Shown: positions 1-64,000 of the stretch, in pieces
Layout of the letters: the number at the start of each line of letters is the position of its first letter
How positions within the stretch are numbered: the first letter of the stretch is position 1
Origin: Octopus vulgaris
Lineage: Eukaryota
NCBI GenBank assembly: GCA_951406725.2
Contig: OX597832.1
Location: forward strand, 53,630,001 to 53,694,000
DNA length: 64,000 nt
Direction of reading: 5' to 3'
Translations under genes and position numbers: made by a program
The notes under the pieces: generated by a model
The model's database searches: none
What the model saw: only the letters and a program-made list of their open reading frames with translations
What the model was told of the DNA's origin: nothing

Positions 1-1895
1 TGTCTTGCAGCTCACCTGCGACAGACCGGCGTCCCGTCCAGGTGGGGAACCTATACGCCAAGGAAACCGGGAAACCGGCCCTTATGAGCCAGGCATGGCT
101 CAAGAAGGAACAAACAACAACATGGGTTGGATGGCTCGGCATGACTTGACAAGCCAGAGAGCTGTGTTGAACTTTAATGTCTATTTTGGCATAGCTTCTA
201 CTGCTGGATGCCTTTCCTAACACCGACCACTTCACAGAGTATAATGGACATTGTTTTTGTTTTTTTGTGGCACCAGCACTGGTGAAAACACTAAGTACCT
301 GCTGTGGTGTATGAGAGAGATTCGAAATAAGGACACCTACCTTCTCTTCGCTCAGATGGAGACCTCTTAGTGGTAATGGACCCTTCAACGCAGCCCAACC
401 CAAACACTAGAAATAGCAGCTGCTTCTCCCCTACCTTAACAACGTGTTCACGCGTCTGACTCCCTCAGCTACCTCAATCCAAAAGGCCCCAATGTTCGCT
501 GCCTGCGTGCGCGTCACTCCTGACCCTTCCTCTTCTGGTCAGCTCCCCAGCTGCTGACCTCATCCCACACCTGCAACACAAAATCCATCAACTGTGTGGA
601 ATATGGTATTGAGAGATATGCAAGTTTTATAGGGCAGGAGCTGTCTTGCTGCAGAGGTGAATACATGGCTTGCCCATCTGAGAAGAGCAAAAGAGATGTG
701 AAGTCGAGGTACATGATGAATATAAGCACACACACACACATATGTGTGTGTGTGTGTGTGTGTATAGGCAATTATGCAGATAAATTAGGTATAACAGCTT
801 GGGTTTGATATACAAAATATGTATATATGTATACATGTAAACAGGAAGAAAGCAAAGACTGAAGATTTCCAGATAATATTTAAGTATGAGTCACCATAAT
901 ATCTGCCTGCATAATATATCCCTCCAAACTCACATCAATATATATATATATATATATATATATAGGTGTGTGTATTAAAAAAAAATGGATTTTTTTTTGT
1001 GGCCGTTGCCAGTACCACCTGACTGGCCCTCATGCCGGTGGCACATAAAAGCACCCACCACACTCTCGGAGTGGTTGGCGTTAGGAAGGGCATCCAGCTG
1101 TAGAAATTCTGCCAGATCAAGATTGGAGCCTGGTGCAGCCATCTGGTTCGTCAGCCCTCAGTCAAATCGTCCAACCCATGCTAGCATGGAAAGCGGACGT
1201 TAAACGATGATGATGATAAGGAATGGCCTTATGAGTTTGGGAAGGATCTTTGATCCTTTTTTTTTTTATACTATATCATATTCAAACTAAAGGGTTATTC
1301 AAAAAGAATGAACCAATTTCATTACACAATATTTAATAAGGAAGAGCGATGATGATGATATAGATATTTATATATTAATAGATCAAACTTACACAGAGTC
1401 CAAACGACTGAGAACATTAAAGGGTAGGGGGTAAGGTGTTACATGTGCAACAGTTGTTTCGGGGGGAGGGGGCTTGGATATTTATCATAATGTGGATACC
1501 CCAAAGTATGCAGCCAGTAGTGGAAGGAAATAAGCATTGGATAAATCAAGCCTCTGACTTCAGGGTAGAAAAAAAAATCTTACATTTCAGATGATGATGC
1601 AGAGAAGTCTAAAGATGGAATGTTTAAAGATTCCACTTTTAAACCTAGACTTTTTATTGTCACGACATAAAAAAAAAGATTGTGGCCTTCAACCAGGAGA
1701 TGCATTGTGTTCTTGAGCAAAACACTTCATTTCACATTGCCTCAGTCCACTAGGCTGGCAAAAACAGGCAATCCTATGGCAGATCAGCATCCCCTCCACC
1801 TGGGAAATATACACCACAGAATCCAGGAATAGCCTTATGAGCTTGGGAAGGATCTTTGATCCCTTTTTTTTTAATACTATATCATATTCAAACTA

Positions 1896-2669
1896 CAGGG
1901 TTATTCAAAAAGAATGAACCGATTTCATTACACAATATTTAATAAGGAAAAGCAATAGAAAACTCCAGCTAAGTCACAAGTATTTACTCATAATCAACTT
2001 TTATTTCCTGTCTTACAAGTGTTCAGTATGGCCACCACCTGCAGCATGGGTAACAACAATGCAATAAGAGCTGGCAGAAATGTTAGCACACGGGCAAAAT
2101 GCTTAGCAGTATTTCGTCTGCCGTTACGTTCTGAGTTCAAATTCCGCCGAGGTCGACTTTGCCTTTCATCCTTTCGGGGTCGATAAATTAAGTACCAGTT
2201 ATGAACTGTGGTTGATATAATCGACTTAATCCCTTTGCCTGTCCTTGTTTGTCCCCTCTATGTTTAGCCCCTTGTGGGCAATAAAGAAATAAGAGAATCC
2301 CTCCCAGACGCATATCAGCATATCACAATCCACTGAGTTCTTCTGTGGCTGTCTAGTTGAATGCTTTATTGAAGTTTTTCCCTTTCCCTTCTATGTCAAT
2401 ATCTTCTGGAATTGCCTCGAGCAAAGCAAATTTTATTCTTTAGTTCCATAACAAACTTGCTTTTGATATGCTGATATGCATCTGGAAGGAGTTCTCTTAT
2501 CACATTGATGTTGCTCGTGCTGCAGGTGGAGACTACATTGAACACTTCTAAGACAGGAAATAAAAGTTGATTGTGAGTAAATACTTGTGACTCAGCTGGA
2601 GGTTTCTATTTCTTTTCCTTATTAAAATATTGCATAATGAAATCAGTTCATTCTTTTTGAATAACATTG
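1896..2669. mobile_element. Tc1/mariner-type MITE with long (about 200 bp) TIRs, interrupted by a SINE (about 2067-2290)
   Basis: TA|cagggttattcaaaaagaatgaa ... ttcattctttttgaataacattg|TA. Confidence 0.7.
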
Positions 2670-2720
2670 TATACCACTTTTGGTTCTTATGCTATTTCCA
2701 TTTCCATTTTATCTTTGTAG

Positions 2721-2807
2721 GTGTGTTAACTTAATTTTCTTTAATAAAACACAAGAAGATATTATATGGCGAGAAGAGTTCAATAAACTAACAAATCAAG
2801 ATGAAAG
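2721..2807 (+). CDS. CYB5R4: Cytochrome b5 reductase 4-like, internal coding exon (NAD-binding domain); upstream exons lie outside the window
   Basis: Acceptor tctttgtag|G, donor AG|gtaatt, phase 2/2. Translates CVNLIFFNKTQEDIIWREEFNKLTNQDER, resembling the CYB5R4 motif (V.L.FFNKTEDDIIWR..L.KL...D.R) from memory. Missed by the ORF track. Confidence 0.88.
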
Positions 2808-3656
2808 GTAATTCAATACTTTTTATAAATATCAATTTATTCATTAATGTAACTTATCAGTTTTTCTGTATTAGTTTTAATACAATTTTGTTTATTAGTT
2901 TATTTGAAGTTTCACCATTTCTCATTAACTTAGCAAACACGGTGGCAATTTCTTCATATCTGAAGAACATGAGGAAGAGTGGTACCAACCTCAAGTGTTT
3001 TTTTGTAAACTGGTCCATGACACTGCAACGTTTTCTGCCTGCACCTAGTAATTTTAAAGTGAGAGTTAATCCATGTACTCTGGTCCCACTCTTTACCCTT
3101 GGAGGTCTGACCACAGTGTTTCAGTGGGCTAAGATGGCTACGGTGACCAACAACCTTCCCCTAAGTTAATTGCCTTACAGGGCTGGAGTGCTCCACCTAC
3201 CCTGGAAGAGTGTCAAAGAGGGCACCAGACCAAATTCACTCCTTGATTTGCTATTAAGGTTGACTCTCCCAGCCTTTTCCTTCACAAGGCAATTGAGGGT
3301 TTGTGCTTGAAGTTTCTTCCATTTCATACTAACTTACCCATAGTTGGGACCCTTACAAGTGCTACTGCTCCAGGTAAGAGCAGACCTTGGAATAATAGTG
3401 GTTAAGAGGTTACTTCACCCTCCTGAAAACCCTGGAATTCCTGTGTCAGAGCACTCAATACCTGATACAGTTTAAATTCATATCCAGAACTTAGCAAAGA
3501 TAACAAGCCCATAATTTTTGCACCAAAGAAAACCAAGCAAAATGGTAGCCAAATGGTGAACTTGTTTGATTTTTGACTGCAGACATTGTATCATGTTCTT
3601 TGAAAATGTAAAACTACTTGACTAGGCCAGGATAGCTTCTGCCTCATTGTTAAGAG

Positions 3657-3736
3657 CTAAAATTTTCGTTGCATCTTGCAACCTTTTCAATAGTCTTGAC
3701 TATTGAAAAGGTTGCAAGATGCAACGAAAATTTTAG
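3657..3736. ncRNA. Perfect 39-bp-arm palindrome; each arm holds a minimal type I hammerhead motif with U3-A8 core
   Basis: Plus arm: cta-TTGAAAA-g-gttgca(aga)tgcaac-GAAA-att-t-tag; palindromic stem III AATT; stem I only 3 bp. Confidence 0.55.
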
Positions 3737-4045
3737 GAAAATAAAAATAAGAAATAATGGAAATTTTACCGGTGAGTGTGTTACATTATAAGGCACAAAA
3801 AGAAAATGACTCTCCCCAAACACAACAGAATAAGTAACGTTACATAATAATATACCATAGGACTTGTTAATTCCATAAACTATATAGATATATGTTCTTG
3901 AAGGAAATTAAATATCAAATTGTTCAGAATCAGCCAAACTCTGTGAATATTGTGAAGAATATACAAAGCAATCTAAAAGTGAAAGCTTTATAATAAAACG
4001 TTAACAGTGAATTAAGGATTATCTTTAAGAGTTCCAGCACGGATT

Positions 4046-4096
4046 TTTGTCAGTGAACAGGTCGCGGTCTTAAAGTGACGAAAATATTTTGACAAA
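4046..4096 (+). ncRNA. Minimal type I hammerhead-like motif with G3-C8 core, in a dispersed repeat (about 4040-4240)
   Basis: tttgtca-GTGAACA-g-gtcgc(ggtcttaaa)gtgac-GAAA-atatt-t-tgacaaa; same family at 14456-14800 and 39597-39718. Confidence 0.6.
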
Positions 4097-5624
4097 TTAA
4101 ACTTAAATGTTGAAGTGAATTGAACGGCTTTTGTGTGTTTCTTAAATGGCTTACAAACACCTTCCATGCTGCAACTGTTTTCGTTTCAGCACACGATCTC
4201 AGATCAAATCACTTGCTACGCAAGTACATCTCTGTAATTTAAAAACACCCTTTTTTGAAAAGTTGGTAGGAAATCTGTATTACTAGTAGAGTAACAATAA
4301 AGCAGACAGAAGAGAATATAAATAATCAAATAGATTGGACAGTTCACCATCATCATTTAACATGTGTTTTTTTTTTTCCATGCTGTCATGGGTTGGATGA
4401 TTTGACAGGATCTGATGGGCCCAAGGACTACATCATATTTCTTTATTGTCCGCAAGGGGCTAAACATAAAGGGAACAAACAAGGACAGACAAAGGGATCA
4501 AGTCGATTACATTGACCCCAGTGCGTAACTGGTATTTAATTTATCGACCCCGAAAGGATGAAAGGCAAAGTCAACCTCGGCAGAATTTGAACTCAGAACG
4601 TAACAGCAGACAAAATACCGCTAAGCATTTCGCCCGGCGTGCTAACGTTTCTGCCACCTCACCGCCATACCAAGGACTACATCATGCCACAGTGTCTACT
4701 TTGGCATGGTTTCAACTGCTGGATGCCCTTCCTAATGTCAACCACTTTACAGAGTGAACTTGGTACTTTTGTCACAGTGTTTGCAATGCAACCTGTTTGA
4801 AATCTGAGGGGCTTTGTTCTAACAAGTTATGAGAGAAAAGGATGGGGGCAGAAGCAGGTCCTTGCTGTAGAGGAGGTACATAGCTACTCACATTTAGGGG
4901 AAAGTGAGAATTGAATCAGTAGTAACTACAAATAGGTAAATAGTGGTGGAGAGGTATCCACCTTCAGAACTTCACAGTCACAAACAACTCATTTCTATCC
5001 AATTTCAATTAACTGCTGATTTTCATTACCACAATAGGGAGTATTCCTTGTATTGTTTGTCTTGTACTCTGTTTTTTCGTTGTTAAAAAAAGTCCGTTTC
5101 CTTGTTTGTTTTTATGTTTTCGTTTCTCGTTGTGTTTTACATTTATTTGTGATGTCCTGTACTCATATATATATATATGCATGTATATATACATATAGAT
5201 GTAGGTATGTACATATATGTATGTATGTATGCATATGTTTTATTTGTTAAATTGTTATTGTATGATTGAACACCTCGCGTCACTTTCTTATTTCTCCAAG
5301 TAAGTTTTTATTATATATATATATATATATATATATACTTTGTTATATCGAAGGGAAATGGAAATCATTAGAAATTTTCACTTCAGTGGCCTAGCATGTA
5401 CAAATTTAGTTCAAAGACTATGTATTACTCATAAAATACAGTGTACATTTAAATACATAAGAGGAATTGTAAGTTTTTGGATAATTTTCGAATTTTAAAA
5501 GTTGGCATTCTTTTTATTGCTGACGAGGAGCTGCGCCTGCGCAGTAGATTTGAAAACATTAGGATGTATAAACAAAAGGCATATAATTGATTGCCTCATG
5601 TTTATATATTGAATCTGAGGTGTA

Positions 5625-5696
5625 CCTGTTGATAACAATTTCACCTAGCAAATTGTCTTATTTGCTAAACCAAAATCAGAAACCAATTGGTCCAAG
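5625..5696 (+). ncRNA. Degenerate type I hammerhead motif (U3-A8) in a Penelope-like repeat (about 5340-5840)
   Basis: cctg-TTGATAA-...(internal hairpin tagcaaat/atttgcta)...-GAAAC-caattg-GTC-caag; base of stem II decayed. Confidence 0.35.
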
Positions 5697-5838
5697 AAAC
5701 TAGATGGTAAAAGTTTTTATTTTTTCATTTCGTTCCTTTCGGGATTTTATCCCTAATTTTGTGGTTTTAGAACCTAGCTGTTCTTTCTAGCCTGAGGAAT
5801 CTGATGAGTGGATTCCTCTTATGTGTTTAAATGTACAC

Positions 5839-5870
<32 letters not shown>

Positions 5871-5871
<1 letters not shown>

Positions 5872-6487
5872 ATCAAAAAGGGTAATAACATAGATTATTA
5901 TTACCAGTGGCCTAGCACAAAAGACGAATTAGTCATTAGAGAAAATATTATTCATATAGAAAAATATTTTTCATATAGAAATATAATTAAGGGCTCCCAA
6001 ATAAGGAAGCCTAGTGCTAGGGACACAAAAAGGGATAAATTCATCGAGAGTGAAAATCAAAAACATTTACCATTAACGATATATCCCGGACTGATCAGTT
6101 TCTACCTCTTTCTAGCAAAACAGACAGAATATGTTTGCCAAGGTCAGGTTCATCAGCGGGACGCCTTTGTTAATTCTAGATGCACAGAGCGTTAGACCAT
6201 GTGTCGATCTAAACATTTTGTAAATCTTAACTTTTCAAACCTCTGCGCAGACGCAAAATATACCCGGCGATATAGGGCATGCCGGTAAAAAATTTTACGA
6301 ACATCTCTATCAAGTAATATGTGAATATAATCAAAAAGAGTAATAACATAGATCATTATTACCAGTGGCCTAGCACAAAAGACGAATTAGTCATTAGACA
6401 AAATATTATTCATATAGAAAGGGCTCCCAAATAAGGAAGCCTAGTGTTAGGGACACAAAAAGGGATAAATTCATCGAGAGTGAAAAT

Positions 6488-6491
<4 letters not shown>
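5871..6491 (-). mobile_element. Penelope-like pseudo-LTR element, partial tandem (458-nt offset), between (TA)n tracts
   Basis: 5871-6061 is repeated at 6329-6491, flanked by (TA)n on both sides, and contains a hammerhead motif. Confidence 0.6.
6084..6161 (-). ncRNA. Type I hammerhead ribozyme motif, canonical core
   Basis: Minus strand: tcccg-CTGATGA-acct...aggt-a-GAAAC-tgatca-GTC-cggga; palindromic stem III. Confidence 0.72.
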
Positions 6492-6535
<44 letters not shown>

Positions 6536-6536
<1 letters not shown>

Positions 6537-7191
6537 TAGCAGTATCGCCCGGCGTTGCTCGGGTTTGTAAGGGAAATAACTATATAAGCATTTTTAGAGA
6601 GTTATAGCAAAAAAATGCATTAAAAATGGAATAAAAAATGATGGTAATTTTTTTTAAAATCGTTGACTCATCGTAGACATTTTTAGAGAGTTACTTCCCT
6701 TATATAATAGCGGAAAAATGCATTAAAATGGAAAAAATGATGGTAAATTTTTTTTTAAATCGTAGACTCATTGTAGACGCTTTCTTAGCCATTTCTGTTT
6801 TGGTGTCTTCAAGCCATGAAGTCGTTGTTCTAAAAGAACGCTGGTCTCCTTGACAATGCTTTACGACGTTGATTTCCTTACACTCCCTTCCCCACAGCTT
6901 CACGAGGGAGGGGAGAAGCAAACACAGGTGCAGGTGTGACCATGGACGCCAACTCCGCCGCCATCGACACACGAAAAAATATGCATTAAAATGGAATAAA
7001 AAATTATGTTAAATTATTTTTAAAATCGTAGACTCATCGTAGACGCGCGCTAATACCCAGACGGGCTCGATATGAATCACAACTATAAGATACCCGAATT
7101 TGGTTAAACTGCACCGCAAAATGTGGGAGTAGTTAGGAATCTAAATCGAAGGGGACAGACACTCACACAACTACAGTTTTATATATATAGA
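6536..7191 (-). mobile_element. Non-autonomous Helitron
   Basis: Minus strand starts A|TCTATATATAT and ends with hairpin cccgagcaacgccggg then CTAG|T; has internal repeats. Confidence 0.75.
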
Positions 7192-7269
7192 TATATATAA
7201 ACCCATGTCTGAATTTGTACTGGTTGATATTTTAAATATGTTGCATTTATGGATTTTTTTGTTTTTCAG

Positions 7270-7440
7270 ATTCCAGGTAAAATATGTATTATCACAGCCA
7301 GATAGTCAATGGTCTGGTCCTGTTGGTCATTTAGATGAGGAGCTGGCTAATCAGCATATACCTCCGTTTACTTCACTCGTTGATCAGAACATGTTAATCT
7401 GCGCCTGTGGTCCTTCACCATTCACTGCAAATACTATGAG
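7270..7440 (+). CDS. CYB5R4: Cytochrome b5 reductase 4-like, penultimate coding exon
   Basis: tttttcag|A ... AG|gtaaat, in phase with the previous exon. FQVKYVLSQPDSQWSGPVGHLDEELANQHIPP...LICACGPSPFT contains the FNR-family W.G..GH and CGP.PF motifs. Confidence 0.92.
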
Positions 7441-7623
7441 GTAAATACTTTTGTTGAAACCTCCTTCCTAATCATCAATATCCTCAATCAAGTTTATGTG
7501 TTTCAGCCCAAAGGCTGTGGCCATGCTGGGGTACTGCCAGAAAAAGAATCTGTAGATGAAACAAAGAGTAGCAATGAGCTCATCCAGGATTCCAACCTGG
7601 GACCTCTCACACCCAAATGAACC

Positions 7624-7849
7624 CAGTGGTTCCCAACCATTTTTTTACCTATTTTACTCAGGTGGATCCCCATAACCATTTGATGCTTAAAAAAACAGTC
7701 CTATTATATTTTTAGAGTTAAATATTATTAGGAATTGTATAAAGAATTGTTAAGATTCTTTGTATTGTGTGTTGTAGGAATATAACCAACATATTACTCA
7801 AAAGACTTTAACACCAAAATCTCCTACAAACTCTGATTGAGAACAACAG
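7624..7849. mobile_element. Decayed hAT (Charlie-like) MITE
   Basis: Starts cagtggttcccaa; degenerate right end ttgagaacaacag; no clear TSD. Confidence 0.4.
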
Positions 7850-7999
7850 CCCTTCACCAACCCATGTAGAGCATTTATTTATTACAGTTCCTTTAACGAG
7901 TCTCAGCCACATTGATTAAACCTAGTTCATTTTGACATATTTTAATTCTTATCATCGCAGGTATTTTTCTAATAAAAGTTTTTATTTGTATGTTTCCAG

Positions 8000-8054
8000 A
8001 TTAGCGAGATTACAAGGATACGGCGACCAACATATACATCCATTTTTAGGATAA
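8000..8054 (+). CDS. CYB5R4: Cytochrome b5 reductase 4-like, terminal coding exon
   Basis: tgtttccag|A then LARLQGYGDQHIHPFLG-TAA (8052-8054), a typical FNR-family C-terminus (L...G.....IH.F..). Confidence 0.88.
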
Positions 8055-8707
8055 TCCAGCATTTTTCATCTTGACCAAAGGGACACTCTCACTCCATGTA
8101 ATTGTTGTTTTCCCTCATTTAACCCCAGTATGGCGTCCATAATTGTTGTAACATGCTTACAGTTGCTCATAAAATACAGAACAATACTCCATGTTGACAT
8201 CAAAATGATGTTCCGATGACAAAAGAAGGGAGAAGAGAAAAAACACCATTTCAGTGCCAGCAATTGTTTTATGAGCATAGATTTCATAGGGCTGTAGTCT
8301 TTACGAGGGGATGAAGTGGGGTTAGAGGTTTTGTAGGCGTTGAATTTGCTGCCTGTTACTAAGATAAATCATATTTTCAGGTTGAATTAAATCTTTACTA
8401 ACATCTTAATTGAAAAGCCATTCATAACAGCTTGATGCAAAGTGAGCAGTGAATGCATGCAGTTGCTTCAGCTGCTAGAAATAGCAGTAAAATCTCACTG
8501 AAATCACACCCTACTACCCTAATCGAAGAAAGGACACAGTGAATGATGTAGATCCAGTTACATTACAAATAAATAAATGGCAGATGGTGTTGGACTGTCT
8601 TTCACCATTGGGTTGATTAGTCATGTCTGACATAGGATTTGAGAACAGCATGCAGCAGTTAAAATGATATTCTTTCTGTAAATTTGCTGTGATTAACCTC
8701 ATTGTTA

Positions 8708-8746
<39 letters not shown>

Positions 8747-9486
8747 TGTGTGTGTGTGCATGTGTGTGTGTGAACATCGGACTGTTAATAAACATTATAA
8801 ACAGAATTAATGATGTAATATTTTGATTCCAAAATTAAATCCTCCATTATTTAAGTCTTTCTTTCATATTTGGGGTGGCTACTTATTTTTTTATATCAAG
8901 GCACACACAGTACACATGTCTGTGCACTGAGAATTTTGCTTTTCAGCGACATGGTTCTGAGTTCAGTCCCACTGTGTGGCACCTTGGACAAGTATTTTCC
9001 TCTATAACTCTATTCTGACCAAAGCCTTGTGAGTGAATTTGGTAGATTGAAGCTGAAAGAAGCAGGCGGGGCTGCATGGCATGATAAGGTGGCATGGTTG
9101 TGTGGTAAGAAGCTTGCTTCCCAACCACATTGTTCTAGGTTCAGTCCCACTGCATGGTACCTTGGGCAAGTGCCTTCTACTATAGCCTTAGGCCAACCAA
9201 AGCCTTGTGAGTGGATTTGGTGGACAGAAACTGAAAGAAGCCTCTGTCTGTGTGTGTGTGTGTATATGATTGTGTCCGTGTTTGCTCCCCATCACCACTT
9301 GACAACCAGTGTTGGTGTATCTATGTCCTCGTAACCTAGCAGTTCAGTAAAAGAGACCAATAGAATAATCACTGGGCTTAAAAAATAAGTCCTGGGGTTG
9401 ATTTGTTCAACTAAACTCCTTCAAGGTGGTGCTCCAGCATGGTCACAGTCAAATGACTGAAACAGATAGAAGAATAAATATATCTA

Positions 9487-9530
<44 letters not shown>

Positions 9531-9582
9531 GTATAGTAAAGAATGGAGCTGAACGACGATTTAACCAAATTCCTTTATTTTA

Positions 9583-9666
9583 TTTTCGACATATGTTTCG
9601 AAGTCTGCAAAGTCCCTAATTCCAATTGAATAAGGAGTCCGTTTTGCAGCTTTCTCTTCAGGAAAA
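9583..9666 (-). ncRNA. Type I hammerhead ribozyme motif, canonical core
   Basis: Minus strand: ttttc-CTGAAGA-gaaagctgcaaa...tttgcagacttc-GAAAC-atat-GTC-gaaaa; next to (TA)n at 9490-9526; truncated relative at about 32215-32290. Confidence 0.75.
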
Positions 9667-9934
9667 TCCAGGAACTTAATTCTCCAACAAAATGCACAAC
9701 AAGCTTATCGACAAACGCTCACAAGGAGCCCATGAAATTAATGACACAAAATGTCTATCTATATGCGTTGATGCCAGGCTGGGTGAAAGCAGAAGAGATT
9801 GTCCGTTGAGATAGTTCAAGGTCAGAATCCGGTTGGCAGAAGGGGGGTACCGGAAAATCAAAGAGTGTGAATGTATTCTGTATGACTGGTGTTTATATTT
9901 GATTTATTTTAAGAATGAGTGCTATATATATATA

Positions 9935-10102
9935 CTTTATTTAAAAGCAGCAGAAATTCAACAAAACCTGTTACTCGGAGTTCCACATTCCCGTTCGTCG
10001 GACAGTTTTGCTAAAAAATTTTTTAGCAAAACTGTCCAATGAACGAGAATGTGAAACTCAGAGTAACAGGTTTTGTTGAATTTCTGCTGCTTTTAAATAA
10101 AG
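9935..10102. repeat. 84-bp-arm imperfect palindrome with a degenerate hammerhead (CCGAYGA core) in each arm
   Basis: Centre at 10018/10019. Right arm ctgt-CCAATGA-acgagaatgt-GAAAC-tcaga-GTA-acag; left arm (minus) ctgt-CCGACGA-...-GGAAC-tccga-GTA-acag. Confidence 0.7.
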
Positions 10103-10750
10103 CATATTACTCTACACCTGGTATTTGAGTACTCTTTTTTCCACCTTGTTTCACATTTATGTGTTTACTCCAGTATGTATATATGAATAAAAATGGAACA
10201 AAGGGCATTAAAACATTCAGACAGATGGACAACACAAAGGCGGACAAGAGAAACAACAATTAGAAGGACAGGCAAAAAGACGGGTCATTCTTGGCTTTCT
10301 TTCTTCAGTCAAGTCCCAGAAGTCACGACCATTTCGGACAGTTACACTTGAGATGGTTCGATCTGGTTGCCCCCAAAAGAGTCTAAGCTAAGAGCATTTG
10401 ACCCCTTTGTAAGAAAGCTAGCGAATGTATACGGCAACAAAGACAGAGAACATGGTACAGAATTACGAATACAAACAATAAGAAATAACAACAGGCACCT
10501 TTCGACTGAGAATGATTCAAATTGAGCTGGTGTGTATGGAGTGAAAGCGTAAAGGTAGGAACATGGGAGATGGACACAAGACGTGCTAGCAGTCGCCCTA
10601 AGGAAAAAGTTAAGATTTTTTTTTTTTTTGCCGATGACACTCCCTGGACCTTAAGTAAGGCATGTGTAAAATTTGAATGAAATTGGTTGTGTAGTTCTCA
10701 AGTTTTAGGGAAACACACAGACAGACACACATTCTCAGTTTTATATATAT

Positions 10751-10802
<52 letters not shown>

Positions 10803-10805
<3 letters not shown>

Positions 10806-11346
10806 AAGTATATTTGCCACTTAAATGTGGCTAACCACTAAGGGTGGGTGCTACTGTAGCTTGTAGCCCCAGGAGAACATTTTCTCCAGCTGGCTATTGA
10901 CACACTTTCTGTGCCCTATTAGTATTTGCAAGTATACTTCACATTGTCGTGCAGCTACTGTTTATACCTCGTTCAGAGATTTATTATTACTTGTTTACAC
11001 TTTTTCGAGATCAGTGACTTTTCGTCACTTGAAAAAGGATATATGTGTTTGCATTGGGAACCCTTCGCATCAAAGACCGGTGATTCTCATGCGCTGATGA
11101 CGGGTAAATACCCAGAAACCCTGGTCCATGCGTATCACATCAGGCCAACGATGGGAAGGATTGCTTCTCTTTGCAAATACTGATAGGGCACAGAAAGTGT
11201 GTCAATAGCCAGCTGGAAAAGATGTGCTCCTGGGGCTACAAGCTACAGTAGCATCCACCCTTAGTGGTTAGCCACATTTTGTTGGCAAATATACTTTACA
11301 TTGTCGTGCAGCTACTGTTTATAACTTGTTCAGAGATTTATTATTG
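10803..11346 (+). mobile_element. Penelope-like element remnant (5' inverted segment + partial direct repeat) with hammerhead motif at about 11088-11132
   Basis: 10803-10931 is the reverse complement of about 11171-11300; about 10933-10987 repeats at about 11291-11345. Motif CTGATGA-cgggt(aaat)accca-GAAAC-cctg-GTC with CpG-decayed stem I. Flanked by (TA)n. Diverged relative at 25580-25860 (hammerhead remnant 25604-25646). Confidence 0.65.
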
Positions 11347-11359
11347 ATATATATATATA

Positions 11360-11610
11360 TTGATTTGATGCATAATTATTACGACTTTTTTTCAACAAAT
11401 TTAATTCAACAAAAACAATAACAACATGTGACAAAAACATCTTTGAATGATTATTCCAGAGCATATTCACCATCTACTTCAATTACTGCTTCCCATTTGC
11501 TTGGCAGATGGTCAGACCGTCATTCAAAGAAGTTTTTGTTCAATATTGTTATTGTTTTTGTTGAATAAAATTTGTTGAAAAAAAGCCGCAATAATTATAC
11601 ACCAACCCAA
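11360..11610. mobile_element. Mariner-derived MITE
   Basis: TA|ttgatttgatgcataattattacgacttttt ... aaaaagccgcaataattatacaccaacccaa|TA. Confidence 0.6.
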
Positions 11611-11777
11611 TATATTGGTTTGGAACAAATGTTTGTATCCTTTTCCATTTTATGCAGTTTAAAAACATGCTTTTGTTTCTTGTGTGTTAGATGTATGCAA
11701 CGTATATATATTTTCTGAAAGTCGACATTTTAACATGTTGTTCTAAATGATTATTGTGTACATAGTTTATTTCTACA

Positions 11778-12082
11778 CTAGCAGTATCGCCTGGCGTTGC
11801 TCGGGTTTGTAAGGGAAATAACTATATAAGCATTTTTAGAGAGTTACTTCCCTTATATAAACCGAGCAAAAAATGCATTAAAAATCCGAAAAAATGATGG
11901 CAAATTTTTTTTTAAATCGTAGACTCATTGTAGACGCATGCTAATATCCAGAAGGGCTCGATATGAATCACAACTATAAGATACCCGCTTATGGTTAAAC
12001 TGCACCGCAAAATGTGGGAGTAGTTAGGAATCTAAATCGGAAGAGACAGACTCTCACACAACTTCAGTTTTATATATAAAGA
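11778..12082 (-). mobile_element. Non-autonomous Helitron (shorter copy of the same family)
   Basis: Same TC 5' end, 3' hairpin and CTAG end as 6536-7191. Confidence 0.75.
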
Positions 12083-12089
12083 TTTTTTT

Positions 12090-12880
12090 CATTGAAATTG
12101 AAAATGAGACACATTTTCATTATTAATGCTGTACAATCATCAAAAAACATATGTGCAATTTATGAAGATGGTGATGGTAACATAGCTGTAAGGTTTACAA
12201 GGTTTAGGAGTGAAATTTTGATCTGGGAATCCATGAATATTCCATCAAGCCTACAAAAGTTGATGATGACCAAATCAAATGCTACTCGAAAGTAATCGCA
12301 CAACACATTGCAAAGATAGTCCATGTATCTTATATGAGTGCTATAAGGCATCTCAAACACATCTGTATGCAAACCATTATGACAATTGGATGCCTCATAA
12401 TTTAATAGAAAAGACTTTAAATTATTGTATTTCCATCTATGTTTCAAAAATGACTCATTTTTGAAAAGAACAACCACAGATGATGAAGGATGAATTGCTT
12501 ACAACAACATAGAACAATAAAAGATCCCAGAGAACCACCTTCAATCACTTCAAATACTAATAGGCATCTGAAGAAGGTGACATTCCATATCCAATGGGAT
12601 TGGAAGGGTGTTGTGTAATATATGAGTTCATTCTACAAAATCATAACATTGAATTCAGACAATTATTGTTCCCAATTAGCCAAAGTAAAGGAGGTAATCA
12701 ATGAAAATGACCAGAATTGATTAATTGGAAGGGTGTTGTCTTTCTTCAGGATAATGTGAGGCATCATGTTTCCATGCAGTTCCAGCAGAAATGGGTTGAG
12801 TTGTCCTACCATACTCACCTGACCTTACACTTCCAGTTTACCATTTATTCCAATTCTCTTCAAAATTGTCTTAATACAAA
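12090..12880 (+). mobile_element. Heavily decayed mariner transposase remnant
   Basis: Fragments resembling TGDEKW-YDN (12475-12510), HDNARPH (12747-12770) and PYSPDL (12808-12830) with stops and frameshifts. Confidence 0.6.
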
Positions 12881-12907
12881 GAACACTAAAGGATGAAGGG
12901 AATCTAT

Positions 12908-13080
12908 ACACAATTAAATGGAGACTCCTTGAATAGCTGGGGTCCTACATAAACAGGAGCAAACGATGCAAGTTTTGCATAGCAGAGTGGGAAAGGATTC
13001 TAATAGTCTAGCTAGACGTGGGGATCCTTCTAAATTCCAGAGAAGTCTTTGGTCTTTGTCCACATTTTAAATGCTACTTA
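12908..13080 (+). mobile_element. Decayed C-terminal (GIY-YIG-side) coding remnant of a Penelope-like retroelement
   Basis: TIKWRLLE*LGSYINRSKRCKFCIAEWERILIV*LDVGILLNSREVFGLCPHF resembles the PLE C-terminal pattern IKW.IL...Y.....C..C..E...I.....LLN.R.E....C.H. Confidence 0.5.
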
Positions 13081-13182
13081 GTTCATGTGTGGAATTCCCC
13101 ATTTGTTGATTTAGAGCCGTAAAAAATTTGTCAACTAATCAGAAAATTTTCAGCTCTTCCCCATAGTTATATATGTGTATGT

Positions 13183-13712
13183 ATGGGAGGGCATAGCTAT
13201 TGATCGTAGCAGGTGGAGAAGGATTGTGCACGAGGGGACAGCTACTTTTGAGAAATCTCGAGTTGTGCATGAGAAAGTAAAGAGGGATGTCAGGAAGGGC
13301 ATTGCTGTTACACTTCCAGATGGGAAGGGTCTTCCTTTGATGCTGACATGCAGTGTCTGTGCAAGACCCTGCCTCAGTAAAGCTGGACTCAAGAGTCATC
13401 TTCGTAGTCATAAAGCAAGACAGATGAGTGACATCCTGGCCACTGGTGGTAGTGTAACACACCATACCGATCATATCTGTCAGGCATGTAGAAGAGAGTG
13501 TAATTTGGCAAGAGGACTTAAACGCCATGTAAAGGTAAGTGAAGCCCAGTTACAACTACAGCCGGCTATTACCGGTAAAGGGTTTAGCTGCCAATTCTGT
13601 ACAAAACATTGTAGATCTTTAGCTGGGCTAAAAAGTCACATTCAATCACAGCACCAATAACAGTTAAGCTTCATGCAATGGCCGTACTCGATAACGAGGG
13701 GGCAGCCACCAT
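13183..13712 (+). mobile_element. 3' end of an RTE-clade LINE with three C2H2-like fingers
   Basis: WEGIAIDRSRWRRIVHEGTATFEKSR...KRDVRK followed by CSVC..H..H, CQAC..H and CQFC..H...H; short 3' UTR ending in (TATG)n. Confidence 0.65.
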
Positions 13713-14366
13713 GTATGTGTGTGTGTATGTATGTATGTATGTACGTAAGTACGTATGTGTAGACAGCAACTCTAGCTGTTAACCATGAACTATGAAATAA
13801 CTTTCTCAACTTATCAAACCTTGATATAGGAAAAATTTATAATCTTCTATGTTAATAAACCATTATTGTTCCTGAAGGTTTTTTTTATACCTTCTATGGA
13901 CAGCTTGAAGCTTATAACTTCCTACACCCTGATGCTTAGATCTTACCTGTACATATATATATATATGCATATCTATGAGGGTGCATGTGTGTGTAAGTGT
14001 GTGCAGTTTCCTGTACATTTGTTGTAACAAACAAAAGAAAATACATGCAACACATAGTGTGATAATATTCAATTTATTTGGATGAAAATCACCTGAATCA
14101 TTGCTCTGAGAGATTCAGCAAATGGTTCAAACATCTGTATTTGTGTAGAGATATGTATTCAGATAACATATAAATATATACGTAAATTATAATGAAGATG
14201 ATGATGATGATGAAGATGATAATTATATATCTGTATCTATCTATCTATCTATATATATATATATATATATGTATGTATGAATATATATATATATTTATAT
14301 GAATATATATATATATATATGTGTATGTATGAATATATATATATATTTATATAATATATATATATA

Positions 14367-14454
<88 letters not shown>

Positions 14455-14455
14455 C

Positions 14456-14797
14456 ACAATTGCAGCGTGGAAGGTGTTTATAAGCCATTTAAGAAACACA
14501 CAAAACCGTTAGATTCACTTGAACATTTAAGTTTAATTTGTCAAAATATTTTCGGCGCTTTGAGGCGCGACATGTTCACTGCCAAATCTTCTTGCTGCAT
14601 CACGAAGCTTTGTCAGTGAACATGTCGCGGCCTCAAAACGACGAAAATATTTTGACAAGTTAAATTTAAATGTTGAAGTGAATCTAACGGTTTTGTATGT
14701 TTCTTAAATGGCTTATAAACACCTTCCACGCTGCAATTGTTTTCGTTCCAGATTATGATCTCAGATCAAGTCACTCGCTATGCAAGTACATCTCTGT
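14456..14797. mobile_element. Penelope-like foldback repeat (about 130-bp arms, 14456-14740) with G3-C8 hammerhead-like motif at 14610-14658 (+) and mirror 14538-14586 (-)
   Basis: Inverted arms acaattgcagcgtggaagg.../...ccttccacgctgcaattgt embedded in (TA)n; ttgtca-GTGAACA-t-gtcg...cgac-GAAA-atatt-t-tgacaa. Confidence 0.65.
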
Positions 14798-14947
14798 AAT
14801 ATATATATATATATGATTATATATATATATATATATATATATGGTTATATATATATATAAATATTTATATATATATATAAATATTTTTATATGCATGTAT
14901 GAATATGTATATATAAACACACACAATTCGTAAAGTCAATTATCTGT

Positions 14948-15320
14948 TCAAAACTTAGGCTTGAGTGTTATGTGTGTCATGTTTGAGCTTTCTGTTTTGG
15001 TTGAGCTTTCTGTCTGGTTTGATATTTCCGTCTTGTTTGGTCTTTCCGTCCCGTTTGGTCTTTCCGTCCCATTTGGTCTTTCCGTCCCATTTGGTCTTTT
15101 CGTCTTGTTTGGTCGTACCATCATTTTTGATCTTTCTGTTTTGTTTGACATAAGTGTCACGTATGATTTAGTTGACTTGTATTTTGTTGCTTCCACGTGT
15201 AATTCCACGAGATGAACTTTTACATGGGTAAACAGCTTCTCAGACTTCAACTCACGTAAATCATACTTCAAATTACTTAATCCATCTTTATTAAAATTTC
15301 TGTTACGTAAAAGCTTATAT
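14948..15320 (-). CDS. bre-4: GT7 glycosyltransferase terminal coding exon with repetitive C-terminal extension
   Basis: gtttcag|A; (R)YKLLRNRNFNKDGLSNLKYDL...LFTHVKVHL followed by an 18-nt-repeat tail (PNGTER)n; TGA at 14950-14948. Confidence 0.9.
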
Positions 15321-15746
15321 CTGAAACACAATAAATATATCCTGATAAAACAACACTTAATTCAGTGATATTGTGCATACGATATACATGTATAATATAA
15401 ATATAATTCACACACCCACACACATATTATATATATATATACATACGTGTGTATGCATGTGTGTATATATATATATAATATATATATAAATATACACACA
15501 TACATACATACATGTATAAGTGTGTGTGTGTATATATATATGTAAATATACTTTTCTACTCTAGGCAAAAGGCCCGAAATATTTGGGGAGGGGGCCCATT
15601 CGATTAGATCAACCCCTGTATGCAACTGGCACTTCTAAGCATTTTGCCCAACATGCTAACATTTCTGCCAGCTTGCTGCCTTTCAATATATGTAAATATT
15701 GAACAATGGTAATGAGTGGTCAACACTACATGGGTAAACAAAGATA

Positions 15747-17357
15747 CATTATTTGTGTATTAAGGCTACCATTGGTTTCATGCTAAGGAATGCCCGACAA
15801 TTACCAAGCCTATTATCACATGGAACATTTATGTTCATCTCCAGTTTGGATTAAAACACAGAAAGTCACAATAAAATCACATGAAATTTTCAGTAAACGA
15901 AAATACAAGACATCAAGGGAAACAAACTGTGAATGTTTATTTTCCTTCAATTCGACTTTTGGAAAAATTAAATTATCAGAATGCAATATATAAGAAAACG
16001 AACCTAATCACTTATAATTTTATCAATGTTGAAGCAAAAAATTAAAGCTACAAATCTTAAAATTGAAGAGAGAATAGAATGACATGTTTAAAAAATTTTT
16101 TTTTGTAACTCTGAAAGATGATAAACACAATTTTGCACAAAATTTTAGCTGTAGATTAACAAATTCCACAAAAAGCAAAATAGGCATTACTCATCATAAT
16201 CATCATCGTTATCTTGATGTCTTGTGTTTTCATTTATCAAAATTCTCATGATTTTATTGTGACTTTCCATGACATTTCATACTCTAATCCAAAATTAACA
16301 AATTCCACAAAAAGCAAAATAGGCATTACTCATCATAATCATCATCGTTATCTTGATGTCTTGTGTTTTCGTTTATCAAAATTCTCATGATTTTATTGTG
16401 ACTTTCCATGACATTTCATACTCTAATCCAAAATTAACAAATTCCACAAAAAGCAAAATAGGCATTACTCATCACAATCATCATCGTTATCTTGATGTCT
16501 TGTGTTTTCGTTTATCAAAATTCTCATGATTTTATTGTGACTTTCCATGACATTTCATACTCTAATCCAAAATTTAGCAAATTCCACAAAAAGCAAAATA
16601 GGCATTACTCATCATAATCATCATCGTTATCTTGATGTCTTGTGTTTTCGTTTATCAAAATTCTCATGATTTTATTGTGACTTTCCATGACATTTCATAC
16701 TCTAATCCAAAATTTAGCAAATTCCACAAAAAGCAAAATTGGCATTACTCATCATAATCATCATCGTTATCTTGATGTCTTGTGTTTTCGTTTATCAAAA
16801 TTCTCATGATTTTATTGTGACTTTCCATGACATTTCATACTCTAATCCAAAATTTAGCAAATTCCACAAAAAGCAAAATAGGCATTACTCATCATAATCA
16901 TCATCGTTATCTTGATGTCTTGTGTTTTCGTTTATCAAAATTCTCATGATTTTATTGTGACTTTCCATGACATTTCATACTCTAATCCAAAATTAACAAA
17001 TTCCACAAAAAGCAAAATAGGCATTACTCATCATAATCATCATCTTTATCTTGATGTCTTGTGTTTTCGTTTATCAAAATTCTCATGATTTTATTGTGAC
17101 TTTCCATGACATTTCATACTCTAATCCAAAATTAACAAATTCCACATAAAGCAAAATAGGCATTACTCATCATAATCATCATCTTTATCTTGATGTCTTG
17201 TGTTTTCGTTTATCAAAATTCTCATGATTTTATTGTGACTTTCCATGACATTTCATACTCTAATCCAAAATAGAGACAAACACTGATGTGATAGGTTTGA
17301 TAATTGTTGAGGTATTTCTTAACATGAAACCAATGGTAGCCTTAATGCACAAATAAA

Positions 17358-17358
<1 letters not shown>
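15747..17358. mobile_element. TA-flanked TIR element (about 75-bp TIRs) containing a tandem array
   Basis: TA|cattatttgtgtattaaggctaccattggtttcatg... versus ...catgaaaccaatggtagccttaatgcacaaataaag|TA. Confidence 0.7.
16155..17271. repeat. Tandem array, 8 copies of a 139-140 bp unit
   Basis: The aaattccaca anchor recurs at 16161, 16300, 16439, 16579, 16719, 16859, 16998 and 17137; units nearly identical. Confidence 0.95.
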
Positions 17359-17399
<41 letters not shown>

Positions 17400-17480
17400 C
17401 AACCCATGCCAGCATGGTAAATGAACGATGATATGTATGTATGTATGTAGAAAATACGTATATGTAATGTAGTATATGTA

Positions 17481-18404
17481 TTGGGTCATCCCATAAATAA
17501 TGCAATTTTTTTAATACCATTTATTTTTCAAAATTGAGATAAACAATGATCTTTTTTAATCTAAGATATACTCTCCTTCATTTTCTACAATGTCCTTCCA
17601 TCTATCTGGCAGACTCGCAAGGCTCCTCTTCTAAAATTCACTTGACCGTGATGAAAAATACTCCCCCAGTACTCTTCTGACCTCGTCTATAGAATTCATA
17701 TTTTTTCCATTCAAATGTTTTTGAAGACTGTGGAATAAATGATAATCAGATAGGCAAGGTCTGGCGAATATGGTGGGTAAGACATTGTTTCCCATTCAAA
17801 CTGCTTCAGCCTTTGGAATGTTATCCTTACTGTATGTGGCCAAACATTATCCTGATGGAAGAACACCTTTCATCTTAAACCAAAGATGGTCGTTTTCCTT
17901 CTAGCACTGACTTGAATGACTGGTTGAATGATCAAATCCAAGCTTCTCTGCTAGTTCCTCAACAGGTATGATGGGATTTTTTTTTCCAACCAGGGCTTGC
18001 AGGACGTCCTCATTGAGCTTTACAGATCTCCCAGGATGAGGCTTGTCTTCTAGGCTGTAGTTTCCGGCTCGGAATTTCTGGAACCACTGTTGACACTGGC
18101 TTTCGTTTATTGTCTGACCCCCATATACTGTATTAATATTCCTTGCACTTTCCGTTGCTTTGTTGCCTTTATTGGAATCATGAAGCAAAATATACCGAAT
18201 ATGCTACTTTGTCACTTCCATTATAGCTTTGAAAAAATAACTGTTAAATTTAAACTGCATTCTTCAAAACTTGCCCTAAGAATAAGGACGAGATAAAATT
18301 ACTACCTGTTTTATAGCAAGTTGATGCAGGTAGTTAATCCCACCCCACTCCGACTTTTAGTTCATGCAATTGAAAAAAACCACGTTATTTATGGGATGAC
18401 CCAA
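17481..18404 (-). mobile_element. Internally deleted mariner element
   Basis: TIRs ttgggtcatcccataaataa / ttatttatgggatgacccaa with TA flanks; HTH (QQWFQKFRAGNYSLEDKPHPGRS) and HQDNVWPH / PPYSPDLA remnants. Confidence 0.85.
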
Positions 18405-18711
18405 TATATAATGTATATCTATGTATATCTATGTAAATAATGATAATAATAATAATGGTTCCAAATTTTGCCACAAGGGCAGCAATTTTGGGGGAGGGAG
18501 AATAGTCGATTACATCGACCCCAGTACTTGACTGGTACTTAATTTATGGGCCCTAAAAGGATGAAAGGCAAAGTCGACCTCAGCAGAACAGCAGAATTTG
18601 AACTCAGAAGATCAAGTCAGATGAAATGCCGTCAATCATTTTGCCCAGCGTGCTAACAATTCTGCCAGCTTCCTGCCTTAATAATAATTATATCAATAAT
18701 AACAATAATCA

Positions 18712-18933
18712 ATAATTGTCAGAGCTCTGGGAACAGTGAGCAAAAATCTCGAGAAGTATGTGGAACAAATAGGGGCTGCAATAAGGGCAGAGCACTTGCA
18801 GAAAACAGCACTGCTTGGAACCGCTCGAATACTCCGGAAGGTGCTTGAAAAATAAGAGGTGTTACCTTAGTTCACTGGTAGTGAACAGCTGACACTGTAG
18901 TACATCTCCAGTGTTAGAAGCTGTGCAAAGGCA
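18712..18933 (+). mobile_element. 3' end of a Dong/R4-clade non-LTR retrotransposon followed by (AAT)n
   Basis: IIVRALGTVSKNLEKYVEQIGAAIRAEHLQKTALLGTARILRKVLEK*, then an (AAT)n tract to about 19000. Confidence 0.7.
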
Positions 18934-18935
18934 AT

Positions 18936-18983
<48 letters not shown>

Positions 18984-19157
18984 AATGATAATAATAATAA
19001 TCTTTCTACTATAGGCTCAATGTCTGAAATTTGGGGCAGGGACATAGTCAATTACATTGACCCCAGTTTTTAACTGGTACTTATTTCCTTGACCCCAAAC
19101 TAATGAAAGGTATTTTTCTCTCTATTCCCTAATCAAAATTTTTCAAATTATATTTAC

Positions 19158-19253
19158 CTGTTTTTATTTGGCACTCCTGGAATATGTTTCAGCATAGTAT
19201 AGCGTGCAACCAGTAGTGAGTGACGGTGAATATTATAGCTCTGAAGAGCAATT
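19158..19253 (-). CDS. bre-4: GT7 glycosyltransferase coding exon 5 (metal-binding MxxH loop)
   Basis: ttttcag|A ... AG|gtaaat; (R)IALQSYNIHRHSLLVARYTMLKHIPGVPNKN(R). Not in the ORF track; found by reading the minus strand. Confidence 0.92.
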
Positions 19254-20414
19254 CTGAAAAATAGAAATCACTCACTGAATATTTTTGATATCAGCAATTG
19301 ATGAACTGAAATATATTGAGAGAAAAAGCAATTTTATATTATGATCTCTTTGCAGCTCCCACTGACCATTCTTTCTTCCTTCTACAAAATGTGGGTAATC
19401 ATGCAGCTCTACTACAAGAATCTGCTCTGTCCCCACCCCCTCTCGCTCTTTCTCTCTCATACTATATCCCCTAAATCACCAACATAAAGCTTCCATCCTC
19501 CACCCTCCATCAAGGGGTTTGTAGTCTTACAAGCTGCATGGCAAACTCACTTGTGCTGGTGGCATGTAAACAGAAAAGCAGCTAGCACACTCTGTAAAAT
19601 GGTTGGTTTTAGAAAGGGCATCCAGACTAACACCCATACACTCACACCCACATACACACACACCAACATATACACGCACACGCACACATACACCTACACT
19701 CCCACACACATACATACGCACCTACATACACACACACACGCATACACACGCACACACACGCATACATACATATATTACACACGTACACACACACCTACAT
19801 ACACATGCATACACACACACACACACAAACACACACGGACACACCCATACATACATACATACATACACCTATACACACACGCCCACACACCTACATACAC
19901 ACACATGCATACACACACACACACGGACACACCCATACATACTTACATACATACACCTATATACACACGCCTACACACCTACATACACACACATGCATAC
20001 ACACACACACATGTACGCACATACACACACATATACGCACATACATATATATATATATAAGGTTAAAAATCATTATTTAAAATACCTATCATAGCAAGTG
20101 GCCAGCATGGGAATAAAAACCTTACAGGTAATAATTAATATTAAAATTATAATTTAAGGGTATCTAAAAGATACCACCATGCTAGAGATAGCAATCAGAA
20201 CCTGACTCTAAAACCACATCATGTATTCATACAGCACCAGGGGAAAAGACATATAGACAAATGAACTAGCAAAATTTTATTTTAGATACCCTCAATTATA
20301 ATTATATATATATATGTATATATATAGTTAATCTAAACATGAAAACACAACAACGCAAGGACGTGCAACAAATATAGTATTATTGGACGCTCAGGAAGGA
20401 AGGGAAGAAGGAGG

Positions 20415-20449
20415 GTTTAACGTTTCGAGCGGAGCTCTTCGTCGGAAAC
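20415..20449 (-). ncRNA. Minimal type I hammerhead motif with U4C core variant
   Basis: Minus strand: gttt-CCGACGA-a-gagc(tcc)gctc-GAAAC-GTT-aaac; palindromic ACGT stem III. Diverged relative with CTGAAGA at about 26215-26250. Confidence 0.55.
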
Positions 20450-22153
20450 ATAGGAGAAGGAAAGATTCAGAGAACGGAAGACAGAGGGGAAAAAAAATTC
20501 GCCAATGGTACACATGCGGTCACATTTTGAATGGAATATAAACTCAAATTCATCACAGTGGCGCGTGAGGGGCGTGAAGCGGAGTCCCTTACTGAGGAGA
20601 GAGCGCTCGGCAGCGGAGAGGGGGAGATTGGGGGGTATAGTGACAACAGTGCGAGGAAGCAGGGTGGTGGGATATATATATTGTGATCATGTGACCGACC
20701 AGACCATCAGATGTTGTTACACATCGCTGGTCACAATGTGTTCGCATTGTTTTAGCCTTCGAATGATGCCACCCCGCTGGCTAAGCGAGCAGGCCAACAG
20801 AAGAAAGAGTGGTGAAAGAGTACAGCAGGGATCACCCACCCCCTGCCGGAGCCTCGTGGAGCTTTTAGGTGTTTTCGCTAAATAAACACTCACAACGCCC
20901 GGTCTGGGAATCGAAACCGCGATCCTGCGACCGTGAGTCCGCTGCCCTAACCACTAGGCCATTGCGCATATATATATATATATAATATATTCTGTCAAGT
21001 GATTGGCATTAGGAAGGGCATCCAGCTGTAGAAACCATGTCAAAGCAGATATTAGAACTTGGCACAGCCCCCTTCCTTGTCTTTCATGTTAAACCATTCA
21101 ACCCATAGCAGTATACTAAACGAGATATCAAATGATGATGATGATGACAATGACGATAAATATGGTTGACATTATAAGAATTTAATAACATTTGAGAGAT
21201 CATGAAGTTATTTGAGTTCCACTTTTTTAATAGCAAAAAGGCTTTTTAATCCAATATTTACCTAGTGTGATTCATAGCTTTATACATCAAGACACCCCAG
21301 CACCCATCATCTCACTAACAACCGCTCATCATCATCATCTCTCTCTCTCTCTCTCTCTCTCTTCTCCCACCTTTCCTCTGTCTACAATACTATTCCACTA
21401 CTTTTCACCTACCTCATCATAATTGGTTCCCCTTCACCCACCCACCCTTATCCTTTCATCAGCCGCTCAACTCTTTCCAATTTCTGCAGTTGTCACCTAC
21501 TCTTCCCTATCTCCTTTACTTATCATCCACTCAACACTTGCTTGTTATTCCTAATGTCACCTCCTGAGGAGAATTAGCTATCATTGTTGAGGACATAGTG
21601 GTGCCTTACTGAGGAGCTACAGTTTATGAATGCTTAGGTTGGTCATGTTGTACCCTTCAATAAGTTTCAATTATTTAATTACAGGGATTCCTCGACTTGT
21701 GCGAGTAATTGGGGGACGTGCAATTCGAAATTCGCGCAAGTCGAGTACCAGATATTTTTTCTATAAATATTTTCCGGGATAACTGCTAAATATTGTTATA
21801 TTAAAGGAACACTTGGAGAAAGTATTGAATGAACTTTCTTTCTATTTGAAACCAAAAAACTTTTATTGGTGACTGCTTTGTACAAATACAAATTACAAAA
21901 AATACTACAAATTGTTTAATGATTATAAACAGAAAATAGAAAAATACATAGCAAATAAATCGCGTATCAAAAGGCATTTTATACACCTATGGAAAATTGC
22001 ATCATATTTACACATTCATCTGGGTATAGTAATTAAGGTCCTAAGTATCCATTTGTTTACACGCATATGAAACAAATACAAATAAAAGAAGAGTTTAATG
22101 TAAAGCTAAATAATAAATAAAAACAATGAAAATTAACTTTAACTAACATGTTA

Positions 22154-22566
22154 GGCGCAGGAGTGGCTGTGTGGTAAGTAGCTTGCTAACCAACCACATG
22201 GTTCCGGGTTCAGTCCCACTGCGTGGCATCTTGGGCAAGTGTCTTCTGCTATAGCCCCGGGCCGACCAATGCCTTGTGAGTGGATTTGGTAGACAGAAAC
22301 TGAAAGAAGCCTGTCGTATATATGTATATATATATATAAGTGTGTGTGTATATGTTTGTGTGTCTGTGTTTGTCCCCCTAGCATTGCTTGACAACCGATG
22401 CTAGTGTGTTTACGTCCCCGTCACTTAGCGGTTCGGCAAAAGAGACGATAGAATAAGTACTGGGCTTACAAAGAATAAGTCCTGGGGTCGATTTGCTCGA
22501 CTAATGGCGGTGCTCCAGCATAGCCGCAGTCAAATGACTGAAACAAGTAAAAGAGTAAAAGAGAGA
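22154..22566 (+). mobile_element. tRNA-derived SINE family A, full-length copy (others about 9090-9476 +, 32845-33220 +, 34270-34632 -, 42808-43216 -, 45793-46200 +, 58599-58970 +, 61261-61666 -, 63647-63965 -)
   Basis: Head ggcgcaggagtggctgtgtggtaag (A box), ggttcagtccc (B box), cttgggcaagtg central motif, internal (TA)/(TG) tract, (gtaaaaga)n tail. Confidence 0.85.
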
Positions 22567-23032
22567 GTATGTTATCAATTACTCAAACACAATTATTTTT
22601 ACTTTATGTATATTTGAAATGATGGATAAGATAACAAGATAACAGACAAGGCAATGCAACCACGGATAACAAATATTTTTACAACTGGTACTTAATTTGG
22701 TACTTAATTTGTCGAGCCCGAAAGGATGAAAGGTAAAGTCAACCTCGGCAGAATTTGAACTCAGAACGTAAAGGGAGACGAAATACTGCTAAGCATTTCA
22801 CCCAGCACGCTAACATTTCTGTCAGCTCACCTTCTTATCACACAACCACACCTGTGCATGAAACTGTTGTCAGAACAGTTTAAATTTCTCTAAATATTCA
22901 AAGTGTATCTGTTCCTACATATTCATTGCTGACATAAATGGTAAGATCACCTGTCATAAATTATAAATTGAATGTCTTACTTGACATAAATGGTAAGTTC
23001 ACCTGTCATAAATTATAAATTGAATGTCTTAC

Positions 23033-23155
23033 CTGTTATATAGATCATCATCTTCTCCTCCCCAACCAAAATAACGATTGGAAAAACCATTTACTTTCTG
23101 AAATTCTTCCTTTTTCATTGCTACAACACCACCAAACAAAGTGTTGTATGGCAAC
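23033..23155 (-). CDS. bre-4: GT7 glycosyltransferase coding exon 4 (catalytic GWGGEDDD)
   Basis: tatag|G ... AG|gtaaga; (K)[40 protein letters not shown](R). Confidence 0.96.
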
Positions 23156-23299
23156 CTATAATGATGAATATGGTATAATTGAAAAAACATTCCACAAGTG
23201 TTAAGCTTCAACAAAATGAATATGAGTGTGCATTGAAACAAATGTTTTTTTATATACATGAGGACAAGTGTAAGCTCGCAAGGAATGAAGCCAGTATGA

Positions 23300-23700
23300 T
23301 CCGATGAGTGTGTAATGTCAGTGTGCATACTCGACAAAGTGTAAGTACCTTGAGAGAGAGAAGTTGGACCTAAGAAACATCAGATGTGGTGTGCAAGAGA
23401 TGACAGTGCTGGTATGGTTGTGCGGCGAGAATGGATGAGGATAGCTGTGTGAAAAAGTGCCACACCCTAGTGGTTGAGGGAAACTGTGGAAGAGGCAGAC
23501 CCAGGAAGACCTGGGATGAGGTGGTGAAGCATGACCTTCGAACATTGGGCCTCACCGAGGCAATGACTAGTGACCAGGACCTTTGGAAATATGCTGTGCT
23601 TGAGAAGACCCGGCAAGCCAAATGAGACCATAACCCGTGGCCTATGCCAGGGGTGTAACCAGCCCACTTTTCCGTACCTTTCCTTCATTTGTCACTAAAC
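23300..23700 (+). mobile_element. 3' end of an RTE-type LINE
   Basis: WYG..ARMDEDSCVKKCHTLVVEGNCGRGRPRKTWDEVVKHDL...DLWK. Confidence 0.7.
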
Positions 23701-23899
23701 TCTGCTTGCGAATACCTGTTGAGGCAAGTGAAATCAAAATCAAATTTGATGACTGCCATCCATGCTAGTGGAGCGCTAAGAGCACCATCTGAGCGCGATC
23801 GTTGACAGAGCGGCTAACTGGCTTCTATGCCGATGGCATGTAAAAAGCACCATTCAAGTGTGATTGTTACCAGCATTGCCTCACTGGCACATTCAAGTG

Positions 23900-25400
23900 A
23901 GGAATTAGTACAGAGAGCATTATGTGACACCATCATTAATAATAGATGGTGGCACACCCTCAAGAGAGCAATCCGTTTAGAGTCTATTAGATTTAGCAGC
24001 CAGCTAAGTTTAGATAGATCTAGAATAGAAAGGGAATTAGTTAAGAATTTAGATGAGGCTTTGGAATCTAGCTCTGCAGACAGAGTGCTGGCAGTGAGAA
24101 TGATCTTGTACCATCACCTCAAAGCCAAACACAAAGGCTGTAGAGTTAGAGCTAAGCTATGAGAAGGTATTAATGTTGCCAGATGGGTCCGTCATGTGGA
24201 GTGTCAGAGGGGCAGAAAAGCCTCTGACGAACAGGGGTGTAAGATCTATGGACAGGAAAAGATGCAGAAGGCCTTTCACCAGCATTTCGCCCGCCGGGTG
24301 GTGAGCTAGAACATGGAGAGGTTCTAAAGGGCTACCTCGCCAGTGGGTTGCGACTCTCTGCACATGAGGCGGAATGCTGTGAAGGACCGATTACACCTGC
24401 AGAGGTAAAAGAGGTGTTGGCCAAGTGTGCTGGGGACAAGTCGCCAGGGCTGGATGGTCTATACAAACTTGTAAGGTGCTCCATCCGCTGCCAGGAACCG
24501 CTAAAGGGTGGGTTAGGGATGCCATTAAGGATGCCCTGGCTTATGATGCGCAAACATGTGTTGAGGCTGAGACATCTCTGGCACTACCTGGAGGGTGACA
24601 AGGTGTGGAATCCGCTGGCAGAGGAATTCTTTCCACGACCAGCCTCTTTGGAGAGATTCAAACTTGGTTTTATTAAAAGATGCAATCTGACAGAATGGCA
24701 AAAGGAGTGTTGACAGGCGCTCGTTTTGACCCACAAGATGGGCAAGGCCAGCAGTGGGAATACCACCTCGGTTTTGTATAGAGGGCTGGTAGAGTTTTAA
24801 AATGATGACGTCCTAGGAGGGGCTCTGGGGTTCAATGAGAACCAACTTAACAACCTGTTCCAAAAGACTCTTGAGCCGGAGTATTTGGATGATTACCAAA
24901 AATTCCTGACCTGGCAGTGCTACAGGGACGCTTTACCTGTTCGTGATAAGTTATCCAGGCACAGAATGTCAGTGCCACCAACATGTCCAAGATGTGGGCC
25001 GGATGATTAAACTGTCTCGCATGCTTTTGTACACTGTCAGAAGCTTTCGGGCTTGATAGCTTACATTGAACATGTGTTGTCACACCTAGGCAGAGTACAG
25101 CTATCAGCTGAATCTATAATAAAGATTGTGCCACCCACCAGACTCTTGAAGGAAGGTGAGGTATGTTTTCTCCTGACAGTGGCAGTGTTGAAATAGTGTG
25201 TTTGTAAGACTAGACTGCAAAGACTCGTGACGGGAACCTTCATCTCTGGTCCCAGATTGCTCACCTTTTTCAGATATCATCTGAAGAGCAAGATAGGGCT
25301 TGAGAGGAGACAACTGTCATGAAGTGTGTTTGACAAAAGATGGAAGGCTGTGGTAAGAAAGGTGGGTACAAGTGACCCTGCTTAATCTTCATGGAAAAGG
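23900..25400 (+). mobile_element. Decayed, internally deleted L1/Tx1-like LINE ORF2
   Basis: GPITPAEVKEVLAKCAGDKSPGLDGL (pre-RT) and LTWQCYRDALPVRDKL...CPRC...HAF (C-terminal zinc-binding region) with many disablements. Confidence 0.65.
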
Positions 25401-25887
25401 AATAAGGTGTAGTCGCTGAGCTCTTCAGCCCATCAAGTTTTACTCCCCAAAATTCAAATTACATATCATCCAAAATTTTTAAAAAAACAAGTATCATTCT
25501 AGCTCATTATAACAATAATTGTTTGTAGTGTCCTGTTTTGTCCCTCTTGTGTACGATAATAATTATCTTAATAAAAAAATTCACCTCTAGCCAAGCAATT
25601 ATTCTGTACTGATGAAGGGAAACAACTCAGAAATTGTGATACACAGATTTCGTTTTGAGCTGAGTGAGGGTGCTAGATTCCCTTGTTTGAAAATATAAGG
25701 ACACAGATCATATCGTATAGCCAGCTGGAAATGATGTCTCCTGGGGCTAAATTACAGCAACATTAGTCCTAAACCAGGACTGCCATATTATGTTGGCAAA
25801 TAATCTTTACTACAAAGTACTGTTGTTCCTGAATATCTCATGTTGTGAGATTAAAAAAATAATTTTCTAATTTATATATCAGTAACT

Positions 25888-26183
25888 GTGGAGGTGCAAT
25901 GGCTTAGTGGTTAGGGCAGCGGACTCGCGGTCACAGGATCGCGGTTTTGATTCCCAGATGGGCGTTGTGAGTGTTTATTGAGCGAAAACACCTAAAAGCT
26001 CCACGAGGCTCCGGCAGGGGGTGGCGATCCCTGCTGTACTCTTTCGCCACAACTTTCTCTCACTCTTTCTTCTGTTGGCCTGCTCGCTTAGCCAGCGGGG
26101 TGGCGTCATTCAAAGGCTAAAACAATGTGAACGCATTGTAACCAGCGATGTGTAGCAGCATCTGGTGGTCTGGTCGGTCACGT
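25888..26183 (+). mobile_element. tRNA-Arg-like SINE family B (others about 20682-20967 -, 37294-37572 -, 52460-52829 -)
   Basis: gtggaggtgcaatggcttagtggttagggcagcggactcgcggtc...ggttttgattccc head followed by a shared body. Confidence 0.8.
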
Positions 26184-29100
26184 CATATCAGTAATTAGTT
26201 GTCACTTTGAAAACTATATATTTCGAATGGGAAAGCTCTTCTTCAGAAATAGAGGAAAGTCCAAAGGAAGGGAACCAGAGGAAGAAAATCGCCAACGATA
26301 CACATGTGGCTACATTTTGAAATGACTGGAAGGGAATGGGTAAAGAAAAAGTTCTTTCTAAGAGAGGAGAGTGCAGGAGAATGAAATATGTGTGTATATG
26401 AGTATGTGCATGTGCGTAGGTCTGTGTGTGTGTAATAATAGCATGTGTATGTGCGTATGTGTGCGTGTGTGGTTTTGGCTGGTTATATGTGTGTGTGTGT
26501 AAGTGGACTTTGTGTCCCTTAATGTCATAGGAAGAATTTATAGTAAGAATTTTTGGTAGGAGTGGCTGTCTTTTGTCTGTCTACTTTCACATGTGCATAG
26601 GAGGATGGTCAGTAGAAAGGTGTTTAACTGGTAGTTTGAAGTGTGTGTGTGTTTTGTGTGCAGTGTGTGCATGTGTCTGCATGTGTGTGTATGTGTGTAT
26701 GAGAAGGGTTGTGTGTGGGAATGAAATTTGCTTAGGGGTTATCAGCCCAGGTTCAAACTTTTTTACAAACAAGATCAATGTTTTCAATCTTAATATCAAA
26801 ACAAACACAAGTATAATACTCCTTCCTATTTAAGGCACAAGACCTGAAATTTTAAGGCGGTGGAGACTTATTTATTACATTGACCCCAGTACTAGACTGC
26901 TACATATCTTATTTTCCCCAAAAGGATGAAAAGCAAAGTTGACTTTGATGGAAATTGAACCCAGAACGTACAGGACAGAATGCTATTGCTCTTTGTCCAG
27001 CATGCTAATAATTCTGCCAGCTCACCACCTTAAATGCAGGTATAATAACAATAATTATTATTATATTTGTACATCATTCAAGCCAGGTTGAACATTACTT
27101 TTCCAATGATGGAAAAGTAATGCTTCAAATCAGTCCAAAAATGTTTCTACGTTTGTTCATTTTGGCATTAAAGTTTTTCTGGAGGATGTTCAAAGCATTT
27201 TTAAGAGGTACGCTTGCACCGCCTGCACCCTTTGTTCCCAAGTCTGTGCCTTTAACATTTAAACTAGCAAAATTCCAGTCCAAATATTTATGTCCAAACC
27301 AGTCAGTTCTAGCCTCTCACATCTATTGTATGAAGTCCTTCTAAAAATAAAGAATCACATTGAAGCTACAAGATAAGACATGATTGATTGCAAACAATGT
27401 GAAAAACTATGCATTAAATTAGACATAATAATCTGGTTAATCCGCCAGTAATTTTTCAAAACCTATCTACATATAATACATTCCAGATACTGAGAAAAAT
27501 TAATGGACAAAAACTTTGTTAGCTTCAAACGAACTACATCCATTTTGAATTATATTCTATCACAAACAGGTCATTTGGAATTCCTTTTATACACTTGCAG
27601 AGACTATCCAGAAATGTTATATTTTTTTCATTCCAATGTAAAATTTACCAGTCTGAAAGAAAATACATTTTAGCATCCACAGCAGGGACACAGAAAAAAC
27701 AAGGAGAGAAAAAAATGTGTAGTGGCTAACAATCTATCATGGCGACTGATATATATATGAATGTGTTTATGTGTTTGTGTTTGTCCCTCCAACATCGCTT
27801 GACAACCGATGGTGATGTGTTCATGTCCCCGTAATTTAGCAGTTTGGCAAAAGAGACCAATAGAATAAGTACTAGGCTTACAAAGAATAAGTCCTGGGGG
27901 CTATTTGCTTGACTAAAGGTGGTACTCCAGCATGGCCACAGTCAAATGACTGAAACAAGTAAAAGAGTACTACTTCCACTTTGAATTATATTCTATCACA
28001 AACAGGTCATTTGGAATTCCTTTCATACACTTGCAGAGACTATCCAGAAATGTTATATTTTTTCATTCCAATGTAAAATTTACCAGTCTGAAAGAAAATA
28101 CATTTCAGCATCCATATTTCTCAGTCAAACGTAATTCTTATCTATTCACATTATTTTGAATTAATGATACATTATCTTGCAGCTTCAAGACTTTAATGAT
28201 GTGACTGTTTATTTATTAGAATATCACTGTAGGGTAGGTAGGAGAGGCCAGATCTGACCAGTCTAAACATAAAACAAATAGAATATTTGGGCCAGATATA
28301 GCTGTATAGTTATTATACCTGCATTTAAGGTGGTGAGCTGGCAGAATTATCAGCATGCTGGACAAAGAGCTTAATAGCATTCCATCCTGTACGTTCTGGG
28401 TTCAATTTCCATCAATGTCAACTTTGCTTTTCATCCTTTTGGGGAAAATAAAATATGTAGCAGTCCAGTACTGGGGTCAATGTAATAGGGTTGATAATGG
28501 TTTTAAAAAGCCTACCAAAGTTGGAAGCTCAATTTATTTTCATGTTTCTACCAACCAGTGACACCTAAAAGACAGTCGGTACACTCTCACTCAATGGAGT
28601 GGTCGGCATTGGAAAGGGCATCCAGCTGGAGAAACCAGACTGAAATCGCTTGCAGCTCGCTCACTTATCAGCCCCAGCCAAATGATCTTACCCATGGAAA
28701 ACAGATGCCAAATGGTGATGATGATGATGATGATGAATAAATACATAGAGGCTGTGTAAACATTCAACTTATCTCGACAACCTTCTTTTTTCTCCCTTTT
28801 TTTTCTAGTTTTTCTTTTTGTTTTTAGTTTACTCTTTGATATAACAGTTATTATATACCTGCAGGTTTTTGGGATATAAATTAACAGCAAGTTCTGTATC
28901 ACAGTAACAAGTGGAGAGTTTTCAGACAGATTAATTTGTACAAATACTATCAAACGAAAATATGTTATCAGAAATTAGGTGTCCTTCAGCCTTGGAAACG
29001 ATATTTGATTAAGTTTTACTCTCTTCCATTAATCCTCACAGTTACACTATTTTCTTCACTGTTCCCTACACTGAACTGATATCCTTTACATCCAACTCAT

Positions 29101-29552
29101 TCCCTATCCCCAATCATCTGTCACTCTACTTTCACTCAGTGCACTTTTTTACACATTCACCTTTTAGCCCCTCTTGTATAATATTCTGTCTCGTATTCAC
29201 ATTGTACCTGGACCTCGCATCTCTTTCTTCGTATTCTCTCTCTCTTTCTCACTTTCCAGGTGAACAAGTCATGCATTCACCTCTTCAGCAAGACACCTGC
29301 TTCTCTCTCTCTATCATAGTCCCTTATTCCTTCAGTCTGTATCCTGCTTGGTTGCGGGGTCTTATCTTGTGGGTACTTGATGGCACTACCAGTGCCGGAG
29401 CCACGTAAAAAGCATCCAGTATGCGCTTCTGAGTTGGCATTAGGAAGGGCATCCAGCAGGGTCCTCTGGTTCATCTGTCCTTGTCAAACCGTCCAACCCA
29501 TGCCAGCATGGAAAAAAGAATGTTAAATGATGATGATGATAGGTTTACTTAC

Positions 29553-29740
29553 TTATACTTCATTTTGTCCACAGCAACGGACATATGTCTTGGAGTTTCT
29601 TCACAATCATAGATGTTTTTATCATTTTCAGGTATTAAGTCAATATCATGGAAAATAAAACAGCTATAATTGTAGAGTTTGAGCGATTCTGCAAAACCGA
29701 CATTCATGAGCATCCCTCGATTGAAGGCAAGTGAATCGGA
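29553..29740 (-). CDS. bre-4: GT7 glycosyltransferase coding exon 3 (DxD motif)
   Basis: tttcag|TCC ... AA|gtaagt; SDSLAFNRGMLMNVGFAESLKLYNYSCFIFHDIDLIPENDKNIYDCEETPRHMSVAVDKMKY. Confidence 0.96.
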
Positions 29741-29903
29741 CTGAAATAAATTTGAAAGGTAAAACAAGACATGTAATATAGATTATTAAAAAATAAATAG
29801 CATACAGTTCGTATTTATTTTGAAATTTTGTATCAAGAATAATTAATTCAGTGTTAAAGTAAATGTGAGCATGTCAAAGAGTATATATATGCATGTGTGT
29901 GTG

Positions 29904-29944
<41 letters not shown>

Positions 29945-30006
29945 ATAAAACGGTAAGATAACAAAAGAAAGAAAGAGACCTCAATATTATGTAAATAGAG
30001 GAAATT

Positions 30007-30092
30007 TATCTATACAATATGTTACATTACTCTGTAGTCAAGATAAAACTCTGAGTTTTATCTTGACTACCGAGTAATGTAACATATTGTAT

Positions 30093-30097
<5 letters not shown>
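30007..30097. repeat. 45-bp-arm palindrome in (TA)n context
   Basis: tatctatacaatatgttacattactc...aaaactc t gagtttt...gagtaatgtaacatattgtatagata, one mismatch. Confidence 0.8.
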
Positions 30098-30132
<35 letters not shown>

Positions 30133-30650
30133 GTATATATATATGTATATGTGTATGTATATGTATATATATATATATATATATGTGTGTGGGTGTGTGT
30201 GTTCTGTGTGTGTGTGTGTTGTTTGTATGTGGTGTGTGTTTGTATACTATGTGTGTGTGTGTGTGTGTTTGTGTGTATATATATGTGTGTGACAAACAGA
30301 CGCTGTCTGACCAGCAGGCACGGACACATCTATTCACACCCGCATACTAACCTCCTGATAACCCCAAAATCATTCATGCATAAAGGGGAAGTATACACCA
30401 CATTGGCTACTTCTTCTGTTCTCTCAGTTCAGCCTTTCTGCTAAGACTGACAGGTCAGTAAAAACATACTTAAAATATTCTGAGATGTACAAAAAATCCA
30501 TTTTAATTTTTGCTGTCAAAACGCTGTATATATATACCAAAGATTGTATATATATACATGTAATGTGACAATTTGCGACAACCAATAATTAACGCAACCA
30601 ATTCCCAATAATATATTTGTTTTATCCTTTTCTGCCAAATTTTCCCAAAT

Positions 30651-30876
30651 AATGTGACAATTATGTATAAAAAAACATTTTTGAATTCATAATATCCAAT
30701 GTGACAATTATGTAAAAAACTTTTTGAATGCATAATATTCAATGTGACAATTATGTAAAAAACTTTTTTGAACCCATAATATCCAATGTGACAATTATGT
30801 AAAAAACTTTTTTGAATGCATAATATTCAATGTGACAATTATGTAAAAAACTTTTTTGAACCCATATTATTCAATG
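30651..30876. repeat. Minisatellite, about 5 copies of a 43-47 bp unit
   Basis: aatgtgacaattatgta recurs at 30651, 30698, 30741, 30785 and 30829. Confidence 0.9.
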
Positions 30877-31002
30877 TTTCCTTAAATGTAACTTTTGACA
30901 ATCTTTTACCAAAGAGTGAAACCGGTTAAGTAAATAAACATCGTTTAAATTGCATTTTCAAACCTTTTTTCTTATATGTATATATATATATATATACATA
31001 TG

Positions 31003-31053
<51 letters not shown>

Positions 31054-31269
31054 CACATATGTATATGTATATATATGTATATGTGTATATATATGTATAT
31101 GTATATATATGTATATGTATATATATGTATATGTGTATATATATGTATATGTGTATATATATGTATATGTGTATATATATATGTATATGTGTATATATAT
31201 GTATATGTGTGTATATATATGTATGTGTGTATATATATGTATATGTGTATATATATGTATATATATGTC

Positions 31270-31307
<38 letters not shown>

Positions 31308-31308
<1 letters not shown>

Positions 31309-32215
31309 CAAAACCATTCGTGCCGATCGTGCTGGCATAAGAAAGGGTGGGACTGCCATTTATGTCCATGATTCATTCTCAACAGAAGCCATGAACATAT
31401 TTTCCAATGGATACTGCGAAGCAGTCGCTGTATTCAGTCAAACCAACAACTTAACAGTAGTTGGGCTCTACAGACCACCCCAAACGCCCTACCATGCTTC
31501 AAGGAATGCCTCAACAGCATAAAGTGTTTCATTCAGCAGTGTCAACCTGACAACATTTTAATGATGGGAGACTTCAACCTTCCCGGGGTTGACTGGTCTA
31601 CAAACAGTCTGCCGCCAGGTTCTTCTCTCTCAACCCCTGACAGGGAGGCAGTGGAATCGCTTCTTGACTTCATGGATGATTTCTTCCTGTCCCAACTGGT
31701 ACTCGAACCAACGAGATGTCATAAAAACGTCTTAGACTTAATTTTCAGCAATCACACTGATACTATCCACAATATTGCAGTGGAGAAAACCCTACTCTCC
31801 GACCATGACATGGTTCTCTGTGATCTGAGATTTCACTGGCCAAAATGCAAAACAAATGTCATCTCTCCTGTTCATCCATTTGACACTATGGATTTCCACA
31901 ATGCAAACTGGGAAGCGATCAATAATGATCTTGCACAAGTCGATTGGTCCTTCACGCACACATACACACCCACTAACATCAAAAAGTCCTGGCAGTCACT
32001 TGTAGACACCATCACGAACATATGTGCAAGACACACCCCATTAAGATCTGCAAACAAATCTAAGTGTCGAATCCCAAGAAATAGAAAATCTCTCATAAGG
32101 AAAATTAAAAGAATCAACAAAAAGATCAACATGCTGAAATACTGTCAACAGCAACACACCAACCTGACTGCCATCTCGTCGCTAGAGATTAAAAAACATA
32201 AACTCCAAAACAACA
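31308..32215 (+). mobile_element. CR1/L2-type LINE fragment (APE endonuclease domain), frameshifted
   Basis: [35 protein letters not shown] and SDH motifs. Confidence 0.8.
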
Positions 32216-32389
32216 TGAACGACGAATTAACATAATTCCTTTATTTTCGACATATGTTTCGAAGGTTGCATATTCCTAATTGCGAAGGAATAAGGAGTAC
32301 ATTATGCCGCTGTTTTTTCTGATGTGAATTTGCTACCCAGGTATCGGTTAATTCGAATTATCCTTAATAAGATAATTCATTCAACTACT

Positions 32390-32423
<34 letters not shown>

Positions 32424-33239
32424 CGTGGCCATTTGCCAGCCTCCTCTGGCCCCTGTGTTGGTGGCACGTAAAAAGCACCCACTACACTCACAGAGTGGTT
32501 GGCATTAGGAAGGGCATCCAAATGTAGAAAACTTGCCAGATCAGATTGGGGGTCTGGTGCAGCCTCCTGGCTTGCCAATCCTCAGCCAAACCGTCCAACC
32601 CATGCCAGCATGGAAAGCGGACGTTAAACTGTTAAACGATGATGATGATGATGATGCTGATGATATATATATATAGTCCTATCTTCAAAAGAAAAGAACA
32701 ATGAGCCTGAAATATGATAAGGTTTTATTAAACTTCCGAATTGTCAGAAGCTGTCTATTTTGCCCTCTTCTCACATAATTCAATATTACATTGTTTCAAG
32801 CAAACCACAATACTCTTGCGTATATATATATATGTTATATCAGTACCTCAGGGTTCCAAGTTCAGTCTCACAGTGTGACACCTTGGGCAAGTGTCTTCTT
32901 CTACAGCCTTGGTCAACCAAAGCCTTGTGAGTGGAATTGGCTGAGAGAAACTGAAAGAAGCCCATCATATGCGTTTGTGTGTGTGTGTGTGTGTATCCAT
33001 GTGTGCATATCTTTGTGTCAATTCCTGTCACTACTTTCCAGTAGGTGTTGGTTTGTTTGTATCCCCATTACTAAGCAGTTCAGTAAAATAGACTGATAGA
33101 ATAAGCACCGGGCTTAAAAGAATAAGTGCCGAGCTCGATTCATTCAAATGAAAGATTCTTCAAGGCAGTGCCCCAGCATGGCCACAGTCAAATGACTGAA
33201 ACAAGTAAAGAACGAAAGATATCCCTATAAATTAATAGA

Positions 33240-33940
33240 TCCCATCATGGAATTTACAAAAGGGGTTAAAACCCAACTAATTTGGAAGAGAGTTAGCTTA
33301 GACAGGTTTCAGGTTGGTTTTGTGCCTGGGAGAAGCACTACTGATGATCTCTAACTTGTAAAGTATTTGGCCAAGGATAAACTGCTGAACTGGGCAGTTG
33401 ACGACATGCATTTGATAAGATCCCTCACTATTTCATCTGGTAGTCAAAGAGGAAGCTAGTGGTAAATGAATGCTTAGTGAGAAGTGTTCAAACCGTGTGC
33501 AAGGGTGCTGTTAGTAAGGTGAGATTTAGCAATGAAAATAGCAAGGAATTTAGTGTTCTGATATGAGTTCACCAGGGTCCACTTCTCAGCCCCCTCTTAT
33601 TTATCATAGTTCACCTGGCCATAACAGTTCCTCTTGTTCATATAAGTGAATCTGTAGTAGAGTCTAGAAATGAGACTGCAGTTGTGGAAACAAGAAATTT
33701 TGAAGTTAACTTAGGAAAGAGCAAAGATTTTAATAAGTGGGAAAATGGTCCTGTTTGATAAGTACAAAAGGTGTTGGTGGAAATTCTGTAGTGTACCCAG
33801 TGCAAACTATGGACACATAAAAGGTGCAATGGAATCTCTGGAAGGTTAACAAAGAAAGTAGATATTGTGTGCGGCGGATGCTCATGAACAATACACAATA
33901 AGAACAGGCAGGGTATAGATTTCCTCAAATATGCAGGTGG
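33240..33940 (+). mobile_element. Highly decayed RTE-like reverse transcriptase fragment
   Basis: Q.GFVPGRSTTD and VHQG..LSPLLFIIV remnants. Confidence 0.5.
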
Positions 33941-34142
33941 TGCCACCTGCTGCTGCTGTTTAAACAAAGACAAGAATTCCTATCAAACTACTACTAGCTG
34001 CTGCTAGAACTCACAAGAGTAAAAGAGACAGAGACATACTGAAAAAAGGAAGATGTTCCTTGCATTTGAAAACTATGGAAATATTTTTAAAAAACATTTC
34101 ATTCAATTTACCACAATTTAATTGTTTTTCATGCTTTACTCT

Positions 34143-34178
34143 AAGTTGAAAAAATCGCAAAGACTGAAACCGGTACTG
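34143..34178 (+). ncRNA. Degenerate minimal hammerhead motif (U3-A8)
   Basis: aag-TTGAAAA-aatc(gcaaa)gact-GAAAC-cg-GTA-ctg; one mismatch each in stems I and II. Confidence 0.4.
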
Positions 34179-34472
34179 AAATGTTCTTCATGATAAAATC
34201 ATTTTAGCGTTTTCTACATTGTCTTATTTTCCTTATATATATACACACACACACATATATATATATATATTCTTTTACTTGTTTCAGTCATTTGACTGTG
34301 GCCACGCTGGTGCACCACCTTTAGTCGAGCAAATTTATCCAAGGACTTATTCTTTGTATGTCTAGTACTTATTCTATTGGTCTCTTTTGCCAAAATTCTA
34401 AGTTACAGGGATGTAAACACACCAACATCGGTTGTCAAGCGATGTTGGGGGGACAAACAGACACACAAACAT

Positions 34473-34507
<35 letters not shown>

Positions 34508-35241
34508 CACAATAGGCTTCTTTCAGTTCCTGTCTGCCAAATCCATTCACAAGGCTTTGGACAGCCAGAGGCTATAGTGGCACAAGGTGCCACTTCATGG
34601 CCCAATGTGCCATGCAGTGGGACTGAACCTGGAATGTATATATATAATTTTTTCTTATCTTGCAAGTACTTGGTGACCCTGTCTGTGCAGGTGCCATTTA
34701 AAAGCACCCAGTCCACACTGTAAAGTGGTTGGTGTTCGGAAGGGCATCCTGCTGTAAAAAACCTTGCCAAAACTGACCTCGTCCATGCTTGGGCCGCATA
34801 AAAAGCACTAAGTCCACTCTACTGAGTGGTTGGTGTTAGGAAGGGCATCCAACTGTAAAAATCCTGCCAAAATAGTCACAGAAGTCTGGTGTAGGCTCTT
34901 GTGAGACTGTCCCACTCATGCCAGCATGAAAAGTGGATGTTAAACAATGGTGACATTTGTGTATATCTTTATCTCTATCTTTTGCTTGTTTCAGTTATTA
35001 GACTGTGGCAATGCTGGAGCACCACCTTGAGGAAATTTTTAGTCAAATGAATCGCCACCCTGTAACTTAGTGGTTTGGCAAAAAGAGACCGATAGAATAA
35101 GTACTAGGCTTACGAAGAATAAGTCCTGGGGTTGATTTGTTCGACTAAAGGTGATGCTCCAACATGGCTGTAGTCAAAATGACTGAAACAAGTAAAAGTA
35201 AAAGATATATATATATGTGTATATATATATATATGTATGTG

Positions 35242-35281
<40 letters not shown>

Positions 35282-35285
35282 TATG

Positions 35286-35379
<94 letters not shown>

Positions 35380-35382
<3 letters not shown>

Positions 35383-35640
35383 TCATCATCATCGTTTAGC
35401 GTCCGCTTTCCATGCTAGCATGGGTTGGACGGTTCAACTGGGGTCTGGGAAGCCAGAAGGCTGCACCAGGCCCGGTCTGATCTGGCAATGTTTCTACGGC
35501 TGGATGCCCTTCCTAACGCCAACCGTAAGTGTAGTGGGTGCTTTTTACGTGCCACCAGCATGGGGGCCAGGCGAGGCTAGCAACGGCCACGATCAGATGG
35601 TGCTTTTTACATGCCACCGGCACGGAGGCCAGGCGTGGCA
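35380..35640 (-). mobile_element. Retroposon 3' tail family D ending in (GAT)n (others about 1000-1217 +, 32420-32655 +, 38023-38195 +, 57772-57937 -)
   Basis: gcgttaggaagggcatccagc...ccaacccatgctagcatggaaagcggacg.taaacgatgatgatg shared across copies. Confidence 0.75.
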
Positions 35641-35821
35641 GTGCTGGCAATTATTATTATTTTTTTTTTTTTTAAGCTTGGTATTTATTCGATTGGTCTC
35701 TTTGCTGATCTGCAAAGAGAATAGTTTAAACGGCATCTCTGCTGGATTTCTGCTAAAGCAGTAATGAACATCACACATAGAAAAAGAAAAGAAAATACTA
35801 AAAATAAACAACTGATCACAC

Positions 35822-35872
<51 letters not shown>

Positions 35873-36785
35873 GGCGCTGCTCCAGCATGGCCACAGTCAA
35901 ATGACTGAAACAAGTAAAAGAGTAAATATATAATGTTTAAAGTATGAGAGAAAGGAGTGGGGAAGACAGCAGGTTTTTGCAGAGCAGCTACATAATTACT
36001 CAGATTTAGAAGAGAGGGTCAGAATGATTTTTGGGAGCTACAGGTCCAGGTGGCCCTTTAAAGAAGGAGATGAATATATGTGAGTGGGGAATGGAGGAAC
36101 AAGCAGAGTGGACGGAAGGCAACTGTGAAGATTGGGGAAGGTTGAAGGATGGATGTAGGGAGTGATGGCTGACCAATGATGCAAGAGTTGAGGAATATTG
36201 AGGGACGTAGAAAAGAGCAGGGGAGAATGTGTTGTAATCATGATAGTAATGATAATACAGTTTACAAAGGGAGGGGGACACGAGAGAAGTGATACAACGT
36301 TGGACAGGCTGCAGGGGTCGGCTGGAGAAAGGATAGAGAGGCAAGCATAGAGCATGAAGGGAGATGATTTAGTGGTCCAGTTGGGGTGGGGTGGGGGTGA
36401 AGAGAATGACGTTTAATGGATGAAGAATGACTGACAAGTGAAATGGTTTCCAACAGCAAGAAAAAGTGGGATGCTTGCAAGTATAGGAAGCTGCGGTGCG
36501 AGTGATGAGATGTGATGGGATAGATATTCAGAGGCACTGGGTGAGGTGCACATCTGTGCATATGCACTGGCACAGTGCTTCCACAAGTCATTAAATAGTA
36601 ATAAAGTATTCTAAATGGGATATGACAAAATGTTAGTTAGATATCAAAAAATCTTTCTATCCTTAACAAGATGGGATTATGTTTCAGTTCTTTTCAAACT
36701 CTCCCTTGGAATCAGACCAAATATAATTTCTTTTATAAATTGTAGATAACAAAATTTTCCTATTAAAAAAATGCATTTAACATAC

Positions 36786-37015
36786 CTGTTCAATGATATA
36801 GATTCCATATTCTATTAATTGTCGCTGTAAAATGGAATGTATGTTATTAAGGAAGACTTTCAAATGAAACTGCCTATCACGGTATGGAATAATAATGGCA
36901 ACAGATTCCTTCGTTAAACAGTTGGGTTTATAGTGACCACCAAGTAAGACATTACTGTGAATCTTGTTCAGTTGGCTCCAGGAAAGGATCTCTTTTTTTA
37001 TGGGTTGCAAACCAA
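36786..37015 (-). CDS. bre-4: GT7 glycosyltransferase coding exon 2
   Basis: tttgcag|TT ... CAG|gtatg; (V)GLQP...GGHYKPNCLTKESVAIIIPYRDRQFHLKVFLNNIHSILQRQLIEYGIYIIEQ. Confidence 0.95.
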
Positions 37016-37569
37016 CTGCAAAGATAAATAAAATAAAATAAATAAATAAAATAGAGTAAATACATAAAAACAGAGGAACCTCGGTTGCTGAATGGCCTTC
37101 AAGGACGAATTGCATTCATCAATTCATTTCTGAAGGCTGTTTGTCACCTGAAATGTTTGTAAACCGAAGTTATTTTTTCCTCAAGGAAATACAAAAGAAT
37201 TTGAGCAGGGATGTGCCCTGAGCAAAAGCCAGACTGAAACTGGTGCTCTTCTACTGATACTCCCAGTTAGTCATCAAGTGTTGGTGCCAGCTTGATCACG
37301 TGACAAACCAGACCATCAGATGTTGTTACACATCGCTGGTCACAATGCGTTTGCATTGTTTTAGCCTTCGAATGAGCAGGACAACAGAAGAAAGAGTGGG
37401 AGAAAGAGTGGTGAAAGAGTACAGCAGGGATCACCACCCCCTGCCGGAGCCTTGTGGAGCTTTTTTAGGTGTTTTCACTCAATAAACACACACAACGCCC
37501 GGTCTGGGAATCGAAACCGCGATCCTGCGACCGCGAGTCCACTGCCCTAACCACTAGGCCATTGCGCCT

Positions 37570-37647
<78 letters not shown>

Positions 37648-38882
37648 GCATGCACGCACACACACACAGACACACATATATAATAGTGCTACCAGAGACA
37701 CGATTCATCACCCAAGATGTATTATGTTCAAAAACTGATTTGTTTGTGATGAGAGGCATTTGTAAAGCAAAGTTCCAAGGTACTGCAAGATTGGAACATG
37801 ACAAACTACTAAAATATATTACAGGTACTGGTATTTATAGGTGGAATCATGGCTGCATGATAAGAAGAATGCTTCCCAACCACATACATGGTTTTGGGTT
37901 CAAACCCATTGCATGGCACCTCAGTCAAGTGTCCTTTACTTGGGCTGACCAAAGCCTTGTGAGTGGATTTAGTAGATGGAAACTGGAAGACACTGTCATA
38001 TACAGATACACATAAATACACTAAAAAGCACCCACTACACTCACGGAGTGGTTGGCGTTAGGAAGGGCATCCAGCCATAGAAACACTGCCAGATCAGACT
38101 GGGCCTGGCGCAGCCTTCTGGCTTCCCAGACCCCAGTTGAATCGTCCAACCCATGCTAGCATGGAAAACGGACGTTAAACGATGATGATGATGATCATCA
38201 TCATCATCGTTTAAGGTCTACTTTCCATGCTAGCATGGGTTGGATGATTTGACATGGTGCTGACTAGCAGAGAGCTGTCCAGACCACCAGCTGTCTGCTG
38301 AGGCATAGTTTCTATGGCTGGATGCCCTTTCTAATGCGAACTACTTAACAGCATGCTAGGTGCTTTTTCATATATATAAAAGTGTAAAGACCCCTTTCAG
38401 TCATGAATAACCATGGGATTGCACCTACAAAGTTCCCTTCCGAAGCACAGGTCCCAGGAAGATTGTTTATGGAAGACCAGCAGTCACACATACATGCCAG
38501 CCTCCATTCTCCATGCCACTGACATTACCCAAGGGAAAGGCGAAGGGGCCGATAAAGTTTGGCACGCGTGACGTTGCAACTCATTTCTACAGCTGAGAAA
38601 ACTGGAGCAATGTGAAATAAAGTGTCTTGCTCAAGAACACAACACACAGTCCAGTCGTGGAATCAAACTGTGCTATGACGTTTTCTGTTATCCCTAAATG
38701 ATGAATAATGATTTGAAATTCTCTTAGATAACTAGGAAGAAGATGTGCCTATGTAGAAGTAGACATCGGTACCGCAAGAAATTTTACATTGGTATATAGA
38801 ATTCTTGATCTTAGAATTATTAGACATAAATTTAATTCTGTTGGGGTTGTCCTCAGAGATCAAAACCATCTTTTTATTGCTA

Positions 38883-38917
<35 letters not shown>

Positions 38918-38966
38918 GTTAATACTATTAATATTATTATTATTATTATGATTATTAATAATACTG

Positions 38967-39007
<41 letters not shown>

Positions 39008-39022
39008 ACTATTATTATTATT

Positions 39023-39375
39023 CTATGTTTGACTTTTGCTTTATATTTGTACAAGTTGGCTCCAAGTCTCACCCAGAGACCTCAAGAGACAACAGGTTGG
39101 AAGTTCATGTTGTTGTTATGCCTGGTGTGCCATATATTTGGTTTTGTATTTAGTGTTGTACTAGTGAATGTCTACAAAAAAAAAAATTATGTTTGTTTTA
39201 AAACTTGAGATTACATAGAAAGTATTTTGCGTAGGATATAAGCAGTTCCCATGAGCACTATCTTTTTGAATTTCTGCCATATTGGGGTTTCCTGGTATCT
39301 GAGTTAGGTAGCGATCAGCCCCTTTTGCTATCATTCCCAGGGCACCTATGACAACAGGTATTGTTTTAGGGGCAT
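39023..39375 (-). mobile_element. 3' end of a Dong/R4-clade element ending in (AAT)n
   Basis: [49 protein letters not shown]; abuts (ATT)n at 38881-39022. Confidence 0.7.
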
Positions 39376-39380
39376 GTGTG

Positions 39381-39436
<56 letters not shown>

Positions 39437-39444
39437 TACATATG

Positions 39445-39476
<32 letters not shown>

Positions 39477-39485
39477 CATATATAC

Positions 39486-39524
<39 letters not shown>

Positions 39525-39527
39525 TAC

Positions 39528-39587
<60 letters not shown>

Positions 39588-39764
39588 GTATATATAAACA
39601 ATTGCAGCGTGGAAGGTGTTTGTAAGCCATTTAAGAAACACACAAAAGCCGTTCCATTCACTTCAACATTAAAGTTTAATTTGTCAAAATATTTTCGTCG
39701 CTTTAAGACTGCGACCTGTATATGTATATATATATATATGTATATATGTATATGTATATATATA

Positions 39765-39878
<114 letters not shown>

Positions 39879-39889
39879 ATGTATATGTA

Positions 39890-39936
<47 letters not shown>

Positions 39937-40622
39937 AACACATATAAATTTGACATGGGCAATTCTTTCTTGTCTTGGGATTCACGGTCAAACGGCTGGG
40001 TGGAATTGTATGAAAAATTACACAGGTGTGTAGACTGATCCGGTGGTGATGCTGGGCTTTGTATTTTTTCATACCTCCCGTGGTTACCGAGATAATCTAC
40101 TATAATAATACTCTTGTGTTTATGAATGAGAAAGGAAGGGGTGATAGATGAATAAGGAAGGGAGGGGGTGAGTGTTTCAACTCTTTGTGAATATATGTAT
40201 GTGTATGTAAAAGGGGGGTATGTGAATGTGTGTGTGTGTGTGTGCATGTGTGCATGTGTGCACATGCAATGGAAGCGATCACTGCTGTACACTCCTTCTT
40301 CTGTTGGCCTGCTCGCTTAGCCATTGGGAGTGGCGTCATTGTGACCAGTGATATGTAGCAACCTCTGATGGCTTTTGATCACGGTGATATATCTATGTAC
40401 ACAATTAAAGGTATATTGATTGGAATCTCTGATCTATCCAGCCACCTGTTACAACCAAGCACTTACAAGTTGTGGAAACATTAATACTATCATTAATGAG
40501 AATACTATCGTTGTTAGTCCAAATGTTATGGTTAACTATTGTCCTAATGATAGTGATAAATACTATGACAATACGACCAGTGATAACACTGATAATGTTG
40601 ATGATATGAGTAAAGATAATGC

Positions 40623-40664
<42 letters not shown>

Positions 40665-40947
40665 GGGCACTTAGAGAGCCAAGGCAACACTAATGTCTTC
40701 TCAATGATTAGCGAGAGATGAGTTTTAAAATGAGAATCTGAAATAAACTCAACTGCTGTCACAAAGAAGAATACTAAAACTGAACCTGACCGCTCTCAAA
40801 ATTTAAGGGGAAAAGGGAAAAATAATCCAGAATCCTTGTCCGGTACCAGATCGATCCCAAAGTCTAATAAGTTTGTTCCAGTTATGAGGCCAAATAATAA
40901 TAATAATAGTAATAATAACCCTTTCTATTGGAGGCACAAGGCCTTAA

Positions 40948-41167
40948 CCCTTTAGTGTTTAAACCGGCCATATCTGGCCCAAATATTCTACATGTTTTAT
41001 ATTCAAACTGGTGATATCTAGCCTCTCACACCTAACCTACAATGTCATTCTAAAAATAAACAATCACATCATTGAAACCTCAAAGCTATAAGATAATGCA
41101 TAATTAATTTGAAACAATTTGAGTGAAAGAGTATTACATTTAACAGAGTAATCTGAACACTAAAGGG
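40948..41167. mobile_element. piggyBac-type MITE inserted in a SINE
   Basis: TTAA|ccctttagtgtt ... aacactaaaggg|TTAA. Confidence 0.8.
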
Positions 41168-43016
41168 TTAAATTGGGGGTGAGAAGACAAGTCAATTACA
41201 TCGACCCCAGTGTTTTACTGGTGTTTAATTTATCAACCCTGAAAGGATGAAAGGCAAAGTTGACCTCACTGAAATCTGAATTCAGAATGTAGCGATGAGT
41301 GAAATACCACTAAGCATTTTGTCCAATGTGCTAATGATTCTGCCAGCTTGCCACCTTCAATAATAATAATAATGATAACAACAACAACAACAATAATAAT
41401 AATAATGATGATGATGATAATAATAAATCCCCTGAGGCAGTACCAGGCATTGGCTCTCATGGCTTCTTATCTTAACCGATTGGAGGTGTTATCATGTACA
41501 TTGTTTTGTCTTGGTATAAAAGATGGGTTACAGCAAATATTCTGCTCAATACCACAGATTTGCTTGTCAGTTGTTTGACCTTAACCAGTCGAGCATGTCC
41601 CTTGTGGCTGACGATATGTGCATCTCTGATCACGAGCAGAAGTAGTTGGGGAGCATCATAGCCATGTGTTGAGAGGAATTCTTTGGGGTTTGGATAATTT
41701 ACCTTCGGAAACACAGGTGTTTCGTTCAACATCCTTAATCCTTATTCAGGGACCTTTTGAGTGGGATGGGCTACTCGACCTGAAGAAAATTCTAACTGGG
41801 CCCCACCTGCAAAGTCATGCGCTGTTAATATTGATATGAGATCACCATGTCATGCACATATGGTTGTGATGCATGTGCCTGGTGTACCCTTATCAGACAG
41901 GTAGTCACGATGGGTATACTGGGCTTTGTATATTTTACCGCAGTGTCACTTTGATGGCATGCACTGCTCTCTCACTCAATAATAATAATAGTAGTAGTAG
42001 TAGTAGTAGTAGTAGCAATACTCTAGTTACGGTAATAGAGTTTCTGATACCAACTGACAAATTAGTACTGCACTTAGGCTTTTCCGGGAATCTGGAATAT
42101 CTATTATTTCTTGTATAAATTCATACATTAAAGGTACAAACGACATTGATAACAAATTCACTGGAATTGGACTGGAAGGTACTACCCTAAACCCTGGCAT
42201 ACCCTCTAATCATACAACACCCAATTCACAAGGCAGAAGTACTTTTGTGCCAGATAGGTGTGGCACGTAAAAAGCACCCACTACACTCATGGAGTGGTTG
42301 GCGTTAGGAAGGGCATCCAGCCGTAGAAACATTGCCAGATCAGACTGGGCCTGGTGCAGCCTTCTGGCTTCCCAGAACCGATGCTGGTGTGTTTACGTCC
42401 CCCGTAACTTTGCGGTTCAGCAAAAGAACCCCAGATAGAATAAGTACTAGGCTTACAAAGAATAAGTCCTGGGATCGATTTGCTCAACTAAAGGCGGGGC
42501 TCCAGCATGGCTGCAGTCAAATGACTGAATCAAGTAAAAGAGTTACTTAATAAAGCAGCACAAAGCTTTCTTCACGAGTATACACAAATTCTTTAAGTCC
42601 TTCAAGCTGTTCTATGGGTCTAAATGTAAAAATAAAATACCTTTTTGGATTATCATTAATATCTAGCTATCTAGCTTAGGTATACTACCTATTGGGGAAT
42701 ATATTTTCATAACATTTAAAATAAAGAATTGAGCATCCACTCAATTCTTAATTTTAAATCTGAACTTTATTTTATTTTTCATGTTTACTCTTTATCACTT
42801 TTATAATATTCTTTTACTTGTTTCAGTCATTTGAATGTGGCCATGCTGGAGCACCGCCTTTAGTCGAGCAAATCGACCCCGGGACTTATTCTTTGTAAGC
42901 CCAGTACTTATTCTATCGGTCTCTTTTTGCCGAACCGCTAAGTGACAGGAACGTAAAAACACCAGCATCGGTTGTCAAGCAATGCTAGAGGGACAAACAA
43001 AGACACACAAACATAT

Positions 43017-43060
<44 letters not shown>

Positions 43061-43892
43061 GACAGGCTTCTTTCAGTTTCCGTCTACCAAATCCACTCAC
43101 AAGGCATTGGTCGGCCCGAGGCTATAGCAGAAGGCACTTGCCCAAGATGCCATGCAGTGGGACTGAACCCGGAACCATGTGGTTGGTAAGCAAGCTACTT
43201 ACCACACAGCCACTCCTTAATTTTTTAACCTTAGTTTTTTAAACCTCAAATCTTAGATCTTTTGTTTGCTAGTGCAGCATCTATTTCTAGCATTAATACA
43301 ACTGAGCCAGCCCCAAGCCTCCCTTCTCTTCTATTATATAGGACATCTATTATTTTTTTTATAACTGCTTTATCTCCATTCCCACTCCCCCCATAGCTAT
43401 CCAGCCTGTAGGTGTGACATCTGTTTTACTTATCCTTTATCTATCTGTCTCTACAATCATGTCCCCTTAACCTCTGTGGAGAGGAGTACATCTTGTTATA
43501 CTGATTAGTATATATTTAATACAAAACAATCTGCCTATCTTTCTCACACCAATATTTGTCCAGTTTTGGAACTGCTTCTATCAATGTTCACAGAGCACCT
43601 CAGCGCAGCAAAGACCGAATAAAGGAGCAACTTTCATCAATAGATATCATCCACAACTTAACAGGAACACAACACAATACAGAATACCACTAACCTTACC
43701 AAAAATACCACTAACCCCCATACGTTGCATGTATGTATATATGTATGTACATCACTCCAGTGTGCAGGTGTGCATGGCTAACAAAACGCCAACTAGCTCA
43801 AAACTGTGCCAGTCCCACATTTCTGTAACCCGATGTAGTGTTAGTAGGGGTTCACTCCCCCTGCTAGTGATGTAGTGTATACAAAGGGTGCA

Positions 43893-44258
43893 GATCTGTG
43901 ATGATCTGTAGGGCTATTTCTTGGAAATCCACCAGCCAAATGGTTTCCCTTCATGGCAGAATTAACAGCCAAGGCTTTTTAAGCATTTTATCTGATCAAA
44001 TTCATCCTATGGTTGCGGAACTGTTTCTGGAGAGAAATGCATTCTTTCAGGATGATAATGCACCAATTCATACAGTTTAAGTTGTTACTGAATGGCACAA
44101 GGGAACATTCTAGTGAAGTTGAACATCTTATCTGGCCACCACAGTCCCCAGATCTCAATATTATTGAACATTTATGGTGCATTTTAGAAAAACAAGTAAG
44201 GAGTTGATATCCTTCACCATCATCACTACAAGAACTGGAGAATGTTTTAGCTTAAGAA
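43893..44258 (+). mobile_element. Local copy of part of the Tc1 element at 47453-47818
   Basis: Near-identical at offset 3560 and shares the same premature stops. Confidence 0.85.
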
Positions 44259-44632
44259 ACTTCATATTACAGTATTATATCGACCCTAAATGCACCATGT
44301 CCAGAACTACTTACCTTCCTTACACATAATCTTTTTACTCAGGGACTAGTAGACCTAACACCATTTGATAATTGGTGTGCATTCAAAGCCAGTGAACAGC
44401 AATGACAAAACCAGTATGACTTTGAATCTCTTTAACAATTCAAAATAATGACTTTTATTCCTCTTAATTCTACCTCAGTTCATCTAATTGTATATATTTA
44501 TCGGTACTTTTCATAAAAATGCCATTATTTTTTTTATATTCAATGTGCATTTTCGCTTTTTTCTTCAAACTTTCCCCATACAAACACAAACACACACACA
44601 CATATGAATGTATGTACATATATATATATATA

Positions 44633-44928
44633 TATATATTAGAAGAAATGAGGTAATCAGAAGATCGGATGGTTTATATTTACAGATATTTATTTATATA
44701 TTACATTTTTTACATATATATCATATCATTTAGATCATTAGTGCTTTCTCCCATTCTAGTGGGTTTTTTTTAATTTTTTTATATTTTTATTTGAAAACCC
44801 CACTAGAATGGGACAAAGCGCTAATGATCTAAATGATATGATATATATGTAAAAAATGTAATATATAAATAAATATCTGTAAATATAAACCATCCGATCT
44901 TCTGATTACCTCATTTCTTCTAATATAT
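44633..44928. repeat. Foldback repeat (about 130-bp arms) in (TA)n with U3-A8 hammerhead remnant at 44787-44827 (+)
   Basis: attagaagaaatgaggtaatcag.../...ctgattacctcatttcttctaat; ttat-TTGAAAA-cccca(ctagaa)tggga-CAAA-gcgc-TA-atga (the other arm keeps GAAA). Confidence 0.65.
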
Positions 44929-44954
44929 AATACCTGTACATCATCTCCAAACCT

Positions 44955-45015
<61 letters not shown>

Positions 45016-46697
45016 TACATATACATATATAAAAAGGAATACAAAAAATGGGACAAGAATGCAAAACATCCAGACAGTTAGATGATACAAAAAAGGGACA
45101 AGAAAAAACAAGGACGGATCATTTGGAGTTTTCTTCCCTCAGATAAGTTCCAGATTATCTTTGCAATCTTGGCTGGTTATACTCGAGAATGCTCCAATCT
45201 GGCCAGCCCCAAGTAAAAACTAAGCTAAGAGCACTAGATTCCTTCGAAGAAAGCAGTGAATGTATATGAAAACAAGGACAGAAAAAAAAACCGGAGAAAT
45301 GGTACACAAATACAAATGCAATGCACATTCAAAGAAATTTATTCTAAATTTTTTACCCTTATAATTTTCACAGTAAAATTTTCATAATTCCGAAGCAGTC
45401 TTCAGTATGCAGTTTTAATTTTATTATTTGCTGCTGACTAAGTGACTGTGCTTGTGTGCTGGATTTAAAAACATAATGCATAAGTATGCAGCACACACGT
45501 GTGATTTTGGTACATATTAAGCTACATAAATATATGCATTGTCTTAATGATCCCACTGACAAAGTACGGATGACAAATGAATTTATTTGTTCATTAGTAC
45601 ACAAACTCGAGTTTGGGGTTAACTATAGATAATTTTTGTTTTCATTCTCTTTGGAATTACTTTTTTTTCATGGTTTGAGTTTGACTGCTCTTTCTAGCAT
45701 GTAAGGCGTCCTGTAAAGAGTCACCTCTCTGTGACCTTATACACTCATATATATATATAAGCAAAGAAGCTAGTTATAAAATCTCAAGAAGTGAGAGTGG
45801 CTGTGTGGTAAGTAGCTTGCTTACCAACCACATGGTTCTGGGTTCAGTCCCACTGCGTGGCACCTTGGGCAAGTGTCTTCTACTATAGCCTCAGGCCAAC
45901 CAAAGCCTTGTGAGTAGATGAAAACTGAAAGAAGCCTGTCGTACATATGTATATATATATATATATATATGTATGTATGCATGTGTGTGTATATGTTTGT
46001 GTGTCTGTGTTTGTCCCCCCAACATCGCTTGACAACCGATGCTGGTGTGTTTACGTCCCCGAAACTTAGCGGTCTGGCAGAAGAGACCGATAGAATAAGT
46101 ACTAGGCTTACAAAGAATAAGTCCCGGGGTCGATTTGCTCGACTAAAGGCAGTGCTTCAGCATGGCCGCAGTCAAATGACTGAAACAAGTAAAAGAGTAA
46201 GTGATAGAGCAGTAACGTATACTAAACAGTAAAGCCAGTTGCCACATCAAAGTGACAGTTGAGTGTTACTACTACTACTACTTTAACCCCAGGCAGATTC
46301 TGTGCCAGCTGGTTATAGGTGCGACACTCTGCACCCTTTGTATACACTACATCGCTAGCAGGGGGAGTGAACCCCTACTAACACTACATCGGGTTACAGA
46401 AATGTGGGACTGGCACAGTTTTGAGCTAGTTGGCGTTTTGTTAGCCATGCACACCTGCACACTGGAGTGATGTACATACATATATACATACATACTCTAT
46501 CCAGATTACAAGTTCCAGTTTATACCTGTAATTATTGGGGGCCTGGGATATGTAATGCACTGCCTAAACACCAATCTTGAGAAATTAGGCTTCTCAAAAC
46601 TAGAAAGGAGAAAGCTAATTCGAAGACTACAGATCCAATCCATCACTGGAACTATAAAAATCTGTAAAACTTCCCAAAAGTTTATCATTTAAATATA

Positions 46698-48009
46698 AAG
46701 GGGTTGGACCAAAATAATGGAAACACCTAGCATCATAGCATCATAATTTTCAAATATCTATAAAACTGTCAAAAGCTTGTTTATTTTTATGTTTTTTAAT
46801 TTATTATTAGTGTTGCTTAATATGTTTTGCTAAAATTGCTGTTTCTTTTCAGATATCATCAGAAAAAGGTAATTAATAGTCATTAAAATGAGAGATCGTT
46901 CGGATTTTCGAAGAGGTCAAATTGTTGGTGCTCGTATGGCAGGTGCTAGCATAAGGAAAACAGTCAAACTGTTTGATGTATCAAGAAGTACTGTCTCAAA
47001 AGTAATGACAGCCTTTGAGAAAGAACGAAAAACCTCCTTGTTGAAACAAACACCTGGAAGAAAGCCAAAACTTTCAGATAGACTTTCAGTTGGACCCTTA
47101 CAGGAATTATTAGAAAGGATCACAAAAGTACAACTCCCCAAATTACTGCAGAGCTTAATAACCACCTCGAGAACACAGTTTCCACAAAAACTGTTCACCA
47201 GGAGCTGCACAAAGCCAGATTTCACAGGAGGCCTCAATCGGAAAACCACTATTTTCAAAAACAAATGTTGCAAAGCGTTTTGAGTGGAGTATAAACCTAC
47301 AGAATTGTCCCTAAGGCAGTGGAAGAATGTTATTTTCTCAGACAAGTCATCCTTTACCTTATTACCGACCACTGGCTGAGTATATGTGTGGAGAGAGCCA
47401 AAAGAAGCATCTGACCCAGACTGCCTTCTTCTAACTGTTAAACATGGAGGAGGATCTGTGATGATCTGGGAGGTTATATCTTGGAAATCCGCCAGCCCAA
47501 TGGTTTCCCTTCATGGCAGAATTAATAGTCAAGACTTTTTAAGCATTTTATCTGATCAGATTCATCCTATGGTTGCGGAACTGTTTCTGGAGAGAAACAC
47601 AGTCTTTCAGGATGATAATGCACCAATTCATACAGCTTAAGTTGTTACTGAATGGCACAAGGGAACATTCTAGAGAAGTTGAACATCTTATCTGGCCACC
47701 ACAGTCCCCAGATCTCAATATTATTGAACATTTATGATGCATTTCAGAAAAACAAGTAAGGAGTTGATATCCTTCACCATCATCACTACAAGAACTGGAG
47801 AATGTTTTAGCTGAAGAATGGACAAAAATTCCTTTGGAAACAATTCAAACTTTGTACGAGTCTGTAAGAATTAGCACTTCCTTCTCTAAGCTTGGATTCC
47901 ATACCTCATAGAATTCAAGCTGTAATTACTGCCAAAGGCGGTCCTACCTGATATTAAAATAAATTTGTTTGAAATGTTAAGGTGTTTCCATTATTTTGTC
48001 CAACCCCTG
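46698..48009 (+). mobile_element. Full-length (1.3 kb) but disrupted Tc1 transposon
   Basis: TIRs (c/a)aggggttggac.aaaataatggaaacacct with TA flanks; MRDRSDFRRGQIVGARMAGAS HTH, GRKPKLS, FSDKSSF, FQDDNAPIH, WPPQSPDLNIIEHL; frameshifts and stops. Confidence 0.92.
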
Positions 48010-48092
48010 TATCTGAACATGTTTAGACATGTAACTATGTCTGCATATGTAACATGAGAATACATACAGAAAACATACAAATCTGCCAGTAT

Positions 48093-48124
<32 letters not shown>

Positions 48125-48247
48125 ACACACACACACACACATACACACACACACATACATACATATATACATATCTATACATATATCCCCTATATATAAT
48201 GGCATATCTCATCCTAAGGTCACCAGATTCATGTGATGTATTGTATA

Positions 48248-48665
48248 CCTATTTCTTTACTACCCACAAGGGATTAAACACAGGGGGGACAAACAAGGAC
48301 AGACAAACAGATTAAGTCGATTACATCAACCCCAGTGCGCAACTGGTACTTAATTTATCGACCCCGAAAGGATGAAAGGCAAAGTCGACCTCGGAGGAAT
48401 TTGAACTCAGAACGTAACCGCAGACAAAATACCTATTTCTTTACTACCCACAAGGGATTAAACACAGAAGGGACAAACAAGGACAGATAAACAGATTAAG
48501 TTGATTACATCGACCCCAGTGCATAACTGGTACTTAATTTATCGACCCGATAGGATGAAAGGCAAAGTCGACCTCAGCAGAATTTGAACTCAGAACATAA
48601 TGGCAAACGAAAAACCTGTCAGCATTTCGCCCAGCATGCTAACGTTTCTGCCAGCTCGCTGCCTT
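48248..48665 (-). mobile_element. tRNA-derived SINE family C with tandemly duplicated 3' part (others about 2067-2290 +, 4440-4667 -, 18455-18680 -, 22683-22835 -, 41180-41357 -, 55305-55520 -)
   Basis: gagctggcagaaacgttagca...ctgagttcaaatt...gtcgactttgcctttcatcct shared across copies. Confidence 0.8.
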
Positions 48666-48990
48666 ATCATGTGATGAATTGTATATCTCCTACAACCCAT
48701 ATCGCTTCCCCTGCCACACACATACTAACATTATTTTTATCATTGGCTTGATTTTCTTCTCATCATGCTTCTCCCACTCCTAAGCATTCTGGCAACAATG
48801 GTTGTCATTGTTTTGTTGTTATTCTATCAATTCCCACTATCTTTCCCTTTTGTCTGTTTAATGTAGTCAACTGAAATAATTTTTTTCACCAATCAAATGA
48901 CATTTGACACCTGGTGAGAAGGGAGCAACCTTACTGACTTATAATTCTGAGAACCTTTTTATCAGATAGGCTTCTCTTCCTCTATATGTA

Positions 48991-49035
<45 letters not shown>

Positions 49036-49375
49036 TTATAAGATCTAAGGATGTAAATGTAAGAAGTTTGTAATCTTCAAGCAATCCATGGTAGATTTTT
49101 AAAAAACAACATTCAGGGGACAATGATAAGGATTTCCCATATCAGAGTTCAATAAGTTAGAAAAAAATTCTTTGCTATGAATGTGAAAAAAAATCCAAAT
49201 TGAGGGTATGGACAAATACTTGAAATATTACAAAACCTGGCTCTCAATGAAGTAAGAAGAATGAAAACACATACCTTCAACACTTTTGATGTGTAGGAAA
49301 AGAGCTGGGGTGAGAATGGGGGTAATCACCTGACAGACTCTGTTGTAATTTGGTGATTGATCCTCAAAAGTTATA

Positions 49376-49938
49376 TTGAGTTGTCCAGAAAGTTTGTGCC
49401 GATTTATAGTAGCTTACATTTCGACTTATTTTAGAACATGGTTGAGTCCATAAAATAGGATTTGACTACACCTCCATTTAGAGCACAGTTTAAGCCATCT
49501 TTTCGTGGAAGAAGGTTTATGTTCCTATAACCTGTGTTAATTCTGTAACCCTTTAAAATGGAAGATAAGAAAGTTCGTTTTCGGCACTTGTTTTGGGAAC
49601 CAGACAAAAATTGTTGCAGCTTGGCTGGGATGTGTTACCCCACCCTCCATATTCACCAGATATTGCTCCTTCGGATTTCCACTTATTCAGGTCTCTGCAG
49701 AATAGTCTTAATGGTAAGAATATAAATTCCTTGGATGACGTAAAAAGATACCTTGATGAATTGTTTGCCATAAAACCACCTCAATTCTGGGAAGAGGGTA
49801 TTTTCAAGTTAAAGGAAAGATGGAGACGCACTGTGCAACAAAATGGTTCATATTTGGTTGATTAAAAATGTAATGGCAAGTATTTATTGACCTTTTTCTT
49901 ACCTTTAAAAGTTGGCACAAACTTTCCGGACAACCCAA
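49376..49938 (+). mobile_element. Internally deleted mariner element
   Basis: TIRs ttgagttgtccagaaagtttgtgcc / ggcacaaactttccggacaacccaa with TA flanks; LPHPPYSPDIAPSDFHLFRSLQN. Confidence 0.9.
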
Positions 49939-50121
49939 TATTTGGTTTCCGTCTCCAATCAATAGCATAAGATCTTCAGATGCAACTCAGAAAGTAACGA
50001 GACACAAAGAAATGCTGCTAAGCATTTTGTTTGGTGCTCTAACGACTCTGCCAGCTCACTGACTTACAATAATAACAACAACAACATCGGCAACCACAAT
50101 AATAATCCTTTCTACACAATA

Positions 50122-51262
50122 ATAATCCATAACAATAACCTTTTCAGCCTTGAGGAAGTTCATGACCACTTTAGCCTTGTGACATGGGGCATTGTCTTGC
50201 ATGAATATGGGTGGTTGCTTAGTTGAATTTCTCAGCACAGGCAAGACATGATCTTTTACAAGTTGTTTATAAACTCCTGCATTTAACCTTTCCATGTAAT
50301 CGCACCAAATGTCCCACACCATCTCCAGATATCATCCCCCAAACCATGACACTTCCTCCACCGAATTTAACACTAGTCTTAAGGCATTAAGACGACAATT
50401 TTTCACCTACTTTTCGACGAACGTACCTTTTCCCATCTGAGCCAAATAACATAAACTTAGATTCATCACTGAAATGCACCGTTTGCTATTTTTCTTGAGA
50501 CCACAACACATGTTCGGTTGCAAAGATAAGACGACACTTTTTATTCTTGGAGCTAATCAGTGGCTTCACTGCAGGTGCTCTTGCTTGTAGGTCATGTTCA
50601 ACTAAACGACGAGACACAGTTTTTCGAGATAAAGTTTTCTTCAATACAATGCTCATTTTCCAAGAAACAGCAGCAGCAGTTTTAAAACTGTCCTTTTTAA
50701 CCAACTTTACCATAGCACGATCTTCTCTCTTGGTCGTTTTTCTTGGTCTACCTGTAAACTTTCTTGCTTCAAACGAACCACAATCATCGTAGATCTTAAG
50801 AATACCATGTACAACACTTTTTGACTTGTTAACAATCTTTGCAATAGATCCAATACTTAAATTATCCTTCCTTCGAAGCTTAATAATCTGCTGACGAATT
50901 GATAACGGAGTAAGTGGCATTATATTAACAAAGTACACTGTAAATATTCTTACTAATGCTTAGTAAATGAACCGTCACGTAAACAAATTCAAAACATTAG
51001 AGTTCGCCGGTTAAATATACTAAAACACGGAATAAAAGCAACCGTTCTGATCATTTTGGCCGCCATGGGTTTTGCAGTAAATCACTAAATCATCCATAAA
51101 TTTTGTATTATCCTCTCAAATTACACCAAAATCTCAGGCAACAACAAATAATATCGTATTTATTGTGTGTGAAAATTATAGAATATAAAACAACTTTAAT
51201 AAAAAATTATATCTACTTTTCTGACGAAAACAATGCCGTTCTGAACATTTTGGCCGCAACTG
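50122..51262 (-). mobile_element. 3'-truncated Tc1 element of IR-DR architecture
   Basis: TA|cagttgcggccaaaatgttcagaacgg terminus with an inner direct repeat at about 51041-51064; HTH, GRPRKT, FSDESKF and FMQDNAPCH; stop and frameshift present. Confidence 0.85.
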
Positions 51263-51429
51263 TATATACATATACACGACGGGCTTCTTTCAGTTGTGGG
51301 TGTGTGTATATGTTTGTTTGACTGTGTTTGTGCCCCCAAAATCGCTTGACAACCAAAGCTGGTGTGTTTATGCCCCTGTAACTTAGACAAGAGCTTAACC
51401 TCCTTGATTATTATAATGATAATGAGGAT

Positions 51430-51945
51430 ACACCACCTACTAAGGCAGCGAAAAAGTGTAAAACAAAAGCCAAACAGGAACACTTGAAGGAAATGTTGAG
51501 ACTGTGACAAGAAAAACCAATGCATGGGCGATACCCCAAATGAGCTGGGGAAGCTGATGTAGATATGAGAAGAACCTATCAGTGGTTGCAGAGTGCTGGT
51601 TTGGATGCTGAAACAGAAGGGTCTCCTCACCCAGAACTACCGAGCTAATGTCACATACAATGAAGAAGACACAAAGTGTAAACTCTGAAATGACAAACTT
51701 GAGAGCATTGACTACATTGTTGAGGGTTGCTTAGTCGTTTCCCCTACAGAATATAAAACCAGGTACAGTTGAATTGATCAATGCTTGCACTGGGGCATAT
51801 GCCATCGCTATGATATTCCGCACCCTAAGAACTGGTATAAACACCATCCAAAATCAGTCAGAGCATGAGAGAACATTACCATCCTATGGGATTATGGGAT
51901 ATATACAGACAGACAAATAAAATGCTAACAAGCCAGAAACAAGTT
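51430..51945 (+). mobile_element. Decayed Dong/R4-clade LINE C-terminal (zinc knuckle/REL endonuclease) fragment
   Basis: KPMHGRYP, YQWLQSAGLDAETEG, ESIDYIVEGC, NWYKHHP and TILWD..I.TDR remnants. Confidence 0.6.
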
Positions 51946-53961
51946 AAAGAATAAAAGAATAGCAGAATAATTCCTTTTTGGAACAGTGAAACTTAAAACA
52001 GATAAAGCTATAAAAAATAACCTGTAAATATAGGGTTAAAGACTCTATGGATGGAAAAAGTTGAAGGTTGCTTGGTTCAATGGTAAAACATTTGTCATGT
52101 TTACAGAGGATGTAGGTTCAAATCCCATGGGCAGCCTTTTGACTTTTTTTTTAAAAATCCAGTAGGTTTGTTTTTTTTAACTCAATATTCACACACTATT
52201 ATTTCTAGCTTTATCTGCTTCGAGATTCAGTTCCCCAAGAAGTTATATTTACAAAAACTGAAGGCTGCCTGTGAGACTCAAATAAATTTACGCTCTTTTG
52301 AATGTTTATCTTGTTATCTTTTACTTGTTTCAGTCACCAGACTGTGACCATGCTGGAGTACCGCCTCATAGAAATTTTTAGTCGAACAAATCAACCCCAA
52401 TACTTATTCTCTCGGTCTCTTTTGCTGAACCACAAAGTTACAGGGACATAAACACATCAATGGAAGCACTCCGTCGGTTACGACGATGAGGGTTCCGGTT
52501 GATCCGAATCAACGGAACAGCCTGCTCGTGAAATTAACGTGTAAGTGGCTGAGCACTCCACAGACACGTGCACCCTTAACGTAGTTCTTGGGGATATTCA
52601 GCGTGACACAGAGAGTGAAATACAGGTACAACAGAAACAGGAAGTAAGAGTGAGAGAAAGTTGTGGTGAAAGAGTACAGCAGGGATCACCACCATCACCT
52701 GCCGGAGCCTCGTGGAGCTTTTAGGTGTTTTCACTCAATAAACACTCACAACGCCCGGTCTGGGAATCGAAACTGCGATCCTATGACCGCGAGTCCGCTG
52801 CCCTAACCACTGGGCCATTGCGCCTCCACAAACACATCAATACCACTTGTCAAGCAATGGTGAGGGGGGAAAAAAACACAAATACAGAGACACATGCACA
52901 CACACATACAGAGGGTGGGCCAAAAATAGGTATACACATTTTAAATTTATTTATTTATTTTGCTTGCTGTATGTATGTCACAATGTTCTGGAAAGTTTTG
53001 AGGAATGTTGCAATGTTGATGGAGGACATTTTGATCTTTTACAAGATTAAACTGTGTTGAATAAATGTAATTGTAACAAATAAGTGTAAATGTAATAAAA
53101 TGAAAAAAATTTGAAGTGTATACCTGCTTTTGGTCCACCCTATATACAATAGGCTTCTTTCAGTTTCCATCCACCAAATCCACTCACAACGCTTTGGTTG
53201 GCCCAAGGCTACAGTAGAAGATTGAAGGTGACGTGCAGCAGGACTGAATCAGGAACCATGTGGTTGGGAAGCAGGCTTCTTACCACATAACCAAGCCTAC
53301 AACTTCAATAACATACAATTCTTGCTGGCAAGAATAAAGTTTCTCAACTGGAAAAAGAAATTCAAAATACTGCTTTGGTCTAGTGGTAGAACGTCTGTCA
53401 TGACTGCAGGAGATGTAGGCTTGGGAATCATTTGATTTTTTTCTCTCTATAGGACTTTTTAATCCAATATTCACATGCTTTTATTTATAGCTTTATCTAC
53501 ATGTGAAGGTGCATGGTTCAATGGTTAGAGCGTTGGGCTCACAATCATGAGGTAGTGAGTTTGACTCCTGGGATGGGCTGTGTGTTGTGTTCTTGAGCAA
53601 GACACTTTATTTCATGTTGCTCCAGTTCACTCAGCTGTAGAAATGAGTTGCGACATCACTGGTGCCAAGCTGTATTGGCCTTTGTCTTTCCCTTGGAATA
53701 ACATTGGTGGCATGGAGAGGTGAGGCTGATATGCATGGGTGAAGACTGCTGGTCTTACATAAACAACCTTGTCTGGACTTGTGCCTTAGAGGGAAACTTC
53801 CTAGGTTCAATCCCATGATTATCCATCACTGAAAGAAGTTGTCACCCTGTCTACTTTGAGTCTTCCCCATTCCAAAAAATAATTATTTCACACTCTCTCA
53901 AAGTTTCTACACCCATATGGTGTCAACAATGTATAGCAGAATATTTTTCAATGGCACTTAC

Positions 53962-54133
53962 CTAATTTTCTGGAATTCTTCAAGCAAGCACTCAGATTTA
54001 ACCTTAACTGTGTGTTATTGGTTCCAAGGTAATAGCTAATAATGGGATTTCCTACCATAATACTTTGGTAGCAGATTACAAAAACCACAATTACAAGCAA
54101 CAGAATACTTGCTCTTTGTAGACGTGCTAACAT
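53962..54133 (-). CDS. bre-4: GT7 glycosyltransferase coding exon 1 (cytoplasmic tail, transmembrane anchor, short stem)
   Basis: MLARLQRASILLLVIVVFVICYQSIMVGNPIISYYLGTNNTQLRLNLSACLKNSRKL, donor G|gtaagt (phase 1). An acceptor ctttctgtcttttgtcag lies just upstream (exon starts 54147), implying a further 5' UTR exon. Confidence 0.85.
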
Positions 54134-55540
54134 CTTTCAACTTTTACCTGACAAAAGACAGAAAGGAGATAAAACTTGTCTGAGTATGGCATAACTATCA
54201 AAAAGTCGACTTTACATGGATACAAAATAGCAGATATATACATGCATGCAGAAAGACATGCAGACAAGTATTCATGGGACCATCGCCGTTGTTGATGTTG
54301 TCATCATTGTCATTGGCAGCAGTTGTGGTGGTGGGGTCATCATCATCATCATCATCATTATTTCAATGCCTACTTTTCCATGCTTGCATGGATCAGACAC
54401 AATTTGTTGAGGCAGATTTTCTACTTCTGGATGCCTTTCCTCTCACCAACCCTCATTTGTTTCCAAAAAGATAATAGTTACCCTATGGCCAGACATATTT
54501 CCATGGAAAACTAGAAATGAATTACATTGCTTTTTTTACAGGGACATTTGTTTTACAATTATCACATGGTGTAAAAACAAGGACACACATAAACACACAC
54601 ACACACACACACACACAATGGGCGTCTTACAGTTTCTGTCCACTTATTCCAATCACAAGGCTTTGGTTGGCTCAGGACAAGGGGCCATGTACTCGGATTG
54701 GACCCAAAACCACATGGTTGGGGAGCAAACTTTTAACAAGACAAATGATTAGAGATATGCTGTGCTTCAGAACCCACCCTTCTCTGCAAAAACAATGTCC
54801 TATCAAGCTTCCTCCCACAACTTATCTTCTAACACCTATCCCTCCATCACTCTTTTAGCTACAGCACTAATTAGTATTCTGTTAGTTATGACGATGAGGG
54901 TCCCAGCTGATCCAATCAATGGAACAGCCTGCTCATGAAATTAATGTGCAAGTGGCTGAGCACTCCACAGACACAGGTACCCTTAATGTAGTTCTCAGAG
55001 AGATTCGGCTTAACATAGAATGTGACAAGTCTGGCCCTTTGAAATACAGGTGCAAATCCCGTTTGTCAGCTGAGTGAACTGGAGCAGTGTGAAATAAAGT
55101 GACTTGCCCAAGAGCACACTGTACCTCCAGGAATTGAACTCACAACCTTACAGTCATGAGCTGAACACACCCAGGTGCTGTGAATGATAACATTTATCCC
55201 CCTACACTTTTCATTGTCTCCCTATTACTATCCCTTATTACCACCTTCGCGACCTTAACCCACTCCTAGTTCCTTCACTCACTCCGAAACTGATATTCAA
55301 TATTAATTTCTTTATTGCCCATAGGGGGCTAAACATAGGACAGACAAAGTGATTAAGTCGATTACATCGACCCCAGGCCATAACCGGTACTTATTTAATC
55401 GGTCCCAAAAGGATGAAAGGCAAAGTTGACCTTGATGGAATTTGAACTCAGAACATAACAGCAGACGAAATACTGCTAAGCATTTCACCCGGCGTGCTAA
55501 TGATTCTGCCAGCTCACTGCCTGATATTCAATACTTCCTC

Positions 55541-55915
55541 CACACTGTGTGCCCCATACACTGTGTGCCCCATACACTGTGTGCCCCATACACTGTGTGC
55601 CCCATACACTGTGTGCCCCATACACTGTATGCTCCATACAGTGTGCCCCATACACTGTATGCTCCATACACTGTGTGCCCCATACACTGTGTGCCCCATA
55701 CACTGTATGCTCCATACACTGTGTGCCCCATACACTGTGTGCCCCATACACTGTGTGCCCCATACACTGTGTGCCCCATACACTGTGTGCCCCATACACT
55801 GTATGCCCCATACACTATGTGCCCCATACACTGTATGCCCCATACACTGTATGCTCCATACACTGTGTTCCCCATACACTGTGTGCCCCATACACTGTGT
55901 GCCCCATACACTGTG
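55541..55915. repeat. 16-bp minisatellite (tacactgtgtgcccca) x about 23
   Basis: Directly visible tandem unit with variant tacactgtatgctcca. Confidence 0.95.
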
Positions 55916-56135
55916 CTCACCTCAGTCCCCATCTGCTATTCTCCCTTCACACTCTCTTTCTGTTCCTCTCTCCCTATCCTTTCGCTTATATCCCCCTTTG
56001 TAGCTAGAAGGTATACCTTCAGACATGAAATGATGAAGATTTTTTGTATGTATGTAGGTGGGTAGGTAAGTGTGTGTGTGTATGATAAAACTTACTTCGA
56101 AGAGGATGCATGGTGTTCAATCATATAATAATATA

Positions 56136-56167
<32 letters not shown>

Positions 56168-56171
<4 letters not shown>

Positions 56172-56815
56172 TATTAGAGAGTTATCCACTATGTGGATGA
56201 CTCTAGTGCTAAAAATAGCTCCGAAGCAACCACAGAAGATCCGTTTCCAACTAGAATCAACACACATTTAACTGAAGGAAAGTGAAATACAACGAATAAA
56301 ATAGATTGACTCTATACAATTGTTTCATTACTAATGCAATATGTAGTTTTACTTACACTTGCATCCATAAATCTTCGGTAGAGTTTGTCAGAAATGCAAT
56401 TAATTAGATCGATTTGGGCGTCAAAAACACGAGCGGTCCAACCAATTACATTTTTATGACGCCCGAATCGATCTAATTAATTGCATTTCTGACAAACTCT
56501 ACCGAAGATTTATGGATGCAAGTGTAAGTAAAACTACATATTGCATTAGTAATGAAACAATTGTATAGAGTCAATCTATTTTATTCGTTGTATTTCACTT
56601 TCCTTCAGTTAAATGTGTGTTGATTCTAGTTGGAAACGGATCTTCTGTGGTTGCTTCGGAGCTATTTTTAGCACTAGAGTTATCCACATAGTGGATAACT
56701 CTCTAATAATTTATGTATAAATTTGTATTTTCTCCGTAGTTTTTTGTGCTAAGCCACTTGGTGTTAAATTGACGGTATTATTAAATTAATATCGATTTTT
56801 CACCCTCATTTATAA
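56168..56815. mobile_element. Penelope-like foldback element: 256-bp inverted arms (56168-56423 / 56457-56712) with a hammerhead motif in each arm
   Basis: About 2 mismatches between arms. Plus-arm motif 56496-56571 actcta-CCGAAGA-...tgcaa...ttgca...-GAAAC-aatt-GTA-tagagt; mirror at 56309-56384. Flanked by (TA)n. Confidence 0.75.
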
Positions 56816-57013
56816 TTATATATATATATATAATTATATATTATATTATAGTTATCGTCATACTAATATGGCATTCTTATAAAAATAAGAAAAAAGCTGT
56901 CCGCTTATTAGCTCCATGAGGCCATCGCCTTAAGTTAGCTATTTGATACACAAACTGTATCCATATAACCTTCGAACAAGGGAGGTCAGTCGCTCCACAC
57001 TACTTGACCGGCA

Positions 57014-57055
57014 GCTACAGACGCGTTTCGGGGTATTGCCCCTTTTCAATGCAGC
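57014..57055 (-). ncRNA. Minimal type I hammerhead ribozyme motif, U3-A8 core (copy 1)
   Basis: Minus strand: gctgca-TTGAAAA-gggg(caata)cccc-GAAAC-gc-GTC-tgtagc; all three stems paired; palindromic ACGCGT stem III. Confidence 0.8.
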
Positions 57056-57372
57056 GTAGCCAGCCTATAGGTGTCGCTTCCGACAATCTCTGTTCGATGG
57101 TTTTATTTACCTAGTTTCGGTGGAATACATCCAATGTTTTCAATAATAGAAATATTAAAATAACTAAGTCTCTCTAAAAGAGAACAGCGGCAGCGTTCCG
57201 GAAAATAATAGTTATCGCCATACTAATATGGCATTCTTATAAAAATAAGAAAAAAGCTGTCCGCTTATTAGGTCCATGAGGCCATCGCCTTAAGTTAGCT
57301 ATTTGATACACAAACTGTATCCATATAACCTTCGAACAAGGGGGTCAGTCGCTCCACACTACTTGACCGGCA

Positions 57373-57414
57373 GCTACAGACGCGTTTCGGGGTATTGCCC
57401 CTTTTCAATGCAGC
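57373..57414 (-). ncRNA. Minimal type I hammerhead ribozyme motif, U3-A8 core (copy 2)
   Basis: Identical to copy 1, 359 nt away in direct orientation. Confidence 0.8.
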
Positions 57415-57667
57415 GTAGCCAGCCTATAGGTGTCGCTTCCGACAATCTCTGTTCGATGGTTTTATTTACCTAGTTTCTTATTTTTATAAGAATGCCATAT
57501 TAGTATGGCGATAACTATTATTTTCCGGAACGCTGCCGCTGTTCTCTTTTAGAGAGACTTAGTTATTTTAATATTTCTATTATATATTATATATTATATA
57601 TATATACATATATATATATATATAATTATATATTATATATTATATATATATATATATAATTATATAT

Positions 57668-57708
<41 letters not shown>

Positions 57709-58129
57709 TATATATATATATAATTATATATTATATATATTATATATATATATATATATTATATATATATATCATCATCATCATCATCATCGTTTAACGT
57801 CCGCTTTCCATGCTAGCATGGGTTGGACGATTTGACTGAGGACTGGCGAACCAGATGGCTGCACCAGGCTCCAATCTTGATCTCGCAGAGTTTCTACAGC
57901 TGGATGTTCATCCTAACGCCAACCACTCTGAGAGTGTATTTACATTAAAAAGGTGTAGTTTTATTTTGATTAAAATACCAGCAATGTCAGAGCAAAACTT
58001 TTTACTACAGTTCACCTGCATTTAGTCACGCACTCTCACTCCTTTTTGCTGCTTTAGTCTTCTACTAGCGACACAAAGAGCACATGCATTATGTTTTATT
58101 AATTGTAAGATAATCTTATAGAAGATATT

Positions 58130-59062
58130 ACTTTCATAGAAAGAATTATGATACAGATACAATTACTCACTTGTATGAATATGTTACATGTGTAATCAAT
58201 TGTCTTTTTGGGGAATGATTTGTCACAGATATCACAGAGATATGGCTTCTCCCATGCAAAAATGTACTTTTGTATAGTTAAGTTATCATTTTGAAAGAAT
58301 GAAGTATTATAGATTTCTTTCCTGCATGAATGGATTTGTGTTTATTTAGCTGATTATTTGGAGATAATGATTTCCCACAAATGTTACAATGATATGGCTC
58401 CTCTCTTGCATGTATGCTTTTCTGTGTATTTAAGCTACCTTCCAGAGAGAATGATTTATTACAGACCTGACAGTGATAGGGTTTCTCTCCTGTGTGAATA
58501 CGTTTGTGTTTACATAAGTTACATCTTTCAGAAAATGATTTACCACAAATATCACAGTGATATGGTTTGTCTCCAGTATGAATACATTTGTGTGTATAGG
58601 CGCAGGAGTGGCTATGTGGTAAGTAGCTTGCTTACCAACCACATGGTTCCGGGTTCAGTCCCACTGTGTGGCACCTTGGGAAAGTGTCTTCTACTATAGC
58701 CTCGGGCCGACCAAAGCCTTGTGAGTGGATTTGGTAGAAGCCCGTCGTATATATGTATATATATATATGTGTGTGTGTTTGTCCCCCTAGCATTGCTTGA
58801 CAACCGATGCTGGTGTGTTTACGTTCCCGTCACTTAGCAGTTTGGCAAAGAGACCGATAGAATAAGTACTGGGCTTACAAAGAATAAGTCCCAGGGTCGA
58901 TTTGCTCAACTAAAGGCGGTGCTCCAGCATGGCCGCAGTCAAATGACTGAAACAAGTAAAAGAGTAAAGAGTTAAATGATCATTTCAAGAGAATGATTTA
59001 CCACAGATGTCACAGTTACACGGCTTCTCTCTTGTATGAATACATTTGTGTTTAGCTAAGTG
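58130..59062 (-). pseudogene. Decayed C2H2 zinc-finger array interrupted by a SINE (58599-58970)
   Basis: [25 protein letters not shown] | [90 protein letters not shown], then frameshifted fingers. Confidence 0.8.
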
Positions 59063-59122
59063 TATGTATGTATGTATGTATACTAAGTGCATTTTTAGGG
59101 GAAACAGTTATGACTCCTAAAT

Positions 59123-59513
59123 CGGTGGTTCCCAGCCTGTGGTCCACGGACCCCTGGTGGTCCACAAAAGTAATACTTGGGATCCGTGAACATGTTAACC
59201 CTTTTGTTACCAACCCGGCTGAAACCGGCTCTGGCTCTGTAGTACAAATGTCTTGTTTACATAATTTTTGAATTAAAATCTTCCCCTAAACCTTAGTCAC
59301 AATTTATTTTCCTAACACTAGCTTTAATGGTAGCTAAGTTATTTTACTAAATTCTTTGCTATATTTAAAGTAATTGAAAGAAACACAGAGCATCTCAAAA
59401 TAAATACAGTGACGAAAGGGTTAAGCTGACAGGCCTTTCAATATCCTGGGGCCCATGGGAAAACTCATTTAAGTGAAAGGTGTTCTTGGTAGTCAAAAGG
59501 TTGGGAATCACTG
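59123..59513. mobile_element. hAT MITE with nested piggyBac-type MITE (59199-59420)
   Basis: cggtggttcccagcct ... aggttgggaatcactg with imperfect 8-bp TSD (tcctaaat/tccttgat); inner TTAA|cccttttgttac ... gtgacgaaaggg|TTAA. Confidence 0.75.
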
Positions 59514-59704
59514 TCCTTGATCATAGTCATATCATTTACTATACAACTAATAATCTGACCTGCCAACGTTTATAATTGCAGACTGAATTAGATGGCTGTA
59601 TCAGTGCTTTTGAACATACCCTACTAAACACTGCTTGTAACAGTTGACAAGTCTGCAGAATGCAACTGGAATGTGAAGACAATTTGGAAGCAATAAAATT
59701 TTTT

Positions 59705-60138
59705 CGGTCTTTTTGGTTTGAACGGCAGTTTTTAACCTAATTTCTAGGTAACTAAACACTTTTAAACTTCGTATACTGGTAGAATGTGTTTATAAAACAT
59801 CTTTTTCTCTTGGCTTTATTGAGAAAATTCTATAGTTTGTAAGATATCTGTTGCTTTTTTTTTTCTTCAATTTCTGCAATTTCAACCAATCAATGACGTC
59901 TATTGAGGTAAAAAAAAAACATTCTGTGCCGTATGAATATGTCCCTCGTTTAAGAAACAGACTGGGTTTATTTACATTTGTGAAGAAAAAAAGACACCCT
60001 TCTCCCCACCTCTAACCCTAACTAACCCCAACCCTAAAACAGATTGAAATGCAATAGATTGATACTAGGGTCATAATTATGGGTGACAATTTCATATGAC
60101 ACCGCAAGAAAAAATTGCCGTTCAAACCGAAAAGATCC
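59705..60138. mobile_element. Unclassified TIR MITE with internal (CCCTAA)-like repeats
   Basis: tctttttggtttgaacggcagttt ... aaattgccgttcaaaccgaaaaga. Confidence 0.6.
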
Positions 60139-60149
60139 AGTTTTTTTCT

Positions 60150-60850
60150 AAACTGAACAAAAATGCAACAGAAATTTATGAAATGTTCCAGACTGCTTAT
60201 GGATAAACTTGTATGTACTGAGCCTCTATTTCTTACTGGCACAGGAGATTCAATGATGGTAGAGTGGCAGTGAGAGATGACGCGGAGTGAGGGAGGGAGA
60301 ATGGTATTAGAACATCAGACCTGGTTCAGAAAATTCTCAGTTTTCTGGATGGAGTTGGTGTGGGGAAATGTACACAAAATTATTCACGAAGATTTGAACA
60401 CATGCAAAATTTGTGTAAAGTTTGTTTCCAGGGTGCTTGGTGATGAACGGAAGGAAAGATGCATTGGTGACAGTGTCGGAAGATGGTTAAGTTCATTACC
60501 TTGAATCCAAGAGTACTTGAGTCTCTGATGACATGTGACAAAAGCTGGATCTACTGTTATGAGACAGAGATCAAAAGACAGAGCGTTCAATGGAAGCATC
60601 TTGGCTCCCCCAGACCCAAGAAGGCCAAGCAAAACAAGTCCACCAAGAAGCTCACGAAGATTCCCTTTTTCAACAGCAAGAGCATCATCTACATCCACTG
60701 GTCCCCTCTGGCCAGTCGGTCAACAGAAAGTACTTTGTGGAGGTTTTGAAGGAGTCCAGGAAGATATTTCATTGCAAAAGGCCAGAGCACCTCCACCAAG
60801 CCACAGTTCCATTCTGGTAACCAACTACTTGACAGAGGTGGACATGATAA
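60150..60850 (+). mobile_element. Decayed mariner transposase fragment
   Basis: HKIIHEDLNTCKICVKFVSRVL and TCDKSWIYCYETEIKRQSVQWKHLGSPRPKKAKQ. Confidence 0.75.
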
Positions 60851-62099
60851 CTACCGTAAATCCTCGAGTATAATCCGCATTTTTCCCCCAAAATTTAAAG
60901 GTCAAAATTCCTAGTAATACCATTAGAGCACACTCAAACTTCTTCCGCAATATGAAGAGAGAAGCAGAGAACATCCAGACTTCTCTAGCAACACAGAGTA
61001 CATCCAAATCCCTCTGGCTATACAAATAGAGTACACCCAAACTCCTCAGACAATACAGAGTACATCCAAATGTAAATAGAGTGCATCCAAGCTCTGTCGT
61101 ACTTTACATCGTTAATAGTTGTGATAAGCTCAATTTAAACTCACAGCATAGAGAGAAGTTACTGTGTTAGTGAAGAAAAATAAATGGTACGAAATCAAAT
61201 AACTTGGATGAATACTGAATCAAGCCTTGCTTATTGACTGAACTAATAAATGACATCCATTACTCTTTTACTCTTTTACTTGTTTCAGTCATTTGACTGC
61301 GGCCATGCTGGAGCACCGCCTTTAATCGAGCAACTCGACCCCGGGACTTATTCTTTTGTAAGCCCAGTACTTATTCTATCGGTCTCTTTTGCCGAACCGC
61401 TAAGTTACGGAGGATATAAACACACCAGCATCGGTTGTCAAGCAATGCTAGGGGAACAAACACAGACACACAAACACACACACGCATATATATATACATA
61501 TATACGACGGGCTTCTTTCAGTTTCTGTGTACCAAATCCACTCACAGGGCTTTGTTCGGCCCGAGGCTATAGTAGAAGACACTTGCCCAAGGTGCCACGC
61601 AGTGGGACTAAACCCAGAACCATGTGGTTGGTTAGCAAGCTACTTACCACACTGCCACTCCTGCGCCTTAGTTTATTGTCTCTAAATATGTTTCTAACCG
61701 ATATTTGAACTATGTTCAGAACATAAAAACCCTTCTGCGTGCATCGGTATACATACACGGAAACAGTCACAAAGAAATCGATAATGAGATAATGATAATA
61801 ATAGTTTCAAGTTTGGCCCAATGCCAGCAATTTCGAGAAAGCATGTAAGTCAGTTGCATCGACTGGTACTTATTTTATCGACCTCGATGGGATGAAAGGC
61901 AAAGTCGACTTCGGCGGCATTTGAACTCAGAACGTAAAGTTGGAAGAAATGCTGTCAAGCATTCTGCCATTTCGCCAAATTTTGACTCTGCATTAAATCC
62001 AGGGAACTTGTTTTCATCGACTCCGAAGGAATAAAAGGCAAAATCGACCTCGGCGACATCGGAACCGAGGTCGACATGGCCTTTCATATCTTACTATGT

Positions 62100-63350
62100 G
62101 ATATAAATAATAAAGAAATAAAGTTTTTGAGGAATAGCATTTACGTCGTGGTTTCTTGACTGCGACAGCCTGAAAGTCCCGTCTCTTATAACCCAGGTAC
62201 CAAGAAACAAGTATTCGGAATGTTTATAACATTTCTAGTCCAAAGAACAACAACGATTGTTCCACAGAAAAGAAAATTGATGTTTATTATAAATAAAACT
62301 TTAGTAAACAAAGTTTATTTGACGTATGAAAAGAAGAAGAAAAAAACCATTATTAAAAATGCCGATTCGTGGGAATAAAAAACGAGAAGTAGAAATAAGT
62401 TTCTCAAGAGAATATGAGAAATTTAGAAAGAATTAACGAGTCATCAAATAGTAATTAGTCGTAGACAATTAACAAGAAATAGAGTAAAATGTAAATATGT
62501 GTAAAATGTAAATAAACGCATTAATTATGTAGTACTTTAAATAATACCCAATACAAATTATCGCGAATGAATCGATATTTATAGTTTACATAGAAATTCC
62601 TCGATATTTCTAATAATGATTGATATTTAACAATTCTCGTACAAGAAAGAATAATTAAAAACCAGACTTACATCTTACCGTACTGGGATGGCATTTATCT
62701 CGGATTCTGTTTTTAATTATTAATTTAACTGTTCGAATTAATTCCAAAGGATTTATTATTTCACGTCCACACGCAAAACTGTTGCGCCCCGACATCTCTA
62801 AACGTCACAAGAATCCTCTATAAGTTCCAGCATTTAATGGGATACAGTAAAGGAACCAAGCTGAAGAATGTGTCCTCTTTTCATGTACATATTTTGTATG
62901 TCTATATGTATTTATATATTAATTGATATGTGTATCCCTATATATATTTTCCCACTCGCTGTTTACCGAGAGAATAATTTTGTTGAATGATTAAAACTTT
63001 CGGAATTCCGTTCGAAAATTCCATTAAAGTATACTTTTAGAAACGCTTTCGAGCAAAAATCCTATGATATTCCAACTTTTTGCTTGTTTTCAGTTTTAAA
63101 TGAGAGCTTAACCTTGTTAACTAATACCTTGGTTCGTTGTGTTCTTTCTTTGAGAAAGCAGAACGAAGCAGTCAGCAGCATCGTTGATTGCAGAGAGGAA
63201 GCAGTATGGGATGCTGAAATAGTAAAAGATAACATCCTTACTGTCCCACAACGCTGGAAGAAAAAAAAAACTACATCGTTAAGCAAATTCTTCTGTACCT
63301 TAAAACGAAATAGGAAACTATACGACATAAAACTATAAATTTAGTTTGCG
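62100..63350 (-). promoter_or_regulatory. Candidate promoter / first non-coding exon region of the GT7 gene
   Basis: Repeat-free stretch visibly richer in CpG than the gene body. Minus-strand donor-like sites ACG|gtaaga (exon end 62679) and AGAT|gtaagt (62672). Coding exon 1 has an acceptor that needs an upstream exon. Confidence 0.4.
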
Positions 63351-63486
63351 GGTCCAATTGCTTCTAAAATTAGACCCCCACCTTTAAAAATGGTCTGCAT
63401 AAGCATACATTAAATCTATGACACGTCATTCCTAAATGGTTACAGTCTCAGAATTAAACCTTTTTCACTATACATATGTGTATATA

Positions 63487-63517
<31 letters not shown>

Positions 63518-64000
63518 TGTGTGTATGTATGTATGTATGTATGTATGTATGTATGTATGTATGTATGTGTGCGTGTATATGCATGTGTGTGTGTGTATAT
63601 ATATAGAATGTTATGAAAAAAGAAAACATACAATAATCTTTTTTTTTACTCTTTTACTCTATTATATGTTTCAGTCATTTGACTGCGGCCATGCTGGAGC
63701 AACCCATTTTAGTAGAACAAATCGACCCCAGGACTTATTCTTTGTAAGTCTAGTACTTATTCTATTAGTCTCTTTTACCGAACTGCTAAGTTACGGGGAC
63801 GTAAACATACCTGCATCGGTTGTCAAGCGATGTGGGGGGGGACAAACACAGACACACACACACACACACATGACAGGCTTCTTTCATTTTCTGTCTACCA
63901 AATCCACTCACAAGGCTTTGGTCGGCCTGAGGCTATAGTAGAAGACATTTGCCCAAGGTGCCACCCAAAAAATTAAGTTAGCCACATTTTTGATATTTTC

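What the first reader, a model, noticed from the sequence alone, without database searches (positions are those of the whole stretch)
56848..57582. Intact tandem double hammerhead 359 nt apart: candidate retrozyme/circRNA cassette
Seen: two identical minus-strand motifs gctgca-UUGAAAA-gggg(caata)cccc-GAAAC-GC-GUC-tgtagc in a near-identical 360-nt partial tandem, plus a terminal inverted segment and (TA)n flanks. Known: minimal hammerheads with palindromic stem III (ACGCGU) cleave as dimers, and animal non-LTR retrozymes give few-hundred-nt monomers that circularise. Inference: cleavage at both GUC sites would release a 359-nt monomer. If the GT7 gene starts near 62.7 kb, the cassette lies sense in its first intron and would be transcribed with the pre-mRNA.
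Basis: partly seen in the sequence, partly recalled or inferred. Interest (0 to 1): 0.78.

Follow-up and report, generated by a model that had tools for sequence, protein, structure and literature searches.

The report
Hammerhead retrozyme targeted by a LINE
This is one copy of a young, genome-wide 360-base repeat that carries a likely self-cutting RNA motif and is likely spread by Penelope-type jumping genes; its two-armed copies pair one short end with one long end, and a second jumping gene sits repeatedly at one fixed spot inside it.

Summary
Observation confirmed. 56845-57583 is one copy of a young, dispersed, non-coding ~360-nt tandem family (759 exact hammerhead copies in the genome): a non-LTR retrozyme, i.e. 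a likely non-autonomous Penelope-like element (PLE). Its U3-A8 minimal hammerhead, (TA)n targets, inverted arm and optional tail are known PLE traits; no parent PLE was found. The scan noted similar inserts in other genomes.

Three additions. (1) Copies end at two fixed sites 62 nt apart, and two-armed copies pair one of each: 71 of 71, never two alike; the same in two other repeat families and two autonomous PLEs (33 of 33). (2) Both units here share a two-base variant found nowhere else in the genome, as expected if one monomer was copied twice. (3) A young L1/Tx1-type LINE sits at one 17-bp site just upstream of the hammerhead (21 junctions, 16 loci, several target haplotypes).

Cleavage and expression are untested.

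The parts
56845..57583 (-). Whole insertion of retrozyme family F1: two head-to-head arms in a (TA)n tract
   Evidence: absent from the 98.7%-identical paralogous segment, which holds a pure TA tract
57119..57477 (-). Direct arm, unit 1 (monomer positions 1-359; most copies are 362 nt)
56845..57118 (-). Direct arm, partial unit 2 (1-273), ending at the short fixed end 'A'
57474..57583 (+). Inverted arm (monomer 226-335), ending at the long fixed end 'B' (carries the 62-nt tail); 110-bp perfect hairpin with 57143-57252
57373..57414 (-). Minimal type I hammerhead 1 (U3-A8 core, 4-bp stem II, palindromic ACGCGU helix III); predicted cut after 57379
   Evidence: activity untested
57014..57055 (-). 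Minimal type I hammerhead 2, identical; predicted cut after 57020
57020..57378 (-). Predicted 359-nt cleaved monomer / circle (41% GC, fold z = -5.2, no ATG-started frame over 21 codons)
   Evidence: predicted only
57424..57440 (-). Unit 1 copy of the 17-bp site where an L1/Tx1-type LINE inserts in other family members; empty here and carrying a two-base variant private to this locus
57065..57081 (-). Unit 2 copy of the same site, with the same private variant
56810..56847 (.). TA-rich remnant of the target tract, left flank
57581..57772 (.). TA-rich target tract, right flank
56152..56812 (.). Neighbouring insertion of an unrelated family F3 (493-nt unit, 276-bp inverted arms, one short and one long end, no hammerhead found) in the same TA tract
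53962..54147 (-). First coding exon (membrane anchor) of the GT7 glycosyltransferase gene; acceptor 14 nt before the ATG
   Evidence: catalytic exons at 23-37 kb match PF13733 and PF02709

Best explanation
The stretch is one young insertion of a dispersed, non-coding ~360-nt tandem repeat with a minimal hammerhead motif (a non-LTR retrozyme), likely mobilised in trans by a Penelope-like element. Inferred cycle: multimeric transcripts from arrays elsewhere fold two hammerheads into a dimer and are likely cut to monomers that would circularise. A PLE protein, predicted in print to be a dimer, would nick both strands of a (TA)n tract and start one cDNA at site A (273) and the other at site B (335) of one template haplotype. 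Each runs a variable distance, often round the unit more than once, and the two inner ends join, mostly through 2-4 nt of microhomology. Shown: family size, fixed ends, strict A+B pairing, TA targets, within-locus homogeneity, empty paralogous site. Inferred: cleavage, circles, the PLE enzyme, two-site priming. This copy is likely a passive product, because its inverted arm is predicted to out-compete the double-hammerhead fold in read-through RNA.
For: Family: 191 matches at 40 scored of 1006 candidates, nearly all 92-100% identical; 759 exact motif copies; arrays of up to about 12 units; no ATG-started frame over 21 codons. Ends: of 100 non-redundant loci, 77 are head-to-head; 71 have two canonical ends and all 71 are A+B (0 AA, 0 BB; P = 4e-22 against a coin); 6 have one odd end; single-arm loci end A 9, B 11, other 3. 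In the 60 loci not chosen by score: 38 A+B of 43 inverted, 0 AA or BB. Same rule by eye in F2 11/11, F3 6/6, autonomous PLE-1 3/3 and PLE-2 13/13. Two young intact PLE families (RT + GIY-YIG; frames of 781 and 753 aa) target (TA)n and carry U3-A8 hammerhead-like motifs with palindromic helix III. F1 against F2: 7 substitutions and 1 insertion in the motif, none in core bases, one breaking a terminal pair; the A-B region is 90-96% conserved against 77-82% elsewhere. Units within a locus differ by 0.5%, across arms 0.6%, between loci 1.6%. The window's two-base variant has 2 copies in 2.8 Gb, both here. Junction overlap is 2-4 nt in 43 of 77. Double hammerhead is the best fold of 57480-56950.
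Against: No parent PLE: neither young family shows sequence similarity to F1 or F2 (blastn for both; local alignment within shuffle range for PLE-1), and only 150 of 6136 and 150 of 17642 endonuclease candidates were scored. No RNA or cleavage data. Rfam finds no hammerhead. The tail is 62 nt, not the usual 30-40. Two other variants shared across a locus turned out to occur at other loci too (4 of 6 and 5 of 10 matches in the locus), so a multimeric parent array or gene conversion can also explain homogeneity; 121 of 139 sample-private substitutions are in one unit only. Inner breakpoints cluster more at 135-148 (27 against 6.7 expected) than at the cleavage site (14 against 5.3 in 95-105), and both sit at helix entries. 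F2 loci were found with a query ending at B, so AA could hardly be sampled there.
Confidence: 0.8

Rival explanations
1. One reading: this copy sits sense in the GT7 5'-UTR intron, is co-transcribed, is cut at both sites and releases a 359-nt circle.
For: Motifs are on the gene's strand and a non-coding exon must lie upstream of 54147. The double hammerhead is the best fold without the inverted arm.
Against: With the inverted arm the nested dimer fold costs about 84 kcal/mol, and that arm is transcribed first. The upstream exon was not located. The paralogous gene copy lacks the insert, so it is not a conserved gene feature.
Confidence: 0.15
2. The insert is only the 5'-truncated terminal repeat (pLTR) of an autonomous PLE, not a self-standing retrozyme family.
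For: All end features are those of PLE insertions; earlier notes reached this verdict for look-alike inserts in other genomes (unchecked).
Against: Units repeat head to tail up to about 12 times with no coding spacer. Among the flanks compared, the only coding sequence shared between loci was the LINE. No similarity to either young PLE's terminal repeat.
Confidence: 0.07
3. The L1/Tx1-type LINE found inside the arrays is the enzyme that spreads the repeat (SINE-like partner).
For: It is young, has an open 1140-aa ORF2 and is physically linked to the family.
Against: The LINE makes its own 17-bp duplication at a different site. Retrozyme copies have no poly(A) and end at A or B in (TA)n like the autonomous PLEs. 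F2 and F3 obey the same rule, with no such LINE seen at their sampled loci.
Confidence: 0.04
4. A minisatellite spread by DNA recombination, with a dead or chance hammerhead-like motif.
For: No Rfam match; tandem arrays exist.
Against: Dispersed over more than 20 contigs with fixed outer ends, variable inner ends and inversions. Structure-preserving changes between sister families.
Confidence: 0.04

Closest known systems
Animal non-LTR retrozymes (Cervera & de la Pena 2020, PMC7229834; Li, Clavereau & Pollet 2026, 10.64898/2026.07.22.740005)
   Same: 150-450-bp, low-GC, non-coding tandem units with a type I hammerhead in each; dispersed monomers to multimers; strongly folded monomer; the mussel family is 350-390 bp; PLEs in the same genome.
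   Different: Minimal U3-A8 ribozyme rather than the mostly canonical ones of the 2020 paper; ends resolved here as PLE A/B ends in (TA)n; no PLE with a related terminal repeat found; circles not shown; no cephalopod family in the papers searched.
Endonuclease-positive Penelope-like elements, Neptune/Nematis type (PMC8557442, PMC3846280, PMC4209133, PMC11167929)
   Same: [quoted passage not shown]
   Different: No ORF; 62-nt tail instead of 30-40; the one-tail pattern is strict here (104 of 104 two-armed insertions with canonical ends over five families), where the papers call it optional or frequent.
Target-specific Tx1-clade LINEs (Tx1 in Tx1D, Keno in U2, Tx1-Mar and satellite-targeting families; PMC4494074)
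   Same: APE + RT + zinc-finger ORF2, CCHC ORF1, fixed insertion site with a 17-bp duplication, tandem copies separated by the duplication, target is another repeat.
   Different: The target is a hammerhead retrozyme; an older relative sits at the 5' end of a U1 snRNA gene; some copies were carried along inside PLE-type A+B insertions. Clade not tested by phylogeny.

Membership tests
Non-LTR retrozyme | Tandem 150-450-bp non-coding unit, GC below 50% | tested here: met
   359-362 nt, 41% GC, longest ATG frame 21 codons
Non-LTR retrozyme | Type I hammerhead motif in at least two consecutive units | tested here: met
   By inspection and conservation; minimal variant, no Rfam hit
Non-LTR retrozyme | Dispersed multicopy family from monomers to multimers | tested here: met
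   759 exact motif copies; arrays up to about 12 units
Non-LTR retrozyme | Highly self-paired monomer | tested here: met
   -114.5 kcal/mol against -85.8 +/- 5.5 for 100 shuffles, z = -5.2
Non-LTR retrozyme | Self-cleavage of the dimer | not testable with these tools
   Fold prediction only
Non-LTR retrozyme | Expression as linear and circular monomer RNA | tested here: inconclusive
   No RNA reads were laid; only an indirect genomic sign (private variant in both units)
Non-autonomous PLE | Partial tandem plus head-to-head inverted 5'-truncated arm | tested here: met
   77 of 100 loci
Non-autonomous PLE | Two fixed 3' ends bounding a tail | tested here: met
   Ends at 269-278 and 326-336; tail 62 nt, longer than the usual 30-40
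Non-autonomous PLE | AT-rich or (TA)n target | tested here: met
   Flanks; empty TA tract at the paralogous site
Non-autonomous PLE | Terminal repeat homologous to an autonomous PLE in the genome | tested here: inconclusive
   No similarity to the two young families found; search not exhaustive
Autonomous PLE (pLTR fragment) | Unit joined in cis to an RT + GIY-YIG frame | tested here: not met
   None seen at 100 F1 loci and 30 F2 loci; two loci lie near a PLE copy but are separate insertions
Target-specific Tx1-clade LINE (element inside the family) | ORF1 CCHC knuckle; ORF2 APE + RT + zinc finger | tested here: met
   PF00098; PF03372, PF00078, PF13966
Target-specific Tx1-clade LINE (element inside the family) | Independent insertions at one site with a target duplication | tested here: met
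   21 junctions at 16 loci; at least 4 target haplotypes; a 5'-truncated copy with the duplication; tandem copies
Target-specific Tx1-clade LINE (element inside the family) | RT phylogeny within the Tx1 clade | not tested
   Homologue search returned no clade-named protein among the best 120; the label is recalled from architecture

The most novel reading that the evidence does not exclude
A three-tier parasite that exposes the PLE integration mechanism. A PLE dimer primes the two target strands at two different fixed sites of one circular RNA, so every two-armed insertion gets exactly one tail and tandems are written in one event. A retrozyme circle rides on this machinery. A Tx1-type LINE has recently switched from U1-like sites to a site 9 nt upstream of the retrozyme's hammerhead, where it can borrow the array's transcription, be cut out by flanking ribozymes and be carried to new loci by the PLE enzyme.
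Probability: 0.35. Interest if true: 0.78.

Novelty: new member of a known kind. Interest (0 to 1): 0.55.

Why it matters
How PLEs make inverted arms, tandems and the optional tail is an acknowledged open question (PMC8557442, PMC11167929). A short, young, non-coding family with hundreds of copies gives a sharp rule (one A end plus one B end) and a 360-nt substrate for the existing in vitro PLE assay, with two intact candidate enzymes in the same genome. It extends the retrozyme-PLE link to a likely cephalopod genome, outside the mainly vertebrate 2026 survey. A LINE that targets a ribozyme repeat is a target class I did not find in print. The single intronic copy itself is probably ordinary.

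Tried and rejected
Rfam scan: no hammerhead family at E up to 5. Search of sequencing runs: no RNA holder listed; no reads were laid on the element, so expression stays open. Parent PLE: sought through GIY-YIG searches, flank comparison and local alignment with shuffles; none found. Two odd ends (L196, L052) that looked like the start of a parent ORF were not. Inner breakpoints as proof of in vivo cleavage: rejected as proof, since the 95-105 cluster (P = 0.001, uncorrected) also lies at a strong helix and the larger cluster is at 135-148. Locus-private variants as general proof of circles: held genome-wide for the window only; two other tests failed. A tRNA-type internal promoter around the GTTCGAA motif: considered by eye, box spacing too short, not pursued. 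A covariation count on alignment A1 was dropped because stem II was misaligned. Target-site duplication of the retrozyme: cannot be read inside (TA)n. The homologue search did not name the LINE's clade. Look-up of earlier findings near this place was empty.

Full report
OBSERVATION. The sequence is as described. Two identical 42-nt motifs lie on the minus strand at 57414-57373 and 57055-57014, with predicted cleavage after 57379 and 57020, 359 nt apart. They sit in a 274-nt direct repeat; a 110-nt segment at 57474-57583 is a perfect inverted copy of 57143-57252; TA tracts flank both ends. Rfam returned no hammerhead at E up to 5. Below, monomer position 1 is window 57477, counting down.

IT IS A FAMILY. 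A DNA search of G000 (2.8 Gb) gave 1006 candidates, 40 scored, 191 matches nearly all at 92-100%. A 39-nt stretch of the motif has 759 exact copies, 0 for the reversed control. Arrays run from part of a unit to about 12 units, with no ATG-started frame over 21 codons. A sister family F2 is 80% identical, itself young (best copies 96-98%; 40 of 2736 candidates scored). The window lies in a recent inverted duplication, 98.7% identical nearby, whose matching site is a pure TA tract of about 0.6 kb lacking both this element and its neighbour. Either both inserted after the duplication or both were lost by recombination between TA tracts. The animal is likely a cephalopod: recalled repeat features, and the closest named LINE relative is from Argonauta.

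THE RIBOZYME MOTIF. The core is UUGAAAA, the U3-A8 covariant of C3-G8 described for PLE minimal hammerheads (PMC4209133). Between F1 and F2 the 42-nt motif has 7 substitutions and 1 insertion (alignment, read by eye): the free N7 position; G-C to A-U at the base of stem II; loop II; ACGCGU to ACAUGU, which keeps the palindrome; G-U to G-C in stem I; and one broken terminal pair. No core base changes. The two commonest F1 variants turn a stem II G-C into G-U (45 and 24 of 416 motif copies in the fetched loci, overlapping loci not removed). The 531-nt transcript 57480-56950 has the double hammerhead as its best fold (probability 0.94). In the 633-nt direct arm it costs 5 kcal/mol, and with the inverted arm 84 kcal/mol. 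The monomer folds at z = -5.2, and as a circle it keeps helix III open. These are nested-structure predictions; activity is untested.

THE ENDS. I fetched 107 F1 loci (30 and 17 from the best-scoring matches, 60 in listed order from the exact-motif search) and dropped 7 duplicates. Outer ends fall at two sites, A (269-278, mostly 273) and B (326-336, mostly 335), nearly always in (TA)n. Of 100 loci, 77 are head-to-head. Of these, 71 have two canonical ends and all are A+B, and 6 have one odd end. The 23 single-arm loci end A 9, B 11, other 3, so independent choice predicts half alike (P = 4e-22). In the 60 loci not chosen by score: 38 of 43 inverted are A+B, 5 have an odd end, none AA or BB. 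The window copy is A at 56845 and B at 57583. By eye the rule holds in F2 (11 of 11; 4 more with an odd end; the query ended at B), in the neighbouring family F3 (6 of 6), and in two autonomous PLEs (3 of 3 and 13 of 13): 104 of 104 in all. The A-B region is the most conserved part between F1 and F2 (90-96%). [quoted passage not shown] So the pattern is known in kind; its strictness I did not find stated.

ONE TEMPLATE. Units in one arm differ by 0.5%, across arms by 0.6%, between loci by 1.6%. Both window units carry TA for CT at 52-53. The A is in 0 of 193 other full units, and the variant has exactly 2 copies in the genome, both here. That fits one monomer copied round twice. Against over-reading: two similar variants at other loci also occur elsewhere, 121 of 139 sample-private substitutions are single-unit, and gene conversion or an unassembled parent array is not excluded. 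Inner breakpoints (173 from 96 loci; 4 LINE-bearing loci left out) cluster at 135-148 (27 against 6.7) and 95-105 (14 against 5.3). The second spans the cleavage site, but both coincide with helix entries in the predicted fold, so neither proves cleavage.

THE ENZYME. G000 holds two young intact PLE families with RT and C-terminal GIY-YIG. PLE-1 has a CxxC motif of Neptune/Nematis type as described in PMC8557442, and PLE-2 has a like motif. Both have (TA)n targets, two ends and U3-A8 motifs with palindromic helix III. Neither shares detectable sequence with F1 or F2. The searches scored 150 of 6136 and 150 of 17642 candidates, so the parent may have been missed. PLE mobilisation is inferred from identical insertion anatomy.

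A LINE INSIDE THE FAMILY. Three loci were interrupted at one point by a 5.4-kb LINE (ORF1 CCHC knuckle; 1140-aa ORF2 with APE, RT and zinc finger). A search with its 3' end scored 40 of 418 candidates and 30 were fetched. Twenty end at the same 17-bp duplicated site (monomer 38-54, 9 nt before stem I). Ten do not: one at 97-98% identity and nine more distant, mostly at ATAC-like sites, one directly at the start of a U1 snRNA gene. A pattern search counts 21 junctions at 16 loci. Independent targeting is shown by four junction variants on at least four target haplotypes that also exist without the LINE. LINE copies differ by 0.7% while their flanking units differ by 1.7% (background 1.5%; 17 loci). 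One 5'-truncated copy has the duplication, and tandem copies are separated by it. Some copies also moved as cargo: one A+B insertion has an arm that runs into the LINE and stops (L116), and LINE and flank distances correlate weakly (rho 0.29). Tx1 families that target other transposons and satellites are known (PMC4494074). A retrozyme target was not found in searches. The window copy has no LINE, and its private variant falls in this site.

HOST GENE. GT7 exons lie on the minus strand at 23-37 kb. The membrane-anchor exon is 54147-53962 with an acceptor 14 nt before the ATG. The insert is therefore upstream of the coding sequence, in a 5'-UTR intron if transcription starts beyond 57.6 kb, which was not shown. 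In such a transcript the inverted arm comes first and would form a 110-bp duplex around hammerhead 1. The likelier effect is a double-stranded RNA hairpin rather than a released circle (inference).

COMPARISON AND VERDICT. It works like, and meets the sequence criteria of, an animal non-LTR retrozyme and a non-autonomous PLE; cleavage, circles and a parent are open. No cephalopod retrozyme turned up in searches; these cover open-access text only, not Repbase or subscription papers. What I saw of each paper: 10.64898/2026.07.22.740005 parts 1-3 of 5 (its supplementary species and family tables were not seen and may bear on coverage); PMC4209133 parts 1-2 of 4; PMC11167929 parts 1-2 of 4; PMC7229834 passages and parts 2-3 of 6 (supplementary figures on other invertebrates not seen); PMC8557442 and PMC3846280 passages; PMC4494074 passages and section 15; all others as search listings only. 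Hammerhead numbering and the labels Tx1 and cephalopod are recalled. New member of a known kind; interest 0.55, carried by the strict two-end rule and the LINE rather than by this single copy.

Noticed in passing
L108, L109, L111, L114-L134, L236-L243 (e.g. G000:C2:73.04-73.07 Mb): Young L1/Tx1-type LINE inserted at one 17-bp site of the retrozyme; five-copy cluster on C2; a head-to-head pair on C11; deserves its own study.
   Followed up: partly
L141:1850-2015 and L137:2251-2444: An older relative of that LINE ends directly at the 5' end of a U1 snRNA gene; another lies about 400 nt from a U2 gene.
   Followed up: partly
window 56152-56812: Family F3: 493-nt tandem unit, 2364 candidates, (TA)n targets, A+B ends about 100 nt apart, no hammerhead found by a motif scan; possibly a ribozyme-free non-autonomous PLE.
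   Followed up: partly
L162:13-292 and L194-L223: Sister retrozyme family F2 (80% identical, 2736 candidates), with the same ends and inner breakpoints again near position 131-153.
   Followed up: partly
L174-L190 and L299-L318: Two young intact Neptune-like PLE families (781- and 753-aa frames); PLE-1 has about 1.4 kb of largely open, ORF-like sequence upstream of the RT frame and tandem motifs in its 3' region.
   Followed up: partly
monomer 135-148 (window 57343-57330 and the matching part of unit 2): Strongest hot spot of inner breakpoints, at a conserved GTTCGAA motif; transcription start or RT pause at the base of the long rod; unexplained.
   Followed up: partly
window 36000-64000 against G000:C19:53.51-53.545 Mb: Recent inverted duplication of the GT7 gene region (about 91-99%); a third GT7 exon lies at C19:53.81 Mb, near another F1 copy (L230:7039-7934).
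   Followed up: partly
window 58102-58654, minus strand: Broken C2H2 zinc-finger array (84-nt period), Pfam zf-H2C2_2, next to the insertion tract.
   Followed up: no
window 23901-25425: Older remnant (76% identical) of the same LINE lineage inside a GT7 intron.
   Followed up: no
window 50489-50959 and about 49560-49870, 60380-60820: Tc1/mariner transposase remnants (PF01498 for the first; the others by eye).
   Followed up: no
window 55542-55915 and 16155-17271: 16-nt (23.5 copies) and 139-nt (8 copies, 98%) tandem arrays.
   Followed up: no
L110:6165-7301, minus strand: PLE-like RT fragment without a Pfam hit, 4.5 kb from an F1 array; not classified.
   Followed up: no
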